From Candidatus Heimdallarchaeota archaeon (GTDB taxonomy: Archaea; Asgardarchaeota; Heimdallarchaeia; JABLTI01): DNA of 60,251 bases. Shown piece after piece: positions 1 to 60,251 of the stretch. Made by a program: the position numbers and the translations under genes. Within the stretch, counting starts at the first letter, position 1. Every line of letters begins with the position of its first letter. Location: assembly GCA_019058275.1 (NCBI GenBank), contig JAHLVW010000051.1, forward strand, positions 1 through 60,251. The letters run 5' to 3'. The notes beneath the pieces are model-generated. The model worked only from the letters and a program-made list of their open reading frames with translations, was not told the origin of the DNA and did not search any database.

Positions 1-55
1 ATCATATTGTCTGAATAAACCGAACCAGAAGTTACATCCATGTACCCATCTTCGA

Positions 56-168
56 GTTACAAAAGCTAAAGCTCAATTATGAGTATTGAAATGCAGGAAC
101 AAATGCCAATGAATCAGCACATATCCATGCAGTTACAAAAGCTAAAGCTTATCTAAGAGCATAGAAGC
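56..168 (+). CRISPR. CRISPR-like mini-array or trailer end of an array (2 repeats, 1 spacer)
   Basis: 37-nt unit GTTACAAAAGCTAAAGCTCAATTATGAGTATTGAAAT (56-92) with GTT start, ATTGAAAT end and internal CTCA/TGAG hairpin. 39-nt spacer (93-131). Second copy 132-168 is identical for 18 nt, then degenerate. No cas genes in window. Confidence 0.65.
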
Positions 169-312
169 AAAGTCTTTCTAGGTTTAAAAAAAATAATCAG
201 AATATCTTTTTGAAATGATGATGTGATTACTGTGTAAATAAGCTTAAAATAAGGCATTATAATTATAGTATAAGGTTTACTGAACATAGAAGTTAAATAA
301 GGAGAATAATTT

Positions 313-1461
313 GTGCCTACAAGATCACCTTTAGCTGATATCAATCCTGCAGTATTCAAATGGTTGCGTGAGAGTTCTGGTTGGACAATTCCAGAGGTTG
401 CTAAACGATTGAATACAAGTGATGCTGTTATTCAAGCTATTGAAGCTGGAGAACGAAAACCAACTTTACGGCAACTAAAAGAGCTTACTACTGCTTTTCG
501 ACGTCCATTAGCAGCTTTCTTTCTTCCACAACCTAAAGTAGAGAAACCATTACCTAAGGATTACCGAATGATTCATCCTGATCAAAAAGGAGTTTTTACT
601 AAGAAGACAATACTAGCATTACGAAAAGCTCGATATCTCCAAACTATTAGCCAGGAGCTATCAAATAATACTGGTTCATTAATTACACCTACAATTAAAT
701 CGGTTGATATTAAAACTAATCCTATAACTATCTCTGATACTTTTAGGAAAAGATTTGTATTAACTTTTGAGAAACAAAAAAATTTCAATAGCAGCTATCA
801 ATTCTTCAACTATCTTCGTGATATTCTTGAGGATTGGAATATATTAGTTTTTCAATTTTCAATGCCAATAGATGATGCTCGTGGGTTTATTTTGGCAGAT
901 GATTTTCCAGTAGTGATAGCGGTAAATACCAAAGATACTATTGAAGCTAGGATTTTTACATTAATGCATGAATTTGCTCATCTTTTACTTGGTGAAACTG
1001 TTATTGACATTCCTTCACTTATCAATACTCACTCCACTAAGATTGAAAAGTGGTGTAATACTTTTGCATCATCTTTTCTTTTCCCAGAAGAAGATGTAAA
1101 AGATGTATTTGAGACATATCAAAATAATCTTACAGAAACTAAAATTCTTAATCGTTTATCTCGAAAATTAAAGTTAAGTAAAGCTATGATTCTCTATAAT
1201 ATGTATAAACATGATTTTATCTCTCAAAAAGAGTATAATGACGTTTTAGAACGTTTTCAAATTATAGCTTCTCAAACACCATTGAGCAAGGGTGGGGGTG
1301 TACCTATTGATCGGAAACGCTTATCTGAGTTGGGCGTGAAATTTGTTTCATTAGTTGTTGATAACTTTGAAAAACAACATATCACCTATAGTGATGCTCT
1401 TAGTTATCTGTCAATTAAATCTAAAAATTTCAACAAAGTGCTAGCGAAGGCAGAGAAATGA
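313..1461 (+). CDS. XRE-type HTH + ImmA/IrrE-family zinc metallopeptidase (probable antitoxin/regulator)
   Basis: N-terminal HTH (LRESSGWTIPEVAKRL...IEAGERKPT); FTLMHEFAH zincin motif; ATGA overlap with downstream PIN gene. Confidence 0.88.
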   Translation: MPTRSPLADINPAVFKWLRESSGWTIPEVAKRLNTSDAVIQAIEAGERKPTLRQLKELTTAFRRPLAAFFLPQPKVEKPLPKDYRMIHPDQKGVFTKKTILALRKARYLQTISQELSNNTGSLITPTIKSVDIKTNPITISDTFRKRFVLTFEKQKNFNSSYQFFNYLRDILEDWNILVFQFSMPIDDARGFILADDFPVVIAVNTKDTIEARIFTLMHEFAHLLLGETVIDIPSLINTHSTKIEKWCNTFASSFLFPEEDVKDVFETYQNNLTETKILNRLSRKLKLSKAMILYNMYKHDFISQKEYNDVLERFQIIASQTPLSKGGGVPIDRKRLSELGVKFVSLVVDNFEKQHITYSDALSYLSIKSKNFNKVLAKAEK

Positions 1462-1949
1462 CCTCCAATCATTATATCATTGACACTAGCTCACTTATTC
1501 ATTTGAATAGATATAATCCAATTGATGTTTATCCAACTGTCTGGCAGAGAATGAGCAATCTAAGAAGAGACGGATTGTTACATTCTGTGGTTGAGGTTTA
1601 TAACGAAATACATCGAAAAGACGATACATTAAAACAATGGACTATTGCAAATAGAAAAATGTTCGCGAAAGAAACTGAAATACAGATGCATTATGTAACA
1701 GAAATTCTGCAAAATTACCCTGCATTAATTAAAACAGAAGGAACTTTTGAAGCTGATCCATGGATAATAGCGATGGCATTAGAAATGAGATCATCTAACC
1801 AGCAAAAATTATTTGCTGAGAAAATAATCATTGTAACTGAAGAGAAACTAAAAGGTCAGAAAGTTCGAATACCTCTTGTTTGTATTAACTATGATTTAGA
1901 TTATTTATCTATTTTTGATATGTTTCGACAAGAAGGCTGGCAATTCTAG
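1458..1949 (+). CDS. PIN-domain protein, DUF4411-like (probable toxin)
   Basis: YIIDTSSL, VYNEI, ADPWIIAMA, IVTEE, RIPLVC motifs; translationally coupled to the ImmA/IrrE gene. Confidence 0.85.
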   Translation: MTSNHYIIDTSSLIHLNRYNPIDVYPTVWQRMSNLRRDGLLHSVVEVYNEIHRKDDTLKQWTIANRKMFAKETEIQMHYVTEILQNYPALIKTEGTFEADPWIIAMALEMRSSNQQKLFAEKIIIVTEEKLKGQKVRIPLVCINYDLDYLSIFDMFRQEGWQF

Positions 1950-2054
1950 AATCGATTATCATTTTTCGCATACAATAAAATATAATTCTCTCGAAATCTT
2001 TTTCTAGCACGGGGAGAATTACTTTTTTGTTCTCTAGGTGCTTCTGGAGTGTCG

Positions 2055-2085
2055 GTTGCAAAAGCTCAATTAAGAGTATTGAAAT
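2055..2085 (+). repeat. Solitary CRISPR-like repeat variant
   Basis: GTTGCAAAAGCTCAATTAAGAGTATTGAAAT equals the 56-92 repeat minus one AAAGCT unit, with 2 substitutions. Confidence 0.65.
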
Positions 2086-2180
2086 GGATACTTGATGATA
2101 GGCTGTTATCATATTTACACGTAAGTTTGAAAGTCAACATATTGACTTGCATTACTAAATGCACCACTAGGTGCAATTAG

Positions 2181-2553
2181 TTCTTTTTTCTTCTAAATTT
2201 ACCAACAGAAGAATTACTTTTTGGCCATCGATTCTTCTATCCGATAAAAAATAGTTAGTTCTTTAAGTTTTAAAACCAATATACTATATGCCTTGGTGAG
2301 TTCAAAAGAACGAAACCCTCTCAATATTTCTTCTTTCATATCTCCCAGAGTATTTATTCTTGGATGAAAGGGCATCATCTGATTTAGTCCTAGAGGTTCC
2401 CTCTCAAAAACTAATAGGATGGTACCCCATCAATCAACTTTCTTTCTGCAGGTAAGGGATCCATTAGTCATTTTTTTTCTTCAACATTTACTAACAGAAG
2501 TTTTACTTTGTGACCATCAATTTTTTCTTTGCTGGATTTTAAATAGTCAATTG
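2181..2553 (-). pseudogene. Two decayed tandem copies of a small gene end
   Basis: Imperfect ~80-nt direct repeats at ~2181-2260 and ~2471-2553; minus-strand translations IDGQ/KVILLLVNLEEK (frameshifted) and IDGHKVKLLLVNVEEKK*. Confidence 0.4.
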
Positions 2554-2836
2554 AAATAGGGTTAATTGCAGATTTTTTCTCGAGAGGAATTGGATAGAAT
2601 TATTGTCTGGAAAAAACATGCTTCATCACTCACAAATACCCAAAAGTGTTTACGATGTTCAAAGCAATTGAATTAATTCCAATTATCCATATTTTGATTT
2701 ACAACTATGTGAAAGATAATCAAACAAAAGAAGAATTGCTACAGCTTATTGCTGATCTGGTTCCAAGAGCCTAGAGAGAGTTTCTGGAATTCTATGAATT
2801 AGTAGATCCAAAATATTTTGATGGATCATAATTCTA

Positions 2837-3418
2837 TTAAAGAAAATCCTTGAATTGATCTATTGTTATTCTTTGATATCCTTCATCATATTTGAGAATT
2901 AATGAATCTATTTCCTGGTGGATGATAATGCTTGCAGCTTTATGGTTGATGGGAGTATTAACTACAAAATAATCAAGATCAATATCTAAACTGTATAATC
3001 CATCTTTAAGTAATTTTGTAGCAATTCCCATTCTTCTGAAGTTTGGAAAAGTAAACATGTCCCATAGAGCATATGTGCTGATTAATTTATTATTTTCAGT
3101 AAAGTTAACTGGATAAAAAGCTACAAATCCTTCTGGACAATCATCATTTGAGTGAATCAAAACTACTTCTCCTCTTTCAAATCCTGCGTGAGTAATTGGA
3201 TTATGGAAAAGGAATTGACTAATCATAGAGTAGTAGCCAAAGTTTACTGCAACTTCTTTTTGCTTCGTTGTCTTGACATATGCACCTTCTGGTCCATGCC
3301 AATTGGACCTAAATACTCTTTTACATCTATCTAGATGCTCATAGTAATCTGCCATTGACTTTGGTCCTGCTAAAGGTTCAAAAAGTGATTCATTTGTTAA
3401 TCTAGATACCTTTTCCAT
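2837..3418 (-). CDS. GNAT-family acetyltransferase
   Basis: Acetyl-CoA motif A FTFPNFRRMGIATKLL; start moved to ATG 3418 (MEKVSRL) because the upstream extension looks non-coding. Confidence 0.65.
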   Translation of the reverse strand: MEKVSRLTNESLFEPLAGPKSMADYYEHLDRCKRVFRSNWHGPEGAYVKTTKQKEVAVNFGYYSMISQFLFHNPITHAGFERGEVVLIHSNDDCPEGFVAFYPVNFTENNKLISTYALWDMFTFPNFRRMGIATKLLKDGLYSLDIDLDYFVVNTPINHKAASIIIHQEIDSLILKYDEGYQRITIDQFKDFL

Positions 3419-3583
3419 TTTACAAGAACAGGAAGTAAATAATCCTGAAAAATTATTAAAGCATGTTAAGAAAGTGATGTTAAGAAATAAACAGATATCA
3501 AAATGGTATGGGAAATTCATTATTAAAACCTTAAAAGAATTTACAGAAATCGAAACATATGGTTATTCAGATATGATGTTAAA

Positions 3584-3757
3584 ATGAACTCAATTCGAAA
3601 TCCCTATATTTGGATTGAACAAGCATATGAAATAGGTGATTCAACAGAAAAAACTCTGCTTTTTGTTAAAGAATTCATTGAAAATGAAGAAGCTAATTTG
3701 GAAATTTTAGATACAAAAACTTATGATTTAATTAATCATTTTATAAGTAAACTTTGA
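3584..3757 (+). CDS. Small hypothetical protein or frameshifted remnant (57 aa)
   Basis: Manual translation MNSIRNPYIWIEQAYEIGDSTEKTLLFVKEFIENEEANLEILDTKTYDLINHFISKL*; below ORF-track cutoff. Confidence 0.3.
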   Translation: MNSIRNPYIWIEQAYEIGDSTEKTLLFVKEFIENEEANLEILDTKTYDLINHFISKL

Positions 3758-3979
3758 AATATAGAACAGAAGTGAATATAAAAAAATACTTCACCATTTA
3801 ACACATTTGAAATTGTAAAGTTTTTTATCTTAGAAGGTGTTTTTAGATAATGAGAATTTCATCAATTATGCACAAATTGATGAATCTTGAAATGACCGAC
3901 TTCAAGTACACAGCCTATTGGGGGACTTGGGCATGTGAATTCTTCGTTTCGTTTTAATAAATGTAAATGAGGTTGCAAT

Positions 3980-5191
3980 ATGAGTAAAAAAAATAATCAT
4001 AGGAATAAAAATGAAATGCATAAAGAGAAAGAGATTGAGATATTAAATCTCATGAAATCTATTAAAAAATCCGTTCCAAAAAAAATATGTGTAGAAAATT
4101 ATAAAGAACGAATTATAAATCATGGTTACCACACAGTAAAATTTTTAAAAAAATTAAGTTCAGAACATAGATTATACAATTGGGCTTTGAGTAACGTTAA
4201 AGGGGAATTATATGAAGCTTTTATCTCTGAAGTTTTACTAGACTGGGCTAGAAATAATAATGATGTCAACAATTTTATTTTAAAAGATCCTTATGTCAAA
4301 ACAAATGAAGTAGAGAATGGCTTTGGATATGATAGAAGAAGGATTACATTATATGGAGATAGTGATCCACTAGCAGAATTTGATGCTATGTTCAAATATA
4401 AAAGAAAGTTGTTTTTTGTTGAAATAACTACTACAACTAAACGAGAGAACATCAAAAAATTTCTTCAGAATATTGCTCGAAAAAGGAAAATATTGAAACT
4501 TGTGTTTAATTCTGAAGATGTTTACAGTCTTATTATTACAATTGTTCCAAATCTTTTCAATCCATCTGATTTGTCTATATATGATTTGAATTACTATTTT
4601 CCTATTGATGAAGAATTATTGACTCTTATACCAGAAATCACAACTAAGGGAAGGATTATCAAATTTGTTGATAAGAATAGTAAGTTTATATTCGCAAATG
4701 AGTTAGAATATCATGAACTAGAATATAAAAAAAAGAGAACCTATGTAAGAAGACAATTCAATAAATACTATAAAGGCAAGATAACTTCTGAGGAATTTAT
4801 TCAAAAAACTCAAGATGTTTTCGGTATTGTTCAGAATTTTAGTTTGGGAGTATTACCTAATACTGCATTAAATGTTTTTTTAGAGAATGGATTACTATAT
4901 AAAAAATATACAGGTTTTAATATAAATCGCATTAGACGTATAGTAGTAGGTGTAAAACTCGAATTAGGTAAAACTGCACAATTGCGATTATATGTTATAC
5001 CTTCAAGATTTTATAGTGATTTTATTTATACTTTTTATTGGAAAAATAACCAGTTCAAGATACGTGACAAGGTTCTTAAGAAATCTTGTTTTTTAAAAAC
5101 GTTTGACCCGAAATTCGATCCTAATGATAAATCTTTATGGGAACAGTTAGGAAATGCCTGCATTAATCTTAAAATTCCAAAAATAGATTAA
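3980..5191 (+). CDS. PD-(D/E)xK restriction-endonuclease-like protein
   Basis: GELYEAFI...EFDAMF...FFVEIT pattern typical of the PD-(D/E)xK core. Confidence 0.6.
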   Translation: MSKKNNHRNKNEMHKEKEIEILNLMKSIKKSVPKKICVENYKERIINHGYHTVKFLKKLSSEHRLYNWALSNVKGELYEAFISEVLLDWARNNNDVNNFILKDPYVKTNEVENGFGYDRRRITLYGDSDPLAEFDAMFKYKRKLFFVEITTTTKRENIKKFLQNIARKRKILKLVFNSEDVYSLIITIVPNLFNPSDLSIYDLNYYFPIDEELLTLIPEITTKGRIIKFVDKNSKFIFANELEYHELEYKKKRTYVRRQFNKYYKGKITSEEFIQKTQDVFGIVQNFSLGVLPNTALNVFLENGLLYKKYTGFNINRIRRIVVGVKLELGKTAQLRLYVIPSRFYSDFIYTFYWKNNQFKIRDKVLKKSCFLKTFDPKFDPNDKSLWEQLGNACINLKIPKID

Positions 5192-5417
5192 TTCAATTTA
5201 ATGATTTCATTAAAACAGCTTTGCAGTATGAAAAATTAGTTGAAAGAAAAAAATTTCAATTTGCATTCTTATTTGAGGTTCTTTTATATTATCTTTTGAA
5301 CTAGTTTCTGAGAGCTGTTTTTAGTGAAAGGTAAGATTTCGAAACATCTGGATAAAGGATTAAGATTTTTATCTAGAGGAGAATTTTTGAATTGTGATTA
5401 GGAGATTACTTATAGTA

Positions 5418-5783
5418 TTATATTCGCTCAATTCTCTTGTAAATTTCTTGTACAAAGAACATTCCTTTTTGCACATAGTTTAAATCGTGTTGTTTCATAA
5501 CTTCATCGAAAGAGCTCCTAACAGCTTCAAGAAGCTCTTTATTATTGCTTTCAACTTCATCATCATAAGGATTAGTAAAAATTTGTAGAATTTTAATTTT
5601 CCAGAGAAGCATTTCAGGGTGATCTAAATCTGTAAAATCTACATAATCTGTCAGAGAAGAACCCATTTTCCAACCAAGAACAAGAGCTTCAAATAAAGGA
5701 TCAATAGCTTCATCAGTCTAGATTAAAAGCTCTCTGCCCCAATCTGGATGGTGAAGTTTATTTATGTAAATGTAAATAATCAA
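5418..5783 (-). pseudogene. Hypothetical protein interrupted by in-frame TAG (5718-5720)
   Basis: Frame continues upstream of ATG 5666: ...LHHPDWGRELLI*TDEAIDPLFEALVLGWKMGSS... Confidence 0.45.
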
Positions 5784-5801
5784 AAGAAATGAATTGGAAG
5801 A

Positions 5802-8800
5802 ATGTATATGGGAATTCATCTATATTGTGGAAAGATTGAGGATAGAGAACATGAACACGAATGGGATCAGTTAGTTGAAATTTGTAGTATCATCCATAAT
5901 AATTATGACAAGAATAAACCAATTTATCTATTGTATAATTTCAAAATCAGCAATAGAGCTCAAATTGATCTTCTAATAATACAAGAAAAAGGCATTTGTG
6001 TGCTAGAACTAAAATCCATCAAGGGGGAAATAATAGGAAGTGAAAGGGATGAGCTGTTAATTAAAACTGATAATGATGATTTAACACTTAATCTATTCCC
6101 TCAACTAATGAAAGAGAGATTTGCTGTTATTGATGAATTGGAAAAATTACGAAAAAGGATTTTTCCAAAAATTACGGAAAATAAAATGCGAAAAGTTCAA
6201 GCTTGGGGTTATTTCGAAAAAGGAAGTAATTATGATAAATCTCAAATGTCTGGAAAGTATCGAGTAGGATTTGACATAATTACAGGTGATGATCTTATAC
6301 GAAAATTAAGTTTCGTTAAATCTGGTTATAAATTAAAAGAACAAGATATGATAGCAATAAAGAACAGCTTCAATGTAGTTGAATGCCCTGAAGATGATCC
6401 TCGTTTATCTTTTCTATTCATAGAGAAATTAGAAAAAGGTTGGATCCCCAAATCAAATGATTCTGCTAGTTATTATCTTAAAGCTATAAAAAATGATATG
6501 ATTGAAAAGGGTGAGATTAAAGAAGATGGAAATTGGATTTTAAACCTTAAAACAAGGATTTTTGAGAATGGGAAACCCAGTAATAAGATTAATGCTGTCA
6601 AATCAATATCTGAAATTCTTGAATTATCTAATTATTCAGTTATAACTGGTTTTGCAGGTTCAGGGAAATCTATTTTTTTACATCAGATTTATGAGAAAGT
6701 TATACAAAAAGAATCACAATATGGAATCCCACTTTATATATCACTAAGAGAAATTCAACAATACAAAATTAATGACCAGCTATTTTTGAATTATAAAAAC
6801 AATAAATTGGTAATACCTAGTGAAAAGGATCTAAGTGATAAATTTCTGTTGGAAATTAGTAAATTAGTTGTCTATTCATACTTTGAATATCTTTCTAAGG
6901 ATAAGGATTTGATTAATAGGAAAGAAGTCTATTTGGATCTATTTGAGAAATTTCTAAAGGAAAACCATTTTGTATTCTGTTTAGATGGTTATGATGAAAT
7001 AACTAAGGGAAAAGAAATCATCGACAATTGGATTAGTTTTCTTTTTCGAGAAAATATTTCTTTTATTTTGTCAACAAGACCAATTGTCTTAACTAGATTA
7101 GAAAAAAATCTAGGAACACAAGGTTTGAATTATTATTGGCTTTTACAACCAAACAAACAAGAAACCCGTGCTTATCTTGAAAATAGAGCGAAGAAATTTG
7201 GATTCAAATCATTAGATATTGAGTATAAAGATCTAACTCCATTACAGCTTTCTATCAGAAGTCAATTTCCCATAAAATTAGATTTGAATAAAAATCAAGA
7301 GTTTGAATTTCAAATATATGGGCAAATCTTATGGGAAACATTCAAACATAAACCCTCTTTGATTTCTCGGATAAAATCGATTAATGATATAACTAAATTA
7401 CTAAAATCTGAAAATGATGAAAGAACTGGTGCCAAGTATTCAGTTTATGATTTGATAAATGGTCCTGTAGATCGACAATATACAAAAAAGGATTTACATA
7501 ATGATGCTTCCATTCTTGGAATATGTGGTGAATTAGCATATCTATCATACTCGGGAGAAATTGATACAGAATATGTTGAAAAATTATACAAAGAAAATCC
7601 ATATAATCCATTATTTGTTGATATATTTACTTTACCAGCAATTAACAAATCAATTGTCTATTTCAATTTACCACAATTAAGGGATTATTTTACTGTTCAA
7701 TACATTTACTCTATGTATAAGAAGGGCAATATTATTTCACTTATCAATTCAGATATAATGAAGTTGTTTTACAATTTATTATTTAGTAAAAAGCCTTGGG
7801 AAAAAGATGATGCACTATCTCAATTTGGGAGAAATGCAAATGAAATTATTGTTAAATATCTGACTAATAATCAAATTAAATTAAAACCCACAGAATTCTT
7901 AAATGATACTGGTGATAAGGGTCATCTTTTTGTTATGGGAAGATTCAGAATGGGAACACCAAACTGGTACGAAAAACTAGTTCAAGGTATAGTAAATGAA
8001 ATTATAAATGAAAATGATCCAATAAGAAATGAAAAATTATCCAATAGACTACTAACTATAATTCAAAGAATCCCAGAATTAGCATTGGATAGCGCTTATG
8101 ATTCTATTGTAAAAGATCGGGAGTTTGGAAGTTACTCACAAAGTATACACCCATATCAATATGAAAAACAAATAAGAGAAATTTTCCCAGAATTTAATGG
8201 TCCATTAGTGAACCATATACAAGAGTTATTTGATAGTTTAAACGTATTGCCAGAAAATGGTTTATGTACAGCTTGTAATATTGAGAGTGAAATTAATGAA
8301 AGAGATAAGAAAGCAATTAAAATGGACTTCAAAGATGATGATGCAGATGATGAAGAGGACTTCAATGAAGAACTAAATTATTTAATGAGTCTAAATTACA
8401 CATTCAATCTAATTCATGAAATAAATGGTAACCCTTCACAAACTTATCTTTTGAATCTATTAGAAAGCAATATTGACGATGGAATCAAAGATTGGTCTAT
8501 TCTGGTGAATGAATACGATAGCATTATTGCTTTTCAAGGATTATTAAGACATAGAGCAGATTTTACAGATGATGACTACTTACAATATATAGCATATAGA
8601 ATGATTGAAGTTGCCAGAACTGAGCATCTAGCATTATATGCTATCAAAATATGGAAATCCTTGCTTAATGGTATGGCTACAGATGGTGGTGGACATATAC
8701 CTGGACCTGAAATGATATATGAGTATGGATTTAAAGCCATAGACTCATTACTAAAAAAGGAAATTATCTGGGAATATCTAATTGGTTATCTCTTTTCAAA

Positions 8801-10412
8801 AATTACTAATTCTAATTATTATAGCAAATTAGGCATTCTGTTATTTGAGAATATAAGAGAATACATTAGTGAGGATTTATTTAAACAATTAGTATTTAAA
8901 TTAGTCTCAAAAGTAATGTATTTAAAAGATGAAAATCTATCAAAACAATTGAATTGTTTAAAGGGATTCGAAGATTTTTGGCTGCCTATTTTGCTAGACT
9001 CAGGTGAAAAAGGATTTTATCTTTTATCATATCTTAATTTAGAAAATTATGATTTTACTGAATATGATTTAGAGCAGATATACTTAGTAACCAAAAATTT
9101 CATAGAAACAAGAAGTTCTGGAGAAATTAATCCTCAAATACTTGTGTACTTACTTGAGGAAGGATACACTATTGTTTGGAATGATTTCTTAAATTTACTC
9201 GGTTCTAATATGAAAACTGATGCCTATTTTCGTAAACTTATTTCTAATATTAGTGAAGAAACTCTACTTCAAGCTATAGATGAACTTGATAATAATATAG
9301 ATAAGCTATTGGCTGTCATTATTTCTCGCAAAAATCAAAATTACCTTGAAGATTTTCTTAGTTGTTATTTCCTTAAAGCTAGTTTAATTGACATTAAAAC
9401 ATTATTTCAAAATTGGTTAAAACAACTCTTTGATGATGATAAAGAAATGCTAATTATATACAAATTAGAACAACACATCAAATTATGGTTGTTTAGTGAG
9501 ATAAAGAATTACAATTTTATTAACGTGCTTCTTTCAGATATTAATCTTAATCTAAAACTACTAACAGATTTCTTTGAAAAACCTGTTTCCTTTTATGGAA
9601 GAGATCTAGTTGATGAATTACCAACTGAAGAATTCTGGAATTTAAATATAACTGAAGAAATCTTGAAGAATATTCTTGATAAAATGATAGTATCATTAGA
9701 TAATGAGTATCCCCCATCTCATAAATATTGGATTAAATTACTTTTACCATTTTTAGATACATATTCCAATCTTGATAATTTAGCTAATAATTACATAACT
9801 AAATTATTAGCAACCAAATTTAGTAATGTAGATAAAAATGATCTATTATTTTATTATAAGGAAAATCCACATTCTAAATTTAAAGAATTGTTCCTAAAAG
9901 CTATCGAAAATATATCAGCAAAGCAAGAAGTACAAAATTCTCTTGATGTTTTGAAATATCAAGTTTATAATATAGAAAATAAGGGCATCCTAAAGAAGAA
10001 GAAATTAAATAAACAATCAAAGATTGATCTAGAGTATTTCAGAAAAATCGTTGATATTCTAATTGAAAAGGATGTTGAATTATTAGAAAAATCAATCTAT
10101 AGTGAAATAAGTCAAAGTAATTTTGAATTAATAGATTTGGCTGCAAAATTAGAAAGTTTGAAGATAAATGAATATGCTCTAAAGATTTTACAATGCCAAA
10201 TACCCAGTTATCTTGTTGATAAAACGCTAGATGTTATTGAACAATATTGTGAGATTAGTTTACCAACAAAGGAATTAGAGAAGATAGAAAGCATTCTGCA
10301 AAAGGAGTTAGATGAGCAAATCAAGAAAGATAGAAAATGGAGAATAGAAAGATTAGAGAAATTATTAGAAAGATGTAGAAACCTAACTAAATCAATGAAT
10401 AATAGCAAGTAG
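5802..10412 (+). CDS. NERD nuclease + NACHT/STAND NTPase + helical repeat region (NLR/Avs-like protein)
   Basis: NERD motif NFKI...QIDLLII...GICVLELKS; Walker A GFAGSGKS; Walker B FCLDGYDE; ILSTRP sensor; long helical C-terminus. Confidence 0.8.
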   Translation: MYMGIHLYCGKIEDREHEHEWDQLVEICSIIHNNYDKNKPIYLLYNFKISNRAQIDLLIIQEKGICVLELKSIKGEIIGSERDELLIKTDNDDLTLNLFPQLMKERFAVIDELEKLRKRIFPKITENKMRKVQAWGYFEKGSNYDKSQMSGKYRVGFDIITGDDLIRKLSFVKSGYKLKEQDMIAIKNSFNVVECPEDDPRLSFLFIEKLEKGWIPKSNDSASYYLKAIKNDMIEKGEIKEDGNWILNLKTRIFENGKPSNKINAVKSISEILELSNYSVITGFAGSGKSIFLHQIYEKVIQKESQYGIPLYISLREIQQYKINDQLFLNYKNNKLVIPSEKDLSDKFLLEISKLVVYSYFEYLSKDKDLINRKEVYLDLFEKFLKENHFVFCLDGYDEITKGKEIIDNWISFLFRENISFILSTRPIVLTRLEKNLGTQGLNYYWLLQPNKQETRAYLENRAKKFGFKSLDIEYKDLTPLQLSIRSQFPIKLDLNKNQEFEFQIYGQILWETFKHKPSLISRIKSINDITKLLKSENDERTGAKYSVYDLINGPVDRQYTKKDLHNDASILGICGELAYLSYSGEIDTEYVEKLYKENPYNPLFVDIFTLPAINKSIVYFNLPQLRDYFTVQYIYSMYKKGNIISLINSDIMKLFYNLLFSKKPWEKDDALSQFGRNANEIIVKYLTNNQIKLKPTEFLNDTGDKGHLFVMGRFRMGTPNWYEKLVQGIVNEIINENDPIRNEKLSNRLLTIIQRIPELALDSAYDSIVKDREFGSYSQSIHPYQYEKQIREIFPEFNGPLVNHIQELFDSLNVLPENGLCTACNIESEINERDKKAIKMDFKDDDADDEEDFNEELNYLMSLNYTFNLIHEINGNPSQTYLLNLLESNIDDGIKDWSILVNEYDSIIAFQGLLRHRADFTDDDYLQYIAYRMIEVARTEHLALYAIKIWKSLLNGMATDGGGHIPGPEMIYEYGFKAIDSLLKKEIIWEYLIGYLFSKITNSNYYSKLGILLFENIREYISEDLFKQLVFKLVSKVMYLKDENLSKQLNCLKGFEDFWLPILLDSGEKGFYLLSYLNLENYDFTEYDLEQIYLVTKNFIETRSSGEINPQILVYLLEEGYTIVWNDFLNLLGSNMKTDAYFRKLISNISEETLLQAIDELDNNIDKLLAVIISRKNQNYLEDFLSCYFLKASLIDIKTLFQNWLKQLFDDDKEMLIIYKLEQHIKLWLFSEIKNYNFINVLLSDINLNLKLLTDFFEKPVSFYGRDLVDELPTEEFWNLNITEEILKNILDKMIVSLDNEYPPSHKYWIKLLLPFLDTYSNLDNLANNYITKLLATKFSNVDKNDLLFYYKENPHSKFKELFLKAIENISAKQEVQNSLDVLKYQVYNIENKGILKKKKLNKQSKIDLEYFRKIVDILIEKDVELLEKSIYSEISQSNFELIDLAAKLESLKINEYALKILQCQIPSYLVDKTLDVIEQYCEISLPTKELEKIESILQKELDEQIKKDRKWRIERLEKLLERCRNLTKSMNNSK

Positions 10413-10433
10413 ACTAATATTATTGATTTCTAT

Positions 10434-11261
10434 TTAATTTATTATTAATGTTGGTAATCTACTACTTTTTTCCTTAATTAGCGAAATAAATTCATTCACA
10501 TATTCATTTTCTATAACTAAACCATAATTTCTTCGAACTACTGGTTTGTCATTTGTTTTACCAAAAGGTGTTCTATTACTTATAGTATCTTTCCTATCAA
10601 GATTTATTTTTCTTAATAAACCTAAGAAATCATCATCAATGATAATTCCAAAACCATTTGTAAAAAAGATATTCTCCAACCACAAACAAATATCTCGATT
10701 CAAAATGAGCTCTCTCTTTCTATTATTATTCAGTCTGATTTCTTTTTTGGTTGAATCGATAATTAATTCCTGTTTTGAATTTTTGTGATATGAACTTAAA
10801 TCCTTTATCCATGAACCATCACTATGGGTTCCATTTTTTCTATGTTTGTATCCAATAAGTTGCTTATAATCATCAAGAATTGGTTCTACAAGTAATGGTT
10901 AATCTTTACCTGTAATTAAGCAGTTATATTTTTCTCTATTTTGACTTGTTGATTTGATTTTATCCCAAGCACCTTTATAAGTTGTTAGTTCATTAATCCT
11001 TCCAGACCAAATAATCCTTCTTGGTAATCCTTTACTTGTCGAGTTTATCCCTACAAGATAAATTTCATCTTTGATAAGCAAATTTTCTTCTTGTAAAATT
11101 GCTGATTTCAAAAATTCTTTATACAATCTTTGTCTTATTTTTGCTATGCAAGGTCCGAAAAATATCTCCTTTTCATTAATTTTCTTTGGAACAGGACAGC
11201 AAATATGATTTGGAGAATGGTTAGCAAGTGGACCTAATGAATACAAGTATATCCTTTTCAT
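10434..11261 (-). pseudogene. Nmad2-like (nucleotide-modification-associated domain) gene with in-frame TAA (10899-10901)
   Basis: ORFs 10899-11261 and 10434-10703 share a frame with no other stop between them (...ITGKD*PLLVEP...GYKHRK...WIKDL...). IYLYSL...SPN...FGPCIAKIR...YLVG...IIWSG pattern resembles Nmad2. Confidence 0.55.
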
Positions 11262-11348
11262 AATAATCTCCTTTAATCATTCAATTTGTTTGTATTTATC
11301 ACTACCCTATACTTAATTGGGGTCAAACTCATTCCATTATTTTCTTGT

Positions 11349-11573
11349 ATGAGTAGTCATCACACCTACATTCCCTGGTTTCCTAGTGATAAGGGTGAAG
11401 ATCCTTCTCTGTGGAGAAAGGAAGTCCTTGAAATGATGCGTACCCAGAGACTTTGCTCTCACTGTGGTCAGTTCCATCTCTTTCTCTTTGCTAAGAAGGA
11501 GCCTTACTACATTCACCTTTCCTGTCCTAATTGTCAGACTGTCCTTAAGCTTCCTCGAGAACGAAATCGATAG
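11349..11573 (+). CDS. Small zinc-ribbon protein, copy 1 (C-terminus probably truncated by a 1-nt deletion)
   Basis: CSHC...CPNC; 54/74 aa identical to 58108-58365; start set at ATG 11349 by homology. Confidence 0.8.
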   Translation: MSSHHTYIPWFPSDKGEDPSLWRKEVLEMMRTQRLCSHCGQFHLFLFAKKEPYYIHLSCPNCQTVLKLPRERNR

Positions 11574-11664
11574 TAATTAAATGGATAAAATTGAAGTTGA
11601 GATAAAATGATAGTAATTATTTTAATATAATTCTAAAGACAATCAAGCATTCCAATAGGTATGT

Positions 11665-12630
11665 TTACTTATTATCCTTTTTTGATAATAAATGTTTAAT
11701 TTCATTAAGCTCCTTTTTCAGACCATTATTTTGTTTCGATATTTTATCAAGTGAATCTTCCAAAGCCTTATCTTGAACATCTAGATTACTTATAACTCTA
11801 TCAAGAACTAAATAAGTTACAATTGCGGAAATGGGAAAGGTTATTCCTAAATCAAAGAAAATATCCGTTGCAAAGATTCTCCTTCTACTATTTTTGGTAG
11901 TGAAGTCCAAATCAAATCTTGTATGTAAATTTATTTCATTTGTTTGAGGATACTCCCATTGATGATAGAAATCTGAACTTACTTTTTGAAAATTGTTTAT
12001 ACTATGAAAGTTAACATTCGTTTCAGAAATTTGCATTCCTTTTTCTGTGTAATTATCTAACCATACACTTTGATCCACATTAACCGTATTATTTAGTTGC
12101 GTATCATTAAAACTTGTTATGAATGATTCCAAACTTAAACTATAGATTTCAGTATTTGGATGCTTGATTGCATTTGATATATATAATGTAAATCGAAAAC
12201 GGTTTTGACTAATTATGTTCTTATACCATATAATTTCAAAAAACCTGCCTGTATTAGTGAAGTTGACACCATTAGCATTGATTGGTTCTGATTTAGTATC
12301 TAAATAAAGATGCTTAGGGAGCCAATTATTAACCCAAAATGTTACATTGTTGTAAAGGAATAGTTCTATGGAAAATGGACAATCATTTATATTTTCCCCA
12401 TTTTGGATTATTTCTTGATGTGTTAGTTTTTTTGTGAAATCAATGTTATAATTTATTCGTGCATAAACAGTTCCATTATTCAAATCATTATGAAAGAAAA
12501 TCTCAATCTCTTCTCTTTCATTGGTATTAACAAATGTACATGTTGACCAAATTATCCAAAAAATACCAGTAATTATTCCTACAAAAATAATGAATTTGAT
12601 AATCCTCTTCCCAATCATCCTAAAAGTCAA
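11665..12630 (-). CDS. Membrane protein with Asn-rich extracellular domain and C-terminal coiled coil
   Basis: N- and C-terminal hydrophobic helices; many NxS/T sequons. Confidence 0.6.
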   Translation of the reverse strand: MTFRMIGKRIIKFIIFVGIITGIFWIIWSTCTFVNTNEREEIEIFFHNDLNNGTVYARINYNIDFTKKLTHQEIIQNGENINDCPFSIELFLYNNVTFWVNNWLPKHLYLDTKSEPINANGVNFTNTGRFFEIIWYKNIISQNRFRFTLYISNAIKHPNTEIYSLSLESFITSFNDTQLNNTVNVDQSVWLDNYTEKGMQISETNVNFHSINNFQKVSSDFYHQWEYPQTNEINLHTRFDLDFTTKNSRRRIFATDIFFDLGITFPISAIVTYLVLDRVISNLDVQDKALEDSLDKISKQNNGLKKELNEIKHLLSKKDNK

Positions 12631-12783
12631 TGTTTTATGTAGTATTCTACTATATAAATGTATTAAATTGATATAATTATATAGTTGATAAAAGGGATGA
12701 TTACTTTCGTCTACCTCTTAGCTTTGTCTTTATATGTTTAAATCCATAATTATGGTTTATTAGCAATTTAGAGGGGGCATATT

Positions 12784-13323
12784 TTGATGAGAAAAAAAGC
12801 ATTAATCGTGTCAATCTTACTTGTTACTGTTATAGTGAATACAATAGAAATTCCACATCTTAACGGAATATATTTCGAGGGAAAAAGTTACATTGGATCA
12901 GGTTGGCAAGAACGAGAAGCTCGTAGGAATGAAGTATCAACTAAACCATTTATTACTAACATCACAGCGTTATTAGATAACAGGACACTTATTGCTAAAA
13001 ACATACTCTGGGAAATATATGACTATCGAGGAAATTATCATCAACTTTGGAATAAGACAATAGATTTCACAAGAGGTTACAATGATAATAATATTTTATA
13101 CTATAATGTTCATGTCTGGATTGAGGAAGATATTGACTTCAGAATTGATGTCCGATTTTTAATGGTAATTGGTGCAATGACACCTATACTTACAATTCCT
13201 AATATTGATACAAAATCACCAACTGCAAATGGTATAATTAACTTCTCTTTGCTAGCACTAGTTTCAATTGTTTTCCTAGTTTCAGTTTTTTATCTGAGAA
13301 ACAATAGGAAAAGAACTCAATGA
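12784..13323 (+). CDS. Secreted/membrane-anchored hypothetical protein
   Basis: Signal-like N-terminus; C-terminal TM followed by basic tail. Confidence 0.55.
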   Translation: MMRKKALIVSILLVTVIVNTIEIPHLNGIYFEGKSYIGSGWQEREARRNEVSTKPFITNITALLDNRTLIAKNILWEIYDYRGNYHQLWNKTIDFTRGYNDNNILYYNVHVWIEEDIDFRIDVRFLMVIGAMTPILTIPNIDTKSPTANGIINFSLLALVSIVFLVSVFYLRNNRKRTQ

Positions 13324-15041
13324 TAGGTATTAAGGTAGTAAATGGAGTTTATTATTATGAAAAATCAATAAGTATGGTTTGTGTTTCAAGTATCTTTACA
13401 ATTCTCTTACTGTTACTAATGAACGGTAGTTTTATCTCAATAGGTTCTATACAAAGGGAATCATCTTATTCATCTAATTTTAACAAAAATTCAGTTTCTA
13501 AAAGAGAATGGACAATTATGGCTTATCTATGTGGAGATAATAATCTAGAAAAATATGCTATAGAAACTATTAATGATATGGAAATGGGTTATGTAGAGAA
13601 TGAATACATATCCATAATTGTTATGATTGATCGAAGTGATGAATATGATGAATCTATTGGTAATTGGACTGGTGCCAGATACTATCAAATTAGACATGAT
13701 GAATCACATGAAATAAAATCAACTCTACTTCTTGATTTGGGAGAACAAGATATGGCTGAGCATTCAGTTTTAAGAAAATTTATTGGATATTGTTTCGCAA
13801 ATTATTCTGCAAATAAGTACATGTTAGCTTTCTTTGATCATGGTGGTGGGATATCAGGTGCTATGGAAGACAATTCTCGTTTGTTTAGTATCTATGAAAT
13901 CAAATCAGCTATTCATTTGAGTGAAGATGAATATTCAACAAAAATTGATATTATATCATTTTTAGCTTGTACTATGAATACAATCGAGGTAGCCTATGAA
14001 TTTCAGGATGTGGCAGATTACTATATTGCTGAGCAAAATACTGGTTGGGGTGAAGGAATTGATTGGGATTTACTAATCAAAAGAATTTTAGATAATCCCT
14101 TTACATAACCAATAACCTTTTCTGAAATATTCATAGAAGTTTTCTCAATATCAAGAATTAGTCTTAAATTGCCAACAACTTGCTCAGTTATTGATCTAAA
14201 TAAATTAAAATATATTATATATGATATGAATAATTTTGCATTAAATCTTACTCAGATTACAAATATAGAATCTTTTTCTTTACTTACTGATGCTCTTTCT
14301 AAAACATGTAAATTTGATGAACAATATATTGATCTAATCCATTTTATTAATTTAATATCCAATTCATTTGAAAATAATAGATATTCGAATCTAACGACAT
14401 CGATAGTAAATCTAAAGAATTATCTTAATGATGTAATTATTTTCAATTATTGTCATGATGTATTTGATAACAATGCCAATGGTATATCGATTTATTTGCC
14501 CTTTCCAAGAACAACTATTATACAATCTTATGATTCGCAGAATTTTGATTTTATAGATGATGCTTACTGGAAATTCTTTGTAAATACATTCAAGCAAGAT
14601 AATGATAGTGATGGACTAGCAGATTGGTTTGAATATAAATATAGTAAAAGCTTAAAGAATATGGATGAAGATAATGATATTGATAACGATGGATTAACAA
14701 ATATTTGGGAATATTGGTATGGATCCAATCCAAATATAATTGACACTGATTCTGATAAATTGGATGATTATACTGAGATAAAGAGGACAAATTCATATCC
14801 ATATTCCAATGACTCAGATTTAGATGGTTTTACTGATTGGGAAGAAGTAGTGATATACAAATCTGATCCAAAAGAATGGCAAGATACACCTTGTTTTAGA
14901 TGGTATCCCTTCCTTGTTCCTATAACTACATCATTGATTTTGATTCCAGTTTATGCTATTTTTTTCAGAAGAAGAGAATTGAAGAAATCAAAACAACTGC
15001 CAACTAGAAATGAAATGGTAATTATGGTGGAAAAGATATAA
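13320..15041 (+). pseudogene. Clostripain-family (C11) cysteine protease with Ca-binding repeats and TM anchor; in-frame TAA at 14106-14108
   Basis: WTIMAYLCGDNNLE, FFDHGGG, FLACTM motifs; frame continues DNPFT*PITF...TCSVIDL; DxDxDG repeats; C-terminal TM + RRR. Confidence 0.8.
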
Positions 15042-15127
15042 CGAAATTTTATTTATTCAAAAGATGATTTAATTATATTTATAGATAGGTATGTATTATT
15101 CAATATAGAATTATCAGGAAAAAGAAT

Positions 15128-15988
15128 ATGAGACTATTAGAGAATTTGGAAGCTTATAATCGGAGGGAAGCTATTGATAGATTAATTATAACTCCAATAT
15201 TTGCAAGTGTTATTATTGTCTTGTCTTTATTGTTGGAGTTTATTAATAATCAAGACACAAGAGCATTTACTTATGTTGTTTCTGGTTTCTTTTTAATTCC
15301 TTTATGGTCATTGCTTAAAGAACTCATTTATCGAATTAGGAGAAATAGAATTAACAAACTGGTGGCTAATAAGGAATTTGATAAGTTATTTAATAAGCTT
15401 GGAAAACCACCTGCTGCACATTATATTACACAAGCATTTTTAGAAACAGATGATGTAAACATAATTAACCAGTTACTTAGTATTACAATAAATGATGACA
15501 ATGAAAATAGACGAGCTCACGCTGTTATAGCATTAAGTTTACATGGTGAAAAAGCAAAGCATACTATTAACGATTTACATGAAGTTTTTAACACAGAGAA
15601 AAATGATTATCTTAAACACTATATTGCATGGGGTTTATTACTTATAGAAGGAATAGGTAGTTCTGCCTTTGATTATATTAATAAAATATATGAAAAGGGA
15701 GATTTAACTGGATATATAAAAGATGAATCATTAGCCTTTATGATTGAAATTATACTATCGGAAAGAAGAAAGAGACTCTTAAATTATGAGTTCATTGAAG
15801 TTCAGACAAATCAAGATCAAGATGCTATGATGACTGAAATATTGTCTTATTCAAGAACAACAACATCGATTATACACAAATTGAAAGGTTCATGGAGGCA
15901 AAAGATTGTTGAGCATATTATTTCTGCTGTTATTGGTTATGGAGTTGGTAGGTTTATTGAATTCCTAATCCAATTCCTATCAAGTTAA
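15128..15988 (+). CDS. Membrane protein with HEAT-like repeats
   Basis: Two N-terminal TMs; NRRAHAVIALS and LKHYIAWGL HEAT-like helices. Confidence 0.55.
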   Translation: MRLLENLEAYNRREAIDRLIITPIFASVIIVLSLLLEFINNQDTRAFTYVVSGFFLIPLWSLLKELIYRIRRNRINKLVANKEFDKLFNKLGKPPAAHYITQAFLETDDVNIINQLLSITINDDNENRRAHAVIALSLHGEKAKHTINDLHEVFNTEKNDYLKHYIAWGLLLIEGIGSSAFDYINKIYEKGDLTGYIKDESLAFMIEIILSERRKRLLNYEFIEVQTNQDQDAMMTEILSYSRTTTSIIHKLKGSWRQKIVEHIISAVIGYGVGRFIEFLIQFLSS

Positions 15989-16335
15989 AACTACAGATTA
16001 TTTTATTTTTAATCAAACCAGATTTGAAATAAATGAAAAATAGAATTTTACACAATGAGATTTAGGGATCCTGAATAAAAATCGTCTAGTTAAATCCAAG
16101 GGACAATACTTATCTGATTTTTCATTGTGTAGAACCTCATGGGTCCACTAATAAGTTCTAAATATTCCTTAAAAACTCCTACATTTTTTCAGAGTAATTT
16201 TTCTTTCTGTGATATTCTTCCGACAAAAATACTTTCGGTTGAGAGTAGGACGTAGACCTTCTAGGGTAGCAGAAATTTTCAGTCGAGTCTCAGACTTGAG
16301 GTAAATGCCATTTCCCTTTACCCCCCAAGCCATCC

Positions 16336-16602
16336 TTGAGTGTGAATGTTCCTATGCTAAACGAACCTGTTTTTGATAAAGACCTGCTTGTTGAATGGTG
16401 TCGACAAGCAAAGGAAGAATGTAAAACCCCTCACTGGTGTCCTCAGTGTGGCATTCTTGTTGAGCTCATTCTTCGTGATCATAAACACTACCAGAATTTC
16501 TACGCTTGTAAAAGGTGCGGTGAGTTGCTCTTTACCAAGATTACCTTTGCTGCTCTTGCTAATCGAGGGTACAAACCTAATAGATTGACAAAGAAAATCT
16601 AG
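16336..16602 (+). CDS. Small zinc-ribbon protein, divergent copy 3
   Basis: CPQC...CKRC with W/E/T/C/C/G/Y/C/C/L spacing identical to copies 1 and 2. Confidence 0.65.
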   Translation: MSVNVPMLNEPVFDKDLLVEWCRQAKEECKTPHWCPQCGILVELILRDHKHYQNFYACKRCGELLFTKITFAALANRGYKPNRLTKKI

Positions 16603-16910
16603 AAATCAGCTATAATAATCGACATTAATAAATTAAGTTTTACTACCTTCGTTTTCATTATAAATCATATTTACGATGTTAATAGTGAGTTACAAATTAA
16701 TAGCATAAATGCGTCGCTTTTCTTACGATATGCGATATGTTGATTTTTTTACTAGATGACTTGAGAGAGGAGAGACGATAGGTTACTTAATTAAAGTCCA
16801 TAATTTAACCATCATTAGAAGTCAATTAGTGGGGAAAGATTAATCAATCAAAATTAGTTAATGAATTGAGTAGAAAACTAACCAACGATTTCCAACTATG
16901 AAGTGATGAG

Positions 16911-17672
16911 ATGAATTGGATTAATATCTTATGGATTATTCTAGCTTGTGTAGGAGCGTTTTTGCTAGGGTCTATCCCTTGGTCAGTTTGGTTGGGAATA
17001 TTATTTACGGGCAAGGATTTACGAGAGTATAATATTGGCAATCCTGGCGGGTTTAATGCTATGATTACTTTTGGACCCTTACTAGGGTATACCATTACCT
17101 TTGCAGATATTGGTAAAGGAACTTTAACCATTGCATTAATTGATCAAATATTTTCACTAAGTTATTTCATGGATGATTCTATGTACTGGCATTTTGCAGC
17201 GGTCATTCTTGGACCAGTTTGTTGTATATTAGGTCACAATTATACTCCCTGGTTAAAATTTCAAGGTGGTAGAGGTATGGGAGTAATCATAGGAACCCTT
17301 CTCTACATCAATCCACTCATATACTGGACTTATATGTTAACAACAGCAGTACTAACACAAGGACTAAAATTGCCCTCAAGACTCACTAGCATTCTTACAG
17401 GAGTCTTAGCAATACCAGCAGCATTCTTTATGCCTTTAGCACCACCCTGGACTTTTGTTCATGGAAGCCTTATTGTTGCATCAGGAATTGTTTTTCTTAC
17501 ACAAGGACTACTAACACTATGTATGTGGATAGCAATCCTCCAAAGAAACTGGTCAGGAGTAGTACATGCTTTCTCTGGTAAAGAATGGAGTTTCTCTGCT
17601 CTTGACGGTCAGAAAATTAGCGATGACTTTGAAACCAAAAAGGAAGCTATAGAAGCAAAGGAAAAGTCATAA
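16911..17672 (+). CDS. plsY: Glycerol-3-phosphate acyltransferase PlsY family
   Basis: FLLGSIP, DLREYNIGNPGGFNA, DIGKG, LGHNYTPWLKFQGGRG motifs; multiple TMs. Confidence 0.85.
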   Translation: MNWINILWIILACVGAFLLGSIPWSVWLGILFTGKDLREYNIGNPGGFNAMITFGPLLGYTITFADIGKGTLTIALIDQIFSLSYFMDDSMYWHFAAVILGPVCCILGHNYTPWLKFQGGRGMGVIIGTLLYINPLIYWTYMLTTAVLTQGLKLPSRLTSILTGVLAIPAAFFMPLAPPWTFVHGSLIVASGIVFLTQGLLTLCMWIAILQRNWSGVVHAFSGKEWSFSALDGQKISDDFETKKEAIEAKEKS

Positions 17673-17750
17673 TATACAAATGACTTTTCATCATTATTTC
17701 TAATTTTTGATGGAAAAGAGAAATAAGAGTGAATGGAATGATAAAGTAAT

Positions 17751-18044
17751 ATGTCAGAACGTTCAGAAGAAGAAATGCTGATTTTTAAGCTAAATAACCA
17801 GAAGGATACTCTCAAGCTGCTAATCTTATTATGGAATAGAGAAAAAATGTACGGATCAAAAATACGCAGACTAGGAATGAATGACCGGACATTAATAAAA
17901 GTGAGAGAAGTTCTAACAGGTTTTGAGTTAGTAAAACTAACCTCTATAGAGGGTTCTAGAAGATTATACTACGAGTTAACTCCGAAAGGAAAACGAGTAG
18001 TTGAGAAGCTAGTTGACATAGAAAGAATACTTCTGACAGATTAA
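17751..18044 (+). CDS. Winged-helix transcriptional regulator
   Basis: C-terminal wing RRLYYELTPKGKRV. Confidence 0.7.
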   Translation: MSERSEEEMLIFKLNNQKDTLKLLILLWNREKMYGSKIRRLGMNDRTLIKVREVLTGFELVKLTSIEGSRRLYYELTPKGKRVVEKLVDIERILLTD

Positions 18045-18078
18045 TGAATAAACTTCTATTGTTATTAATTCAACATAG

Positions 18079-18513
18079 TTGTGGGATTTTGTTATGAGAT
18101 ATGCAGTAGATAGTATCCTATATCAAAATGACAAGATAGTACTAATAAAAAGAGCAGGGAGAACATTCCATGACTACTGGGCTCTGCCAGGAGGGAGCTT
18201 AGATGAAGGAGAGACAGTAGAAAAAGCATTGAAAAGAGAGATGTTAGAAGAACTAAATGTAAATGTTCAACCTTTAGAAATATTAGGTGTCTATTCCGAA
18301 CCTGATAGAGATCCTCGAGGTCATGTAATATCGGTAGTCTTTATATGCAGTTATGATGGTAATCCAGAAGCTGGAGATGATGCTGCGGAATATAGTGAAT
18401 TTAGTTTAACAGAAGCTCTTGAGTTGGAACTAGCTTTTGATCACAAGAAGATACTACAAGATTTTAAAAAATGGTTAAAAAAGAAAGAAACTTTCTGGTC
18501 AAATAAAAAATAA
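18079..18513 (+). CDS. NUDIX hydrolase (ADP-ribose pyrophosphatase-like)
   Basis: WALPGG...GETVEKALKREMLEE Nudix box; YSEPDRDPR, GDDA, LAFDH. Confidence 0.9.
   Translation: MWDFVMRYAVDSILYQNDKIVLIKRAGRTFHDYWALPGGSLDEGETVEKALKREMLEELNVNVQPLEILGVYSEPDRDPRGHVISVVFICSYDGNPEAGDDAAEYSEFSLTEALELELAFDHKKILQDFKKWLKKKETFWSNKK
18457..18513 (+). repeat. Direct repeat copy 1 (NUDIX 3' end)
   Basis: 31 nt identical to 20256-20286; similarity continues to the stop codon. Confidence 0.85.
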
Positions 18514-18558
18514 AAAAAAAGAGTTGATATGATCTATCAATTCTTTCTATCTCTAGAT

Positions 18559-18711
18559 CTAAAATCTTTGAATTTTTTTTCTGTTACAATAAAAACAGAA
18601 TTGAGGTTTGTCAGGATCTAGAATGTTTTGTTTGTCTATTTTTGTTCCACACTCTACACAGATCATATCTATGTCATTGTTGAATAAATAGACTGGTTCT
18701 ACATTATTCAT
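18559..18711 (-). CDS. Small zinc-finger protein (50 aa), absent from ORF track
   Basis: MNNVEPVYLFNNDIDMICVECGTKIDKQNILDPDKPQFCFYCNRKKIQRF*; two CxxC; GGTGA SD 6 nt before ATG. Confidence 0.65.
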   Translation of the reverse strand: MNNVEPVYLFNNDIDMICVECGTKIDKQNILDPDKPQFCFYCNRKKIQRF

Positions 18712-19209
18712 TAATATTCACCAAAAGTTACTCACCTCGTATTCAATGAAGCATACAAATAGGATTGGTATTTGACAATATGACGAAACCGTTAACCAAA
18801 GTGTGGGTCACATACTACATGAATAATCAGGAAGCGAACTTTTTTTTAAACCCAATTTATATATTAAAGGTCGACTTTTCTTCAAGTATAATATCTCAAG
18901 AGTCTATTTAAACTCTTGTGCAAGTCATTTATAAAGTATATAAATGTTTTAAAAGATTAAACGCTAAATGATTAATTTAATAAAAAATATTTTCAAATAA
19001 ATAATCTATTAAAAGAAATTATCTAAATCAGACTTGTACATTATGGTTAATTTTAATAAAAAAACTTTATTCTAAACAAGAGTAATAAGTAATACTTTGT
19101 TTAAAGACAAAATTACCTAGAAAATGAAAGAAGCGTTAAAAAAATTTTATATCTGATAATGCGATTATCATTAATGTAGCTTTTAATTAAAAAAGCGGAG
19201 TTTATTAAA

Positions 19210-20049
19210 ATGGGGAAAAAAATAATTTCATTTTTAGTTATTCTAGGTTTAGTTAGTATTACTTTAACCTATAATACAATGAATGTATCAGCTCTACCAA
19301 GTCCGGATTATATCATTGATGACTTTAGTGGCTTTTCAAGTTACTATGATACAGATCTTGTGAATAGTACATTAAGTGAATCAGAAATTAATTTGGTTCA
19401 TAATAATGAAGAGGGTGAAACTGCTCGGGAAATATTCTTCAATGGTTTTGGTGAAATTGATGATTATTATGATTTTAATCTAGAGCTTTCAATTAATTAT
19501 ATCTATACAGGTTCTATGCTAACGCAAGTAAGTTTGATGTTAGGTAGTTATTATTTTGAGGATGGAACTTATGATGAAGAAACTCTAAGTGGATATAGAG
19601 ATATTTGCACTTGTGGTATTTTTGATGCTTAGTCAGCTAAAGTAGGAAAATACTATGTAAATGCACAACATGGGATAATAGAGCAATTTGATACACCTTC
19701 TGGTACTCTTTCACCTTCAGGCACTCTCCAATTCAAAATAGCTAGAACAAATAATATATTAAATCTATGTATTCTAAAAAGTGGTGTAATTCAAATTCAA
19801 CATCAATGGACAAAGGGCGTGTCAAGACCCTTAAGCTACCTCTATCTTGCTATGAGCATTGATCCAAATTACTGTACCTACACCGAAGTAACCTTTACAT
19901 TAATACTTGGAGAATTATATGCTGATTCAACTGATAGTGGTTCGATACCTCCTACAGTATCACTCGGTTTAACAGGTAATGTTATCTGTTTATTTGTTAT
20001 TTTTAATCTTAGTGTGATTCTATATGTGAGAAAAACGAGAAAGTATTAA
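19210..20049 (+). pseudogene. Secreted, C-terminally anchored protein with in-frame TAG (19630-19632)
   Basis: Signal peptide; frame continues IFDA*SAKVGKYYV... into 19819-20049; C-terminal TM + basic tail. Confidence 0.75.
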
Positions 20050-20255
20050 TTAAAATTATTGTTTTTCTCTTTTGTTACTTTTTTTTCTGATTTTCAAATT
20101 CCATACTGTTGTTTTTTATTTATTAATTCGAGATACTAGTAATGCTATATGTGAAATCTTTTGACAGAAATTGAATTTAATAAGAAATAATAAGTGATGA
20201 TATTCCAGTTATTTTGCATCTATGTGTTAGAGCTTTTTTGAATTATTGGAAATTT

Positions 20256-20312
20256 CAAGATTTTAAAAAATGGTTAAAAAAGAAAGGAACCTTATGGTCA
20301 ACAAAGAAATGA
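20256..20312 (+). repeat. Direct repeat copy 2 (displaced NUDIX 3' end)
   Basis: Encodes QDFKKWLKKKGTLWSTKK* versus QDFKKWLKKKETFWSNKK* in the gene. Confidence 0.85.
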
Positions 20313-20322
20313 AGGGAAAAAA

Positions 20323-20811
20323 GTGACTGAAATAGAAATCCGTGAGTTAAAAGAAGAAGATATAGTCCCTTGTGCAGAAATGACAATAAAATCATTTCCA
20401 TGGACAGCCTTCGGATTAAAAATGGAAAGAGCAAAGAAATTCTTCAAAGATAGATTAGGAATAGAGTTAATTTTTGTAGCAGTTCATCAAAATGAACCAG
20501 TTGGATACATTACCATTAAAAGAGACATTATGTTTGCAAATTATATAAGAAGAATGGTAGTAAGGGAAGACATGAGAAGTAAAGGAATAAAGGCGAAACT
20601 AATGAGATATGTAGAAGAGCTAGCATACTCGAGTGGATTGCAAAACGTTTTCCTATTAACAACAACGACGAATGTAAAAGCAATAAAATTCTATTTAGAA
20701 AATGGTTATCAAATAGTAGGGAAAATACAGGATTTTGTCAAAAGAGGAATGGATGAGTACATTCTATGGAAATCAAAGGGAACGGTAGATGATTTTAAAC
20801 TATATGATTAG
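20323..20811 (+). CDS. GNAT-family N-acetyltransferase
   Basis: VVREDMRSKGI motif A; NVKAIKFYLENGY motif B. Confidence 0.85.
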   Translation: MTEIEIRELKEEDIVPCAEMTIKSFPWTAFGLKMERAKKFFKDRLGIELIFVAVHQNEPVGYITIKRDIMFANYIRRMVVREDMRSKGIKAKLMRYVEELAYSSGLQNVFLLTTTTNVKAIKFYLENGYQIVGKIQDFVKRGMDEYILWKSKGTVDDFKLYD

Positions 20812-21319
20812 CAATAATATTGACTGGAAATCTTTTGCCAAAAAAAGGATTTTTTGTAGAAAAATTTGGGAGAAAAATCTTTTTTATAGTACCGACAGAA
20901 AAGGATTAGTGTTAAGAGCAGAAAAAAGAAAAGTCTCCCCAAAATGAATGCAGCAATTTAAGCGCAGAGAGAGCGAAATGGTGGAGGACTGACTGAAGAA
21001 CGAGTTTGGGAAAAAAACGGAGACCAATTTTCAATTCAAATCCCAGCTCATTTCCTTCTAAAGAATAATCTGAAAAAAAGTATTTAAAAACCTCCTTTCT
21101 TGTCATTTACACACTTTTGAAACAAGTATACTTTCTGGGAATTGACATTTTGAAAAAAATGTTGAAAAATCCATGAAAAAACGAAAATTGTTAGGTTTAT
21201 ATAATCAAAACAAAATCAACCAGAAAAAGCTTGTTATGTGCGTTTTCTTTGCTAGTTTTTTCTTTTAATACCTATAACAATAATTTACTTTTGATAATTA
21301 TATGGAGACACAATGAAGA

Positions 21320-21460
21320 ATGAAAAAATTAAACACAAAAGTAGTCACATTAGCAATAATAATTCTATCACTACTTGCTGTAGGCGGAGTAGGTATTAAA
21401 CAAGCAGTATCACCTAGCGGATTTGGACAAGGCGATGCTGGAACTGGTGGTGGCGGATAG
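21320..21460 (+). CDS. Small secreted peptide (46 aa) with Gly-rich C-terminus, absent from ORF track
   Basis: MKKLNTKVVTLAIIILSLLAVGGVGIKQAVSPSGFGQGDAGTGGGG*; basic N-region and hydrophobic H-region; upstream GGAG; hairpin + T-run at the end. Confidence 0.8.
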   Translation: MKKLNTKVVTLAIIILSLLAVGGVGIKQAVSPSGFGQGDAGTGGGG

Positions 21461-21482
21461 CTACCATTCCGCCATATTTTTT
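21451..21482 (+). terminator. Hairpin + T-tract between peptide gene and convergent regulator
   Basis: TGGCGGA-N10-TCCGCCA followed by TATTTTTT. Confidence 0.55.
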
Positions 21483-23217
21483 AAAGAATCCATTTCTTTT
21501 TCTCAAAATCATACAAATCAATGTATGGTACGTAACGTAATAAACAGCTTTTGATAGATAACATACTAAATTCTATTTCTTTCTCTTCAAGTATCTTAGA
21601 AATTAGATCAGATGTTGAATCTTTATAATTTAAGCCATTAATGCTCAAATATAGCTCCTCATAAGAATTCAATATTACAATCCAACCAAATACAGAAAGA
21701 CTGTCAACTAATCTAATAATTGAATCTGAATTAGGGTCACATTTTAATATAATCATCAATTGATCATGTGAATTCAATATTGAGGGAGATATTGATATAC
21801 GATAATCTAATAATCCTTTTTCTAACGCTTCATTCTGCAGTTTGTTAAAGAAATTTGTAGCTTCTAAAGTGTCATTTGGATCAATATTATTGTTTAATAA
21901 AAAGGCATTCAACTCAGACATCCATACTCCATAGTACCCTTTTGTAATAATCGATTTTGAGATCAATATTGATAAGAATTCTAGCAATCTTTGATCAAAT
22001 ACAATTTCTTCCTTGGATTCAGAAGAGAATTTCTCTTTACTATTCCAGAGTATGAATTTCTGAATAGGTAATTTGTTGTTAATTAATTTATCGAAATTTG
22101 ATATAGTAGGTTTAATTTTAGGATGAACGAAGGATGTTCTGTATAATTTATTCTGAATTGGTTTAAGCTCAAAAGAAAATATCATTTTATCGTTTACAAA
22201 CTTATCTAACCTAAAGGATAAATTATCAATAATTGAATGAGGGCAATGAATTACAGAGTATAAATAATTATAATCATTATCTTCACCATCAAATAATTCG
22301 AAGATGTAGCGATTCTTTAGTAAGTCCTTAGCAAGTTCTTCTCTTTCTGAAACTTTGTTTTTATCAAGTTTTATTAACAGCAAATAAGTATGTAGACCTA
22401 ATGCTTGCCAGTTAAGTTCCTTTCTCCATGATGCATTATATCGAGAAACAATTTTTGTTAGATGTTTTGTAACAGTAGAATGATTCATTTGCAAATTTCT
22501 ACCAATAGCTACTGCTGTACTATTATGACCAATATTGATAAGTTCATTAATGACAATAATAGTGGAATCTTTAAATTGTATAGGTGCGACCATTTCCTCA
22601 GGAGACGAAGATAGATAGCGAGAAAAGTCATTGATAAGCTCCTCAGAATCTATCGCTTCATAAGGAATATCTTCGATAAAATGCATGAAAGTATTAAAAA
22701 TCAGTTTATAGGTTATGTTTTGATTAACAATTGTTGTTAATAAAGAATCAATTTCTGCAATTGGATAGAAACTTGTCATAGGATCTTTGTCAGGAGGATA
22801 AAGGATTTTGGCTTTTAAAATTTGGAATTCAGACTCGAAGGATTTACCTTCATATTTTTTTTGAAGATATGTTAAAGCCATGATGTTGACAAAAAGATTT
22901 GAAACCTCTAAAATAGATTCTTCCTGTAATGTTGTAGAGAAGAAGAGCAACATGCTTTCTCGAATTGTTATAAATTCTGAAAATTTTCTCTTAGTCAATT
23001 CCGGTTGAATAGTATCCAACCAATTTGCAAAAATTATCTTATTATTATCTCTCTTCACACCAAAAGTAAATCCAAATTCTGGAGCATCGCCAATTTCTAT
23101 AATAATATCTGAGAGCTGTCGCTGTAAATCCCATTTAGTTTCCTCAATAATAGAAGAAAGAACCTTTTCCATTCCCTCTCGGATAGCCTTAGGAGTAAGG
23201 GGGAATTTGAACTTCAT
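21481..23217 (-). CDS. Large regulator: N-terminal putative sensor domain + tandem Lrp/AsnC-like wHTH-RAM units
   Basis: HTH TAVAIGRNLQMNHSTVTKHLTKI followed by LNWQALGLHTYLLLI (Lrp-type linker); second degenerate unit in the C-terminal third. Confidence 0.65.
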   Translation of the reverse strand: MKFKFPLTPKAIREGMEKVLSSIIEETKWDLQRQLSDIIIEIGDAPEFGFTFGVKRDNNKIIFANWLDTIQPELTKRKFSEFITIRESMLLFFSTTLQEESILEVSNLFVNIMALTYLQKKYEGKSFESEFQILKAKILYPPDKDPMTSFYPIAEIDSLLTTIVNQNITYKLIFNTFMHFIEDIPYEAIDSEELINDFSRYLSSSPEEMVAPIQFKDSTIIVINELINIGHNSTAVAIGRNLQMNHSTVTKHLTKIVSRYNASWRKELNWQALGLHTYLLLIKLDKNKVSEREELAKDLLKNRYIFELFDGEDNDYNYLYSVIHCPHSIIDNLSFRLDKFVNDKMIFSFELKPIQNKLYRTSFVHPKIKPTISNFDKLINNKLPIQKFILWNSKEKFSSESKEEIVFDQRLLEFLSILISKSIITKGYYGVWMSELNAFLLNNNIDPNDTLEATNFFNKLQNEALEKGLLDYRISISPSILNSHDQLMIILKCDPNSDSIIRLVDSLSVFGWIVILNSYEELYLSINGLNYKDSTSDLISKILEEKEIEFSMLSIKSCLLRYVPYIDLYDFEKKKWIL

Positions 23218-23409
23218 GTTAGCTAGAAAGTAAGAGAACCGACTATTAAAAGATTATTTCCCTGAGAAGTACATAAATTTACAATCAACTATAATTTACT
23301 AAGTCCATAAAATGAAAACTATTTTTAATAATTACTATCAAAATATATTGAGGAAATGTACAATAAATCAATTAGATAGATAATTAATAGAAACAGGTGG
23401 AGTGAAAAA

Positions 23410-23994
23410 ATGGCAGGTGAAAGCCCCGAAATACAACTAGCACAAGATGTAATGACGTTGTATAGAGGGGCAGAATTAAGATTCTTTCAGAGATTGAACT
23501 TACGAGAAGGACAAGTTGTACTGGATTTTGGTTGCAGAATGGGAAACTATACCATTCCAGTAGTAGAAATAGTCGGAAAAACAGGGAGAATCTATGCTCT
23601 AGATGTAGATCATAGAGCAGTAAATGAAGTGATAGCAAGAGCAGGAAAATTCGGATTAGAGAATATTGTACCAATGAAAACAGAAGGGGAGCTGGAAGTA
23701 GACTTACCAAATAAGTCAGTAGATGTAATCCTGTTCTTTGATGTAATATACCCAATGTGTAAAAATAAAGGAATAAAACGATACACAACACTCTTGAAAG
23801 AATTCAAAAGAATAATGAGAGAAAGATGAATACTAATCACACTATTTGATCATCTAAGAGAGCTAAATGTTGCAGTGGATGAAGTGATAGAAATAACAGC
23901 AATTAAATTAAAATATGCAGGAGAACTAAAAACGGAATTATTACATTGGGATAGTCTGAAAGAAGGGATAGTTAATATTTTTGTCAAAAAATAG
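23410..23994 (+). pseudogene. Class I SAM-dependent methyltransferase with in-frame TGA (23827-23829)
   Basis: VLDFGCRMG motif I, IYALDVD, SVDVILF; frame continues KRIMRER*ILITLF...NIFVKK*; the stop sits at the usual Gly of RxLKPGG. Confidence 0.8.
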
Positions 23995-24342
23995 TTACTT
24001 ACTACCAATGAAAATGCAAAAGAAAAAGAGAATCACTCGAAAAATTTTTAATACTAGTCACCAATAATAATTACAATCCAACAAAAACTATTTTTGTTGG
24101 ACCCTCTCTCCCCACAATAAACACCTATTCTTTTAGAAGGGTGTTTATTAAATAAAAAATCCCTATTTCCTTTTCCTGGACGGCTGGGAACTTTTTCCAG
24201 CGTCCAGTTTTAGTTCCGCTTATTTGATAGTAGGTTTGTCGTTTGTTTTTAGTGAAAATATTAAATTTCAAATATATCGTAACATCTATATATCTTTTTT
24301 CAATAGCTAAATTAAGAAGTGAATTAATAGGGAGATTAGTTA

Positions 24343-25404
24343 ATGAAAGTAAAACTATGCTTACTAAATCTGGCACCCGTACAATTATTTTATTCTCTTT
24401 TGACTCCATATCTTTTAGGAATTAGTAGGATTTTGCCAAAAAAAATTATGTTTGTTTTTTTCAATGGCAGATATTTAGTGTTCTATTGGTATAGAAAAGG
24501 AAATGTTCAATTTTTTACAGCTTCTTTCAACAAATGGAATAATTTTAGCTGGCTTTTAGTCTTAATCACATTAGGTACTCTAATAGCTATTGGGTTAATT
24601 TTTTATGCAAGTATTTTACAACACAAACTTGATAATTCTTCTTATGAAAGGCATCTAAATAATAGGTATGTTGAAAAATATCATGTTTTTTCCTTTATTG
24701 GTGGAGTTTTAGGTTCCATTGTTACTTTGACCTTCATTCCATTTGCTAGTTGGGTTAAGGAGGAGGGCAATTTACTCACCTCTGTCGGTTTTAGCACTTA
24801 TTTTTGGAAGCTAAGATTTTTTGGATTCTACATTTCACTTGGATTTTTTATCTTTGTTGCTATTTGGTCGCTTAATAATTTCAGTTATTATCAACCTAAA
24901 CCGATTTATGGAACTGAAAGTTCTAGAAGGTTATCTGATCTTGCTAATGTACGTAGTCCAAACTTCATTCTGCATAATCTTGATGATACCCCTTTTCCAA
25001 TTCCTTCCAGACTGTTATACTTGTTTTTTGAGAAAGGATCTGATTTTAAGGAGAGGTTTTTACCGCCAGGTCATCAGTTTGTTTTTGTTAACAGCGAAAT
25101 AATTCTCTATATGGATAAAAATCACACAAACCATCTTCTTAACAAAGGTATTACCTCTAGATTCACTTGCTTTTATTGTGGTGAGGCACTTTCATTAGAG
25201 GACAAGATTTGTCTATACTGCTTTCAATCTCCTTTGCATTGTTCTGTTTGCAAACTTCCAATAAACAAAGATGAATTAATTAGTCAGTGTCCGAAATGTG
25301 GTGTTTATAGCCATAAGGATCATTTAGATGCCTGGATTCGTACTCAAAACAAATGTCCGTCTTGTTTACAAGAATTTTCTGTATCATGCAACAATCTAAC
25401 GTAG
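24343..25404 (+). CDS. Multi-pass membrane protein with C-terminal zinc ribbon and RING-like domain
   Basis: Several TMs; CFYC..CLYC then CSVC...CPKC...HKDHLDAWI...KCPSC. Confidence 0.75.
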   Translation: MKVKLCLLNLAPVQLFYSLLTPYLLGISRILPKKIMFVFFNGRYLVFYWYRKGNVQFFTASFNKWNNFSWLLVLITLGTLIAIGLIFYASILQHKLDNSSYERHLNNRYVEKYHVFSFIGGVLGSIVTLTFIPFASWVKEEGNLLTSVGFSTYFWKLRFFGFYISLGFFIFVAIWSLNNFSYYQPKPIYGTESSRRLSDLANVRSPNFILHNLDDTPFPIPSRLLYLFFEKGSDFKERFLPPGHQFVFVNSEIILYMDKNHTNHLLNKGITSRFTCFYCGEALSLEDKICLYCFQSPLHCSVCKLPINKDELISQCPKCGVYSHKDHLDAWIRTQNKCPSCLQEFSVSCNNLT

Positions 25405-25414
25405 AGTTCTTTGT

Positions 25415-27388
25415 TCAAAATTTATTCTTTTTTCTGTAAACAACTAAAGCAGCTATTATTATCGACGTTACTGAGAATATCAAAATATTACTTATTCTTG
25501 TTATTCCAAATTTTTTGGTTGTTGGTTCTATTTCGCTCACTTCAAAGTCTGTCATCTCATCATCTGTTGAAATTTCTGTTGTCAATGCTTGCCCTATTTC
25601 TATTGCGTGTGTTTTCGATTTTTGCCAAACGATTTCATCATTAGTTATGTGTTTCACTGTTAGATTAACATCTTGTGTTGCACTAGCTGCATAAGAAGCA
25701 TCTACAACTACCTGGAAGGTTTCTGCTCCATTTGCTTTGCTCAAAGCTAAACTTGTTTTCGGGATACGAATCATGAAATTCCCAAACAAATCATTGTAGT
25801 ATTCTGCTCCTTCCATCCCTATTTCTATGCCCATATGAGAATTGGGAAATGCATCATTTAATCCTACGTGATATATTTCTTCTGGCGAAACTTCGAAGAA
25901 TACATCTAATTTTATGGATGGATCAATGATGAACAGCTGTATTTCATAGAAATCTTTCAATTTAAACTTGTCATTAATTAAAACCTGGAATAATCTATTT
26001 AGAAAACCGTCCCAACGAGTCTCTTTACTTACTTTCAAATCTGCATACATATTTGGATACAAATACCCATGATACATATCTTTGCTATCTGGGAAACATA
26101 AGCTGAATCCTTGTAAATAGGGTGCAGGATACGTATGATTTTCGTCCCACTGGTTATATCGATCTACTAAAACTCCATTAGGGTCTGATTCCAACATTGT
26201 AAGCAATTCAGCACCATAAGCACCTATGGTAGCATAATGAAATTGTAATTGATTATCAACTATTATTTCTATGCAATCATACAAGTCCACTAACATGGAT
26301 GACGACGATTCAAGGCCATCTGTGCCCATACTATATCTTAATTCTTTAAAGAAGAGAATTTTGGATGAATTATAATCTAATTCATCATGCAAGCTCTCTA
26401 CAAAAAGGTCAAAAGTTTCCATAAATGATAATCCCAATGTTGCTACTGGGAATTGTGTCAAATCATAAATTGCAATGGTACCCCAGTCACGCCATTCCGG
26501 TAAAACAACTGGTGTAACGCCCACTTCAAAAGCCATTCGAGCAAATTCCTTAGGGGTCATATCTGTGTTACGGCTTAAATTGTAAACATATTCTCTTGGT
26601 GTATATAGTTGATTTGATCCTAGTGTTGTTTCACCAGCTATTATATATGATACTTCATCTACAAATTGCCAAGCTACTTCAAAAGAACCACCAAGACATG
26701 TGTTAAATATCAATACATCAACATTATTTGTTCCTGATAGAGAGTTCTCTATTTCTGGTAGAGTTAGACAATCACCAAGAGCATAGGTCATGGAAGGATG
26801 TGGTGCGTGATAATCAAAACAAAAACCAGCATATGCTCGTCCATGATCTACCAGTGAGAGTGCATAATAATCTGCAGGATAATTCGTTTTGCAAAAATCT
26901 ACAAAATCATCTAATGTTTGTCCATCACCCATATTCGTTTGTCCCCAATCTGCTACAGTAGTATTTCATCCAACTGAAGCAGCTTTTAGTTCATAGATAT
27001 AGGCATGCCCATATTGATCTGTTAAAGAGTAAGGAAAATCATATAATGCAATCACATTTATGTCTACTTCTGATCCTGCCAATAAGTCACTTTCAACTAT
27101 ACCTGTTATTGCCTCTAACATGCTATCATGAAGATAATTTTCTGAATTATCTAGATTAGATGTTACTTTACTTATTCTTGTATCTGCACAGAAGTAAAGC
27201 ATTAACGTCCATTTTTTATTTGCTTCTGGTTTAATCTCAAACGAGATGTTTTCATATTTGTTTCCTTTGAGAGTAATTCTTGGAAGAATTGCTAGAGAAA
27301 CAACTAAAATTAGTATAAAGACGGGTTTAATTTTTTTATAATTCAATCTTATAATCCCCCGATTATAACATAGATGTCTATTGTCCAA
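25415..27388 (-). pseudogene. Membrane-anchored clostripain-family protease with in-frame TGA (26966-26968)
   Basis: KWTLMLYFCAD, NMGDGQTL, LVDHG, FNTCLGG; frame continues ASVG*NTTVADWGQTNMGD; signal peptide and C-terminal TM. Confidence 0.8.
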
Positions 27389-27584
27389 TTAACAATTTAA
27401 AATTACTTGCCAAAATATACCGAAAAGAAAATTTCTCCAAATACTATTTTAATTGTTTCCCTGAAAAATCACAATTTCCTTTTACAGAATTTTTTTATCC
27501 TTATTATGATATGTTTCTTTTGAACTTACATTATGTTTTAAATATTGAATTAATAATACAAAGAATATTTTCGGGTAGTAAAAA

Positions 27585-27980
27585 ATGACAGATGTAGAAG
27601 TTATTTGCAAGAATTGCTCTCACAGATTTTCTTTAGAATTCCGTATTATTGATAAAACAATTCATTGCCCCAATTGTTCTAAATTTGGTACAATTTCCTC
27701 AAGAGCTCCTGATTTTGATTGCCAACCAATATGGAATAGAGGGTATGAAATCAGTCTTGATTCATTTGAAGAGTTGTTGAAGCTCGGTAGCAAATATATG
27801 CTAAAATCCTTTTTCAAAAGATATCTTGGTTTGAGTTTTACTCGTAGAAAAAGTGGTTCTATCTTCTTTCGTGATAAATCTAACAAACCAGTTACTATTG
27901 AGGAAGTTCATAACTTGATTCAAAGTGATTGGCTTTTGCAACGTTGGATATACAACATTAATTTTACTACTTTTAGATGA
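27585..27980 (+). CDS. Hypothetical protein with N-terminal zinc ribbon
   Basis: CKNC...CPNC. Confidence 0.6.
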   Translation: MTDVEVICKNCSHRFSLEFRIIDKTIHCPNCSKFGTISSRAPDFDCQPIWNRGYEISLDSFEELLKLGSKYMLKSFFKRYLGLSFTRRKSGSIFFRDKSNKPVTIEEVHNLIQSDWLLQRWIYNINFTTFR

Positions 27981-28046
27981 TGGTTCCTTTCTACACAAGC
28001 TATTTATAATTACTAATTCTTCGATAGTATTAGGTGGGATTTTCCT

Positions 28047-29141
28047 ATGGAACTCAAAACCCAATCTGATTTTGATGATCTTATTTTTGGTGCTAAGATT
28101 CTTGGTTGTGGTGGAGGAGGAGAAGAATCTCTTGCTCGAACTCGAGTGAAATACATTCTAGACAATAACCTATCTGTTAATGTTATTGACCCTAAAGATT
28201 TACCTGATGATGCTCTTATCTGCGTTTCTGGCATGGTTGGCGGTCGCTGTACTCCTGAATGTTTAGCTAATGTTGAAGGTCTTCCTGAAACTGATCCCTG
28301 GCCAATGCTTACTGCTACCAAATTACTCGAGAGTTACCTTGATGAAAAATTACATTCCCTTGTTTCCACGGAGATAGGTGCAGGTAATTTTTTGGTTCCC
28401 ATTCTTGTTTCTGCTCGATTGGGTATTAATGTTCTTGATGGTGATTTGTGTGGTCGTGCTAAACCTGAAATCAGCATCTCTACCAGCAATGTTGTAGGTA
28501 TTCCAATCACTCCATTAACAATAGTTTCTTCGTATGGCGATGAAATGATCCTGAAAACTGCACAAACTGATCAAAGAGCAGAATCGATTGCTCGAGAGAT
28601 GGCTGTTCTATCCGGTGGTGCTGTTGGCGTTGCTCGTTGTCCTGCTCATTGGTCTGCTTATAAGAAAGCAGTTATACCAAATACTATGAGTCAAGCTAAA
28701 GAACTTGGCTCAGCTATACGCTTGGCTCGAGACAAAGCTAAGGATCCAATCGAACCTCTTGTTAGGATTATTAATGGGCAACTCCTAATTCCGGGAAAGG
28801 TCAAGAGCTTTGAGGCCAAAGATTTAGGCGGTTTTGTAATTGGTGACCTTATCCTTGAGGATGATAAGAAAAAGCAATACAAAATTTGGTTTAAGAATGA
28901 ATACTTAGTTGTTTGGTTAGAAGACAAACCTCTTGCATCATCACCTGATATCATTTGTGTCGTTGATGCTAATACTGGTGAGGGATTAACCCCTTGGGCT
29001 AATGATTTTCCAAAAGATCGTGATGTGGTCATTGTTATAGCTAGAAATAATCCTATTTGGTATAGTCTAAAAGGTCTCGAGATCTTTGGTCCCAAGCACT
29101 TTAGTTTTGATTTCGAGCATACAACACTTGAAAATCTTTAA
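28047..29141 (+). CDS. DUF917-family protein
   Basis: GAKILGCGGGG, EIGAGN, DGDLCGRAKPE, FKNEYL, PDIICVVD motifs. Confidence 0.85.
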   Translation: MELKTQSDFDDLIFGAKILGCGGGGEESLARTRVKYILDNNLSVNVIDPKDLPDDALICVSGMVGGRCTPECLANVEGLPETDPWPMLTATKLLESYLDEKLHSLVSTEIGAGNFLVPILVSARLGINVLDGDLCGRAKPEISISTSNVVGIPITPLTIVSSYGDEMILKTAQTDQRAESIAREMAVLSGGAVGVARCPAHWSAYKKAVIPNTMSQAKELGSAIRLARDKAKDPIEPLVRIINGQLLIPGKVKSFEAKDLGGFVIGDLILEDDKKKQYKIWFKNEYLVVWLEDKPLASSPDIICVVDANTGEGLTPWANDFPKDRDVVIVIARNNPIWYSLKGLEIFGPKHFSFDFEHTTLENL

Positions 29142-29161
29142 AGAAATGAAGATAATTAGTC

Positions 29162-30163
29162 TTATTTGGCAGCTTTTGTTTTCTGCCTATGTAAGACTAA
29201 TTCAATGATATCTCCATCTTGTAGTATGTGTTCTAAACCTACTTGTTGACCATCAAATTCACTCGATGGTCCCCAAATTTTAGCATACCTAAATCGTTTT
29301 ACGAAGCTGGTATGAATCTTTTCTGCAACATCTGATACTTTCGCTCCTTTGCGAATGACAAATGGTTCTGAAAGATTTGGCTTTTCACCAGGTGGTTTAG
29401 TATATACTCGCATTGCCTTTAGTAGTTCAAATAAGGATAGCTTGAGTTTCTCGAGAGATTCTTCATTATTATATGCTGTTGGATAGACATCCCACTTAGC
29501 TTTTTCAAGTAATTCTTGGTAGGTTTCTTTTGAACCTGGCAAATCACCTTTTGAAGCAATGATAGCTATTTTGTATTCTGATTTACCATCTACAAGAATA
29601 TTAGATTCTACAAGTTGTTCAGTTAGGAATTCGAGTTGTCTATCAATACTCATTGTCAGGTCAACGACCATCACTATTGCATCGCTAGTTCGAGCAACTC
29701 TGTTTATTTGCTTACTAATTGTCCAGTCTTCTTTGAAATCAAGAAAACCAGGAAGATCTACTATTTGGAATGTTACACCTTGGTAAGTGCATGCACCTGC
29801 TTGGCCAATAGTTGTTGTATGTAAGAAATTTCCAACTTCAACTTCGGTATTTGTTATAGCATTCATTAGAGTGCTCTTTCCAACATTAGATAAACCAAAA
29901 AGAGCAATTCTTCCGACTCCAGACATTGGGATTTCAAATGGATCATATTGTCTACCTTTTGCTTTTGGTTTAGCAAGGACTTCATCTTTTTTACTTTCTA
30001 ACCAGCTGATTAACTGCTTATAAGGACCCCAATTATCTAATTTCTTTCTTTGAATCTCTTCGATAATTGCATCTACCTCTGCAACGAATTCTTCACCTTC
30101 AAGGTGTCGCAATTTATTTGCTACTTTGTATAGGAAAAATCTATACTTGTTGTGTCTACTCAT
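29162..30163 (-). CDS. DRG/OBG-family GTPase with C-terminal TGS domain
   Basis: GLSNVGKST, HTT, DLPG, SKGD; RVYTKPPG...IH...YAKIWG...VGLEHILQDGD TGS. Confidence 0.88.
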   Translation of the reverse strand: MSRHNKYRFFLYKVANKLRHLEGEEFVAEVDAIIEEIQRKKLDNWGPYKQLISWLESKKDEVLAKPKAKGRQYDPFEIPMSGVGRIALFGLSNVGKSTLMNAITNTEVEVGNFLHTTTIGQAGACTYQGVTFQIVDLPGFLDFKEDWTISKQINRVARTSDAIVMVVDLTMSIDRQLEFLTEQLVESNILVDGKSEYKIAIIASKGDLPGSKETYQELLEKAKWDVYPTAYNNEESLEKLKLSLFELLKAMRVYTKPPGEKPNLSEPFVIRKGAKVSDVAEKIHTSFVKRFRYAKIWGPSSEFDGQQVGLEHILQDGDIIELVLHRQKTKAAK

Positions 30164-30483
30164 TTTCTACTTCACCTTTTGTTTTCTTGTTATTTATGTA
30201 ATTTTCTTCCAAAAGAGTCAAAACTATTTTTCCAGAGTAGAAAATGGCTTATTATCACAATGCAACGTTAGAACCAGCTATTGTCAAGGAATCTACTGAC
30301 CCTTAAAAAAACATCAATTCCCAGAAAAAATAGTGGACCTAATTTACGCTACGCTAATCCATTTTCTACCAATGGTTGCGAAGCGAGATCCCCTCGCATT
30401 TAGTCAAACTGCTAGGGATAAATAGACCATTTTTGTCCACATAATTTCTTATTAGATTACTCAAATAAATGTTTTTGTAAAAT

Positions 30484-33417
30484 ATGGAATTCTTTAAAAG
30501 AGAGATTGATACGTACTATTTAGTAATCGAGAGGATAGAGGAAGGGATTACTATTAGTGATAAAGAGATGAATGCTAAATCAAGCTATGCTTTTAAATCA
30601 ATATTCAAGATTTTCTTCAAAACAGGTCGAAAGAGAATACTAATTACAATTATTACTGGAGTAATACTATTCTTAGCTCTAACCACTTTTTTTGTTTCTT
30701 GGGTAACTTATCGATACAATTCATTCTATTCATTTATTGAAACTAAAGATTGGTTAGATGATAATAGACTCAGTTACGCAACTCAAACATCGAAATATGG
30801 TGAACTAGAAATAGATCAGAATTTTATGGATACTCAAGTAAGTTATGTACAAACAAGATTAAACCATATAATATCAGGGATAGGTGAAAAATATACTACC
30901 GCAGTATCATTACAATTTCGGTATTATGAATTTAATGAAACGGATACGTTAAATATCAAATTTATGGCATTTGACAATTCGACTGAGAATATTCTTGAAG
31001 ATAGTCTTGTCGAAGGTCGTTTACCAGTTTTTTCTAATGAAGTATTATTCTATAGAAAAAATGGTTCAATACCAATTACTTTAAATGATGATATAACTTT
31101 AGGACATAATTCAAGCGCTACATCATTTGTTAATAATTACACTGTTATTGGTATCGTTGAAAATGTTGACAGTGCATTTTACCAAAATAACAGATCTAGT
31201 GACATTCTTGATGACTATGAGCCGCATTATGCTGATTATCGAAAATTTATTTTATATGATGACATTCTTATTACAAAATACGATCTCTTTTTAGAAACAG
31301 CAAATAGCTATTCAGGTTATACAGGAAAATTATCATTTTATATTGATTTTGACTATGAATTCAAAACGGTACATATTCGAAACATTCAGAGATATATTCA
31401 ACAATTTCAAGATGATCAAATATTTCCTTATTCTTATGGCTTTTGTTTCGATGCATATGTTGCACTACTGAACTTTCGTTGGACTTGGGAAGAAGAAACA
31501 ATGAGTATCTTTGCATCAGGCATTCCCTTTTTATTGATTTTTGGATTGGTTTCTATAGAGCTTTTCAAAATTGGGGATTATGAATTAGAATCTAAATTTA
31601 AATTAATGAAGATTCAAGGAATGGAGTACAAGGCAATTAAAAAGATGATTCTATTAGAGAATTTCATTATCGGAGCAATTTCTCTTCTTGTAGGATCGTT
31701 GTTAGGTTTCTTAATAGGTTACTTTATCTTTTTAGGCATGGGCAATTATGTCTTCAATGATTTTATAATGTCATTAGGTGAACCTATTATTTTCGCAGCA
31801 CTGATTATTTTATTCATACTCTTCTTTGTAGGTGGTTATATAATAGAAAACATCTTAGCAAAAAGAACTGCAAAATCAACATCCATGAGGTATAAGGAAA
31901 GAAGGAAAAGAATTTTCAGACGTATAATTACTGCTCAGGAGTTTTTAATTTCCTTGCCTGGAATTGGATTTATTGCTATTGGTCTTACAGGAATGGTTAT
32001 AATTAGTTCATTCTTTTATAATCCAATATTGGAAACTATTAAGTTTCAATTAGAATTAATCTTCTGGTTTTTAACAGGAATTGGATTTATCTTTTTATCT
32101 GCATCAGTTTTTCTATTGTTGACCAGAATTGTTGCTTTTATTTGGGCTAAAATCGGTAAAAGGATTTGGAAGAGAACTAAAAGTTTCCTTACTTTATCTT
32201 TGAAACATATTTCAATCTACAACAAAGACTTTCAACGAGTTATATTAGCTTCCTTTATTGTTGGCTTAGGTATCACGCCAGGGTTGGTTCTAAATAAATC
32301 AGTTAAGGAACACATACCCATTGAATCAAATCTTAGTGTTTGCTATTCAGATATAATAATAACAGATTGGAATAACTATACAAGACAATTCAGAGAGAAT
32401 ATAACAAAAATCGATGGTATAGCAAAAGTAACAGAATTCAATATTTACGAACTGTCAAAGTATGATTTAATAAGATCTCAGCTTGGTAGAGAAAAGAGTT
32501 ATGATATTAGTCTGGTTAGTATTGAAAACATAAATGATTTTTTGCAAATATTGGATTCAAAGCTATTTGAGGATGCAAGTTTTACAGAAGAAGATATTAT
32601 TGAATTAAGTAACAATATGACATATCTAATGGATGCCAAATATGCAAAGGAAAACAACTATGACAAGGATGAAATCTTTGTTACTTCAATGATTAGTTCT
32701 GATTACAATGGTTATTATGAAATGACATATGTCAATTCATTTGATATATTTCCATTGCTATACAGATACGATGTTAATTACTTCTATAAATGGTATGAGC
32801 GATTTGCTTTAGTCACGAGTGAATTAACTGCTTCACAGATACTAAATCATACAAAATCCGATACATATGTTTATTCAGATATGAATTTATTAATTAAAAC
32901 ATCAAGCAACGCTAATATAACAAAAATCCGAGATGAACTCTATAGAGACTACGGATTGAACACAAAAATAAGCTCGGAAACAACCGAGGAGATAAATGCA
33001 GATTTAAGTATCTATTGCATTTACTTTTTTTTAGTGGGAGCAATAATTTCCATTATAGCCACAGCATTCTTTGGTTTTATAACAGCACGAAATATATACT
33101 ATCGAAGGTTACGGATAATCGAATCAGAATATCAAATTGGTGCGAAAAGAAATCAAATCTGGGGTGGATTTACTTTAGAATTAATTTTCATAATTCTAAT
33201 ACCAATTATGCTTTCTTTTGGATTAACAATTCCATTGCTAAATTATGTTAGTGGGTTTATCATTAACATGCAACAAAGCTACATTAAATTCAAACCTTGG
33301 TTACCATGGTGGTTTGTAATTATTCTTATTCTTGTAATTTGCGCCACGATTACAAGCGGATGGCTTGTAGAAATAATTATCCTAATGAGGAGATATCGAC
33401 CTATTAAGCAGGAGTGA
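30484..33417 (+). CDS. ABC transporter permease, FtsX/MacB-like (duplicated)
   Basis: Two TM clusters with large extracellular loops; KLMKIQGM and EYQIGAKR coupling motifs; overlaps ATPase gene. Confidence 0.8.
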   Translation: MEFFKREIDTYYLVIERIEEGITISDKEMNAKSSYAFKSIFKIFFKTGRKRILITIITGVILFLALTTFFVSWVTYRYNSFYSFIETKDWLDDNRLSYATQTSKYGELEIDQNFMDTQVSYVQTRLNHIISGIGEKYTTAVSLQFRYYEFNETDTLNIKFMAFDNSTENILEDSLVEGRLPVFSNEVLFYRKNGSIPITLNDDITLGHNSSATSFVNNYTVIGIVENVDSAFYQNNRSSDILDDYEPHYADYRKFILYDDILITKYDLFLETANSYSGYTGKLSFYIDFDYEFKTVHIRNIQRYIQQFQDDQIFPYSYGFCFDAYVALLNFRWTWEEETMSIFASGIPFLLIFGLVSIELFKIGDYELESKFKLMKIQGMEYKAIKKMILLENFIIGAISLLVGSLLGFLIGYFIFLGMGNYVFNDFIMSLGEPIIFAALIILFILFFVGGYIIENILAKRTAKSTSMRYKERRKRIFRRIITAQEFLISLPGIGFIAIGLTGMVIISSFFYNPILETIKFQLELIFWFLTGIGFIFLSASVFLLLTRIVAFIWAKIGKRIWKRTKSFLTLSLKHISIYNKDFQRVILASFIVGLGITPGLVLNKSVKEHIPIESNLSVCYSDIIITDWNNYTRQFRENITKIDGIAKVTEFNIYELSKYDLIRSQLGREKSYDISLVSIENINDFLQILDSKLFEDASFTEEDIIELSNNMTYLMDAKYAKENNYDKDEIFVTSMISSDYNGYYEMTYVNSFDIFPLLYRYDVNYFYKWYERFALVTSELTASQILNHTKSDTYVYSDMNLLIKTSSNANITKIRDELYRDYGLNTKISSETTEEINADLSIYCIYFFLVGAIISIIATAFFGFITARNIYYRRLRIIESEYQIGAKRNQIWGGFTLELIFIILIPIMLSFGLTIPLLNYVSGFIINMQQSYIKFKPWLPWWFVIILILVICATITSGWLVEIIILMRRYRPIKQE

Positions 33418-35078
33418 AAAAAATGATTGTATGTAAAGATCTAATAAAAATATTCACCGATGAAGAAACGAAAACGAGAATTCCTGCATTAAGAGGTTGT
33501 GATTTAAGAGTAAATAAAGGAGAAATCATAACAATTGTTGGACCTAGTGGATCTGGTAAAACTACACTTGTAAACATACTATCAGGATTAGAAACAACTT
33601 CTAGTGGAGAAGTTAAGGTAGCAGAATATGACATAGGAACTATGACAGAAACTGAATTGAACAATTACCGTTTAACCATGATTGGTATTGTTGATCAATT
33701 TCCTGAAAGAACACTATTCTTAGATGGAACAGTAATTGATAATCTCAACTTTACAAGCAATTTGCTAATCAGAAGGAAGCGCAAGTATCTAGAAGATAAT
33801 AGAGAAATACTTGAAAAACTGGGTATTTTGCATTTGGAAAACAGATTAGTCAGACACTTGTCTGGTGGTGAAATGATCAGAACAGCAATCGCTAGTGCCT
33901 TAGCTAAGAATGTTCCGGTACTTCTCTGTGACGAACCTACTGGTCAATTGGATAGTGAAAATACTGCAAAAGTAAAGACTACATTGAAACAAATAACTCG
34001 AGATTTTGGAGTAACAGTACTAGTAGTAACTCATGATCCTAGATTTCAAGAAGATGTTGATAAAACATGTGAGATAAGGGATGGAAGAGTTTCGACCATT
34101 TTAGGAGTAGAAGAGCAGTTAGCTTTTAGCGGAAAAACAGATTTTCCATTGAAATTTAAGAGTCAAATAGATTCCACTAGTAGCACACGAATACCTGATT
34201 TAATATTAAAAACACTAAAACTAGAAGATAATGTTACATTTGAAATGGCTGAGGATGCAGAAGTAAAAATCAAACACCCAGACAACATCAAACCAGGAAA
34301 ATTGATTATTGAAGATATTAAAGTGCGACGAAAGGAGTTAGTTTTGGATCCAATACCCAAGAAATATTACTCAAAAGCAGAGGTAGTTATTGATTTAGCA
34401 AATGTATCAAAGATATATGAAAGCAATGGTGGAGTTGTAAGAGCATTATCAGATGTCAACTTGCAAATCTACAAAGGAGAATTAATCTTTATACTTGGTC
34501 CGAGCGGATCAGGAAAAACTACCTTAATCAAGTTAATCTCTGGATTAGAGGGGCGCACCGAAGGTACCATTAAAACATTTGATAGAATTTTCAGTGACCT
34601 TAGTGACTCAGAAAAAGCTGATTATAGACGAGAAAATATGGGTATGGTTTCACAACAAGGTAATCTTCATCCATTCTTAACAATAGATGAGCATTTCTAT
34701 CTGAAAGAAATCTTTTCAGGAAAGAGAATTAAAGCTAACACTTACGATGAGAAAGTTTCTGATCTTCTCAACAAATTTGATATTGAACATCGAAAAGATG
34801 CATTTCCACTAGAGATTTCCGGTGGGGAATTGCAAAGAGCTTCTTTAGCAATAGCTAACAATGACTTTCCACCAATAATCATTTTAGATGAACCAACAGC
34901 AAACCTTGATTCTGAGTTAGCTGAACAAACAATGGAGCAAATCTTTGAATTTCATAAGACAACTGATATCACATTTTTAATAGCAACACATGATATTACA
35001 CTTATCAAAGATGGCATGAGAGCTATCGAACTTGTAGATGGGAAAATAAATAGAGATGGTCTTGTGGTTACAAAATAA
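33414..35078 (+). CDS. ABC transporter ATP-binding protein with two NBDs
   Basis: Two GPSGSGKT, LSGGE/ISGGE, DEPT, THD motifs. Confidence 0.92.
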   Translation: MKKMIVCKDLIKIFTDEETKTRIPALRGCDLRVNKGEIITIVGPSGSGKTTLVNILSGLETTSSGEVKVAEYDIGTMTETELNNYRLTMIGIVDQFPERTLFLDGTVIDNLNFTSNLLIRRKRKYLEDNREILEKLGILHLENRLVRHLSGGEMIRTAIASALAKNVPVLLCDEPTGQLDSENTAKVKTTLKQITRDFGVTVLVVTHDPRFQEDVDKTCEIRDGRVSTILGVEEQLAFSGKTDFPLKFKSQIDSTSSTRIPDLILKTLKLEDNVTFEMAEDAEVKIKHPDNIKPGKLIIEDIKVRRKELVLDPIPKKYYSKAEVVIDLANVSKIYESNGGVVRALSDVNLQIYKGELIFILGPSGSGKTTLIKLISGLEGRTEGTIKTFDRIFSDLSDSEKADYRRENMGMVSQQGNLHPFLTIDEHFYLKEIFSGKRIKANTYDEKVSDLLNKFDIEHRKDAFPLEISGGELQRASLAIANNDFPPIIILDEPTANLDSELAEQTMEQIFEFHKTTDITFLIATHDITLIKDGMRAIELVDGKINRDGLVVTK

Positions 35079-35329
35079 GACCATTTACTTCAATTTTTTA
35101 AGCAAGTTCTTTTTCTTCGGTTAGTATATAAGATTCTGGTGTTTCTATTCCTTCTTCAACCATAAGATGATGAATATACTAGGAAAAACTGCTAGTATCA
35201 AGAATAGACTAACAAATTGCATAAAATATTCATAGCCACCCAAGCTTTTTTGGTTAATTTTCCGTAACTTTAAGTATTTTGTAGAAATGTTTAGAACTGA
35301 TTATAGTTAAGTCATTTTTGTAAAATTCC

Positions 35330-36373
35330 TTGATGTTGAGTGTTATGACAAGCAACGAAGTAACAGTATTGTTCATTTGGGAGGTCAGAGATGAGTTATG
35401 TGAATATTTAACAAAGGGATTAAGTAATATTCAAAATGTCAAATTGATTTTTCCAGAAAACACTGATCAAAAGACCTATCTCAAATATGCACCTGAAGTG
35501 GACATTATCGTTGGTTGGCGACCAACAGAAGAATTACTAGATACTGCAAAAAAACTCTCACTTTTTATCAATCCTGGTGTGGGGATTCAAGGAATTATTG
35601 ACCTTTTCCAAGAAATAAACAAGGAAAGGAAAATTGTTCTTGTTAATGGTCATGGCAATACTTACTTTACTGCTCAACATGCAGTTGCACTCCTTTTAGC
35701 ATTAACAAACAAATTAATTCCGCACCACAATTGGATGAAGGATGGACAATGGCGAAAGGGCGATGCAGATGCAAAATCAACTCCATTAAAGGAGAGGGAA
35801 ATTGGATTACTTGGTTATGGTTCAATTAACACAAAAGTCCACAAGTTCCTTTCTGGGTTCAACGTCAATTTCCATATTTTGAAACGTGATTGGAAGAAAG
35901 AAAGGGTAAAAGCATTTCCTACTCCAATTACAAAGTATACTTCCAATGAATTACTTGAGTTCTTGAAAGCTATAGATATACTAATTGTAGCAATTCCTTC
36001 TACAACAAAAACTAGAGGGATGATTGGGAAAAAAGAACTAGAACTACTTGGTGCAAATGGATTATTAGTAACTGTTGCTCGAGGTGAAGTAATAGACGAA
36101 GAGAGTTTGTTTACTGCTCTGAAAACTAAGTCAATTGCTGGAGCAGGCATTGATGTTTGGTATAATTATCGTCCAGAACCGGATGAGCATGGATGTAAGT
36201 TTCCATCAAAATTCCCTTTTAATGAATTAGACAATGTTGTTTTATCCCCACATCGAGGAGCATCACCTATGAGCGATCTAAAACGATGGAATGAAGTAAT
36301 TGATAATATTAGTCGTTTTGCTCGAGGTGAAAAGAAGTTTCTTAATATGGTTGATCTCGAGGAAGAATACTAA
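35330..36373 (+). CDS. D-isomer-specific 2-hydroxyacid dehydrogenase family
   Basis: GLLGYGSI, VARGEVIDE, GIDVW, SPHRG. Confidence 0.85.
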   Translation: MMLSVMTSNEVTVLFIWEVRDELCEYLTKGLSNIQNVKLIFPENTDQKTYLKYAPEVDIIVGWRPTEELLDTAKKLSLFINPGVGIQGIIDLFQEINKERKIVLVNGHGNTYFTAQHAVALLLALTNKLIPHHNWMKDGQWRKGDADAKSTPLKEREIGLLGYGSINTKVHKFLSGFNVNFHILKRDWKKERVKAFPTPITKYTSNELLEFLKAIDILIVAIPSTTKTRGMIGKKELELLGANGLLVTVARGEVIDEESLFTALKTKSIAGAGIDVWYNYRPEPDEHGCKFPSKFPFNELDNVVLSPHRGASPMSDLKRWNEVIDNISRFARGEKKFLNMVDLEEEY

Positions 36374-36426
36374 ATAAATTAAATAAAAATGAGAAATAGA
36401 AAAGTAAGATTATTAAAAAAATCAGT

Positions 36427-37161
36427 TTATTCAGTCTTTTTAGCAGTAGTTTTCTTTGCTGTTGTAGTGGTCTTTTTAGTAGTAGCTTTCTTTTCTGTGG
36501 TAGTTGTAGTTTTCTTTGCAGCAGTTGTTTTCTTCTCTGCTGGTTTCTTTGTTGTTGCAGTTGTTTTCTTTGGTGCTGCAGCTGGTTCCTTTTTCTCTGT
36601 TTTTGCGGCTGGTTTTGCTGGAGCTTTAGGAGCTGGTTTTGGTGCAGGTTTTGTTACTAGCCTCTTTTTAGTGGTTGTTTTCTTAGGGGTGCCAGAAGCA
36701 CTACCAACTTTCTTTCTCTGTAAGGTTTGTCTTTTCTTCTTCTTAGCAGAAATAGCTCTTTTTTGAGTTTGTTCAACATCGATTTGAGTTGGAATTGCTG
36801 ATATGAAACCTACTTGACCAGGTCTGTTTGTAATAAGAGCATAACCTTTTTCGGTTCTAATTAACGCTCCTTTGGTCATGACTTTTCGTCTGGTAAATTC
36901 CTTGTTTGCGGGATTTGCTTCTACATCAAGAATTCGTACTTTTTCGGTTTTACCAGTATTAGGATCAGCTAAATTACAGTAATCTATACGATAAGCTCTA
37001 TATTTGCTATTGCCACCAAGAGTTCTGATTTTTTTTACTCTAGGTTCACCTATAATTGTTTGAGCTTCAGGTCTACCTAGTTCAGATTTACGCTTTTCAT
37101 GGTGCTTTTTTAGTCGTGCGCCTGATTTTGTTCTACGACTAAGGCCTTGCCAACGTGCCAT
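36427..37161 (-). CDS. rps8e: 30S ribosomal protein eS8 with long Lys/Thr/Ala/Pro-rich tail
   Basis: MARWQG..RRTKSG, KRKSELGR, RTLGGN, NPAN...RRKVMTKGA, ITNRPGQVG. Confidence 0.95.
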   Translation of the reverse strand: MARWQGLSRRTKSGARLKKHHEKRKSELGRPEAQTIIGEPRVKKIRTLGGNSKYRAYRIDYCNLADPNTGKTEKVRILDVEANPANKEFTRRKVMTKGALIRTEKGYALITNRPGQVGFISAIPTQIDVEQTQKRAISAKKKKRQTLQRKKVGSASGTPKKTTTKKRLVTKPAPKPAPKAPAKPAAKTEKKEPAAAPKKTTATTKKPAEKKTTAAKKTTTTTEKKATTKKTTTTAKKTTAKKTE

Positions 37162-37389
37162 ATTATTTCAACAACCACAATATTTCTTTATATTCTATGC
37201 TTTCGCACTCTGACTGACTTTAAAACCTTTACTATTGTTTTCAGTGAGTAATTATTTTCCTCATCCAATGATTGTTCACTAATTTTTGGACTAATTAGTT
37301 TTACTCAGTAATTTATCATAGATTACTTTTGTATAAAAAAATTTGTTCAAAATTGACCTAATGAAAAAAAAATCAGCAAATGGGAAGCC

Positions 37390-37418
37390 TTGGGATAGCT
37401 TGAAAGAAGTTATCCCAA
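37390..37418 (-). terminator. Stem-loop after 37423-37695
   Basis: TTGGGATAGCTT-GAAAG-AAGTTATCCCAA; T-run follows on the minus strand. Confidence 0.5.
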
Positions 37419-37422
37419 TGTT

Positions 37423-37695
37423 TTATTTATCATTAACATCTTGTTTTGAAGTTTCATAGATTCTTGAGGTATTATTATCCCTTATATGGGCAGCACTTCG
37501 AGCTAGCTGAGTTATTATCATTTGAATATCGGAAGCATCCGCATCCTCCGGCCAATCGTCTTCATCAGACATATCAGCAATTGCTTTTAGGATCCCATAT
37601 TCAATCTCCTTTTGCTCAGTTTTGGAAGAACGAGAGTTATCCTGTTTATTTGTAATAGTCATAATTGCCAACCTTTCTTGCAATTTGGGCTTCAA
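37423..37695 (-). CDS. Small hypothetical protein
   Basis: Open frame with protein-like composition and a hairpin just past the stop. Confidence 0.5.
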   Translation of the reverse strand: MKPKLQERLAIMTITNKQDNSRSSKTEQKEIEYGILKAIADMSDEDDWPEDADASDIQMIITQLARSAAHIRDNNTSRIYETSKQDVNDK

Positions 37696-37821
37696 TACCT
37701 ATTCCATCTTTTAACACTAAAATAGTGCCTAATACCAAGATATCCCGTAAATGACATTAAGGGGAAGCGAATGACTTTTTATTAGGTTGTGACAATAAAC
37801 TTCTATAGATAAGAAAAATCT

Positions 37822-38214
37822 ATGAACACATCAGGTGTTGATAATATGTCAAATAAGAAAACAAGCAATCCCTCTCTTATAAAACTAGCAGAAAATCTCT
37901 CTAAAGGGAACAAAAAAGGAGCATTATCAGCAATCAGATTTAGATTGAGTAGCTCTTTTGCTAACTATTATCAACATATAGTCTGGAAAGGATGGGAAAG
38001 AGCATTGAATCGAGATGAGCCCAATGCATTAATCTTTCAACTTCTAAATGGTCTTGCTTACAATGATGCAAAAAGAACATTTCAAGATCTCAAAAAGAAG
38101 AAGGCTGAAATCCTAATTCGAGACCATACACAAACAGACTTATCCAAACATTACATCTCTAGTTGGGTTTCTTTACTTGAAATTTATTGTGATATTCATC
38201 AAGAAAAACAATAA
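37822..38214 (+). CDS. Hypothetical protein
   Basis: 130-aa ORF, no recognised motif. Confidence 0.55.
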   Translation: MNTSGVDNMSNKKTSNPSLIKLAENLSKGNKKGALSAIRFRLSSSFANYYQHIVWKGWERALNRDEPNALIFQLLNGLAYNDAKRTFQDLKKKKAEILIRDHTQTDLSKHYISSWVSLLEIYCDIHQEKQ

Positions 38215-38251
38215 TTTAACTGATTGTTCAATCTTTCATTGTATCTATTCG

Positions 38252-38349
38252 AAAAGTTCCACTAGAAATAAAGGTTAGTAAATTTTATATATGATGAGTA
38301 CGATATCAGATATGTAAAAGTTCCACTAGAAATGGTGGTCTTTCCACTA
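38252..38349 (+). promoter_or_regulatory. ORB (origin recognition box) elements upstream of cdc6
   Basis: AAAAGTTCCACTAGAAAT exact at 38252-38269 and 38316-38333, partial TTTCCACTA at 38341; matches the archaeal TTCCAnTnGAAA ORB core. Confidence 0.8.
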
Positions 38350-38423
38350 TTTACCGAATTATATAACTAAACTTCTATGCAAAATAGTGTATCAATAACA
38401 AATAGGAGACATGTAGAAAACAA

Positions 38424-39659
38424 ATGTCAGATCACCCATTAGACGCAATATTTGATAGATATATAACAAGTCCGAGCATATTCAAAAATCATGAAGTACT
38501 ACGACCCAGTCACATTCCTGATAAATTACCACATCGAGATTATGAAATACAATTTCTAGGAAAAGCTTTAGGAAGTGCACTAAGAAATAATAGACCAAGT
38601 AATATTTTCCTGTACGGTAAAACAGGAACAGGGAAAACGATAGTTTCTAAGTACGTTACTAAGTATCTACGTCAAAGGGCAGCATCAATTGGAAAGAATA
38701 TCATTGTGTCGCTTTTAAATTGTGTGGAAGTGGACACAGATTATCGGGTGCTAGCAAGATTATGTGGAGTAGTTGGAGAATCAGTACCCTTTACAGGATT
38801 ACCAACAGATGAGGTTTTTCAAAGATTCAAATCAAAATTGGACTCAAAGAAACAATTGCTTATAGTAGTAATTGATGAGCTTGACAAGTTGCATCATAAG
38901 AGTGGGGATAATGTCTTATATCAATTGACACGAATCAATTCGGATCTCAAAAAAGCTCAAGTCTCTTTAGTATGCATTACTAATGATCTTTCGTTTAAAG
39001 AAACTCTTGATCCAAGGGTAAGATCAAGTCTATCAGAAGAAGAATTAGTATTTAGACCATATAATGCGGGTCAGCTAGAAGACATTCTTAGCGAACGGGC
39101 AACAGAAGGATTTAATGATGGGGTATTAACAACAGGAGTAATTAGTTTATGTGCAGCACTTGCAGCTCAAGAGTGGGGTGATGCAAGAAGAGCTTTAGAC
39201 TTATTACGCGTTGCAGCAGAAATTGCTGAAAGAAATAGTGAAGAGAATGTCTCAGAAATTCACGTACGAAAAGCAACGAAGCAGATAGAGAAAAATACAA
39301 TTCAAGAAGTTTTGGTTTCTTTACCTGTTCAAACAAAAGTTGTTATGTGGTCAGTCTATGTCTTGGAAAAGAGCAAATTAAAGGTCATTACAACTGGCGA
39401 TATTTACAAGGTTTATCAAGAGCTTTGTAAAATTACTGCTTTAGACCCTATTACTCCCAGAAGGGTGAATTCGCTGCTAAATGAACTTTCTATGCTGGGA
39501 GTAGTCAATACTAAAGTTGTTAGTATGGGTCGTTATGGACGTACCACCAAAGTTTCTTTGTCCGTTTCACCTCGAGAGGTTCGTAACATTTTATGTGAGG
39601 ATTTCCATATCAAGAAAGTCTCTGACTTTTCTGCTGAACATTTACTAGAAACAAATTAG
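38424..39659 (+). CDS. cdc6: Orc1/Cdc6 replication initiator
   Basis: LPHRDYEI, YGKTGTGKT, IDELD, LDPRVRSSL, GDARRALDLLR, C-terminal WH GRYGRT. Confidence 0.96.
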   Translation: MSDHPLDAIFDRYITSPSIFKNHEVLRPSHIPDKLPHRDYEIQFLGKALGSALRNNRPSNIFLYGKTGTGKTIVSKYVTKYLRQRAASIGKNIIVSLLNCVEVDTDYRVLARLCGVVGESVPFTGLPTDEVFQRFKSKLDSKKQLLIVVIDELDKLHHKSGDNVLYQLTRINSDLKKAQVSLVCITNDLSFKETLDPRVRSSLSEEELVFRPYNAGQLEDILSERATEGFNDGVLTTGVISLCAALAAQEWGDARRALDLLRVAAEIAERNSEENVSEIHVRKATKQIEKNTIQEVLVSLPVQTKVVMWSVYVLEKSKLKVITTGDIYKVYQELCKITALDPITPRRVNSLLNELSMLGVVNTKVVSMGRYGRTTKVSLSVSPREVRNILCEDFHIKKVSDFSAEHLLETN

Positions 39660-39944
39660 GAATTTTTTTCCATCTTATCTTCATTAGCTTCCAATACTTT
39701 CGTTTATCTCCCCTACTAGAGCGCATATAATACTCCAATCATACCAACAAATTAGAACTTTCGTCTTAAACTGTAACATGCAACAAAAAAAACTGATGGA
39801 AAAAGAATATTAACTATAGATTAATCATGAACATATATGCTAAATTGATATTAGTGGTTAAGCAAAAATTAAATTAGCATGAATATTTGCTTTGATTGAC
39901 TCAAAAAGAGAAAGTTAAAGTATAATAAAGCAGGTGGATATTGT

Positions 39945-40508
39945 TTGAGTGAATTTGATCCCAACTTGGAATTACAAAGAATAGTCTTTGATTTTGAAGA
40001 AAAGCCAGTTCAAATTAAATGTCTAGTTGACAACCCAACAGTTCAAATTGGATATGGTTCTATCAAACTAATTAAAGGTTCAGAGTTTAATGTTCCCTTG
40101 TGGATTGCTAGAATTCTATCTGAACAAAAAGTAGCTGAAGTCAAGAACATGAAAACCTTTGATATTCCTTACATGCAAACAATTTTGTGGGATGAATCCA
40201 AGAGTCAAACTCCTATTGAACTTGATCCAGACTTTTATCCTGTTGTTTCTTTACAAATTGAAGAATTGTCTAAGAAAACTGATCCCTATGCCTTACGAGA
40301 CAGAGAGCGAATGGAAGCTCTTCTTAAGGATATCATATCCAAGCGCAGGTTCAAAATTATCAAACTTTCACAAAAAGCTGGCAATCCATCTCCTTTCATT
40401 AAACACTTAGCTCCAGAAGAACTCTGGCTATTCAAGACATTACGTGATCAACTCCAAGAGTGGGAATCCTCTCTAGTTGATTGTACCAAAACTAATCCAT
40501 GTTTTTGA
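39945..40508 (+). CDS. GINS subunit (Gins23/Psf2-Psf3 type)
   Basis: N-terminal B-domain VPLWIARIL; LDPDFY; KRRFKII; LAPEE; directly upstream of mcm. Confidence 0.8.
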   Translation: MSEFDPNLELQRIVFDFEEKPVQIKCLVDNPTVQIGYGSIKLIKGSEFNVPLWIARILSEQKVAEVKNMKTFDIPYMQTILWDESKSQTPIELDPDFYPVVSLQIEELSKKTDPYALRDRERMEALLKDIISKRRFKIIKLSQKAGNPSPFIKHLAPEELWLFKTLRDQLQEWESSLVDCTKTNPCF

Positions 40509-40563
40509 TAAGTTGCTATTCATAGTCTAAAGAGGGTTAAATTAAAAAAAATAAAGAAGCTTA

Positions 40564-42663
40564 ATGAAGATTGAAGAAGCGGGGAAAAATAAAGTGGTCT
40601 CAGATACAACCGACCCCGTTGCAGCCTATAATGAATTCATTAGAGAATTCCGCAATGAGGAAGGTAATTATATTTATCGTCAACAGATTCAAGAAATGAC
40701 TGTTGAAGGTGAAATTTCTCTAAAAGTAGATTTCGCTGATGTTATCAAATTTAATCCTGATTTGGCGCGTAAAACAATCGATGAACCAAAGGAGTTCATT
40801 GTTGCAGGAAATCGTGCAGTCGCAGAAGTAGTTGAAATCGAAGATTCTGATTATGCTTTCACTACTCGAGACTTTTTCATACGATTCTATAATATGGCTG
40901 AAGGTGAAACGATTTCTTTACGAGAGATTCGTGCTGAACATGTTGGCAAATTAGTCATGTTGAATGGCATTATTACTCGAGCAACCGAGGTAAAGCCTTT
41001 GCTTATTGAGGGGTTCTTTCAGTGTCAGAATTGTAATGAAATAATGATAAAAACTCAAGAGGAAGGTCGTTATAACCCTCCACATCATTGCGAAAATCCC
41101 GGCTGTGGTAGAGCTGGACCGTTCAAATTACTAACAGAGGAATCAAAGTTTATTGATTGGCAGAAAATTTGCATTCAAGAACGTCCTGAAAATTTACCAC
41201 CAGGACAAATGCCCCGATCAGTAACGATACTGCTCACTAATGATATGGTTGATACAGTTCGTCCAGGAGATCGTCTAGCAGTTGTTGGTGTGTTAAAATC
41301 CATACCAGATTTCTCTCAAAAAACAAGTGGAAAATTAGCAACTTTTCACATTAATATGAATACTAATTATATTTTACCAGAAGAAAAGGAATTCGAGTCA
41401 ATTGAAATTTCTGAGGAAGAAGAACAAGAAATCTTAGAATTAGCTAGAGATCCTTGGATTCATAAGAAAATCATTGATTCAATAGCACCATCAATTTACG
41501 GTAATGAAGACATTAAGGAATCAATTGCCTTACTCCTTTTTGGAGGTATTCCCAAAGTTTTACCAGACGGTCTAAAGATAAGAGGGGAAAGTAACATTCT
41601 AATGATTGGCGACCCAGGAACAGCTAAAAGCCAAATTCTTCGGTATGTTGCTTCTCTTGCTCCAAGAGGATTATATACCTCTGGCAAGGGAACTTCAGCA
41701 GCTGGTTTAACTGTTGCTGTTCTAAGAGATTCAGATACTGGAGATTTTACCCTTGAGGCTGGTGCGTTGGTATTAGCAGATAGAGGGGTATGTTGCATTG
41801 ATGAGTTAGACAAAATGCGAAAGGAAGACAGAAGTAGCATACATGAAGCACTTGAGCAAAGAACCGTTTCAGTTGCTAAAGCGGGTATTGTCGCTACGCT
41901 TAATGCTCGTTGTTCTATTATTGCTGCTGCAAATCCTAAATTTGGTCGTTATATTCCTTCCCGTAGTGCTGCTGAAAATATTAATCTTCCAGTTACCATT
42001 CTTTCAAGGTTTGATTTAATCTGGATTGTCAGAGATGAACCTGAAGGTGATTCAGATCAAATCAAAGCCAAGCACATCTTACGATTACATACTGTTGGTG
42101 TAGCTGAGAAGGAAGCACCCATTGATAAAGAGCTTATAAGAAAATACATTAGTTATGCTAAGCAAAACTCCAAACCAGTACTTTCTGAAGAAGCTTCAAA
42201 ACGTTTAGAAGAATTCTATTTGGAAATGAGAAAAGCTGGTGAGACAAGTGATTCTCCCATTGCTATCACTGCAAGGCAACTTGAATCTTTAATTCGTCTC
42301 ACCGAGTCAAATGCTCGCATGGCTTTAAGAAGTGAATGTTCAATTGATGATGCTGAAGCAGCCATACGTATACTAAAGGAATCTTTGAAACAAGTTGGTA
42401 TAGATCCTGAAACTGGCAAATACGATATTGATGTTGTTATGGTTGGTACCTCATCCTCTACGAGATCGAAGATTGAAACTTTAATGGACATAATTTCTGA
42501 AATGGAAGTAGAAAATAAAGGACAAGCAGTTTCAATTGAAAGGGTCATTGAAAAAGCTCAAGACTATGGTATGAATCGTGAATTCATCGAAAGAAACATC
42601 GAACGTATGCGTCAAGATGGAATGCTGTTCCAACCCAAAGCAGGTTACATCAAACGAACATAA
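40564..42663 (+). CDS. mcm: MCM replicative helicase
   Basis: Zn finger CQNC..CENPGC, GDPGTAKSQ, IDELDKM, SRFD, ITARQLE; no intein visible. Confidence 0.97.
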   Translation: MKIEEAGKNKVVSDTTDPVAAYNEFIREFRNEEGNYIYRQQIQEMTVEGEISLKVDFADVIKFNPDLARKTIDEPKEFIVAGNRAVAEVVEIEDSDYAFTTRDFFIRFYNMAEGETISLREIRAEHVGKLVMLNGIITRATEVKPLLIEGFFQCQNCNEIMIKTQEEGRYNPPHHCENPGCGRAGPFKLLTEESKFIDWQKICIQERPENLPPGQMPRSVTILLTNDMVDTVRPGDRLAVVGVLKSIPDFSQKTSGKLATFHINMNTNYILPEEKEFESIEISEEEEQEILELARDPWIHKKIIDSIAPSIYGNEDIKESIALLLFGGIPKVLPDGLKIRGESNILMIGDPGTAKSQILRYVASLAPRGLYTSGKGTSAAGLTVAVLRDSDTGDFTLEAGALVLADRGVCCIDELDKMRKEDRSSIHEALEQRTVSVAKAGIVATLNARCSIIAAANPKFGRYIPSRSAAENINLPVTILSRFDLIWIVRDEPEGDSDQIKAKHILRLHTVGVAEKEAPIDKELIRKYISYAKQNSKPVLSEEASKRLEEFYLEMRKAGETSDSPIAITARQLESLIRLTESNARMALRSECSIDDAEAAIRILKESLKQVGIDPETGKYDIDVVMVGTSSSTRSKIETLMDIISEMEVENKGQAVSIERVIEKAQDYGMNREFIERNIERMRQDGMLFQPKAGYIKRT

Positions 42664-42742
42664 TTAGTAACTATAAATTCAAAATTTCATTATAGTTCTT
42701 TAGAGTCCCTCCTCTAATATAAAATATCAATGAGATTTAATT

Positions 42743-44914
42743 ATGAAAATAAAGGATCTTGATTTGCCTACTGAGGTTATTCAGTTAGTTTTGAAACGAG
42801 GTTTTTCTTCCCTCTATCCTCCTCAAGCTAAGGCAATAAAGAGTGGTTTATTGGACGGAGAGAACCTTGTTTTAGCTGTTCCTACAGCATCTGGTAAAAC
42901 ACTTGTTGCTGAACTTGCAATGTTAAAAGCTATTCTGTCTCGAGGAGGAAAAGCACTTTATCTTGTTCCTCTTAAAGCTCTTGCTGCAGAGAAGTTTGAG
43001 GATTTCTCCGAATTTGAAGAACTCGGAATTAAAGTTATACAATCAACAGGTGATTTTGATTCTTCTGATTATCAATTGGCAAAATATGATTTGATTATTT
43101 GTACAAATGAAAAAGTCGATTCCCTTCTTCGACATGATATCAAATGGGCAAAAGACATTCAAATTATTGTTGCTGATGAAGTTCATCTTATTGATGATTC
43201 ACATCGGGGACCTACACTTGAAGTTGTTTTAGCTCGATTGAAGAAAATGCTTCCTTATACTCAAATTCTTGCTCTATCTGCAACAATTTTTAATGCTGAT
43301 GAAATCGCTGAATGGTTAGATGCTAAACTAGTTCAATCTGATTGGCGACCTGTTAAACTCTCAGAAGGAGTCTACTGGCAAGGAAGAGTAGGTTTTTCAG
43401 ATGGACATCAAATACAAATTCCTGTTGTGAACACAAAAAATCCTGAAGTGGATATAGCATTTAATACTATAAAGAATGCAGGACAAATTCTTGTTTTCGC
43501 GAATACTAGAGCTAGCTCTCAAGCTGCAGCAGAACGCATTAGTCAATCAATCAGTCGATTGCTAACTTTAGAAGAAAGAGACCAATTGTCTCTTTTAGCA
43601 GATAAAATGCTAACAGCTGGTGAAAAGACGAATCTTGTAGAACGATTAGTTAAAGTGATTCGAAAAGGAGTTGCTTTTCATCATGCTGGATTAAAACCTG
43701 AGCATAGAAAACTAATCGAAAGTAATTTCCGAAAAAATCTGATTAAATGTGTTACTGCAACACCCACTCTTGCTGCGGGAGTAAATTTACCTGCTAGAAG
43801 AGTTGTCATTTTATCGCTTACTAGATATGAAGTAGGAGTTGGTAGCAAACCAATTAAGGTTCTTGAGTATAAACAACAAGCAGGAAGAGCCGGAAGACCA
43901 AAATATGATAGCGAAGGGGAATCAATTATCATTGCTAAGAAACAAAGAGACGCTTCTCGTTTTATGGAGATGTATTGTCTTGGCGACACTGAAATGATTT
44001 GGTCAAAATTAGCGAATGAAAGTGCTCTGAGATCACACATTTTGGCAGCAATTGCTATAGGATATGTTGCTAATTTGAAAGAATTAGCTCAATTCATAAA
44101 AGAGACCTTCTTTGGCTATCAGAATGATATTAGCACAACCGAATTTCTAGTAAAGAAAGTATTAAAATTCTTAATTGATGAAGGAATGTTAGCAAATGAT
44201 GGTTCTAGTTTATCAGCTACAACATTTGGTAGAAGAGTTAGTCAATTATATATTGATCCTTTATCAGCAGTCATATTAAGAGATGGATTAAAGAAAGCCA
44301 ATGAAGCAGAAGATGAAATTACTGATATTGCGTATTTCCATCTAATTGCATCCACACCTGACCTAAGAAACTTGTATCTTAGACAGAAAGACCAAACTGA
44401 GCTTCAACGATTCTTATGGGATTATACAGATGGTTTTCTCTCAGATACCCCAGAAGAATGGGATCCTGATTATGAGTACTTCTTAATGACTTTAAAATCA
44501 GCATTATTACTTCAACAATGGATTCAAGAGAAATCTGAAGATGCAATAACGATGAGATTCAGCGTAGGAAGTGGAGACATTCTATATCTTACGGATAATG
44601 CCAAGTGGCTTCTTTACTCATCTATGGAAATAGCTAAACTCTTTAACTGCACCAATATTTCAAAAAACCTTAGAGAATTACATCTTAGAGTTGCTCATGG
44701 CATAAAGAAAGAACTTGTACCTCTTGTCAAGTTAAGAGGAATAGGAAGAGTTAGAGCTCGAATGCTATTCAATACTGGATTTAAAACAATAGCATCTTTA
44801 AGGAAAGCAGAAACAAGGGAACTTTCCCGGATACCATCAATTGGTCCTGAAATTGTTCGAAGTATTAAGGAACAAGTTGGTGAACCAATGTTAGATCAAG
44901 AGCTTGAAGTCTAA
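42743..44914 (+). CDS. hel308: Ski2-like helicase Hel308/Hjm
   Basis: PTASGKT, DEVH, LSAT, FHHAGL, AGVNLPA, AGRAGRP, C-terminal HhH. Confidence 0.93.
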   Translation: MKIKDLDLPTEVIQLVLKRGFSSLYPPQAKAIKSGLLDGENLVLAVPTASGKTLVAELAMLKAILSRGGKALYLVPLKALAAEKFEDFSEFEELGIKVIQSTGDFDSSDYQLAKYDLIICTNEKVDSLLRHDIKWAKDIQIIVADEVHLIDDSHRGPTLEVVLARLKKMLPYTQILALSATIFNADEIAEWLDAKLVQSDWRPVKLSEGVYWQGRVGFSDGHQIQIPVVNTKNPEVDIAFNTIKNAGQILVFANTRASSQAAAERISQSISRLLTLEERDQLSLLADKMLTAGEKTNLVERLVKVIRKGVAFHHAGLKPEHRKLIESNFRKNLIKCVTATPTLAAGVNLPARRVVILSLTRYEVGVGSKPIKVLEYKQQAGRAGRPKYDSEGESIIIAKKQRDASRFMEMYCLGDTEMIWSKLANESALRSHILAAIAIGYVANLKELAQFIKETFFGYQNDISTTEFLVKKVLKFLIDEGMLANDGSSLSATTFGRRVSQLYIDPLSAVILRDGLKKANEAEDEITDIAYFHLIASTPDLRNLYLRQKDQTELQRFLWDYTDGFLSDTPEEWDPDYEYFLMTLKSALLLQQWIQEKSEDAITMRFSVGSGDILYLTDNAKWLLYSSMEIAKLFNCTNISKNLRELHLRVAHGIKKELVPLVKLRGIGRVRARMLFNTGFKTIASLRKAETRELSRIPSIGPEIVRSIKEQVGEPMLDQELEV

Positions 44915-44990
44915 CAATTGCTTTAAAAAGCATGCTTTACACCAAGCAAAAAGTAATTATCTTCTTTCGTTAAAGTACTATTTTACACAG

Positions 44991-45010
44991 AAGTTGTTGT
45001 ACAACTACTT
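44991..45010. promoter_or_regulatory. 20-bp near-perfect palindrome upstream of DegV gene
   Basis: AAGTTGTTGTACAACTACTT, 9/10 pairs. Confidence 0.4.
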
Positions 45011-45024
45011 GGTTTTGTACTTAG

Positions 45025-46152
45025 GTGAAGGAGTTGCTTGAAAACCAGTCTTTCGAATATGAAACATTGTGCCCTCTATGCAATAAAATCATTAAATTTA
45101 AGCTAGATGACAATGAATTAGAGAAAAACATGAAAGGTGATTTAGCAGTTCTTACCCTAGAACCACATGGGTCACCAAAACATATTCTGACTATTTATAT
45201 TAATAAAGAAAGAATCATTAAAGGAAGCTATCCATTTTTAGTAGACAAATCATTAGGGATAGGAAAAAGAGGGTTAAAATACAATCATATTGTTGATGCA
45301 ACTTCAGACCTAACAATTGAGGAAGGGAGAAATCTTGGCATAGAAGTAATTCCATATGAGGTTATAATAAATGGTGATTCAAGTAAAAATTACCCAAATG
45401 AAATTACTCCTCCAGAAATTATGAACATGATTGTTCAAAATAGAAAAATAGAAGCTAAAGCTATTTCAACTGAAAAGTTCCTTGAGACCTTTAAGAGGAT
45501 TGATTACGATAGACCAATAATTCTCAATACCATTAGTTCTCAAATGAATAAGACCTACAAAAATGCTGTGAAAGCAAAGAAGGTTTTAGCAAAAGAAAAC
45601 AAGGCATTAGCTGAAAGAATACACATTACTGATTCAAATGCATCTGGATCTATTCTAAGAACTATGGCAAAAAATGCTACTGAAATAGACAGAAAAGGAA
45701 AGGATTTGAAAGAAGTTCTGAAATATACTGACTGGCTTAGCCACTATCATCGTACTTATTTCATTGTAGATGATATTGAAAAAATCATAGGAAGCAACTT
45801 TTTAGGGAGATATTCTGGATTTTTTGGTGGTGGGCGTGGTATTAAACCCTTAATAACTTGCAATTCTGATGGTATGGGGAAAGTAGAACCGTGTAAGAAT
45901 GTTCGTACTTTTAAAGATGGAATAACTGAAATTGGTAGAATGATTAAACAAGATTTTCTTAAAAGAGACTTTGAAGGCACAATATTTCATGCAATGAGCG
46001 AAGATAATGCTTACAAATTACTTGAATATCTTAATATTATGTTTAAAGTGGATAAAAACGATTTTACCATAGAAGCTTGTTGTTCTACTTTAATAGTTAA
46101 CAGTGGACCAGGCATTTTAGGTCTGTCAATTTATCCCAAAATTAAAATTTAG
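45025..46152 (+). CDS. DegV/FakB-family fatty-acid-binding protein with N-terminal Cys/His domain
   Basis: IVDATSDL, IEVIPYEV, ISSQMNKTY, ITDS, IKPLI, NSGPGILGL; N-terminal CPLC...H..P.H. Confidence 0.8.
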   Translation: MKELLENQSFEYETLCPLCNKIIKFKLDDNELEKNMKGDLAVLTLEPHGSPKHILTIYINKERIIKGSYPFLVDKSLGIGKRGLKYNHIVDATSDLTIEEGRNLGIEVIPYEVIINGDSSKNYPNEITPPEIMNMIVQNRKIEAKAISTEKFLETFKRIDYDRPIILNTISSQMNKTYKNAVKAKKVLAKENKALAERIHITDSNASGSILRTMAKNATEIDRKGKDLKEVLKYTDWLSHYHRTYFIVDDIEKIIGSNFLGRYSGFFGGGRGIKPLITCNSDGMGKVEPCKNVRTFKDGITEIGRMIKQDFLKRDFEGTIFHAMSEDNAYKLLEYLNIMFKVDKNDFTIEACCSTLIVNSGPGILGLSIYPKIKI

Positions 46153-46251
46153 AGGATATCTGTAACTTCTATAATTGTTATTAATTCTAAAAATTTCTTT
46201 GAGAAAGCTTTTAGGCAAACTTGACTCTCTATTATTACGAATGGGAGATGG

Positions 46252-47718
46252 ATGTTCAAACCTGAAGCAAGAAGAGCTCTGAAATACTTAGGAAATACTC
46301 GAGGAGCTATTTTTGTAACTCAGATTAAAGAATTCATCAAAAGCAAAAACTGGGAGGAAATAGGTTACAATGTTGCAGCTTTTCTTTTTCTATTGTTTAT
46401 TGGAATGTTAATTCGATTGCTTTTAGCCTATTATTTTAGAGAGAATTACTATCGTTATCCCTTAGAAATCATTTGGAACAGAAATGTAATTTTTTACCCT
46501 AATGACATTAATTTTGCTGGATATGGGGATTTCCAATCATACTATTTTTCTTGGACTCAAGCTTGGTTTGAGCAAGATTGGTATCCATTCAATGATTGGC
46601 AAGAAACAGTTACTCATAGAGATGATCCCCTCTATATGTATTCATATCCTCCATTGTTACTTTACTTTTTATTAATAATCTGGAGACCAGGTATGACCAA
46701 TCTATGGATTGCTATCCCAATGATAGTTACAGATGCTGCTTGCGCAGGCATGGTTTTCTTGATTCTCAAAGAAATAATTAAAGGAAGTAAATCCAATCTA
46801 TTTGCTTTTGTAGGAGGGATTATTATGGCGTTTTCACCTATCAATATTGTATATGTTGGAATTTACTGGTTAAACACAGGTCCTGTTACTTTGTTTACAC
46901 TGGTTGCGCTATATTTTGTGATTAAGAAGAAATGGTTCCAAGCTTTTTTCTGGTTAGCAATAGCAACAATGACAAAACAAAATGCATTATTCCTCACATA
47001 TCCAATATTTATGATAATGGTTGGAGAGAAGGTTCAACAAATGAAGTTAAAAAAAGCTATTTTTGAGAGTATTTCAGTTGGGTTAGTATTTGTTATAACT
47101 TGTTTCTTTGCAGCAATACCATGGATTTTTATCACACCTATTCAAGTTGGAGCCCACATGTTATATCCGGGTCAAATGCTAATGCTCAATACAACAATTC
47201 TTGAGCCAACAATTCGAAAAGCAATTTCCTTTTCTTGGTCATTATTACAACTTGGAGTTGATGGATTCTTTCTTGATATAATTGCTTTTTTGCTTAACTC
47301 CATGTTACTAATGATTATAGCAGCAACAGCTATTACAATTCCAATGTTTTGGAGGAGCTATAAAGGAAAGTTAGATGAAATTGAATTCTTCGAGTGGATA
47401 TCAATCTATACAATAATAACACATATTTTCATGCCAAGGGGCGTTTACAAATTCTATAGTGCATATTACATGCCAATTCTATTAATAGCGTTAATAGGAA
47501 CACTTCTTTATTATAGTGAAAAAATCATCTCTTCAATATTTTTAATGTTCATAGTGATTTGCGTATTTATGGGATTAAGCATCTGGCACTTAACAATTGA
47601 TCGTTACTTTACTCCTGTTCTTTTGGCTTTAGTATGTTTGATTATTGGTTTCCTAACAGGTTTACGTGGTTCATTCAAATATTTAGAAAGAAAAGATCAT
47701 CTGAAAATACCTTTTTAA
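46252..47718 (+). CDS. GT-C fold membrane glycosyltransferase (GT87/PIG-M-like)
   Basis: GDFQSY, YSYPPL, TKQ motifs; many TMs. Confidence 0.65.
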   Translation: MFKPEARRALKYLGNTRGAIFVTQIKEFIKSKNWEEIGYNVAAFLFLLFIGMLIRLLLAYYFRENYYRYPLEIIWNRNVIFYPNDINFAGYGDFQSYYFSWTQAWFEQDWYPFNDWQETVTHRDDPLYMYSYPPLLLYFLLIIWRPGMTNLWIAIPMIVTDAACAGMVFLILKEIIKGSKSNLFAFVGGIIMAFSPINIVYVGIYWLNTGPVTLFTLVALYFVIKKKWFQAFFWLAIATMTKQNALFLTYPIFMIMVGEKVQQMKLKKAIFESISVGLVFVITCFFAAIPWIFITPIQVGAHMLYPGQMLMLNTTILEPTIRKAISFSWSLLQLGVDGFFLDIIAFLLNSMLLMIIAATAITIPMFWRSYKGKLDEIEFFEWISIYTIITHIFMPRGVYKFYSAYYMPILLIALIGTLLYYSEKIISSIFLMFIVICVFMGLSIWHLTIDRYFTPVLLALVCLIIGFLTGLRGSFKYLERKDHLKIPF

Positions 47719-47810
47719 TATCATCAGTTTTTTTCTAAAAGGCAAGAAACAATTTTATAAACTAGAATTAATATTTACATGTTGCTCAGAAAAAGGACGA
47801 TTGAAAGATT

Positions 47811-49181
47811 ATGACTAAGAAGAAATCTAGTTGCCTACACCCAATTGATTGGCGTTATGGCAGCGAGGAAATGAGAGATATTTTTTCTCGAGAAAAGAGA
47901 TTAGAGTTATTACTAAAGGTTGAAGCAGCAATTGCATATGGACATGCCATGGTCGGGAATATTCCAAAGAAAGCAGCAGAAGAAATCGAGAAAAAAGCCT
48001 CACTAAAATATGTGAAAATTAAACGAGTAGATGAAATTGAAAGTGAAATCTCACATGATATTGCATCTGTTGTTCGAGCTTTTGCTGAGCAGTGTGGAGA
48101 ATATGGAAGATTCATTCACTTAGGAGCTACTAGCAATGATATTATTGACACTGCTGAAGCAGTAAGAACAAAAGAAGCTCTAGGATTAGTCGAAGAAAAA
48201 ATTATCAAGGTAATTAAAAATCTGATTTCAATCATTAAAGAACATAAAAATACTGTCTGTGTAGGACGAACACATGGGTCACAAGCAGTTCCTTATTCTT
48301 TTGGTCATAAAATCGCTATTTGGCTTGATGAAATGGTTCGACACCTAGAAAACATACGTAACCTTTCAAAGAACCGAGTAATGGGTAAACTTTCTGGAGC
48401 AGTAGGTACAAGAGCAGCATATGGCGTTCATGCAGATAGGATTGTTCAAATGGCTATGGATAAGCTAGGCATAAAACCAGCAATAATCAGTCATCAATTG
48501 GTTTCAAGAGAAGTAATTGCAGAAGTTCTAATAGAATTGATTCTACTTGCTTGCTCATTAGACAAGTTTGCTACTGAAGTTAGGAATTTGCAAAGAACTG
48601 AAATTGGTGAAGTTTCTGAACCATTCCATTCTAAAAAACAAGTTGGTTCAAGTACAATGAGTCATAAAAGAGATCCTGAGAAAAGTGAAAGAATCAGCTC
48701 ATTAGCTAGACTTATGAGAGGTTATACAACACCTGTTCTAGAAAACATCATCACATGGCACGAACGTGATTTAGCGAATAGTGCTAATGAGAGATACATT
48801 TACCCAGAGATTTTCTTAACAATTGATCAAATGCTCGTTGATTTTGATTTTGTTACAGGTGGTTTAGTTGTAAAAATGGAACAGATGAAAAAGAATCTTG
48901 AGATATCTAAAGGTCTAGTAATGGCAGAAGCAATCATGACGGAATTAGCTAAAAATGGTATGAATAGGCAAGAAGCACATGAATTGCTAAGACAAAACTC
49001 TATGGAATCTATAGAGAAAGACAAACATCTGTTTGAAATTCTTAAAGTAAACAAAAAGATTGCAGAATATCTGCCCAAAAATGAACTAAAAGAAATCTTT
49101 GACTCGCCTGAAAATTACTTGGGAACAGCGAAAGAACAAATAGAAGTAGTGTTACTTGTAGCCGAAAAAGCAATAAAATAG
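47811..49181 (+). CDS. purB: Adenylosuccinate lyase
   Basis: HLGATSNDI, GRTHG, GAVGT, GSSTMSHKRDP, WHERD. Confidence 0.93.
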   Translation: MTKKKSSCLHPIDWRYGSEEMRDIFSREKRLELLLKVEAAIAYGHAMVGNIPKKAAEEIEKKASLKYVKIKRVDEIESEISHDIASVVRAFAEQCGEYGRFIHLGATSNDIIDTAEAVRTKEALGLVEEKIIKVIKNLISIIKEHKNTVCVGRTHGSQAVPYSFGHKIAIWLDEMVRHLENIRNLSKNRVMGKLSGAVGTRAAYGVHADRIVQMAMDKLGIKPAIISHQLVSREVIAEVLIELILLACSLDKFATEVRNLQRTEIGEVSEPFHSKKQVGSSTMSHKRDPEKSERISSLARLMRGYTTPVLENIITWHERDLANSANERYIYPEIFLTIDQMLVDFDFVTGGLVVKMEQMKKNLEISKGLVMAEAIMTELAKNGMNRQEAHELLRQNSMESIEKDKHLFEILKVNKKIAEYLPKNELKEIFDSPENYLGTAKEQIEVVLLVAEKAIK

Positions 49182-49304
49182 TGTCTTTATTCCCTATGAT
49201 AATGCTTTCTCTGTTTAAATACACAAAAGATAAAATAGAGAGAATGATTTAGAGAGATGATGATGTCTTACTCTTAAAAGCAATTTCCATGAGGGAAAAC
49301 CAAA

Positions 49305-50363
49305 TTGATCACTTTCATTGAACACGATGATTATTACAAACATAAAATGCCTCAGATTTTAGAAAGTCCGAGAAGACTAAAGGTTATCATCAAGGCAATA
49401 AATGAATGTAAAATTTTAGATCAACCAGATGTAAAAACAGTATCGCCCGAACCAATTAAGGAAACGGATTTATACACAATACATTCTGATCAATTAGTTG
49501 ACATTGTAAAGCATGGTAGTATGGTAGGTTTAACAGCTATTACTGGAGATACCATAACAAATGAGCATACATTTAAAGCTGCATTACGAGCTGCTGGAGG
49601 AGCAAAACTTGCTGGTGAAATCGCTTTAAAACAACCAAATAATGTTGCCTATGCTTTAACTAGACCACCAGGTCATCATGCAACAAGAACCAATGCAATG
49701 GGATTCTGTTTCTTTAATAATATCTCTTATGCTGCTAATTACCTTATTAAAGAAAAAAAGGTGAAACGAATAGCCATAATCGATTATGATAATCATTACG
49801 GAAACGGAACAGCTGACTTGTTTTACGATAGAAATGATGTCCTTACTATTTCATTGCATTCTGACCCACATGTTAGTTTTCCTTATCAAGGGAGACCAAC
49901 TGAAATTGGTGAAAGAGAGGGAGAAGGTTATAACATTTGTATACCATTACCTGTTCAAATTGGTGATAGAGAGTATTTACAAGCATTTGACAAAATTGTA
50001 CCTACTGTTATTCGCGACTATAAGCCAGAGTTAATTCTTGTTTCTGCAGGATATGATGGGCTTAAAGATGATCCTTATGGATACTTGAGTCTTTCAGTTT
50101 ATGGGTTCCAAGCAATTGCTGAAAGGATAAATGATTTAGCAAAAGAAGTATGTGAAGGAAAAATAGCTCACACACTAGAAGGGGGATATAAATTCGATGA
50201 ACTTGGTAATGCATTTTTAGCTAGCATTTCACCTTTTGTTAAAAATTATACTTTTGATAAAGACATCAGTAAGAAACTAACATCAAGCGGAAATAAAACT
50301 CAACTAAAAGAAACGTTGGTTGAAATAAAGAGAGTCTTGAAACCATACTGGCGTATAGATTAA
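49305..50363 (+). CDS. Histone deacetylase-family (class I/II) protein
   Basis: RPPGHHA, GFCFFNN, DYDNHYGNGT, SAGYD, LEGGY. Confidence 0.92.
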   Translation: MITFIEHDDYYKHKMPQILESPRRLKVIIKAINECKILDQPDVKTVSPEPIKETDLYTIHSDQLVDIVKHGSMVGLTAITGDTITNEHTFKAALRAAGGAKLAGEIALKQPNNVAYALTRPPGHHATRTNAMGFCFFNNISYAANYLIKEKKVKRIAIIDYDNHYGNGTADLFYDRNDVLTISLHSDPHVSFPYQGRPTEIGEREGEGYNICIPLPVQIGDREYLQAFDKIVPTVIRDYKPELILVSAGYDGLKDDPYGYLSLSVYGFQAIAERINDLAKEVCEGKIAHTLEGGYKFDELGNAFLASISPFVKNYTFDKDISKKLTSSGNKTQLKETLVEIKRVLKPYWRID

Positions 50364-50376
50364 CAAGGAGCTCAAT

Positions 50377-51066
50377 ATGAAACTTATAAAAAAAGCTGAC
50401 AGCACTATATGTTGTTTAATTCCTAAAGATGACTTCCCAAAAGCAATCCTACTTACAAATATTGCTAAAGAAGAAGGAGCAGCATTTGTTGAAATAAGAG
50501 TTCCCATAGAGCAAACTAACTTTGAAAACTTCAATCTCGCAGAGCTAAAAGTGTATACAATTCTAAGTATTGAACCTCTCGAGTATTTGCAAAAGTCAAA
50601 CAAAGTAATTTCTGATCAATTGAAAGTTATGATTAATCTACAACCAAACTACATTGAGCTAAATAGCAGTTTAGAAGGAAATACAATTCAAGAATTAAGT
50701 AAATATGCAAATGAAAAACAAGTTGGAGTTATTATCTCCAAATATTTTGATGAATTTCCAAAAAAGAAAACATTACTCCAGCAATTTAAAGAATTGCAAA
50801 TTGCAAAATCAGATATCATCAAAATTATTGCACCAGCAGAGAATGAATTTGATGCAAATGAAATGCTCCAATTGTATAAAAGTAAAAAAGATTACAAATT
50901 AGTAGCATTATGTTCTAAGGAAAGTGGAAAGTTTTCACAATTATTAGCGCCAATTTTAGGAGCTGAGTTCACTTATGGCTATATAAGTAGAAAAAGTGAT
51001 GAAGCGCAAATTCCTCTAAATATACTAAAACAAAATTTAGAAGTACTTTATCGAACCTTAATGTAA
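50377..51066 (+). CDS. Type I 3-dehydroquinate dehydratase-like protein (divergent)
   Basis: FVEIRV, SDIIKII, SQLLAPILGAEFTY, AQIPL pattern of the AroD barrel. Confidence 0.6.
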   Translation: MKLIKKADSTICCLIPKDDFPKAILLTNIAKEEGAAFVEIRVPIEQTNFENFNLAELKVYTILSIEPLEYLQKSNKVISDQLKVMINLQPNYIELNSSLEGNTIQELSKYANEKQVGVIISKYFDEFPKKKTLLQQFKELQIAKSDIIKIIAPAENEFDANEMLQLYKSKKDYKLVALCSKESGKFSQLLAPILGAEFTYGYISRKSDEAQIPLNILKQNLEVLYRTLM

Positions 51067-51100
51067 AGAAAAATAAAGAATGGTAATGAGAATAAACAAC

Positions 51101-51940
51101 CTAATCCTCAAATTTCTTGTACATTCTTAAAACCTGGGAAAGAGCAATTGGTTTTCCATTAACTAAAGTATTAATCTCAGTTTCTTCAGCTAAACCACTG
51201 CTATGGAGCTTTGGGAGAAAAACTTCTTCGACTTGGAAAACTCCTGCTTCAGAGAGCATCATTATATTAATTCTAAGAGGTTTATTTTTATTTCCTTTAG
51301 TTATTTCGACACGCTGAATGCTCAAAGCTGAAATGGAATGGATATCAATTTTTCCCATATCATACGGTTTGCGACTACGTCCCTCGCACATGTCTAGTCC
51401 GTCAGCAATAGTAACAAAACCTGCTTCTGGTGTTAAACATTTAATATCCTCATCATGGGCTAATATTGCATGTTGAATGTGTGATAGAATATCTAGTCTT
51501 TTTTCTGCATTAGGATACATCTTTTTCAATTTACCATAAAGAAGATCTTTTGCCATAAGAGATGATGATAACTCATGAAAATGCCTGTGGATGACATGAC
51601 CAACATCGTGAAGGTAGCAGGCTGCAAGGCATAATACTGCAACATCATCTAAATCACCAATATCCTGCTTAATAATGGCTGGTTGTATTTCTTCACTTAT
51701 TACTTCAAGAATTTGTAGAAGATTTCTACATACAATTGTTACATGGTCTAATCCGTGGTCAGTGTATCCTAGGTACTTGACTGCTAACCGATTTGATGCC
51801 TTAATTGAACCTTGTATTTCGGAAGCAGTGGTTAGAAAATTCCACATACCCTTTCCTTTCTTAAATCCTTGTTGATCCAATAATTCAGTTACTTCTTGAG
51901 AGACTTTAGCTCTGTCTACTACTTGCAATTTTTTCCTCAC
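51101..51940 (-). CDS. HD-domain phosphohydrolase
   Basis: DHGLDH, LHDVGH, ADGLDM, IHSISA. Confidence 0.85.
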   Translation of the reverse strand: MRKKLQVVDRAKVSQEVTELLDQQGFKKGKGMWNFLTTASEIQGSIKASNRLAVKYLGYTDHGLDHVTIVCRNLLQILEVISEEIQPAIIKQDIGDLDDVAVLCLAACYLHDVGHVIHRHFHELSSSLMAKDLLYGKLKKMYPNAEKRLDILSHIQHAILAHDEDIKCLTPEAGFVTIADGLDMCEGRSRKPYDMGKIDIHSISALSIQRVEITKGNKNKPLRINIMMLSEAGVFQVEEVFLPKLHSSGLAEETEINTLVNGKPIALSQVLRMYKKFED

Positions 51941-52195
51941 CTGTTAAGCAAATACTAGATAATTGATAGAAGAAGTTTTATTCTTCAAGTATTTTTACTA
52001 TTCGATAGGGGAAGGATAACGAAAAAGAGTGTAAAAAACGAGTTTTTCAACAAAAAACTCACAAATAAACTAGAAATAAGCGCCTCAACAAGAAAAAATG
52101 GTTGATTATTTGAGCAATAAAATGTCACTTTCGAAACTCTTTTTTTATGTTAATTTACTATTTATGTGGAATCAGAAAAGAAAACGTGAATAAAT

Positions 52196-52912
52196 ATGTT
52201 AGTAGAATGTTATCTTGTAGACGAAGAAGGCGGAGAAAATAAAGTAGAACCCAGTGAACTGAAGATTACTCATAAGACCTTACTTATTATTGTACATCAC
52301 GATGACCATTATATCTATGTCTTCAAAGGAGCAAATGTTTCCATAGTTCAGAAGTTCGCTTCTGCTAGAAGAGCATCTGGCATGAGATTACAACATGGTT
52401 ATAAAATTAGGCATATTGAAGAAGCAGAAGGAATGACTGAAGCAGATCTTGAACTTTTAGCGCACTTTGGTGGAATTATTGATGATGCAGGAGCACCTGT
52501 AAAAGTAGCAAAGGAAAAAGCTGTTCCAGCTAAACTCAAAACACCAAAAGCTCCTCCTATGAAAACATTTGCAGCTAAAAAAACAACCACTACAACAACA
52601 AAGAAACCAGCTGCAGTAAAAGTAAAAACAAAAGCTATAGCACTTGAAGATCTACCACCTAAATTATCTAAAGTAGTCAAGACAATGATGAGTTTGGAAC
52701 CACCTGAGGGATCCAGTTGTGATTATATTTTAGCAGGTACAAAATTATACATCATTCTTGGTGAAAATAAAACTGATTTAAGAAAGGGACACTTCAAATT
52801 AGAAGAAATCTCAACACTACCAGAAGGAGTTTTTCCAGCAGAGAATTACTATCCAAGAATTTTGGTAGCAAATCAGAAAGTCTTAGGAGTCGAATTGTGG
52901 GCTCGACGTTAA
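52196..52912 (+). CDS. Gelsolin-like domain + Lys/Thr-rich linker + unknown C-terminal domain
   Basis: LLIIVHHDDHYIYVFKGANVSIVQKFASARRA matches the gelsolin-repeat pattern. Confidence 0.65.
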   Translation: MLVECYLVDEEGGENKVEPSELKITHKTLLIIVHHDDHYIYVFKGANVSIVQKFASARRASGMRLQHGYKIRHIEEAEGMTEADLELLAHFGGIIDDAGAPVKVAKEKAVPAKLKTPKAPPMKTFAAKKTTTTTTKKPAAVKVKTKAIALEDLPPKLSKVVKTMMSLEPPEGSSCDYILAGTKLYIILGENKTDLRKGHFKLEEISTLPEGVFPAENYYPRILVANQKVLGVELWARR

Positions 52913-53018
52913 TTAAGGAATTTGAAGATATTCAAAATGTCATATAACAAATGACTAATATAATAAATAAGCTACAATTGTAACAGTTGAATAGATCAAA
53001 AGTAAGGAGAGGAACAAG

Positions 53019-53627
53019 ATTTCAAAACCAAGAGTACCAAGATATAAGCACTTGTTTAAGGTAATTATAGTTGGTGCTGGAAAAGTAGGAAAGACAAGTT
53101 TAACAATACGATTTGCAGAAGATCGTTTTAGGGAGTCTTATCTACCTACACTTGGAGTAGATTTCTTAGCTAAGAGCCTCACAATCAATGATGCAATAAT
53201 TAAACTACAATTGTGGGATACTGGAGGACAAGAATTCGTAATGTCTCTCCTACCTTTCTATTTCTCAGGAGCAGCAGCAGGAGTTTTAGTTTATGATATA
53301 ACCAATAGAAACTCATTCAATAGTTTAGATTATTGGCTAAAACAAATCCGACAGAATGCTGGAAATGTTCCTGTTGTTCTAGTAGGTAACAAAATTGACA
53401 TTGCTGATCAAAGGAAAGTATCATCAGAAGAAGCACAAACTTTTGCTACTAAGAAAAACCTCATTTATTTGGAAACTTCAGCAAAAACAGGTGTACGCGT
53501 ACCGGATCTCTTTGAAGGTCTTGTTAAAGTAATTATGGATAATGAAGCCAAAAAAGTTAAACAAAAAGAAAAAGCTGATAAACCAGCAGAGGAAGAAGAC
53601 GAGTTTAATTTCTGGCAAAAAGCGTAA
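53019..53627 (+). CDS. Rab-like small GTPase
   Basis: GAGKVGKT, PTLGVDF, WDTGGQE, NKID, ETSAK; no CAAX; start either ATT 53019 (SD GGAGAGG) or TTG 53052. Confidence 0.92.
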   Translation: MSKPRVPRYKHLFKVIIVGAGKVGKTSLTIRFAEDRFRESYLPTLGVDFLAKSLTINDAIIKLQLWDTGGQEFVMSLLPFYFSGAAAGVLVYDITNRNSFNSLDYWLKQIRQNAGNVPVVLVGNKIDIADQRKVSSEEAQTFATKKNLIYLETSAKTGVRVPDLFEGLVKVIMDNEAKKVKQKEKADKPAEEEDEFNFWQKA

Positions 53628-53642
53628 TTCAAAAATAGCTTC

Positions 53643-54440
53643 TTATTTTGGTAATTTTACATCTTTAATTGATTTTGCTTTTACCCAAATGGTTTCACTA
53701 AAACGTTCCCACAACTCAGCGAAACTCTGATTATCAGACCAAGTTGCCATGATTCCTAATTCGATTCCTCCTTCAAGTTGAGCATAAGTGCCTTGGAGGA
53801 TTTCTTTGGAGTCAATAATTACCCAGATGGCGTGAAAATTCTCAGAGATACGAACTTGAGTAAATTTAGACAGTGCTTTTAGGACATTAACTTCATTTGG
53901 GTTATCGATACCATCTTCACCGGTTAATATCTTGATGCTTTTCAAATGACCACTAGCTTCATTTAAAACTTGATCAATACCATAAAGGTGTAAATCAAAG
54001 GGACTATCAATGCCAATATAAACATCTTCATTAGCGTCCATAACCATCTCTTTTATTTTGCTAAAGACTGCTTGTGAACCTCGTAAAATCCACATTTCAG
54101 GAATGAAAGTTTTTTTGCTTCGCTCATATAAAGCAAATAATTTATCCTCAGTTTTTTTAAAAGCTTGCTCATAATCATTCCTCATGTCTTTCATTACTGA
54201 ATCAGGTGAACGAGGACGATAACGATTTGTACTAGTATCACTCTCTTGAGCAAGAACTAATCCCTTTTTCTTCAAACTATCTATAACAGAATAAACTTTG
54301 TTTGGAGGTACACCGCTAGCTTGTGAAATTTCAGAAGCTGTAGCTACACCTAGACCAACTAAAGCAGTATAGATCTTTGCTTGGTATTCATTGAAGCCTA
54401 ATTTTTTTAGTTCTTCAATTATTTCTGCGGTGAAGCTCAT
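53643..54440 (-). CDS. TrmB-family transcriptional regulator
   Basis: LGFNEYQAKIYTAL...SGVPPNKVYSVIDSL HTH; PLD-like effector domain. Confidence 0.9.
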   Translation of the reverse strand: MSFTAEIIEELKKLGFNEYQAKIYTALVGLGVATASEISQASGVPPNKVYSVIDSLKKKGLVLAQESDTSTNRYRPRSPDSVMKDMRNDYEQAFKKTEDKLFALYERSKKTFIPEMWILRGSQAVFSKIKEMVMDANEDVYIGIDSPFDLHLYGIDQVLNEASGHLKSIKILTGEDGIDNPNEVNVLKALSKFTQVRISENFHAIWVIIDSKEILQGTYAQLEGGIELGIMATWSDNQSFAELWERFSETIWVKAKSIKDVKLPK

Positions 54441-54672
54441 TCATTTACCACCATGGTAGTATATGGACTCCTACCATAAAAGCATTTTCGTTTAAAATAG
54501 TTGCGAAAAGAACAAAATTTAAGGGAAAAAACAGCAAAAACCAGCCTATATGATAAGAAAAAATATCATACATTGGTAATAGCTTGGCAATATTGGCATA
54601 TACTTGTAAAGGTACTTGTACGACTATATCGGTAATATCGGACTTTATAATAGAATGAGGAGAATAGTAACA

Positions 54673-54768
54673 TACCTCACCTCGATAACTGTCCCCCTAA
54701 TAGGGGACCAGTCCTCCACTACATCCAAAGGGAGGGAACTTCTTTATCCCTCCCCCTTAACCCCTTTG
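54673..54768 (+). ncRNA. Candidate small RNA (two GC hairpins, anti-SD-like tracts)
   Basis: TTTATAA at 54644-54650; stems 54688-54712 and 54730-54754; CCTCACCTC and CCTCC outside the stems; strand uncertain. Confidence 0.4.
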
Positions 54769-54812
54769 TCAAAATCAGCTTAGCCTAAATGAAAAGAAAA
54801 AGAGAAAAAAAA

Positions 54813-55724
54813 CTACATTGAAGCAATCGTCTTTTCCCAATCTTGCATGGCTTTTTTGAGATTATCAATGGAACTTATACCACGTTTCCAACGACGATAT
54901 TCTACTTGCATTTCATAGAATACTCGAGAGTGAGGTATTAAATCCATTAACTGTTCTCTTAGGTTAAGAATCTCCATTTTAATGTCGTCTTCACCAATCT
55001 TGGACTTCAATTTCTTTTTAAAATCATCAAAGAGCTTGGCTATAGTTGGATCAAGTTCTTTGATTTTGGGTTCTGGTTTAGGTTCAGGTGTTGGTGTAGC
55101 AACAACGGCTGTTGGTTTGATTTCATCCTTTGCAGGAGTAATTTCTTCTTGTTGAACAGCTTTCTGAGAAACAGCTGTTTTTGATGCTTCATTAATTGCT
55201 TTCGTAATTTCGCTAACATCAATATTATGTTCAGTAAGAAGATCTCGTAAACGATTGTTCACCATTTCTGATTGTTCAAGGAAAGTTTCTATCCTATCGA
55301 TTTCCTCCTTCAAATATTCAATCTGTCTACTCAAAATGTCTGTATCACCAGTTGATGCTGTTACTGTTGGAGCTGCTGAAACTGGACTTTCTTCAGCTTT
55401 TGGTTCATCCATAGTAGTAGCAAAATTTGGAGGTGCAGGAGCAGAACCTGCATTAGAAGGTTTTTCGGGTTTTGCTTCAATTGTATCTTTTTTAAATTGG
55501 CTTAATTTCTCTTGTAGCTGCTTTTTGGAGTCAGCTATTACTTTCCTAATATCTGAGACAGTATCTTGAGCTTCTTCCTCAAGTTCAGTTGTCCCTTGTT
55601 TAGAATCTGAAAGTAGCATAGCATTTCTTAAATCACGATTTTTCTCACGTAAAACCTTAGTTTGATTTCTATAAAATGCTAGTTCTTTTTTCATTTCTTC
55701 AGTGTCAATTTCTTTTTCGCTCAA
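54813..55724 (-). CDS. Coiled-coil protein with low-complexity linkers
   Basis: Heptad-rich segments separated by Pro/Ala/Thr-rich linkers; helical C-terminal domain. Confidence 0.7.
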   Translation of the reverse strand: MSEKEIDTEEMKKELAFYRNQTKVLREKNRDLRNAMLLSDSKQGTTELEEEAQDTVSDIRKVIADSKKQLQEKLSQFKKDTIEAKPEKPSNAGSAPAPPNFATTMDEPKAEESPVSAAPTVTASTGDTDILSRQIEYLKEEIDRIETFLEQSEMVNNRLRDLLTEHNIDVSEITKAINEASKTAVSQKAVQQEEITPAKDEIKPTAVVATPTPEPKPEPKIKELDPTIAKLFDDFKKKLKSKIGEDDIKMEILNLREQLMDLIPHSRVFYEMQVEYRRWKRGISSIDNLKKAMQDWEKTIASM

Positions 55725-55867
55725 TACAATCGATCATCCTATAAATTAATGAAATGAACAATAATGTTTGAATTATTTTAGCTGATAATAATATAAGTGT
55801 AAAATAATGTTTTCGTTAGAGCTATAAAAAGCTTCCAAATACAAAAAGTAGTTATTTTCGTGTAAAT

Positions 55868-56881
55868 TTATTCACTAGTCCAGAGTTTTCCACCAGACAA
55901 CAAATAAGCAAAAACAGTAGCTGCGATGATATCTGCTGTGGTTCCGGGATTGACTTTTTCGATTTCTTCCCTAAGTTCTATATCCAATTCTTCTAGTTCT
56001 CTTCTTCCATCCACCGTTAAAGCTCCACCAGCTTTAATGATAGTTGTTGCTCGTTGTGAGATTCCTTGTGCAACTTGTTTACCAAATTTCCTAATGATTA
56101 ACGTGTCGGGATGTTTTGAAAGAATAGCAAGATAAGCATCAATAATTGCTAAATTTATGTCTTTACTAATAATCATTGAATTATTTAGAGTAGCTAAACC
56201 CACATCAAAGGTTATTGGATAACCTAATGCCATTTCATGACAGATATTATCCCAACCTTTGCAAATATCCATCAATTTTAGCAAGTTAACATTATCAGAT
56301 TCTAGTTCTTCTCGAAGGTTTGATTGATTAACATCATAATTATCAGCTCCACCTAAACCACCTGGTGAAACAAAAGCTATCGCTTCTGAAACAAAGATGG
56401 AATCATCTACAGAAGTGTTATTCATTACCTCAAGAACATTCTTTTGTAATACATTAATATCACAAACAAGATTATCTTCATGAATACTCATACCAGCAGC
56501 AACGCTCAGAGGAGAGAGGAGGAGAATAATCCCTAAATTGGTGTTTACACGCTGATGGAACAAATTGCTTTGTTTGACAGCTTTATGTATAGTTTTGCCT
56601 AATTCCAATTGAAACCAATCAATCTTTTCCTCTTTTAGAAGAATGCCTTTCATAGCAAGTTCTTCAAGCCAAATACCAAAAGAAATGCTGGAAGATAAGA
56701 AATCCTCATACCTTGTATCATGAAAATCTCTAAAGCGATGTACATTTCCAGGTTTTGGAGTAGCACTAACTTCAAGGAGACACGCCAATTCTCCACACAT
56801 ACGAACTTGATTTGCTAGACGTCTGAATTTATTAGTATTGGAAAACATTACCTTCAAGTAAGTTAATAGTATTCGATTCAT
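55868..56881 (-). CDS. citG: Triphosphoribosyl-dephospho-CoA synthase CitG family
   Basis: LEVSATPKPGNVHR, NTNLGIILL, DTLIIRK, NPGTTAD. Confidence 0.85.
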   Translation of the reverse strand: MNRILLTYLKVMFSNTNKFRRLANQVRMCGELACLLEVSATPKPGNVHRFRDFHDTRYEDFLSSSISFGIWLEELAMKGILLKEEKIDWFQLELGKTIHKAVKQSNLFHQRVNTNLGIILLLSPLSVAAGMSIHEDNLVCDINVLQKNVLEVMNNTSVDDSIFVSEAIAFVSPGGLGGADNYDVNQSNLREELESDNVNLLKLMDICKGWDNICHEMALGYPITFDVGLATLNNSMIISKDINLAIIDAYLAILSKHPDTLIIRKFGKQVAQGISQRATTIIKAGGALTVDGRRELEELDIELREEIEKVNPGTTADIIAATVFAYLLSGGKLWTSE

Positions 56882-56924
56882 AAAAATTTTTTACTTAAAA
56901 ATTGAAGAAAAAAGCTATTTTACT

Positions 56925-57797
56925 ATGAGGGGAATAATAAACAAGGAAAAAGAATTGAAGGTGAGAGAAATGAAGGATTTGAATTTACAATCAACTGCTG
57001 AATTGAATAATGGAGTGAAAATTCCTTTGCTTGGTTTGGGTACCTACAAAGCAACAGGAGATAGATGCTACACAGCAATTCGTCATGCAATAAAGATAGG
57101 ATACCGTCACATTGATACAGCATCGTTGTATGAAAATGAGGAAGAGATTGGTAAAGCAATAAGACATTGTGATGAACCTCGAGAAGAAATCTTTGTAACA
57201 ACAAAATTGTGGAATTCTGATCACGGTTATGAAAAGGCAAAAGCAGCATTTGAAGCAAGCCTAGAAAGATTAGGATTAGAATATATTGATTTGTATTTGA
57301 TTCATAGGCCAGTTCAAGAGCTAAGATTAGAATCATGGAGAGCATTAGAAGAATTATACAAAGAAGGAAAATGCAAAGTTATTGGTGTAAGTAACTATAT
57401 GGAATGGCATTTAGAGGAGTTATTGAAAGAAGCAAAAGTTGTTCCAGTGGTCAATCAAGTGGAGTTCAGTCCTTACCTATATTTGAAAGAATTGCAAGAT
57501 TACTGCATGGCAAAGAAAATTTGGATACAAGCATATAGTCCATTAACAAAAGGCAGAATGCTCAATGATCCTCCGTTGATGGAAATAGCTAAGAAATACC
57601 AAAAATCAACTGCACAAATACTTATTCGCTGGAGCTTACAAAGAGATACAATTGTTCTACCAAAATCAGCAAATCATAACAATATATCTGAGAATATGGA
57701 AATCTACGATTTTGAAATATCAAATGATGATATGAAAACTTTAGATGCTTTCCATTGCAATATGAGGACTACTCGGGATCCATCAACCGCTCCATAG
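56925..57797 (+). CDS. Aldo/keto reductase
   Basis: LGLGT, GYRHIDTA, FVTTKLW, DLYLIH, IGVSN, AYSPL, LPKS. Confidence 0.95.
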   Translation: MRGIINKEKELKVREMKDLNLQSTAELNNGVKIPLLGLGTYKATGDRCYTAIRHAIKIGYRHIDTASLYENEEEIGKAIRHCDEPREEIFVTTKLWNSDHGYEKAKAAFEASLERLGLEYIDLYLIHRPVQELRLESWRALEELYKEGKCKVIGVSNYMEWHLEELLKEAKVVPVVNQVEFSPYLYLKELQDYCMAKKIWIQAYSPLTKGRMLNDPPLMEIAKKYQKSTAQILIRWSLQRDTIVLPKSANHNNISENMEIYDFEISNDDMKTLDAFHCNMRTTRDPSTAP

Positions 57798-58107
57798 AAG
57801 AGATATTTTAGTTGTTAGATTAAAATAGTGAGTTATGCAGGATGCCAGGGTGAGTGGCATTCCCGCAATAATCTGGAAAACCTTATAGGTCTCTAAAAGG
57901 GAGAGATCAACTCGGAATGGTATGAAGGATTTCCTCAAAGAATCAATGCGACCTTTAACTATTTAAAGTACTAAAAGAAGTAAAGTTTGCTCTAATCATA
58001 GACTAATAATTCTGAATATGCTTTTACTTTCAGTTCTCTCTCCAATTCGAGCTTAAATAAGAGAGAGAATCAATACTGGTTGGAGTAATCTCCGGAGACC
58101 AAAAGAA

Positions 58108-58365
58108 ATGTCATCACATCACACATACATACCATGGTTCCAAAGTGATAAAGAGGAAGAACGAAAAATATGGGAAAAAGAAGCACAGGAAATGATGAGA
58201 ACACAAAGACTCTGTGTGAAGTGTGGGCAATTTCACTTGTTCCAATTCATTAAAAAAGAAACATATTATATACACTTAAATTGCCCAAATTGCTTTGAAG
58301 TAATCCAGCTTCCTCGAAAACGTAATCGCATGGAAACAAAATGGGCAAAACCAAAGTGGAAGTAA
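58108..58365 (+). CDS. Small zinc-ribbon protein, copy 2 (full length)
   Basis: CVKC...CPNC; paralogue of 11349-11573. Confidence 0.8.
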   Translation: MSSHHTYIPWFQSDKEEERKIWEKEAQEMMRTQRLCVKCGQFHLFQFIKKETYYIHLNCPNCFEVIQLPRKRNRMETKWAKPKWK

Positions 58366-58405
58366 GGGTAAACACATAGATTGTTAGAAAAAGAGAAACA
58401 GAGAA

Positions 58406-60251
58406 TTAGGTTGCTCCTGATTGTCTTAATTCATCTGCAAGCTCTATTTTCTTGATTCTTCTTACTAACCTTGTTGTAGCTAACCATATTGAGAATAGAG
58501 ATAGGAGTAAAACAATGGGCCAAGTAAACCATGGAACAGATACAGGGACATAGAATTTATCCTCTAACATGTAATCCAAACTTAAACGATAGAATAAATA
58601 GCCAAATGGTATGGTGAGAATAAGACCAAAAATACTCAGTATAGCATTTTCCCAGAAAATCATTCTTCGTATAAATTTCATTTTTGTTCCCATTGCTTTG
58701 AAAGAAAGGAAATCTTGTTGACGATCCACAAATGCCATATACATTGATTGAAAACTAAATATTACTCCAATAGCAATACCTATTGCTAGAAATAAAATCA
58801 TTATGCCCATCATTGCTTCCATTAAGGCTCTAGTTGATTTTAGTGCTACTTCTGCTTCTGTCCATTGATTTATACTAAAAACTTCATCAAAAGCAGTTCT
58901 AAGAGCTGAGAGATTAGTGTTGTCTTCTACAGATAAAACAATGCCATTCACCCACCCTTTTGGTAAACCAAAATAATCAGTTATATTGCTTTGCTGAAAT
59001 GATTCATAAGTCCAAAAAATTGAGTAATCGACTAATTCACCTACAAAACCAGTCACTTCTACTGTATAATTTCCTAAGATACCTATTGTAATATTATCAA
59101 GTAATTCGATGTCATATTTCCCTGCAATAGCGTTTCCTAATAAAACCTTTGTGGATGTCAGATCAGTTTTTTCTTCAACTATTCCTTTGATAACATTATA
59201 GTTTCGTAAGGTAGAATTCTCTTGGTAACACTCTAATTGTGCCCAACTAGCGAACTCTCCTTTATGCGTTACCTTCGTATATAAATTAATGAAAACTTCT
59301 GAGTGAGTGATGTAATTTGTTTCAGAAATTGTTTCATTGTTAACGAAAGAAAGGATTTTCTCTATGGGTTGAGGTATCTCGAGATGTATTTGAACATCGA
59401 ATGTATTAAAGTCTGTAAAATTACTCATCATTATATCATACATGTTATATTCCATAGCTAATGAATCAACCAAGAAAACCATAGATGTGGTGAGAGCAAA
59501 AATTGTGATGAGTGTTTTCTTCTTCTTCATAAACACCTCTCTAAGAGGAACTGACATATGAATTGGTTTAAAGATTGGAATCCAGCCAAAAAGTTTCTCT
59601 GAAATAGATTTACCTTTAGTTTTAATACGAGTAAACACTACGGTCATAGCTTCCCTTGGTGTTACAGTTGTAATTGGCCATGCACTAATTATAGAAGCAA
59701 TTAGACATATGCCAAGAGTAGCTGATCCACCAATTAAGAATTCATTCGGTGGCAGATAAAACGCAAATTCGTGCGTTCCATACATTCTACCAACTATCTT
59801 TGCCATACCATAAGATAGACCATACCCAAGTGGAATGCCTAATAAAATACCAAATACCGCTAATATTAGGGTAATTAGAATATAATGAGTTAGTATTGTA
59901 CGTCTTTTTGAGCCCATTGCGAAAAACAATCCTATGTTTTTTCGTTGTGAATTTACTAATTTCGTAAGAGTGTTAAGAATAATAGTTGCACATACAATCA
60001 TTCCAATTATTCCGAAAATCGATCCCATGCTATCAACTGCACCAGCATCACTAGTAAACATCTTATAATCAGCAGTTTCATCATGAATTTCGAATTTCAA
60101 AGAATTAGCATCAATATTATTACTGGTAAAAATGTATGAAAGCTTGTCTGCAGCAGCAAGAGTCATATCCTTATTGAATCTCTCCTCAACAGTATAGAGT
60201 ATTTGGTTAATCCAAGGATTGCCACCAAACAAGAACTGTTGAATAGTTTCA
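58406..60251 (-). CDS. ABC transporter permease, FtsX-like (5' end outside window)
   Basis: IGLFFAMG and FKAMG coupling motifs, repeated TM blocks; frame open to window edge. Confidence 0.85.
   Translation of the reverse strand, partial: ETIQQFLFGGNPWINQILYTVEERFNKDMTLAAADKLSYIFTSNNIDANSLKFEIHDETADYKMFTSDAGAVDSMGSIFGIIGMIVCATIILNTLTKLVNSQRKNIGLFFAMGSKRRTILTHYILITLILAVFGILLGIPLGYGLSYGMAKIVGRMYGTHEFAFYLPPNEFLIGGSATLGICLIASIISAWPITTVTPREAMTVVFTRIKTKGKSISEKLFGWIPIFKPIHMSVPLREVFMKKKKTLITIFALTTSMVFLVDSLAMEYNMYDIMMSNFTDFNTFDVQIHLEIPQPIEKILSFVNNETISETNYITHSEVFINLYTKVTHKGEFASWAQLECYQENSTLRNYNVIKGIVEEKTDLTSTKVLLGNAIAGKYDIELLDNITIGILGNYTVEVTGFVGELVDYSIFWTYESFQQSNITDYFGLPKGWVNGIVLSVEDNTNLSALRTAFDEVFSINQWTEAEVALKSTRALMEAMMGIMILFLAIGIAIGVIFSFQSMYMAFVDRQQDFLSFKAMGTKMKFIRRMIFWENAILSIFGLILTIPFGYLFYRLSLDYMLEDKFYVPVSVPWFTWPIVLLLSLFSIWLATTRLVRRIKKIELADELRQSGAT

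What the first reader, a model, noticed from the sequence alone, without database searches (positions are those of the whole stretch)
21320..23217. Candidate peptide-signalling module: secreted Gly-tailed micropeptide convergent with a large sensor-regulator
Seen: an unannotated 46-aa ORF with a clear signal peptide and a short polar tail (KQAVSPSGFGQGDAGTGGGG), its own ~500-nt upstream region and a terminal hairpin. It ends 20 nt from the stop of a 578-aa HTH regulator that has an extra ~200-aa N-terminal domain. Established: a small exported pro-peptide beside a cytoplasmic DNA-binding receptor is the layout of RRNPP quorum-sensing systems (Rap-Phr, PlcR-PapR, AimR-AimP). Inference: an analogous but non-homologous archaeal system (no obvious TPRs; Lrp-like units instead), with the C-terminal residues as the mature signal. 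I know of no described Asgard equivalent.
Basis: partly seen in the sequence, partly recalled or inferred. Interest (0 to 1): 0.85.

Follow-up and report, generated by a model that had tools for sequence, protein, structure and literature searches.

The report
Exported micropeptide paired with pseudo-protease regulator
A tiny exported-peptide gene and the large regulator-like protein next to it form a conserved, repeatedly duplicated and unusually fast-diverging pair in one family of Heimdall-group Asgard archaea; it looks like peptide cell-to-cell signalling of a kind not described in archaea, but secretion and binding are untested.

Summary
The 46-codon ORF (21320-21460, +) is a real gene. 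Nine orthologous loci carry it in the same convergent position, with dN/dS of 0.07-0.34.

The 578-aa neighbour has no Pfam family. Its model is confident (pLDDT 87) and has two parts:
- an N-terminal zincin-peptidase-like domain that has lost the HExxH metal site;
- two fused Lrp/AsnC-type wHTH+RAM units.

The protein family is small: 129 clusters among 1.84 billion, found in 11 of 11 genomes of one archaeal family. Every one of its 29 surveyed loci has a peptide-family gene beside it. Four of the six copies in this genome do too. One of the other two is cut by a contig end.

Peptides share an almost invariant MKKxNPK-plus-hydrophobic export signal. Their acidic, Gly/Pro-rich tails vary and track the regulator clades.

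In two roughly 90%-identical genomes, the regulator is only 44% identical. The tails of both the linked peptide gene and an unlinked second peptide gene changed in parallel. Within each genome those two tails are identical in protein but differ at 9-10 of 16 codons.

My best reading (about 50%) is an RRNPP-like but non-homologous peptide-signal and receptor-regulator system. Export, processing, uptake and binding are all untested. This scan has noted similar micropeptide plus double-Lrp pairs in other Asgard genomes.

The parts
21320..21460 (+). Pro-peptide gene (46 aa). Codons 1-26 give the export signal or membrane anchor (MKKxNxK plus a hydrophobic run ending in GG). Codons 27-46 give the variable tail with the conserved PSGFGQGD core.
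   Evidence: (dN/dS 0.07-0.34).
21140..21319 (+). Conserved promoter and leader of the peptide gene: TATA-like TTTTAATA at 21263-21270, a second TATA-like box at 21196-21204, and the GGAGAC Shine-Dalgarno at 21304-21309. This is the candidate operator region.
   Evidence: 77% mean column identity across 9 orthologues whose synonymous sites are saturated. One search gives the same layout in the paralogue promoters.
21450..21485 (+). GC-rich hairpin spanning the peptide stop codon (stem 21450-21457 / 21468-21475), followed by a T-run. It is probably a shared terminator of the two convergent genes.
   Evidence: The hairpin is present in all 9 orthologues with different stem sequences.
21481..23217 (-). 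578-aa cytoplasmic regulator-like protein (whole gene).
   Evidence: (AF2 pLDDT 87, pTM 0.79).
22582..23217 (-). N-terminal domain (residues 1-212) with a zincin (M1/thermolysin-like) peptidase fold. R86-E87 stands in place of HExxH and N111 in place of the third metal ligand. This is the proposed peptide-binding sensor.
   Evidence: Z 7.4-6.0; zincins dominate the top hits; Peptidase_M1 clusters, TM 0.57.
22123..22569 (-). First Lrp/AsnC-like unit (residues 217-365): winged HTH at about 217-268, then a RAM-type alpha/beta domain.
   Evidence: Lrp/AsnC regulators Z 8.9, 141-145 residues aligned; the wHTH is the most conserved part within orthologues.
21484..22122 (-). Second Lrp/AsnC-like unit (residues 366-578). 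Together with unit 1 it resembles the fused pseudo-dimer of NirDL.
   Evidence: NirDL 4czc/4ch7, Z 15.5, 277-281 residues aligned over 217-578.

Best explanation
This is a peptide-signal and receptor-regulator module, working like an RRNPP system but built from unrelated parts.

Proposed mechanism:
1. The 46-aa pro-peptide is inserted or exported through its N-terminal Sec-type signal.
2. Its roughly 15-22-residue acidic, Gly/Pro-rich tail is released outside the cell.
3. At sufficient concentration the tail is taken up again; the genome has many Opp/Dpp-type binding proteins.
4. The tail binds the cytoplasmic 578-aa protein, most likely in the substrate groove of its catalytically dead zincin-like N-domain.
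5. Binding changes how the fused double Lrp/AsnC body binds operators, including the conserved promoter of the peptide gene itself.

Each genome carries several such pairs with different tails, which would act as separate channels. Related genomes carry divergent tail and regulator alleles, which would act as pherotypes.

Shown: the gene pair, its conservation, its duplication as a unit, the folds, the selection on the tail, and the parallel change of tail and regulator.

Inferred: export and cleavage, uptake, peptide binding, DNA binding and autoregulation.
For: 1. The peptide gene is real. Nine orthologous loci carry it with dN/dS 0.07-0.34 at dS around 1 or more. There are 122 peptide clusters in the 5.8-billion-protein set, all from Heimdall/Asgard MAGs.

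2. The linkage is obligatory. All 29 regulator-family loci sampled from 12 genomes have a peptide gene within about 1.2 kb. So do 4 of the 6 copies in this genome; one of the other two is cut by a contig end. The pair stays together while the neighbouring genes change.

3. The peptide has the anatomy of a pro-peptide: a near-invariant signal and a hypervariable tail. The same tail occurs on at least 5 different signal sequences.

4. Regulator clades match tail classes and gene layout.
   - Tail distance tracks N-domain distance best: r 0.82, partial r 0.51, against 0.23 for the Lrp units.
   - The N-domain and wHTH are conserved among orthologues that share a tail but fully diverged between paralogues: ratios 3.1 and 4.1, against 1.7-1.8 for the RAM parts.

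5. The receptor has a peptide-binding fold. The N-domain matches zincin peptidases in three searches. It lacks HExxH in all 33 members aligned.

6. The divergence pattern is pherotype-like. G085 is 90-91% identical to this window in the flanks. Identity falls to about 80% over the peptide promoter and signal, and to about 55% nt (44% aa) over the regulator.
   - An unlinked second peptide gene beside an M28 peptidase sits in 92-100% identical DNA, with its differences concentrated in the tail codons.
   - In each genome the two tails are 16/16 identical in protein, yet differ at 10/16 and 9/16 codons, all synonymous.
   - Between the two genomes both tails differ at the same 5 residues.

7. 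An uptake route exists: about 14 SBP_bac_5 matches over the Pfam cut-off. This is permissive only.
Against: - There is no direct evidence for export, cleavage, uptake, binding or DNA binding.
- The hydrophobic stretch (18-20 residues) is long enough to be an uncleaved membrane anchor. The conserved A-x-A-P-like site has Pro at +1, which disfavours signal peptidase I at that exact bond.
- The Lrp/AsnC fold also occurs in enzymes (NirDL/AhbAB), so the fold alone does not prove a transcription factor. No HTH Pfam model passes its threshold.
- The N-domain fold matches are middling (Z 7.4, TM 0.57).
- Co-duplication and co-divergence of neighbouring genes is expected for any cis-linked regulator and target. 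The Mantel-type statistics use non-independent relatives.
- Some peptide genes are orphans, lying next to an M28 peptidase, an enolase, an LVIVD protein or a TPR protein. One paralogue in this genome (contig C38) has no detectable peptide.
- The terminal Gly codons also form the 5' arm of the stop-codon hairpin. Part of the Gly-run conservation may therefore be an RNA constraint.
Confidence: 0.5

Rival explanations
1. One-way control. The large protein is a transcription factor that regulates the adjacent peptide gene, but the peptide is not its ligand. The exported tail acts elsewhere: on a membrane receptor, on other cells (kin discrimination, antagonism), or on the cell envelope. The regulator senses something else through its N-domain or RAM domains.
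For: - Linkage and co-duplication of a regulator with its target gene are expected without any feedback.
- Lrp/AsnC proteins normally bind small metabolites in the RAM domain (established knowledge; fold).
- Orphan peptide copies exist away from regulators.
Against: - The regulator allele, the linked tail and the unlinked tail change together between roughly 90%-identical genomes. That requires the tail to have a specific partner that co-varies with this locus.
- Tail divergence tracks the N-domain better than the rest of the protein.
- The tails are acidic and Gly/Pro-rich, not cationic or amphipathic like most antimicrobial peptides.
- The extra domain has a peptide-binding fold.
Confidence: 0.25
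2. Uncleaved membrane micro-protein. The 46-aa product stays in the membrane as a type II signal-anchor with a short outside tail. It acts as a small membrane subunit or modulator, and the neighbouring protein only regulates it or is tethered by it.
For: - The hydrophobic run is 18-20 residues, long enough to span a membrane.
- The cytoplasmic MKKxNPK is more conserved than a generic n-region needs to be.
- Pro follows the best AxA-like site.
Against: - Only about 7 residues would face the cytoplasm, and they are the same in all paralogues, so they cannot give pair specificity.
- The variable, selected part is the outside tail.
- The helix-breaking GG at the end of the hydrophobic run, followed by small residues, is typical of cleavable signals.
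Confidence: 0.13
3. Maturation or enzyme pair. The large protein is not a regulator. It is a peptide-handling protein, such as a chaperone, a leader-recognising scaffold or an unusual peptidase or modifying enzyme, as NirDL is an enzyme built on the Lrp fold. It would process the neighbouring precursor in a RiPP-like logic.
For: - The best structural match of residues 217-578 is an enzyme, NirDL (Z 15.5).
- The N-domain has a peptidase fold with a retained Glu (E87).
- wHTH-like domains recognise leader peptides in RiPP pathways (established knowledge).
Against: - No metal ligands are present in any of the 33 members aligned.
- Identity to NirDL is only 11-12%, and there is no haem-pathway context.
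- No radical-SAM, YcaO, cyclase or transporter genes are conserved nearby; only the pair itself is conserved.
- The precursor carries a Sec-type signal rather than a cytoplasmic leader, and its tail has no Cys.
- The wHTH has a typical recognition-helix pattern and is the most conserved segment.
Confidence: 0.08

Closest known systems
RRNPP peptide quorum-sensing pairs of Bacillota and their phages (Rap-Phr, NprR-NprX, PlcR-PapR, PrgX-PrgQ, Rgg-SHP, AimR-AimP)
   Same: - A small gene for an exported pro-peptide with a conserved signal and a variable C-terminal part sits next to a cytoplasmic receptor-regulator.
- There are several diverged pairs per genome.
- Peptide and receptor co-diversify.
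- Opp-type importers are present in the genome.
   Different: - The receptor has no TPR domain and no XRE-type HTH. It is a dead zincin-like domain plus two Lrp/AsnC units.
- The host is an Asgard archaeon.
- The predicted tail is longer (about 15-22 aa) and acidic and Gly/Pro-rich.
- Export, import and binding have not been shown.
Lrp/AsnC (FFRP) transcription regulators of archaea and bacteria
   Same: Residues 211-365 superpose on full-length Lrp/AsnC proteins (wHTH plus RAM; Z 8.9, 141-145 residues). Weak sequence matches to LrpA and TFE fall on the wHTH.
   Different: - No Pfam AsnC/Lrp model passes its threshold.
- Two units are fused in one chain.
- A 212-residue zincin-like domain is added.
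- The family is confined to one archaeal family.
NirDL / AhbA-AhbB sirohaem decarboxylases
   Same: Fused tandem Lrp-like architecture. This is the best structural match of residues 217-578 (Z 15.5).
   Different: Identity is 11-12%. There is no haem-biosynthesis neighbourhood and an extra N-domain. A functional relation is unlikely.
Zincin domains coupled to repressors (ImmA/IrrE with ImmR/DdrO; BlaR1/MecR1 with BlaI/MecI); M1 and thermolysin-type gluzincins
   Same: A zincin-fold domain is functionally tied to a winged-helix regulator. The spacing of the edge strand (G53), the 'active-site' helix (R86-E87) and the third-ligand helix (N111) mirrors GxMEN...HExxH...E of the M1 family.
   Different: All metal ligands are missing, so it is a pseudo-peptidase. 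It is fused to the regulator rather than cleaving it.
Pherotype polymorphism at bacterial signalling loci (comQXP of Bacillus, agrBDC of Staphylococcus, comCD of Streptococcus)
   Same: The signal and receptor genes are far more divergent than the flanking genome between close relatives, and signal and receptor change together.
   Different: The proteins are unrelated. Only two genomes could be compared in detail here, and no population sample was available.
Micropeptide plus double-Lrp pairs noted earlier by this scan in other Asgard genomes (e1-5394788, e1-5455375, e1-5416501, e1-5416224, e1-5504728, e1-3927904)
   Same: A tiny export-tagged peptide gene lies beside a large fused Lrp-like protein, lineage-specific and repeatedly duplicated.
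   Different: These are unpublished AI notes on other DNA, and I did not check them. Word-based look-ups found no look-alike of this locus in other genomes. The dead-zincin N-domain and the pherotype-like pattern are specific to what was tested here.

Membership tests
RRNPP receptor-peptide systems | Receptor binds the peptide through a TPR-type superhelical domain | tested here: not met
   No TPR Pfam hit on the 578-aa protein or on any of 16 relatives. The model shows a zincin-like domain plus two Lrp/AsnC units.
RRNPP receptor-peptide systems | Small exported pro-peptide gene adjacent to the receptor gene | tested here: met
   Found at all 29 surveyed family loci. Signal-like N-terminus and variable tail. 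Export itself is inferred from sequence.
RRNPP receptor-peptide systems | Mature peptide is re-imported (Opp) and binds the cytoplasmic receptor | not testable with these tools
   About 14 SBP_bac_5 matches over the cut-off show that a possible route exists. Binding needs biochemistry.
Lrp/AsnC (FFRP) regulators | N-terminal winged HTH followed by a RAM alpha/beta domain | tested here: met
   Fold: Z 8.9, 141-145 residues aligned over model residues 211-365 with PH1519, a halophilic Lrp, AsnC and others. Foldseek probability about 1.
Lrp/AsnC (FFRP) regulators | Sequence membership (Pfam HTH_AsnC-type / AsnC_trans_reg over the gathering score) | tested here: not met
   No such hit. Only LrpA at E 0.025 and TFE at E 0.003 with the family profile.
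Lrp/AsnC (FFRP) regulators | Sequence-specific DNA binding | not testable with these tools
   The wHTH is the most conserved segment among orthologues, and a conserved promoter lies next door. This is indirect only.
NirDL/AhbAB sirohaem decarboxylase | Fused or heterodimeric pair of Lrp-like units | tested here: met
   Z 15.5, 277-281 residues aligned over 217-578.
NirDL/AhbAB sirohaem decarboxylase | Sequence relation and haem d1 / alternative haem pathway context | tested here: not met
   11-12% identity. No NirD-like hit in Pfam. Neighbours are GNAT, NUDIX and methyltransferase genes.
Zincin (gluzincin) metallopeptidases | Zincin catalytic-domain fold (mixed sheet, active-site helix, third-ligand helix) | tested here: met
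   Zincins dominate the top VIA-align hits (M1, LTA4H, DPP III, thermolysin, LasB; Z 7.4-5). Selecase by Foldseek, probability 0.87. Peptidase_M1 clusters at TM 0.57. The scores are middling, but three searches agree.
Zincin (gluzincin) metallopeptidases | HExxH motif plus a third metal ligand | tested here: not met
   In none of the 33 members aligned is the motif intact. The position usually reads [RK]-E-x-x-x, and the third-ligand position is Asn in most (N111).
Sec-type cleavable signal peptide | Basic n-region, hydrophobic h-region, c-region with small residues at -3/-1, and cleavage | tested here: inconclusive
   The n- and h-regions are clear in all roughly 120 members. Candidate sites follow the GG, but the h-region is long and the best AxA-like site is followed by Pro. 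No predictor or experiment was available.

The most novel reading that the evidence does not exclude
Heimdall-group Asgard archaea run several orthogonal, pherotype-diversified peptide quorum-sensing channels. Each is made of a Sec-exported pro-peptide and a cytoplasmic receptor. The receptor recognises the mature tail in the substrate groove of a catalytically dead M1/thermolysin-like peptidase domain and passes the signal to a fused double Lrp/AsnC DNA-binding body. This would be the first peptide-based cell-cell communication system in archaea and a receptor class with no bacterial counterpart.
Probability: 0.45. Interest if true: 0.9.

Novelty: new variant of a known kind. Interest (0 to 1): 0.8.

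Why it matters
I found no published peptide-based cell-to-cell signalling in archaea in the searchable literature. The archaeal quorum-sensing reports I know of involve acyl-homoserine-lactone-like or diketopiperazine molecules; that statement rests on my own knowledge.

Here there is a concrete, testable candidate in the Asgard lineage closest to eukaryotes. The ligands are defined short peptides that can be synthesised. The receptor is soluble and models with high confidence. A conserved promoter serves as a candidate DNA target, and natural cognate and non-cognate pairs exist within a single genome.

If confirmed, it would show three things:
- The logic of 'exported pro-peptide plus cytoplasmic receptor-regulator' evolved independently from RRNPP systems.
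- A dead protease domain has been recruited as a peptide sensor.
- Uncultivated sediment archaea have social traits, including signal diversification between close relatives.

If the peptide is not the ligand, the pair is still a lineage-specific, fast-evolving regulator and secreted-peptide module. It deserves annotation, because current records call both genes hypothetical.

Tried and rejected
- Complex prediction (regulator alignment A1 with peptide residues 17-46) returned 'no answer' (runs 0.53, 0.01, 0.20). I do not use it either way.
- The look-up of sequencing runs listed no RNA holder, so expression could not be examined.
- The search for related loci failed with the family alignment because no stretch was conserved enough. 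With the single protein it found nothing in genome contigs. The genome search was used instead.
- RNAalifold on the MAFFT alignment of the 3' ends predicted no pairs because the indels misalign the stems. Folding each sequence alone showed the hairpin.
- Rfam gave only one sub-threshold snoRNA-like chance hit.
- Pfam and NCBIfam gave nothing for either protein.
- The ESM Atlas feature search of the peptide gave only unnamed clusters below 0.9.
- Literature searches found no description of this system.
- Rejected readings of the peptide: lipoprotein (no Cys or lipobox), PGF-CTERM or archaeosortase substrate (the hydrophobic segment is N-terminal), type IV pilin-like class III signal (no [KR]-[GA] cleavage motif before the hydrophobic run), and double-glycine bacteriocin leader (the leader is hydrophobic and the GG lies inside it).
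- Recent gene conversion as the cause of identical tails at the two loci. This is unlikely because 9-10 of 16 codons differ synonymously within a genome, more than between the orthologues (5 of 11 conserved codons).
Full report
**1. The observation**

A 46-codon ORF lies at 21320-21460 (+) and a 578-codon ORF at 21481-23217 (-). They are convergent, with 20 nt between their stops.

The small product has three parts:
- a basic start (MKKxNxK);
- an 18-20-residue hydrophobic run ending in GG;
- a 20-residue polar tail with a PSGFGQGD core and a Gly run.

A GC hairpin has the stop codon in its loop (stem 21450-21457 / 21468-21475) and is followed by a T-run. All nine orthologous loci fold an equivalent hairpin although the stem sequences differ. 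It is therefore a conserved element, probably a shared terminator. Its 5' arm is made of the terminal Gly codons, so part of the Gly-run conservation may be an RNA constraint.

**2. The small gene is real**

The large protein has orthologues of 57-67% identity on metagenomic and MAG contigs. I fetched eight of them, on ten contigs. Every one has a 45-52-codon gene (two calls were over-extended to 81-90 codons) in the same convergent position, 17-69 nt after the stop. All encode the same kind of peptide.

Pairwise dN/dS is 0.07-0.34 while synonymous sites are near saturation.

The last ~190 nt upstream are 77% identical across these loci. They hold a GGAGAC ribosome-binding site, a TTTTAATA box about 55 nt before the start, and a second TATA-like box further up.

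NCBI MAG records call the orthologues 'hypothetical protein', from Heimdallarchaeota or 'Asgard group' archaea.

**3. The large protein**

No Pfam or NCBIfam model passes its threshold. A profile of 16 relatives gives only weak matches of residues ~216-313 to TFE and LrpA.

An AlphaFold2 model built on that alignment is confident (pLDDT 87, pTM 0.79).
- Residues 217-578 superpose on the fused double Lrp-like enzyme NirDL (Z 15.5, 277-281 residues).
- Residues 211-365 superpose on many full-length Lrp/AsnC regulators (Z ~8.9, 141-145 residues).

The N-terminal 212 residues were modelled alone (pLDDT 90). They match zincin metallopeptidase catalytic domains in three different searches:
- VIA-align against 48,161 chains: M1 aminopeptidases, LTA4 hydrolase, DPP III, thermolysin and LasB, Z 7.4-5, with zincins dominating the top hits.
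- Foldseek: selecase, probability 0.87.
- ESM Atlas: Peptidase_M1 clusters, TM 0.57.

The scores are middling, but the agreement is striking. The spacing G53 (edge strand), R86-E87 ('active-site' helix) and N111 (next helix) mirrors GxMEN...HExxH...E of gluzincins. None of the 33 family members aligned has the His ligands.

The domain is therefore a pseudo-peptidase. It has a fold built to hold an extended peptide, without the catalytic metal. This agrees with an earlier first-reader note on the same gene (e1-5538114).

**4. Distribution and linkage**

The protein family is tiny. A profile search finds 129 of 1.84 billion cluster representatives, about 65 of them full-length. Among 400 genomes of the phylum it occurs in 11 of 11 genomes of the window's own family. 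It also appears in one genome of another family, whose contig copy is almost identical to one in a family member and so is probably mis-binned. There is one marginal hit.

This genome has six copies.

I built a peptide HMM from orthologues and paralogues and scanned all six frames.
- In this genome it finds seven peptide genes. Five lie beside four of the six large-gene copies (contigs C42, C69 twice, C117, C46).
- Of the other two large-gene copies, one (C68) is cut by a contig end. One (C38) has no peptide gene that I could find.
- In 29 family loci from eleven other genomes and this one, 27 have a clear peptide gene within 1.2 kb. One more has a copy cut by the contig end. The last has a divergent copy found by pattern.

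Two layouts exist and follow the two deep clades of the regulator tree:
- convergent, just downstream, sometimes with a second copy ~100 nt upstream on the same strand;
- divergent, ~200-450 nt or ~1.1 kb upstream.

The surrounding genes differ between paralogues and even between orthologues. For example, the 50-codon zinc-ribbon gene that lies between the peptide and the GNAT gene elsewhere sits at 18562-18711 in this window. Only the pair itself is constant.

**5. Anatomy of the peptide family**

A profile search finds 122 peptide clusters, all 43-83 residues and all from Heimdall/Asgard sources.

They share an almost invariant MKK[IVL]NPK start and a hydrophobic run. The tails of 15-25 residues are acidic and Gly/Pro-rich and fall into classes. 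Each class belongs to one regulator clade.

The tail of the window peptide occurs on at least five clearly different signal sequences. So the tail, and not only the signal, is the part being preserved.

**6. Co-variation**

*Across paired loci.* Across 23 regulator-peptide pairs, tail distance correlates with N-domain distance (r 0.82) more than with either Lrp unit (0.79, 0.71).
- The partial correlation with the N-domain, given the Lrp units, is 0.51.
- The reverse partial correlation is 0.23.
- The signal part correlates only ~0.55 with any domain.

These pairs are relatives, so the numbers are descriptive only.

*Within and between tail groups.* Among ten orthologues that share the tail core, the wHTH and N-domain are the best conserved parts (distances 0.17 and 0.24). 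The RAM parts are at 0.40-0.41. Against paralogues all parts are equally diverged, at ~0.70-0.75. This is the pattern expected of the segments that set DNA specificity and ligand specificity.

**7. A pherotype-like island**

Genome G085 is 90-91% identical to the window in flanking DNA on both sides. On the same contig, identity falls to about 80% over the peptide promoter and signal codons. It falls to about 55% nt over the regulator, which is 44% identical in protein over 397 residues. The break lies at about 21436. That regulator is still closest to the window's clade.

Both genomes also have a second, unlinked peptide gene, convergent with an M28/DUF4910 peptidase. The DNA there is 92-100% identical, and the differences are concentrated in the tail codons.
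- Within each genome the two tails are identical in all 16 residues.
- Yet they differ at 10 of 16 and 9 of 16 codons, all synonymous.
- Between the genomes both tails differ at the same five residues.
- The signal parts stay locus-specific.

Recent gene conversion does not explain this, because the synonymous differences within a genome exceed those between the orthologues.

The simplest reading is that the tail must match a partner that differs between the two genomes. The one component seen to differ in step is the adjacent regulator.

A third genome (G090) has three copies of one peptide. They show many synonymous differences and at most one amino-acid difference in the tail compared.

**8. 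Mechanism and rivals**

*Best reading (about 0.5).* The pro-peptide is exported. Its tail is released, re-imported and bound by the pseudo-zincin domain. The fused double-Lrp body then changes transcription, probably including that of the peptide gene. The genome has about 14 Opp/Dpp-type binding-protein matches over the cut-off, so a route for uptake exists.

*Nothing here shows export, cleavage, uptake, binding or DNA binding.*

*Rivals:*
- One-way control of a secreted peptide that acts elsewhere (0.25).
- An uncleaved membrane micro-protein (0.13).
- A peptide-processing or chaperone role for the large protein (0.08).

The co-folding job gave no verdict, and no RNA data were found. Both are listed under Tried and rejected.

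**9. Comparison with known systems, and novelty**

In logic the module works like RRNPP systems: an adjacent exported pro-peptide, a cytoplasmic receptor-regulator, several diverged pairs per genome, and co-diversification. It is not a member, because it has no TPR domain and no XRE-type HTH.

By fold it contains Lrp/AsnC units and a zincin domain. It fails the sequence criteria of the first and the catalytic criteria of the second.

The hypervariability resembles the pherotype polymorphism of comQXP, agr and comCD loci.

I found no published archaeal counterpart.

This scan has noted similar 'micropeptide plus double-Lrp' pairs in other Asgard genomes. It has also noted the paralogous loci of this genome. 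Those are unchecked AI notes and are not independent evidence. They do suggest that the theme is widespread in Asgard archaea.

I rate this a new variant of a known kind of system, with high interest, and with function still to be shown.

Noticed in passing
G000 contig C105:63747-64021 (L013:3748-4022) and G085:C295 (L065:3598-3735): A second, unlinked copy of the window's peptide has the same 16-residue tail and a different signal sequence. It is convergent with a 705-721-aa M28/DUF4910 peptidase that shows no obvious signal peptide. In G000 a further diverged peptide gene lies in tandem with it. The peptidase could be involved in turnover of the peptide, but this is untested.
   Followed up: partly
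L060:3514-3693 (+) and L060:3752-6091 (-) (G086 contig C34): An orphan peptide-family gene is convergent with a 780-aa TPR protein (TPR_12, MalT-like TPR). A TPR protein beside such a peptide recalls RRNPP receptors. It may equally be coincidence.
   Followed up: no
window 18562-18711 (-): A 50-codon CxxC...CxxC zinc-ribbon gene lies here. In orthologous loci the same gene sits between the peptide gene and the GNAT gene. The corresponding ~1.8 kb (about 19094-20913) has no counterpart on the syntenic G085 contig.
   Followed up: partly
L007, L008, L009, L011, L018, L020, L021: about 90-115 nt upstream of the peptide start (alignment A4, columns 78-98): Most orthologous promoters carry a direct repeat, TGCACAA-N4-TGCACAA (period 11), between the two TATA-like boxes. 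The window has diverged here and keeps only TGTGCG. A [TA]GTGC[AG] box ~30 nt upstream of the TATA box recurs in many paralogue promoters. It is a candidate operator half-site.
   Followed up: partly
G019 contigs C25 and C58 (L039, L022): This is the only hit outside the window's family. Its regulator copy on C25 is nearly identical to one in G084 (tree branch lengths 0.002 and 0.016). These contigs are probably mis-binned, or else recently transferred.
   Followed up: no
G083 contigs C5:21771-21902, C10:7-138, C66:4-135, C76:1-114: The same peptide gene sits at four contig ends of one assembly. This suggests several near-identical copies that break the assembly.
   Followed up: no
window 24343-25404 (+): A 353-aa predicted membrane protein has a C-terminal RING-like double zinc finger. 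The Pfam hits (zf-RING_2, Prok-RING_1) are below threshold.
   Followed up: no
window 23410-23829 (+): The gene divergent from the regulator here is a 139-aa SAM-methyltransferase-like ORF. Orthologous loci have an unrelated 249-aa gene in that position (no tblastn match in this genome). The upstream neighbour is therefore not conserved.
   Followed up: partly
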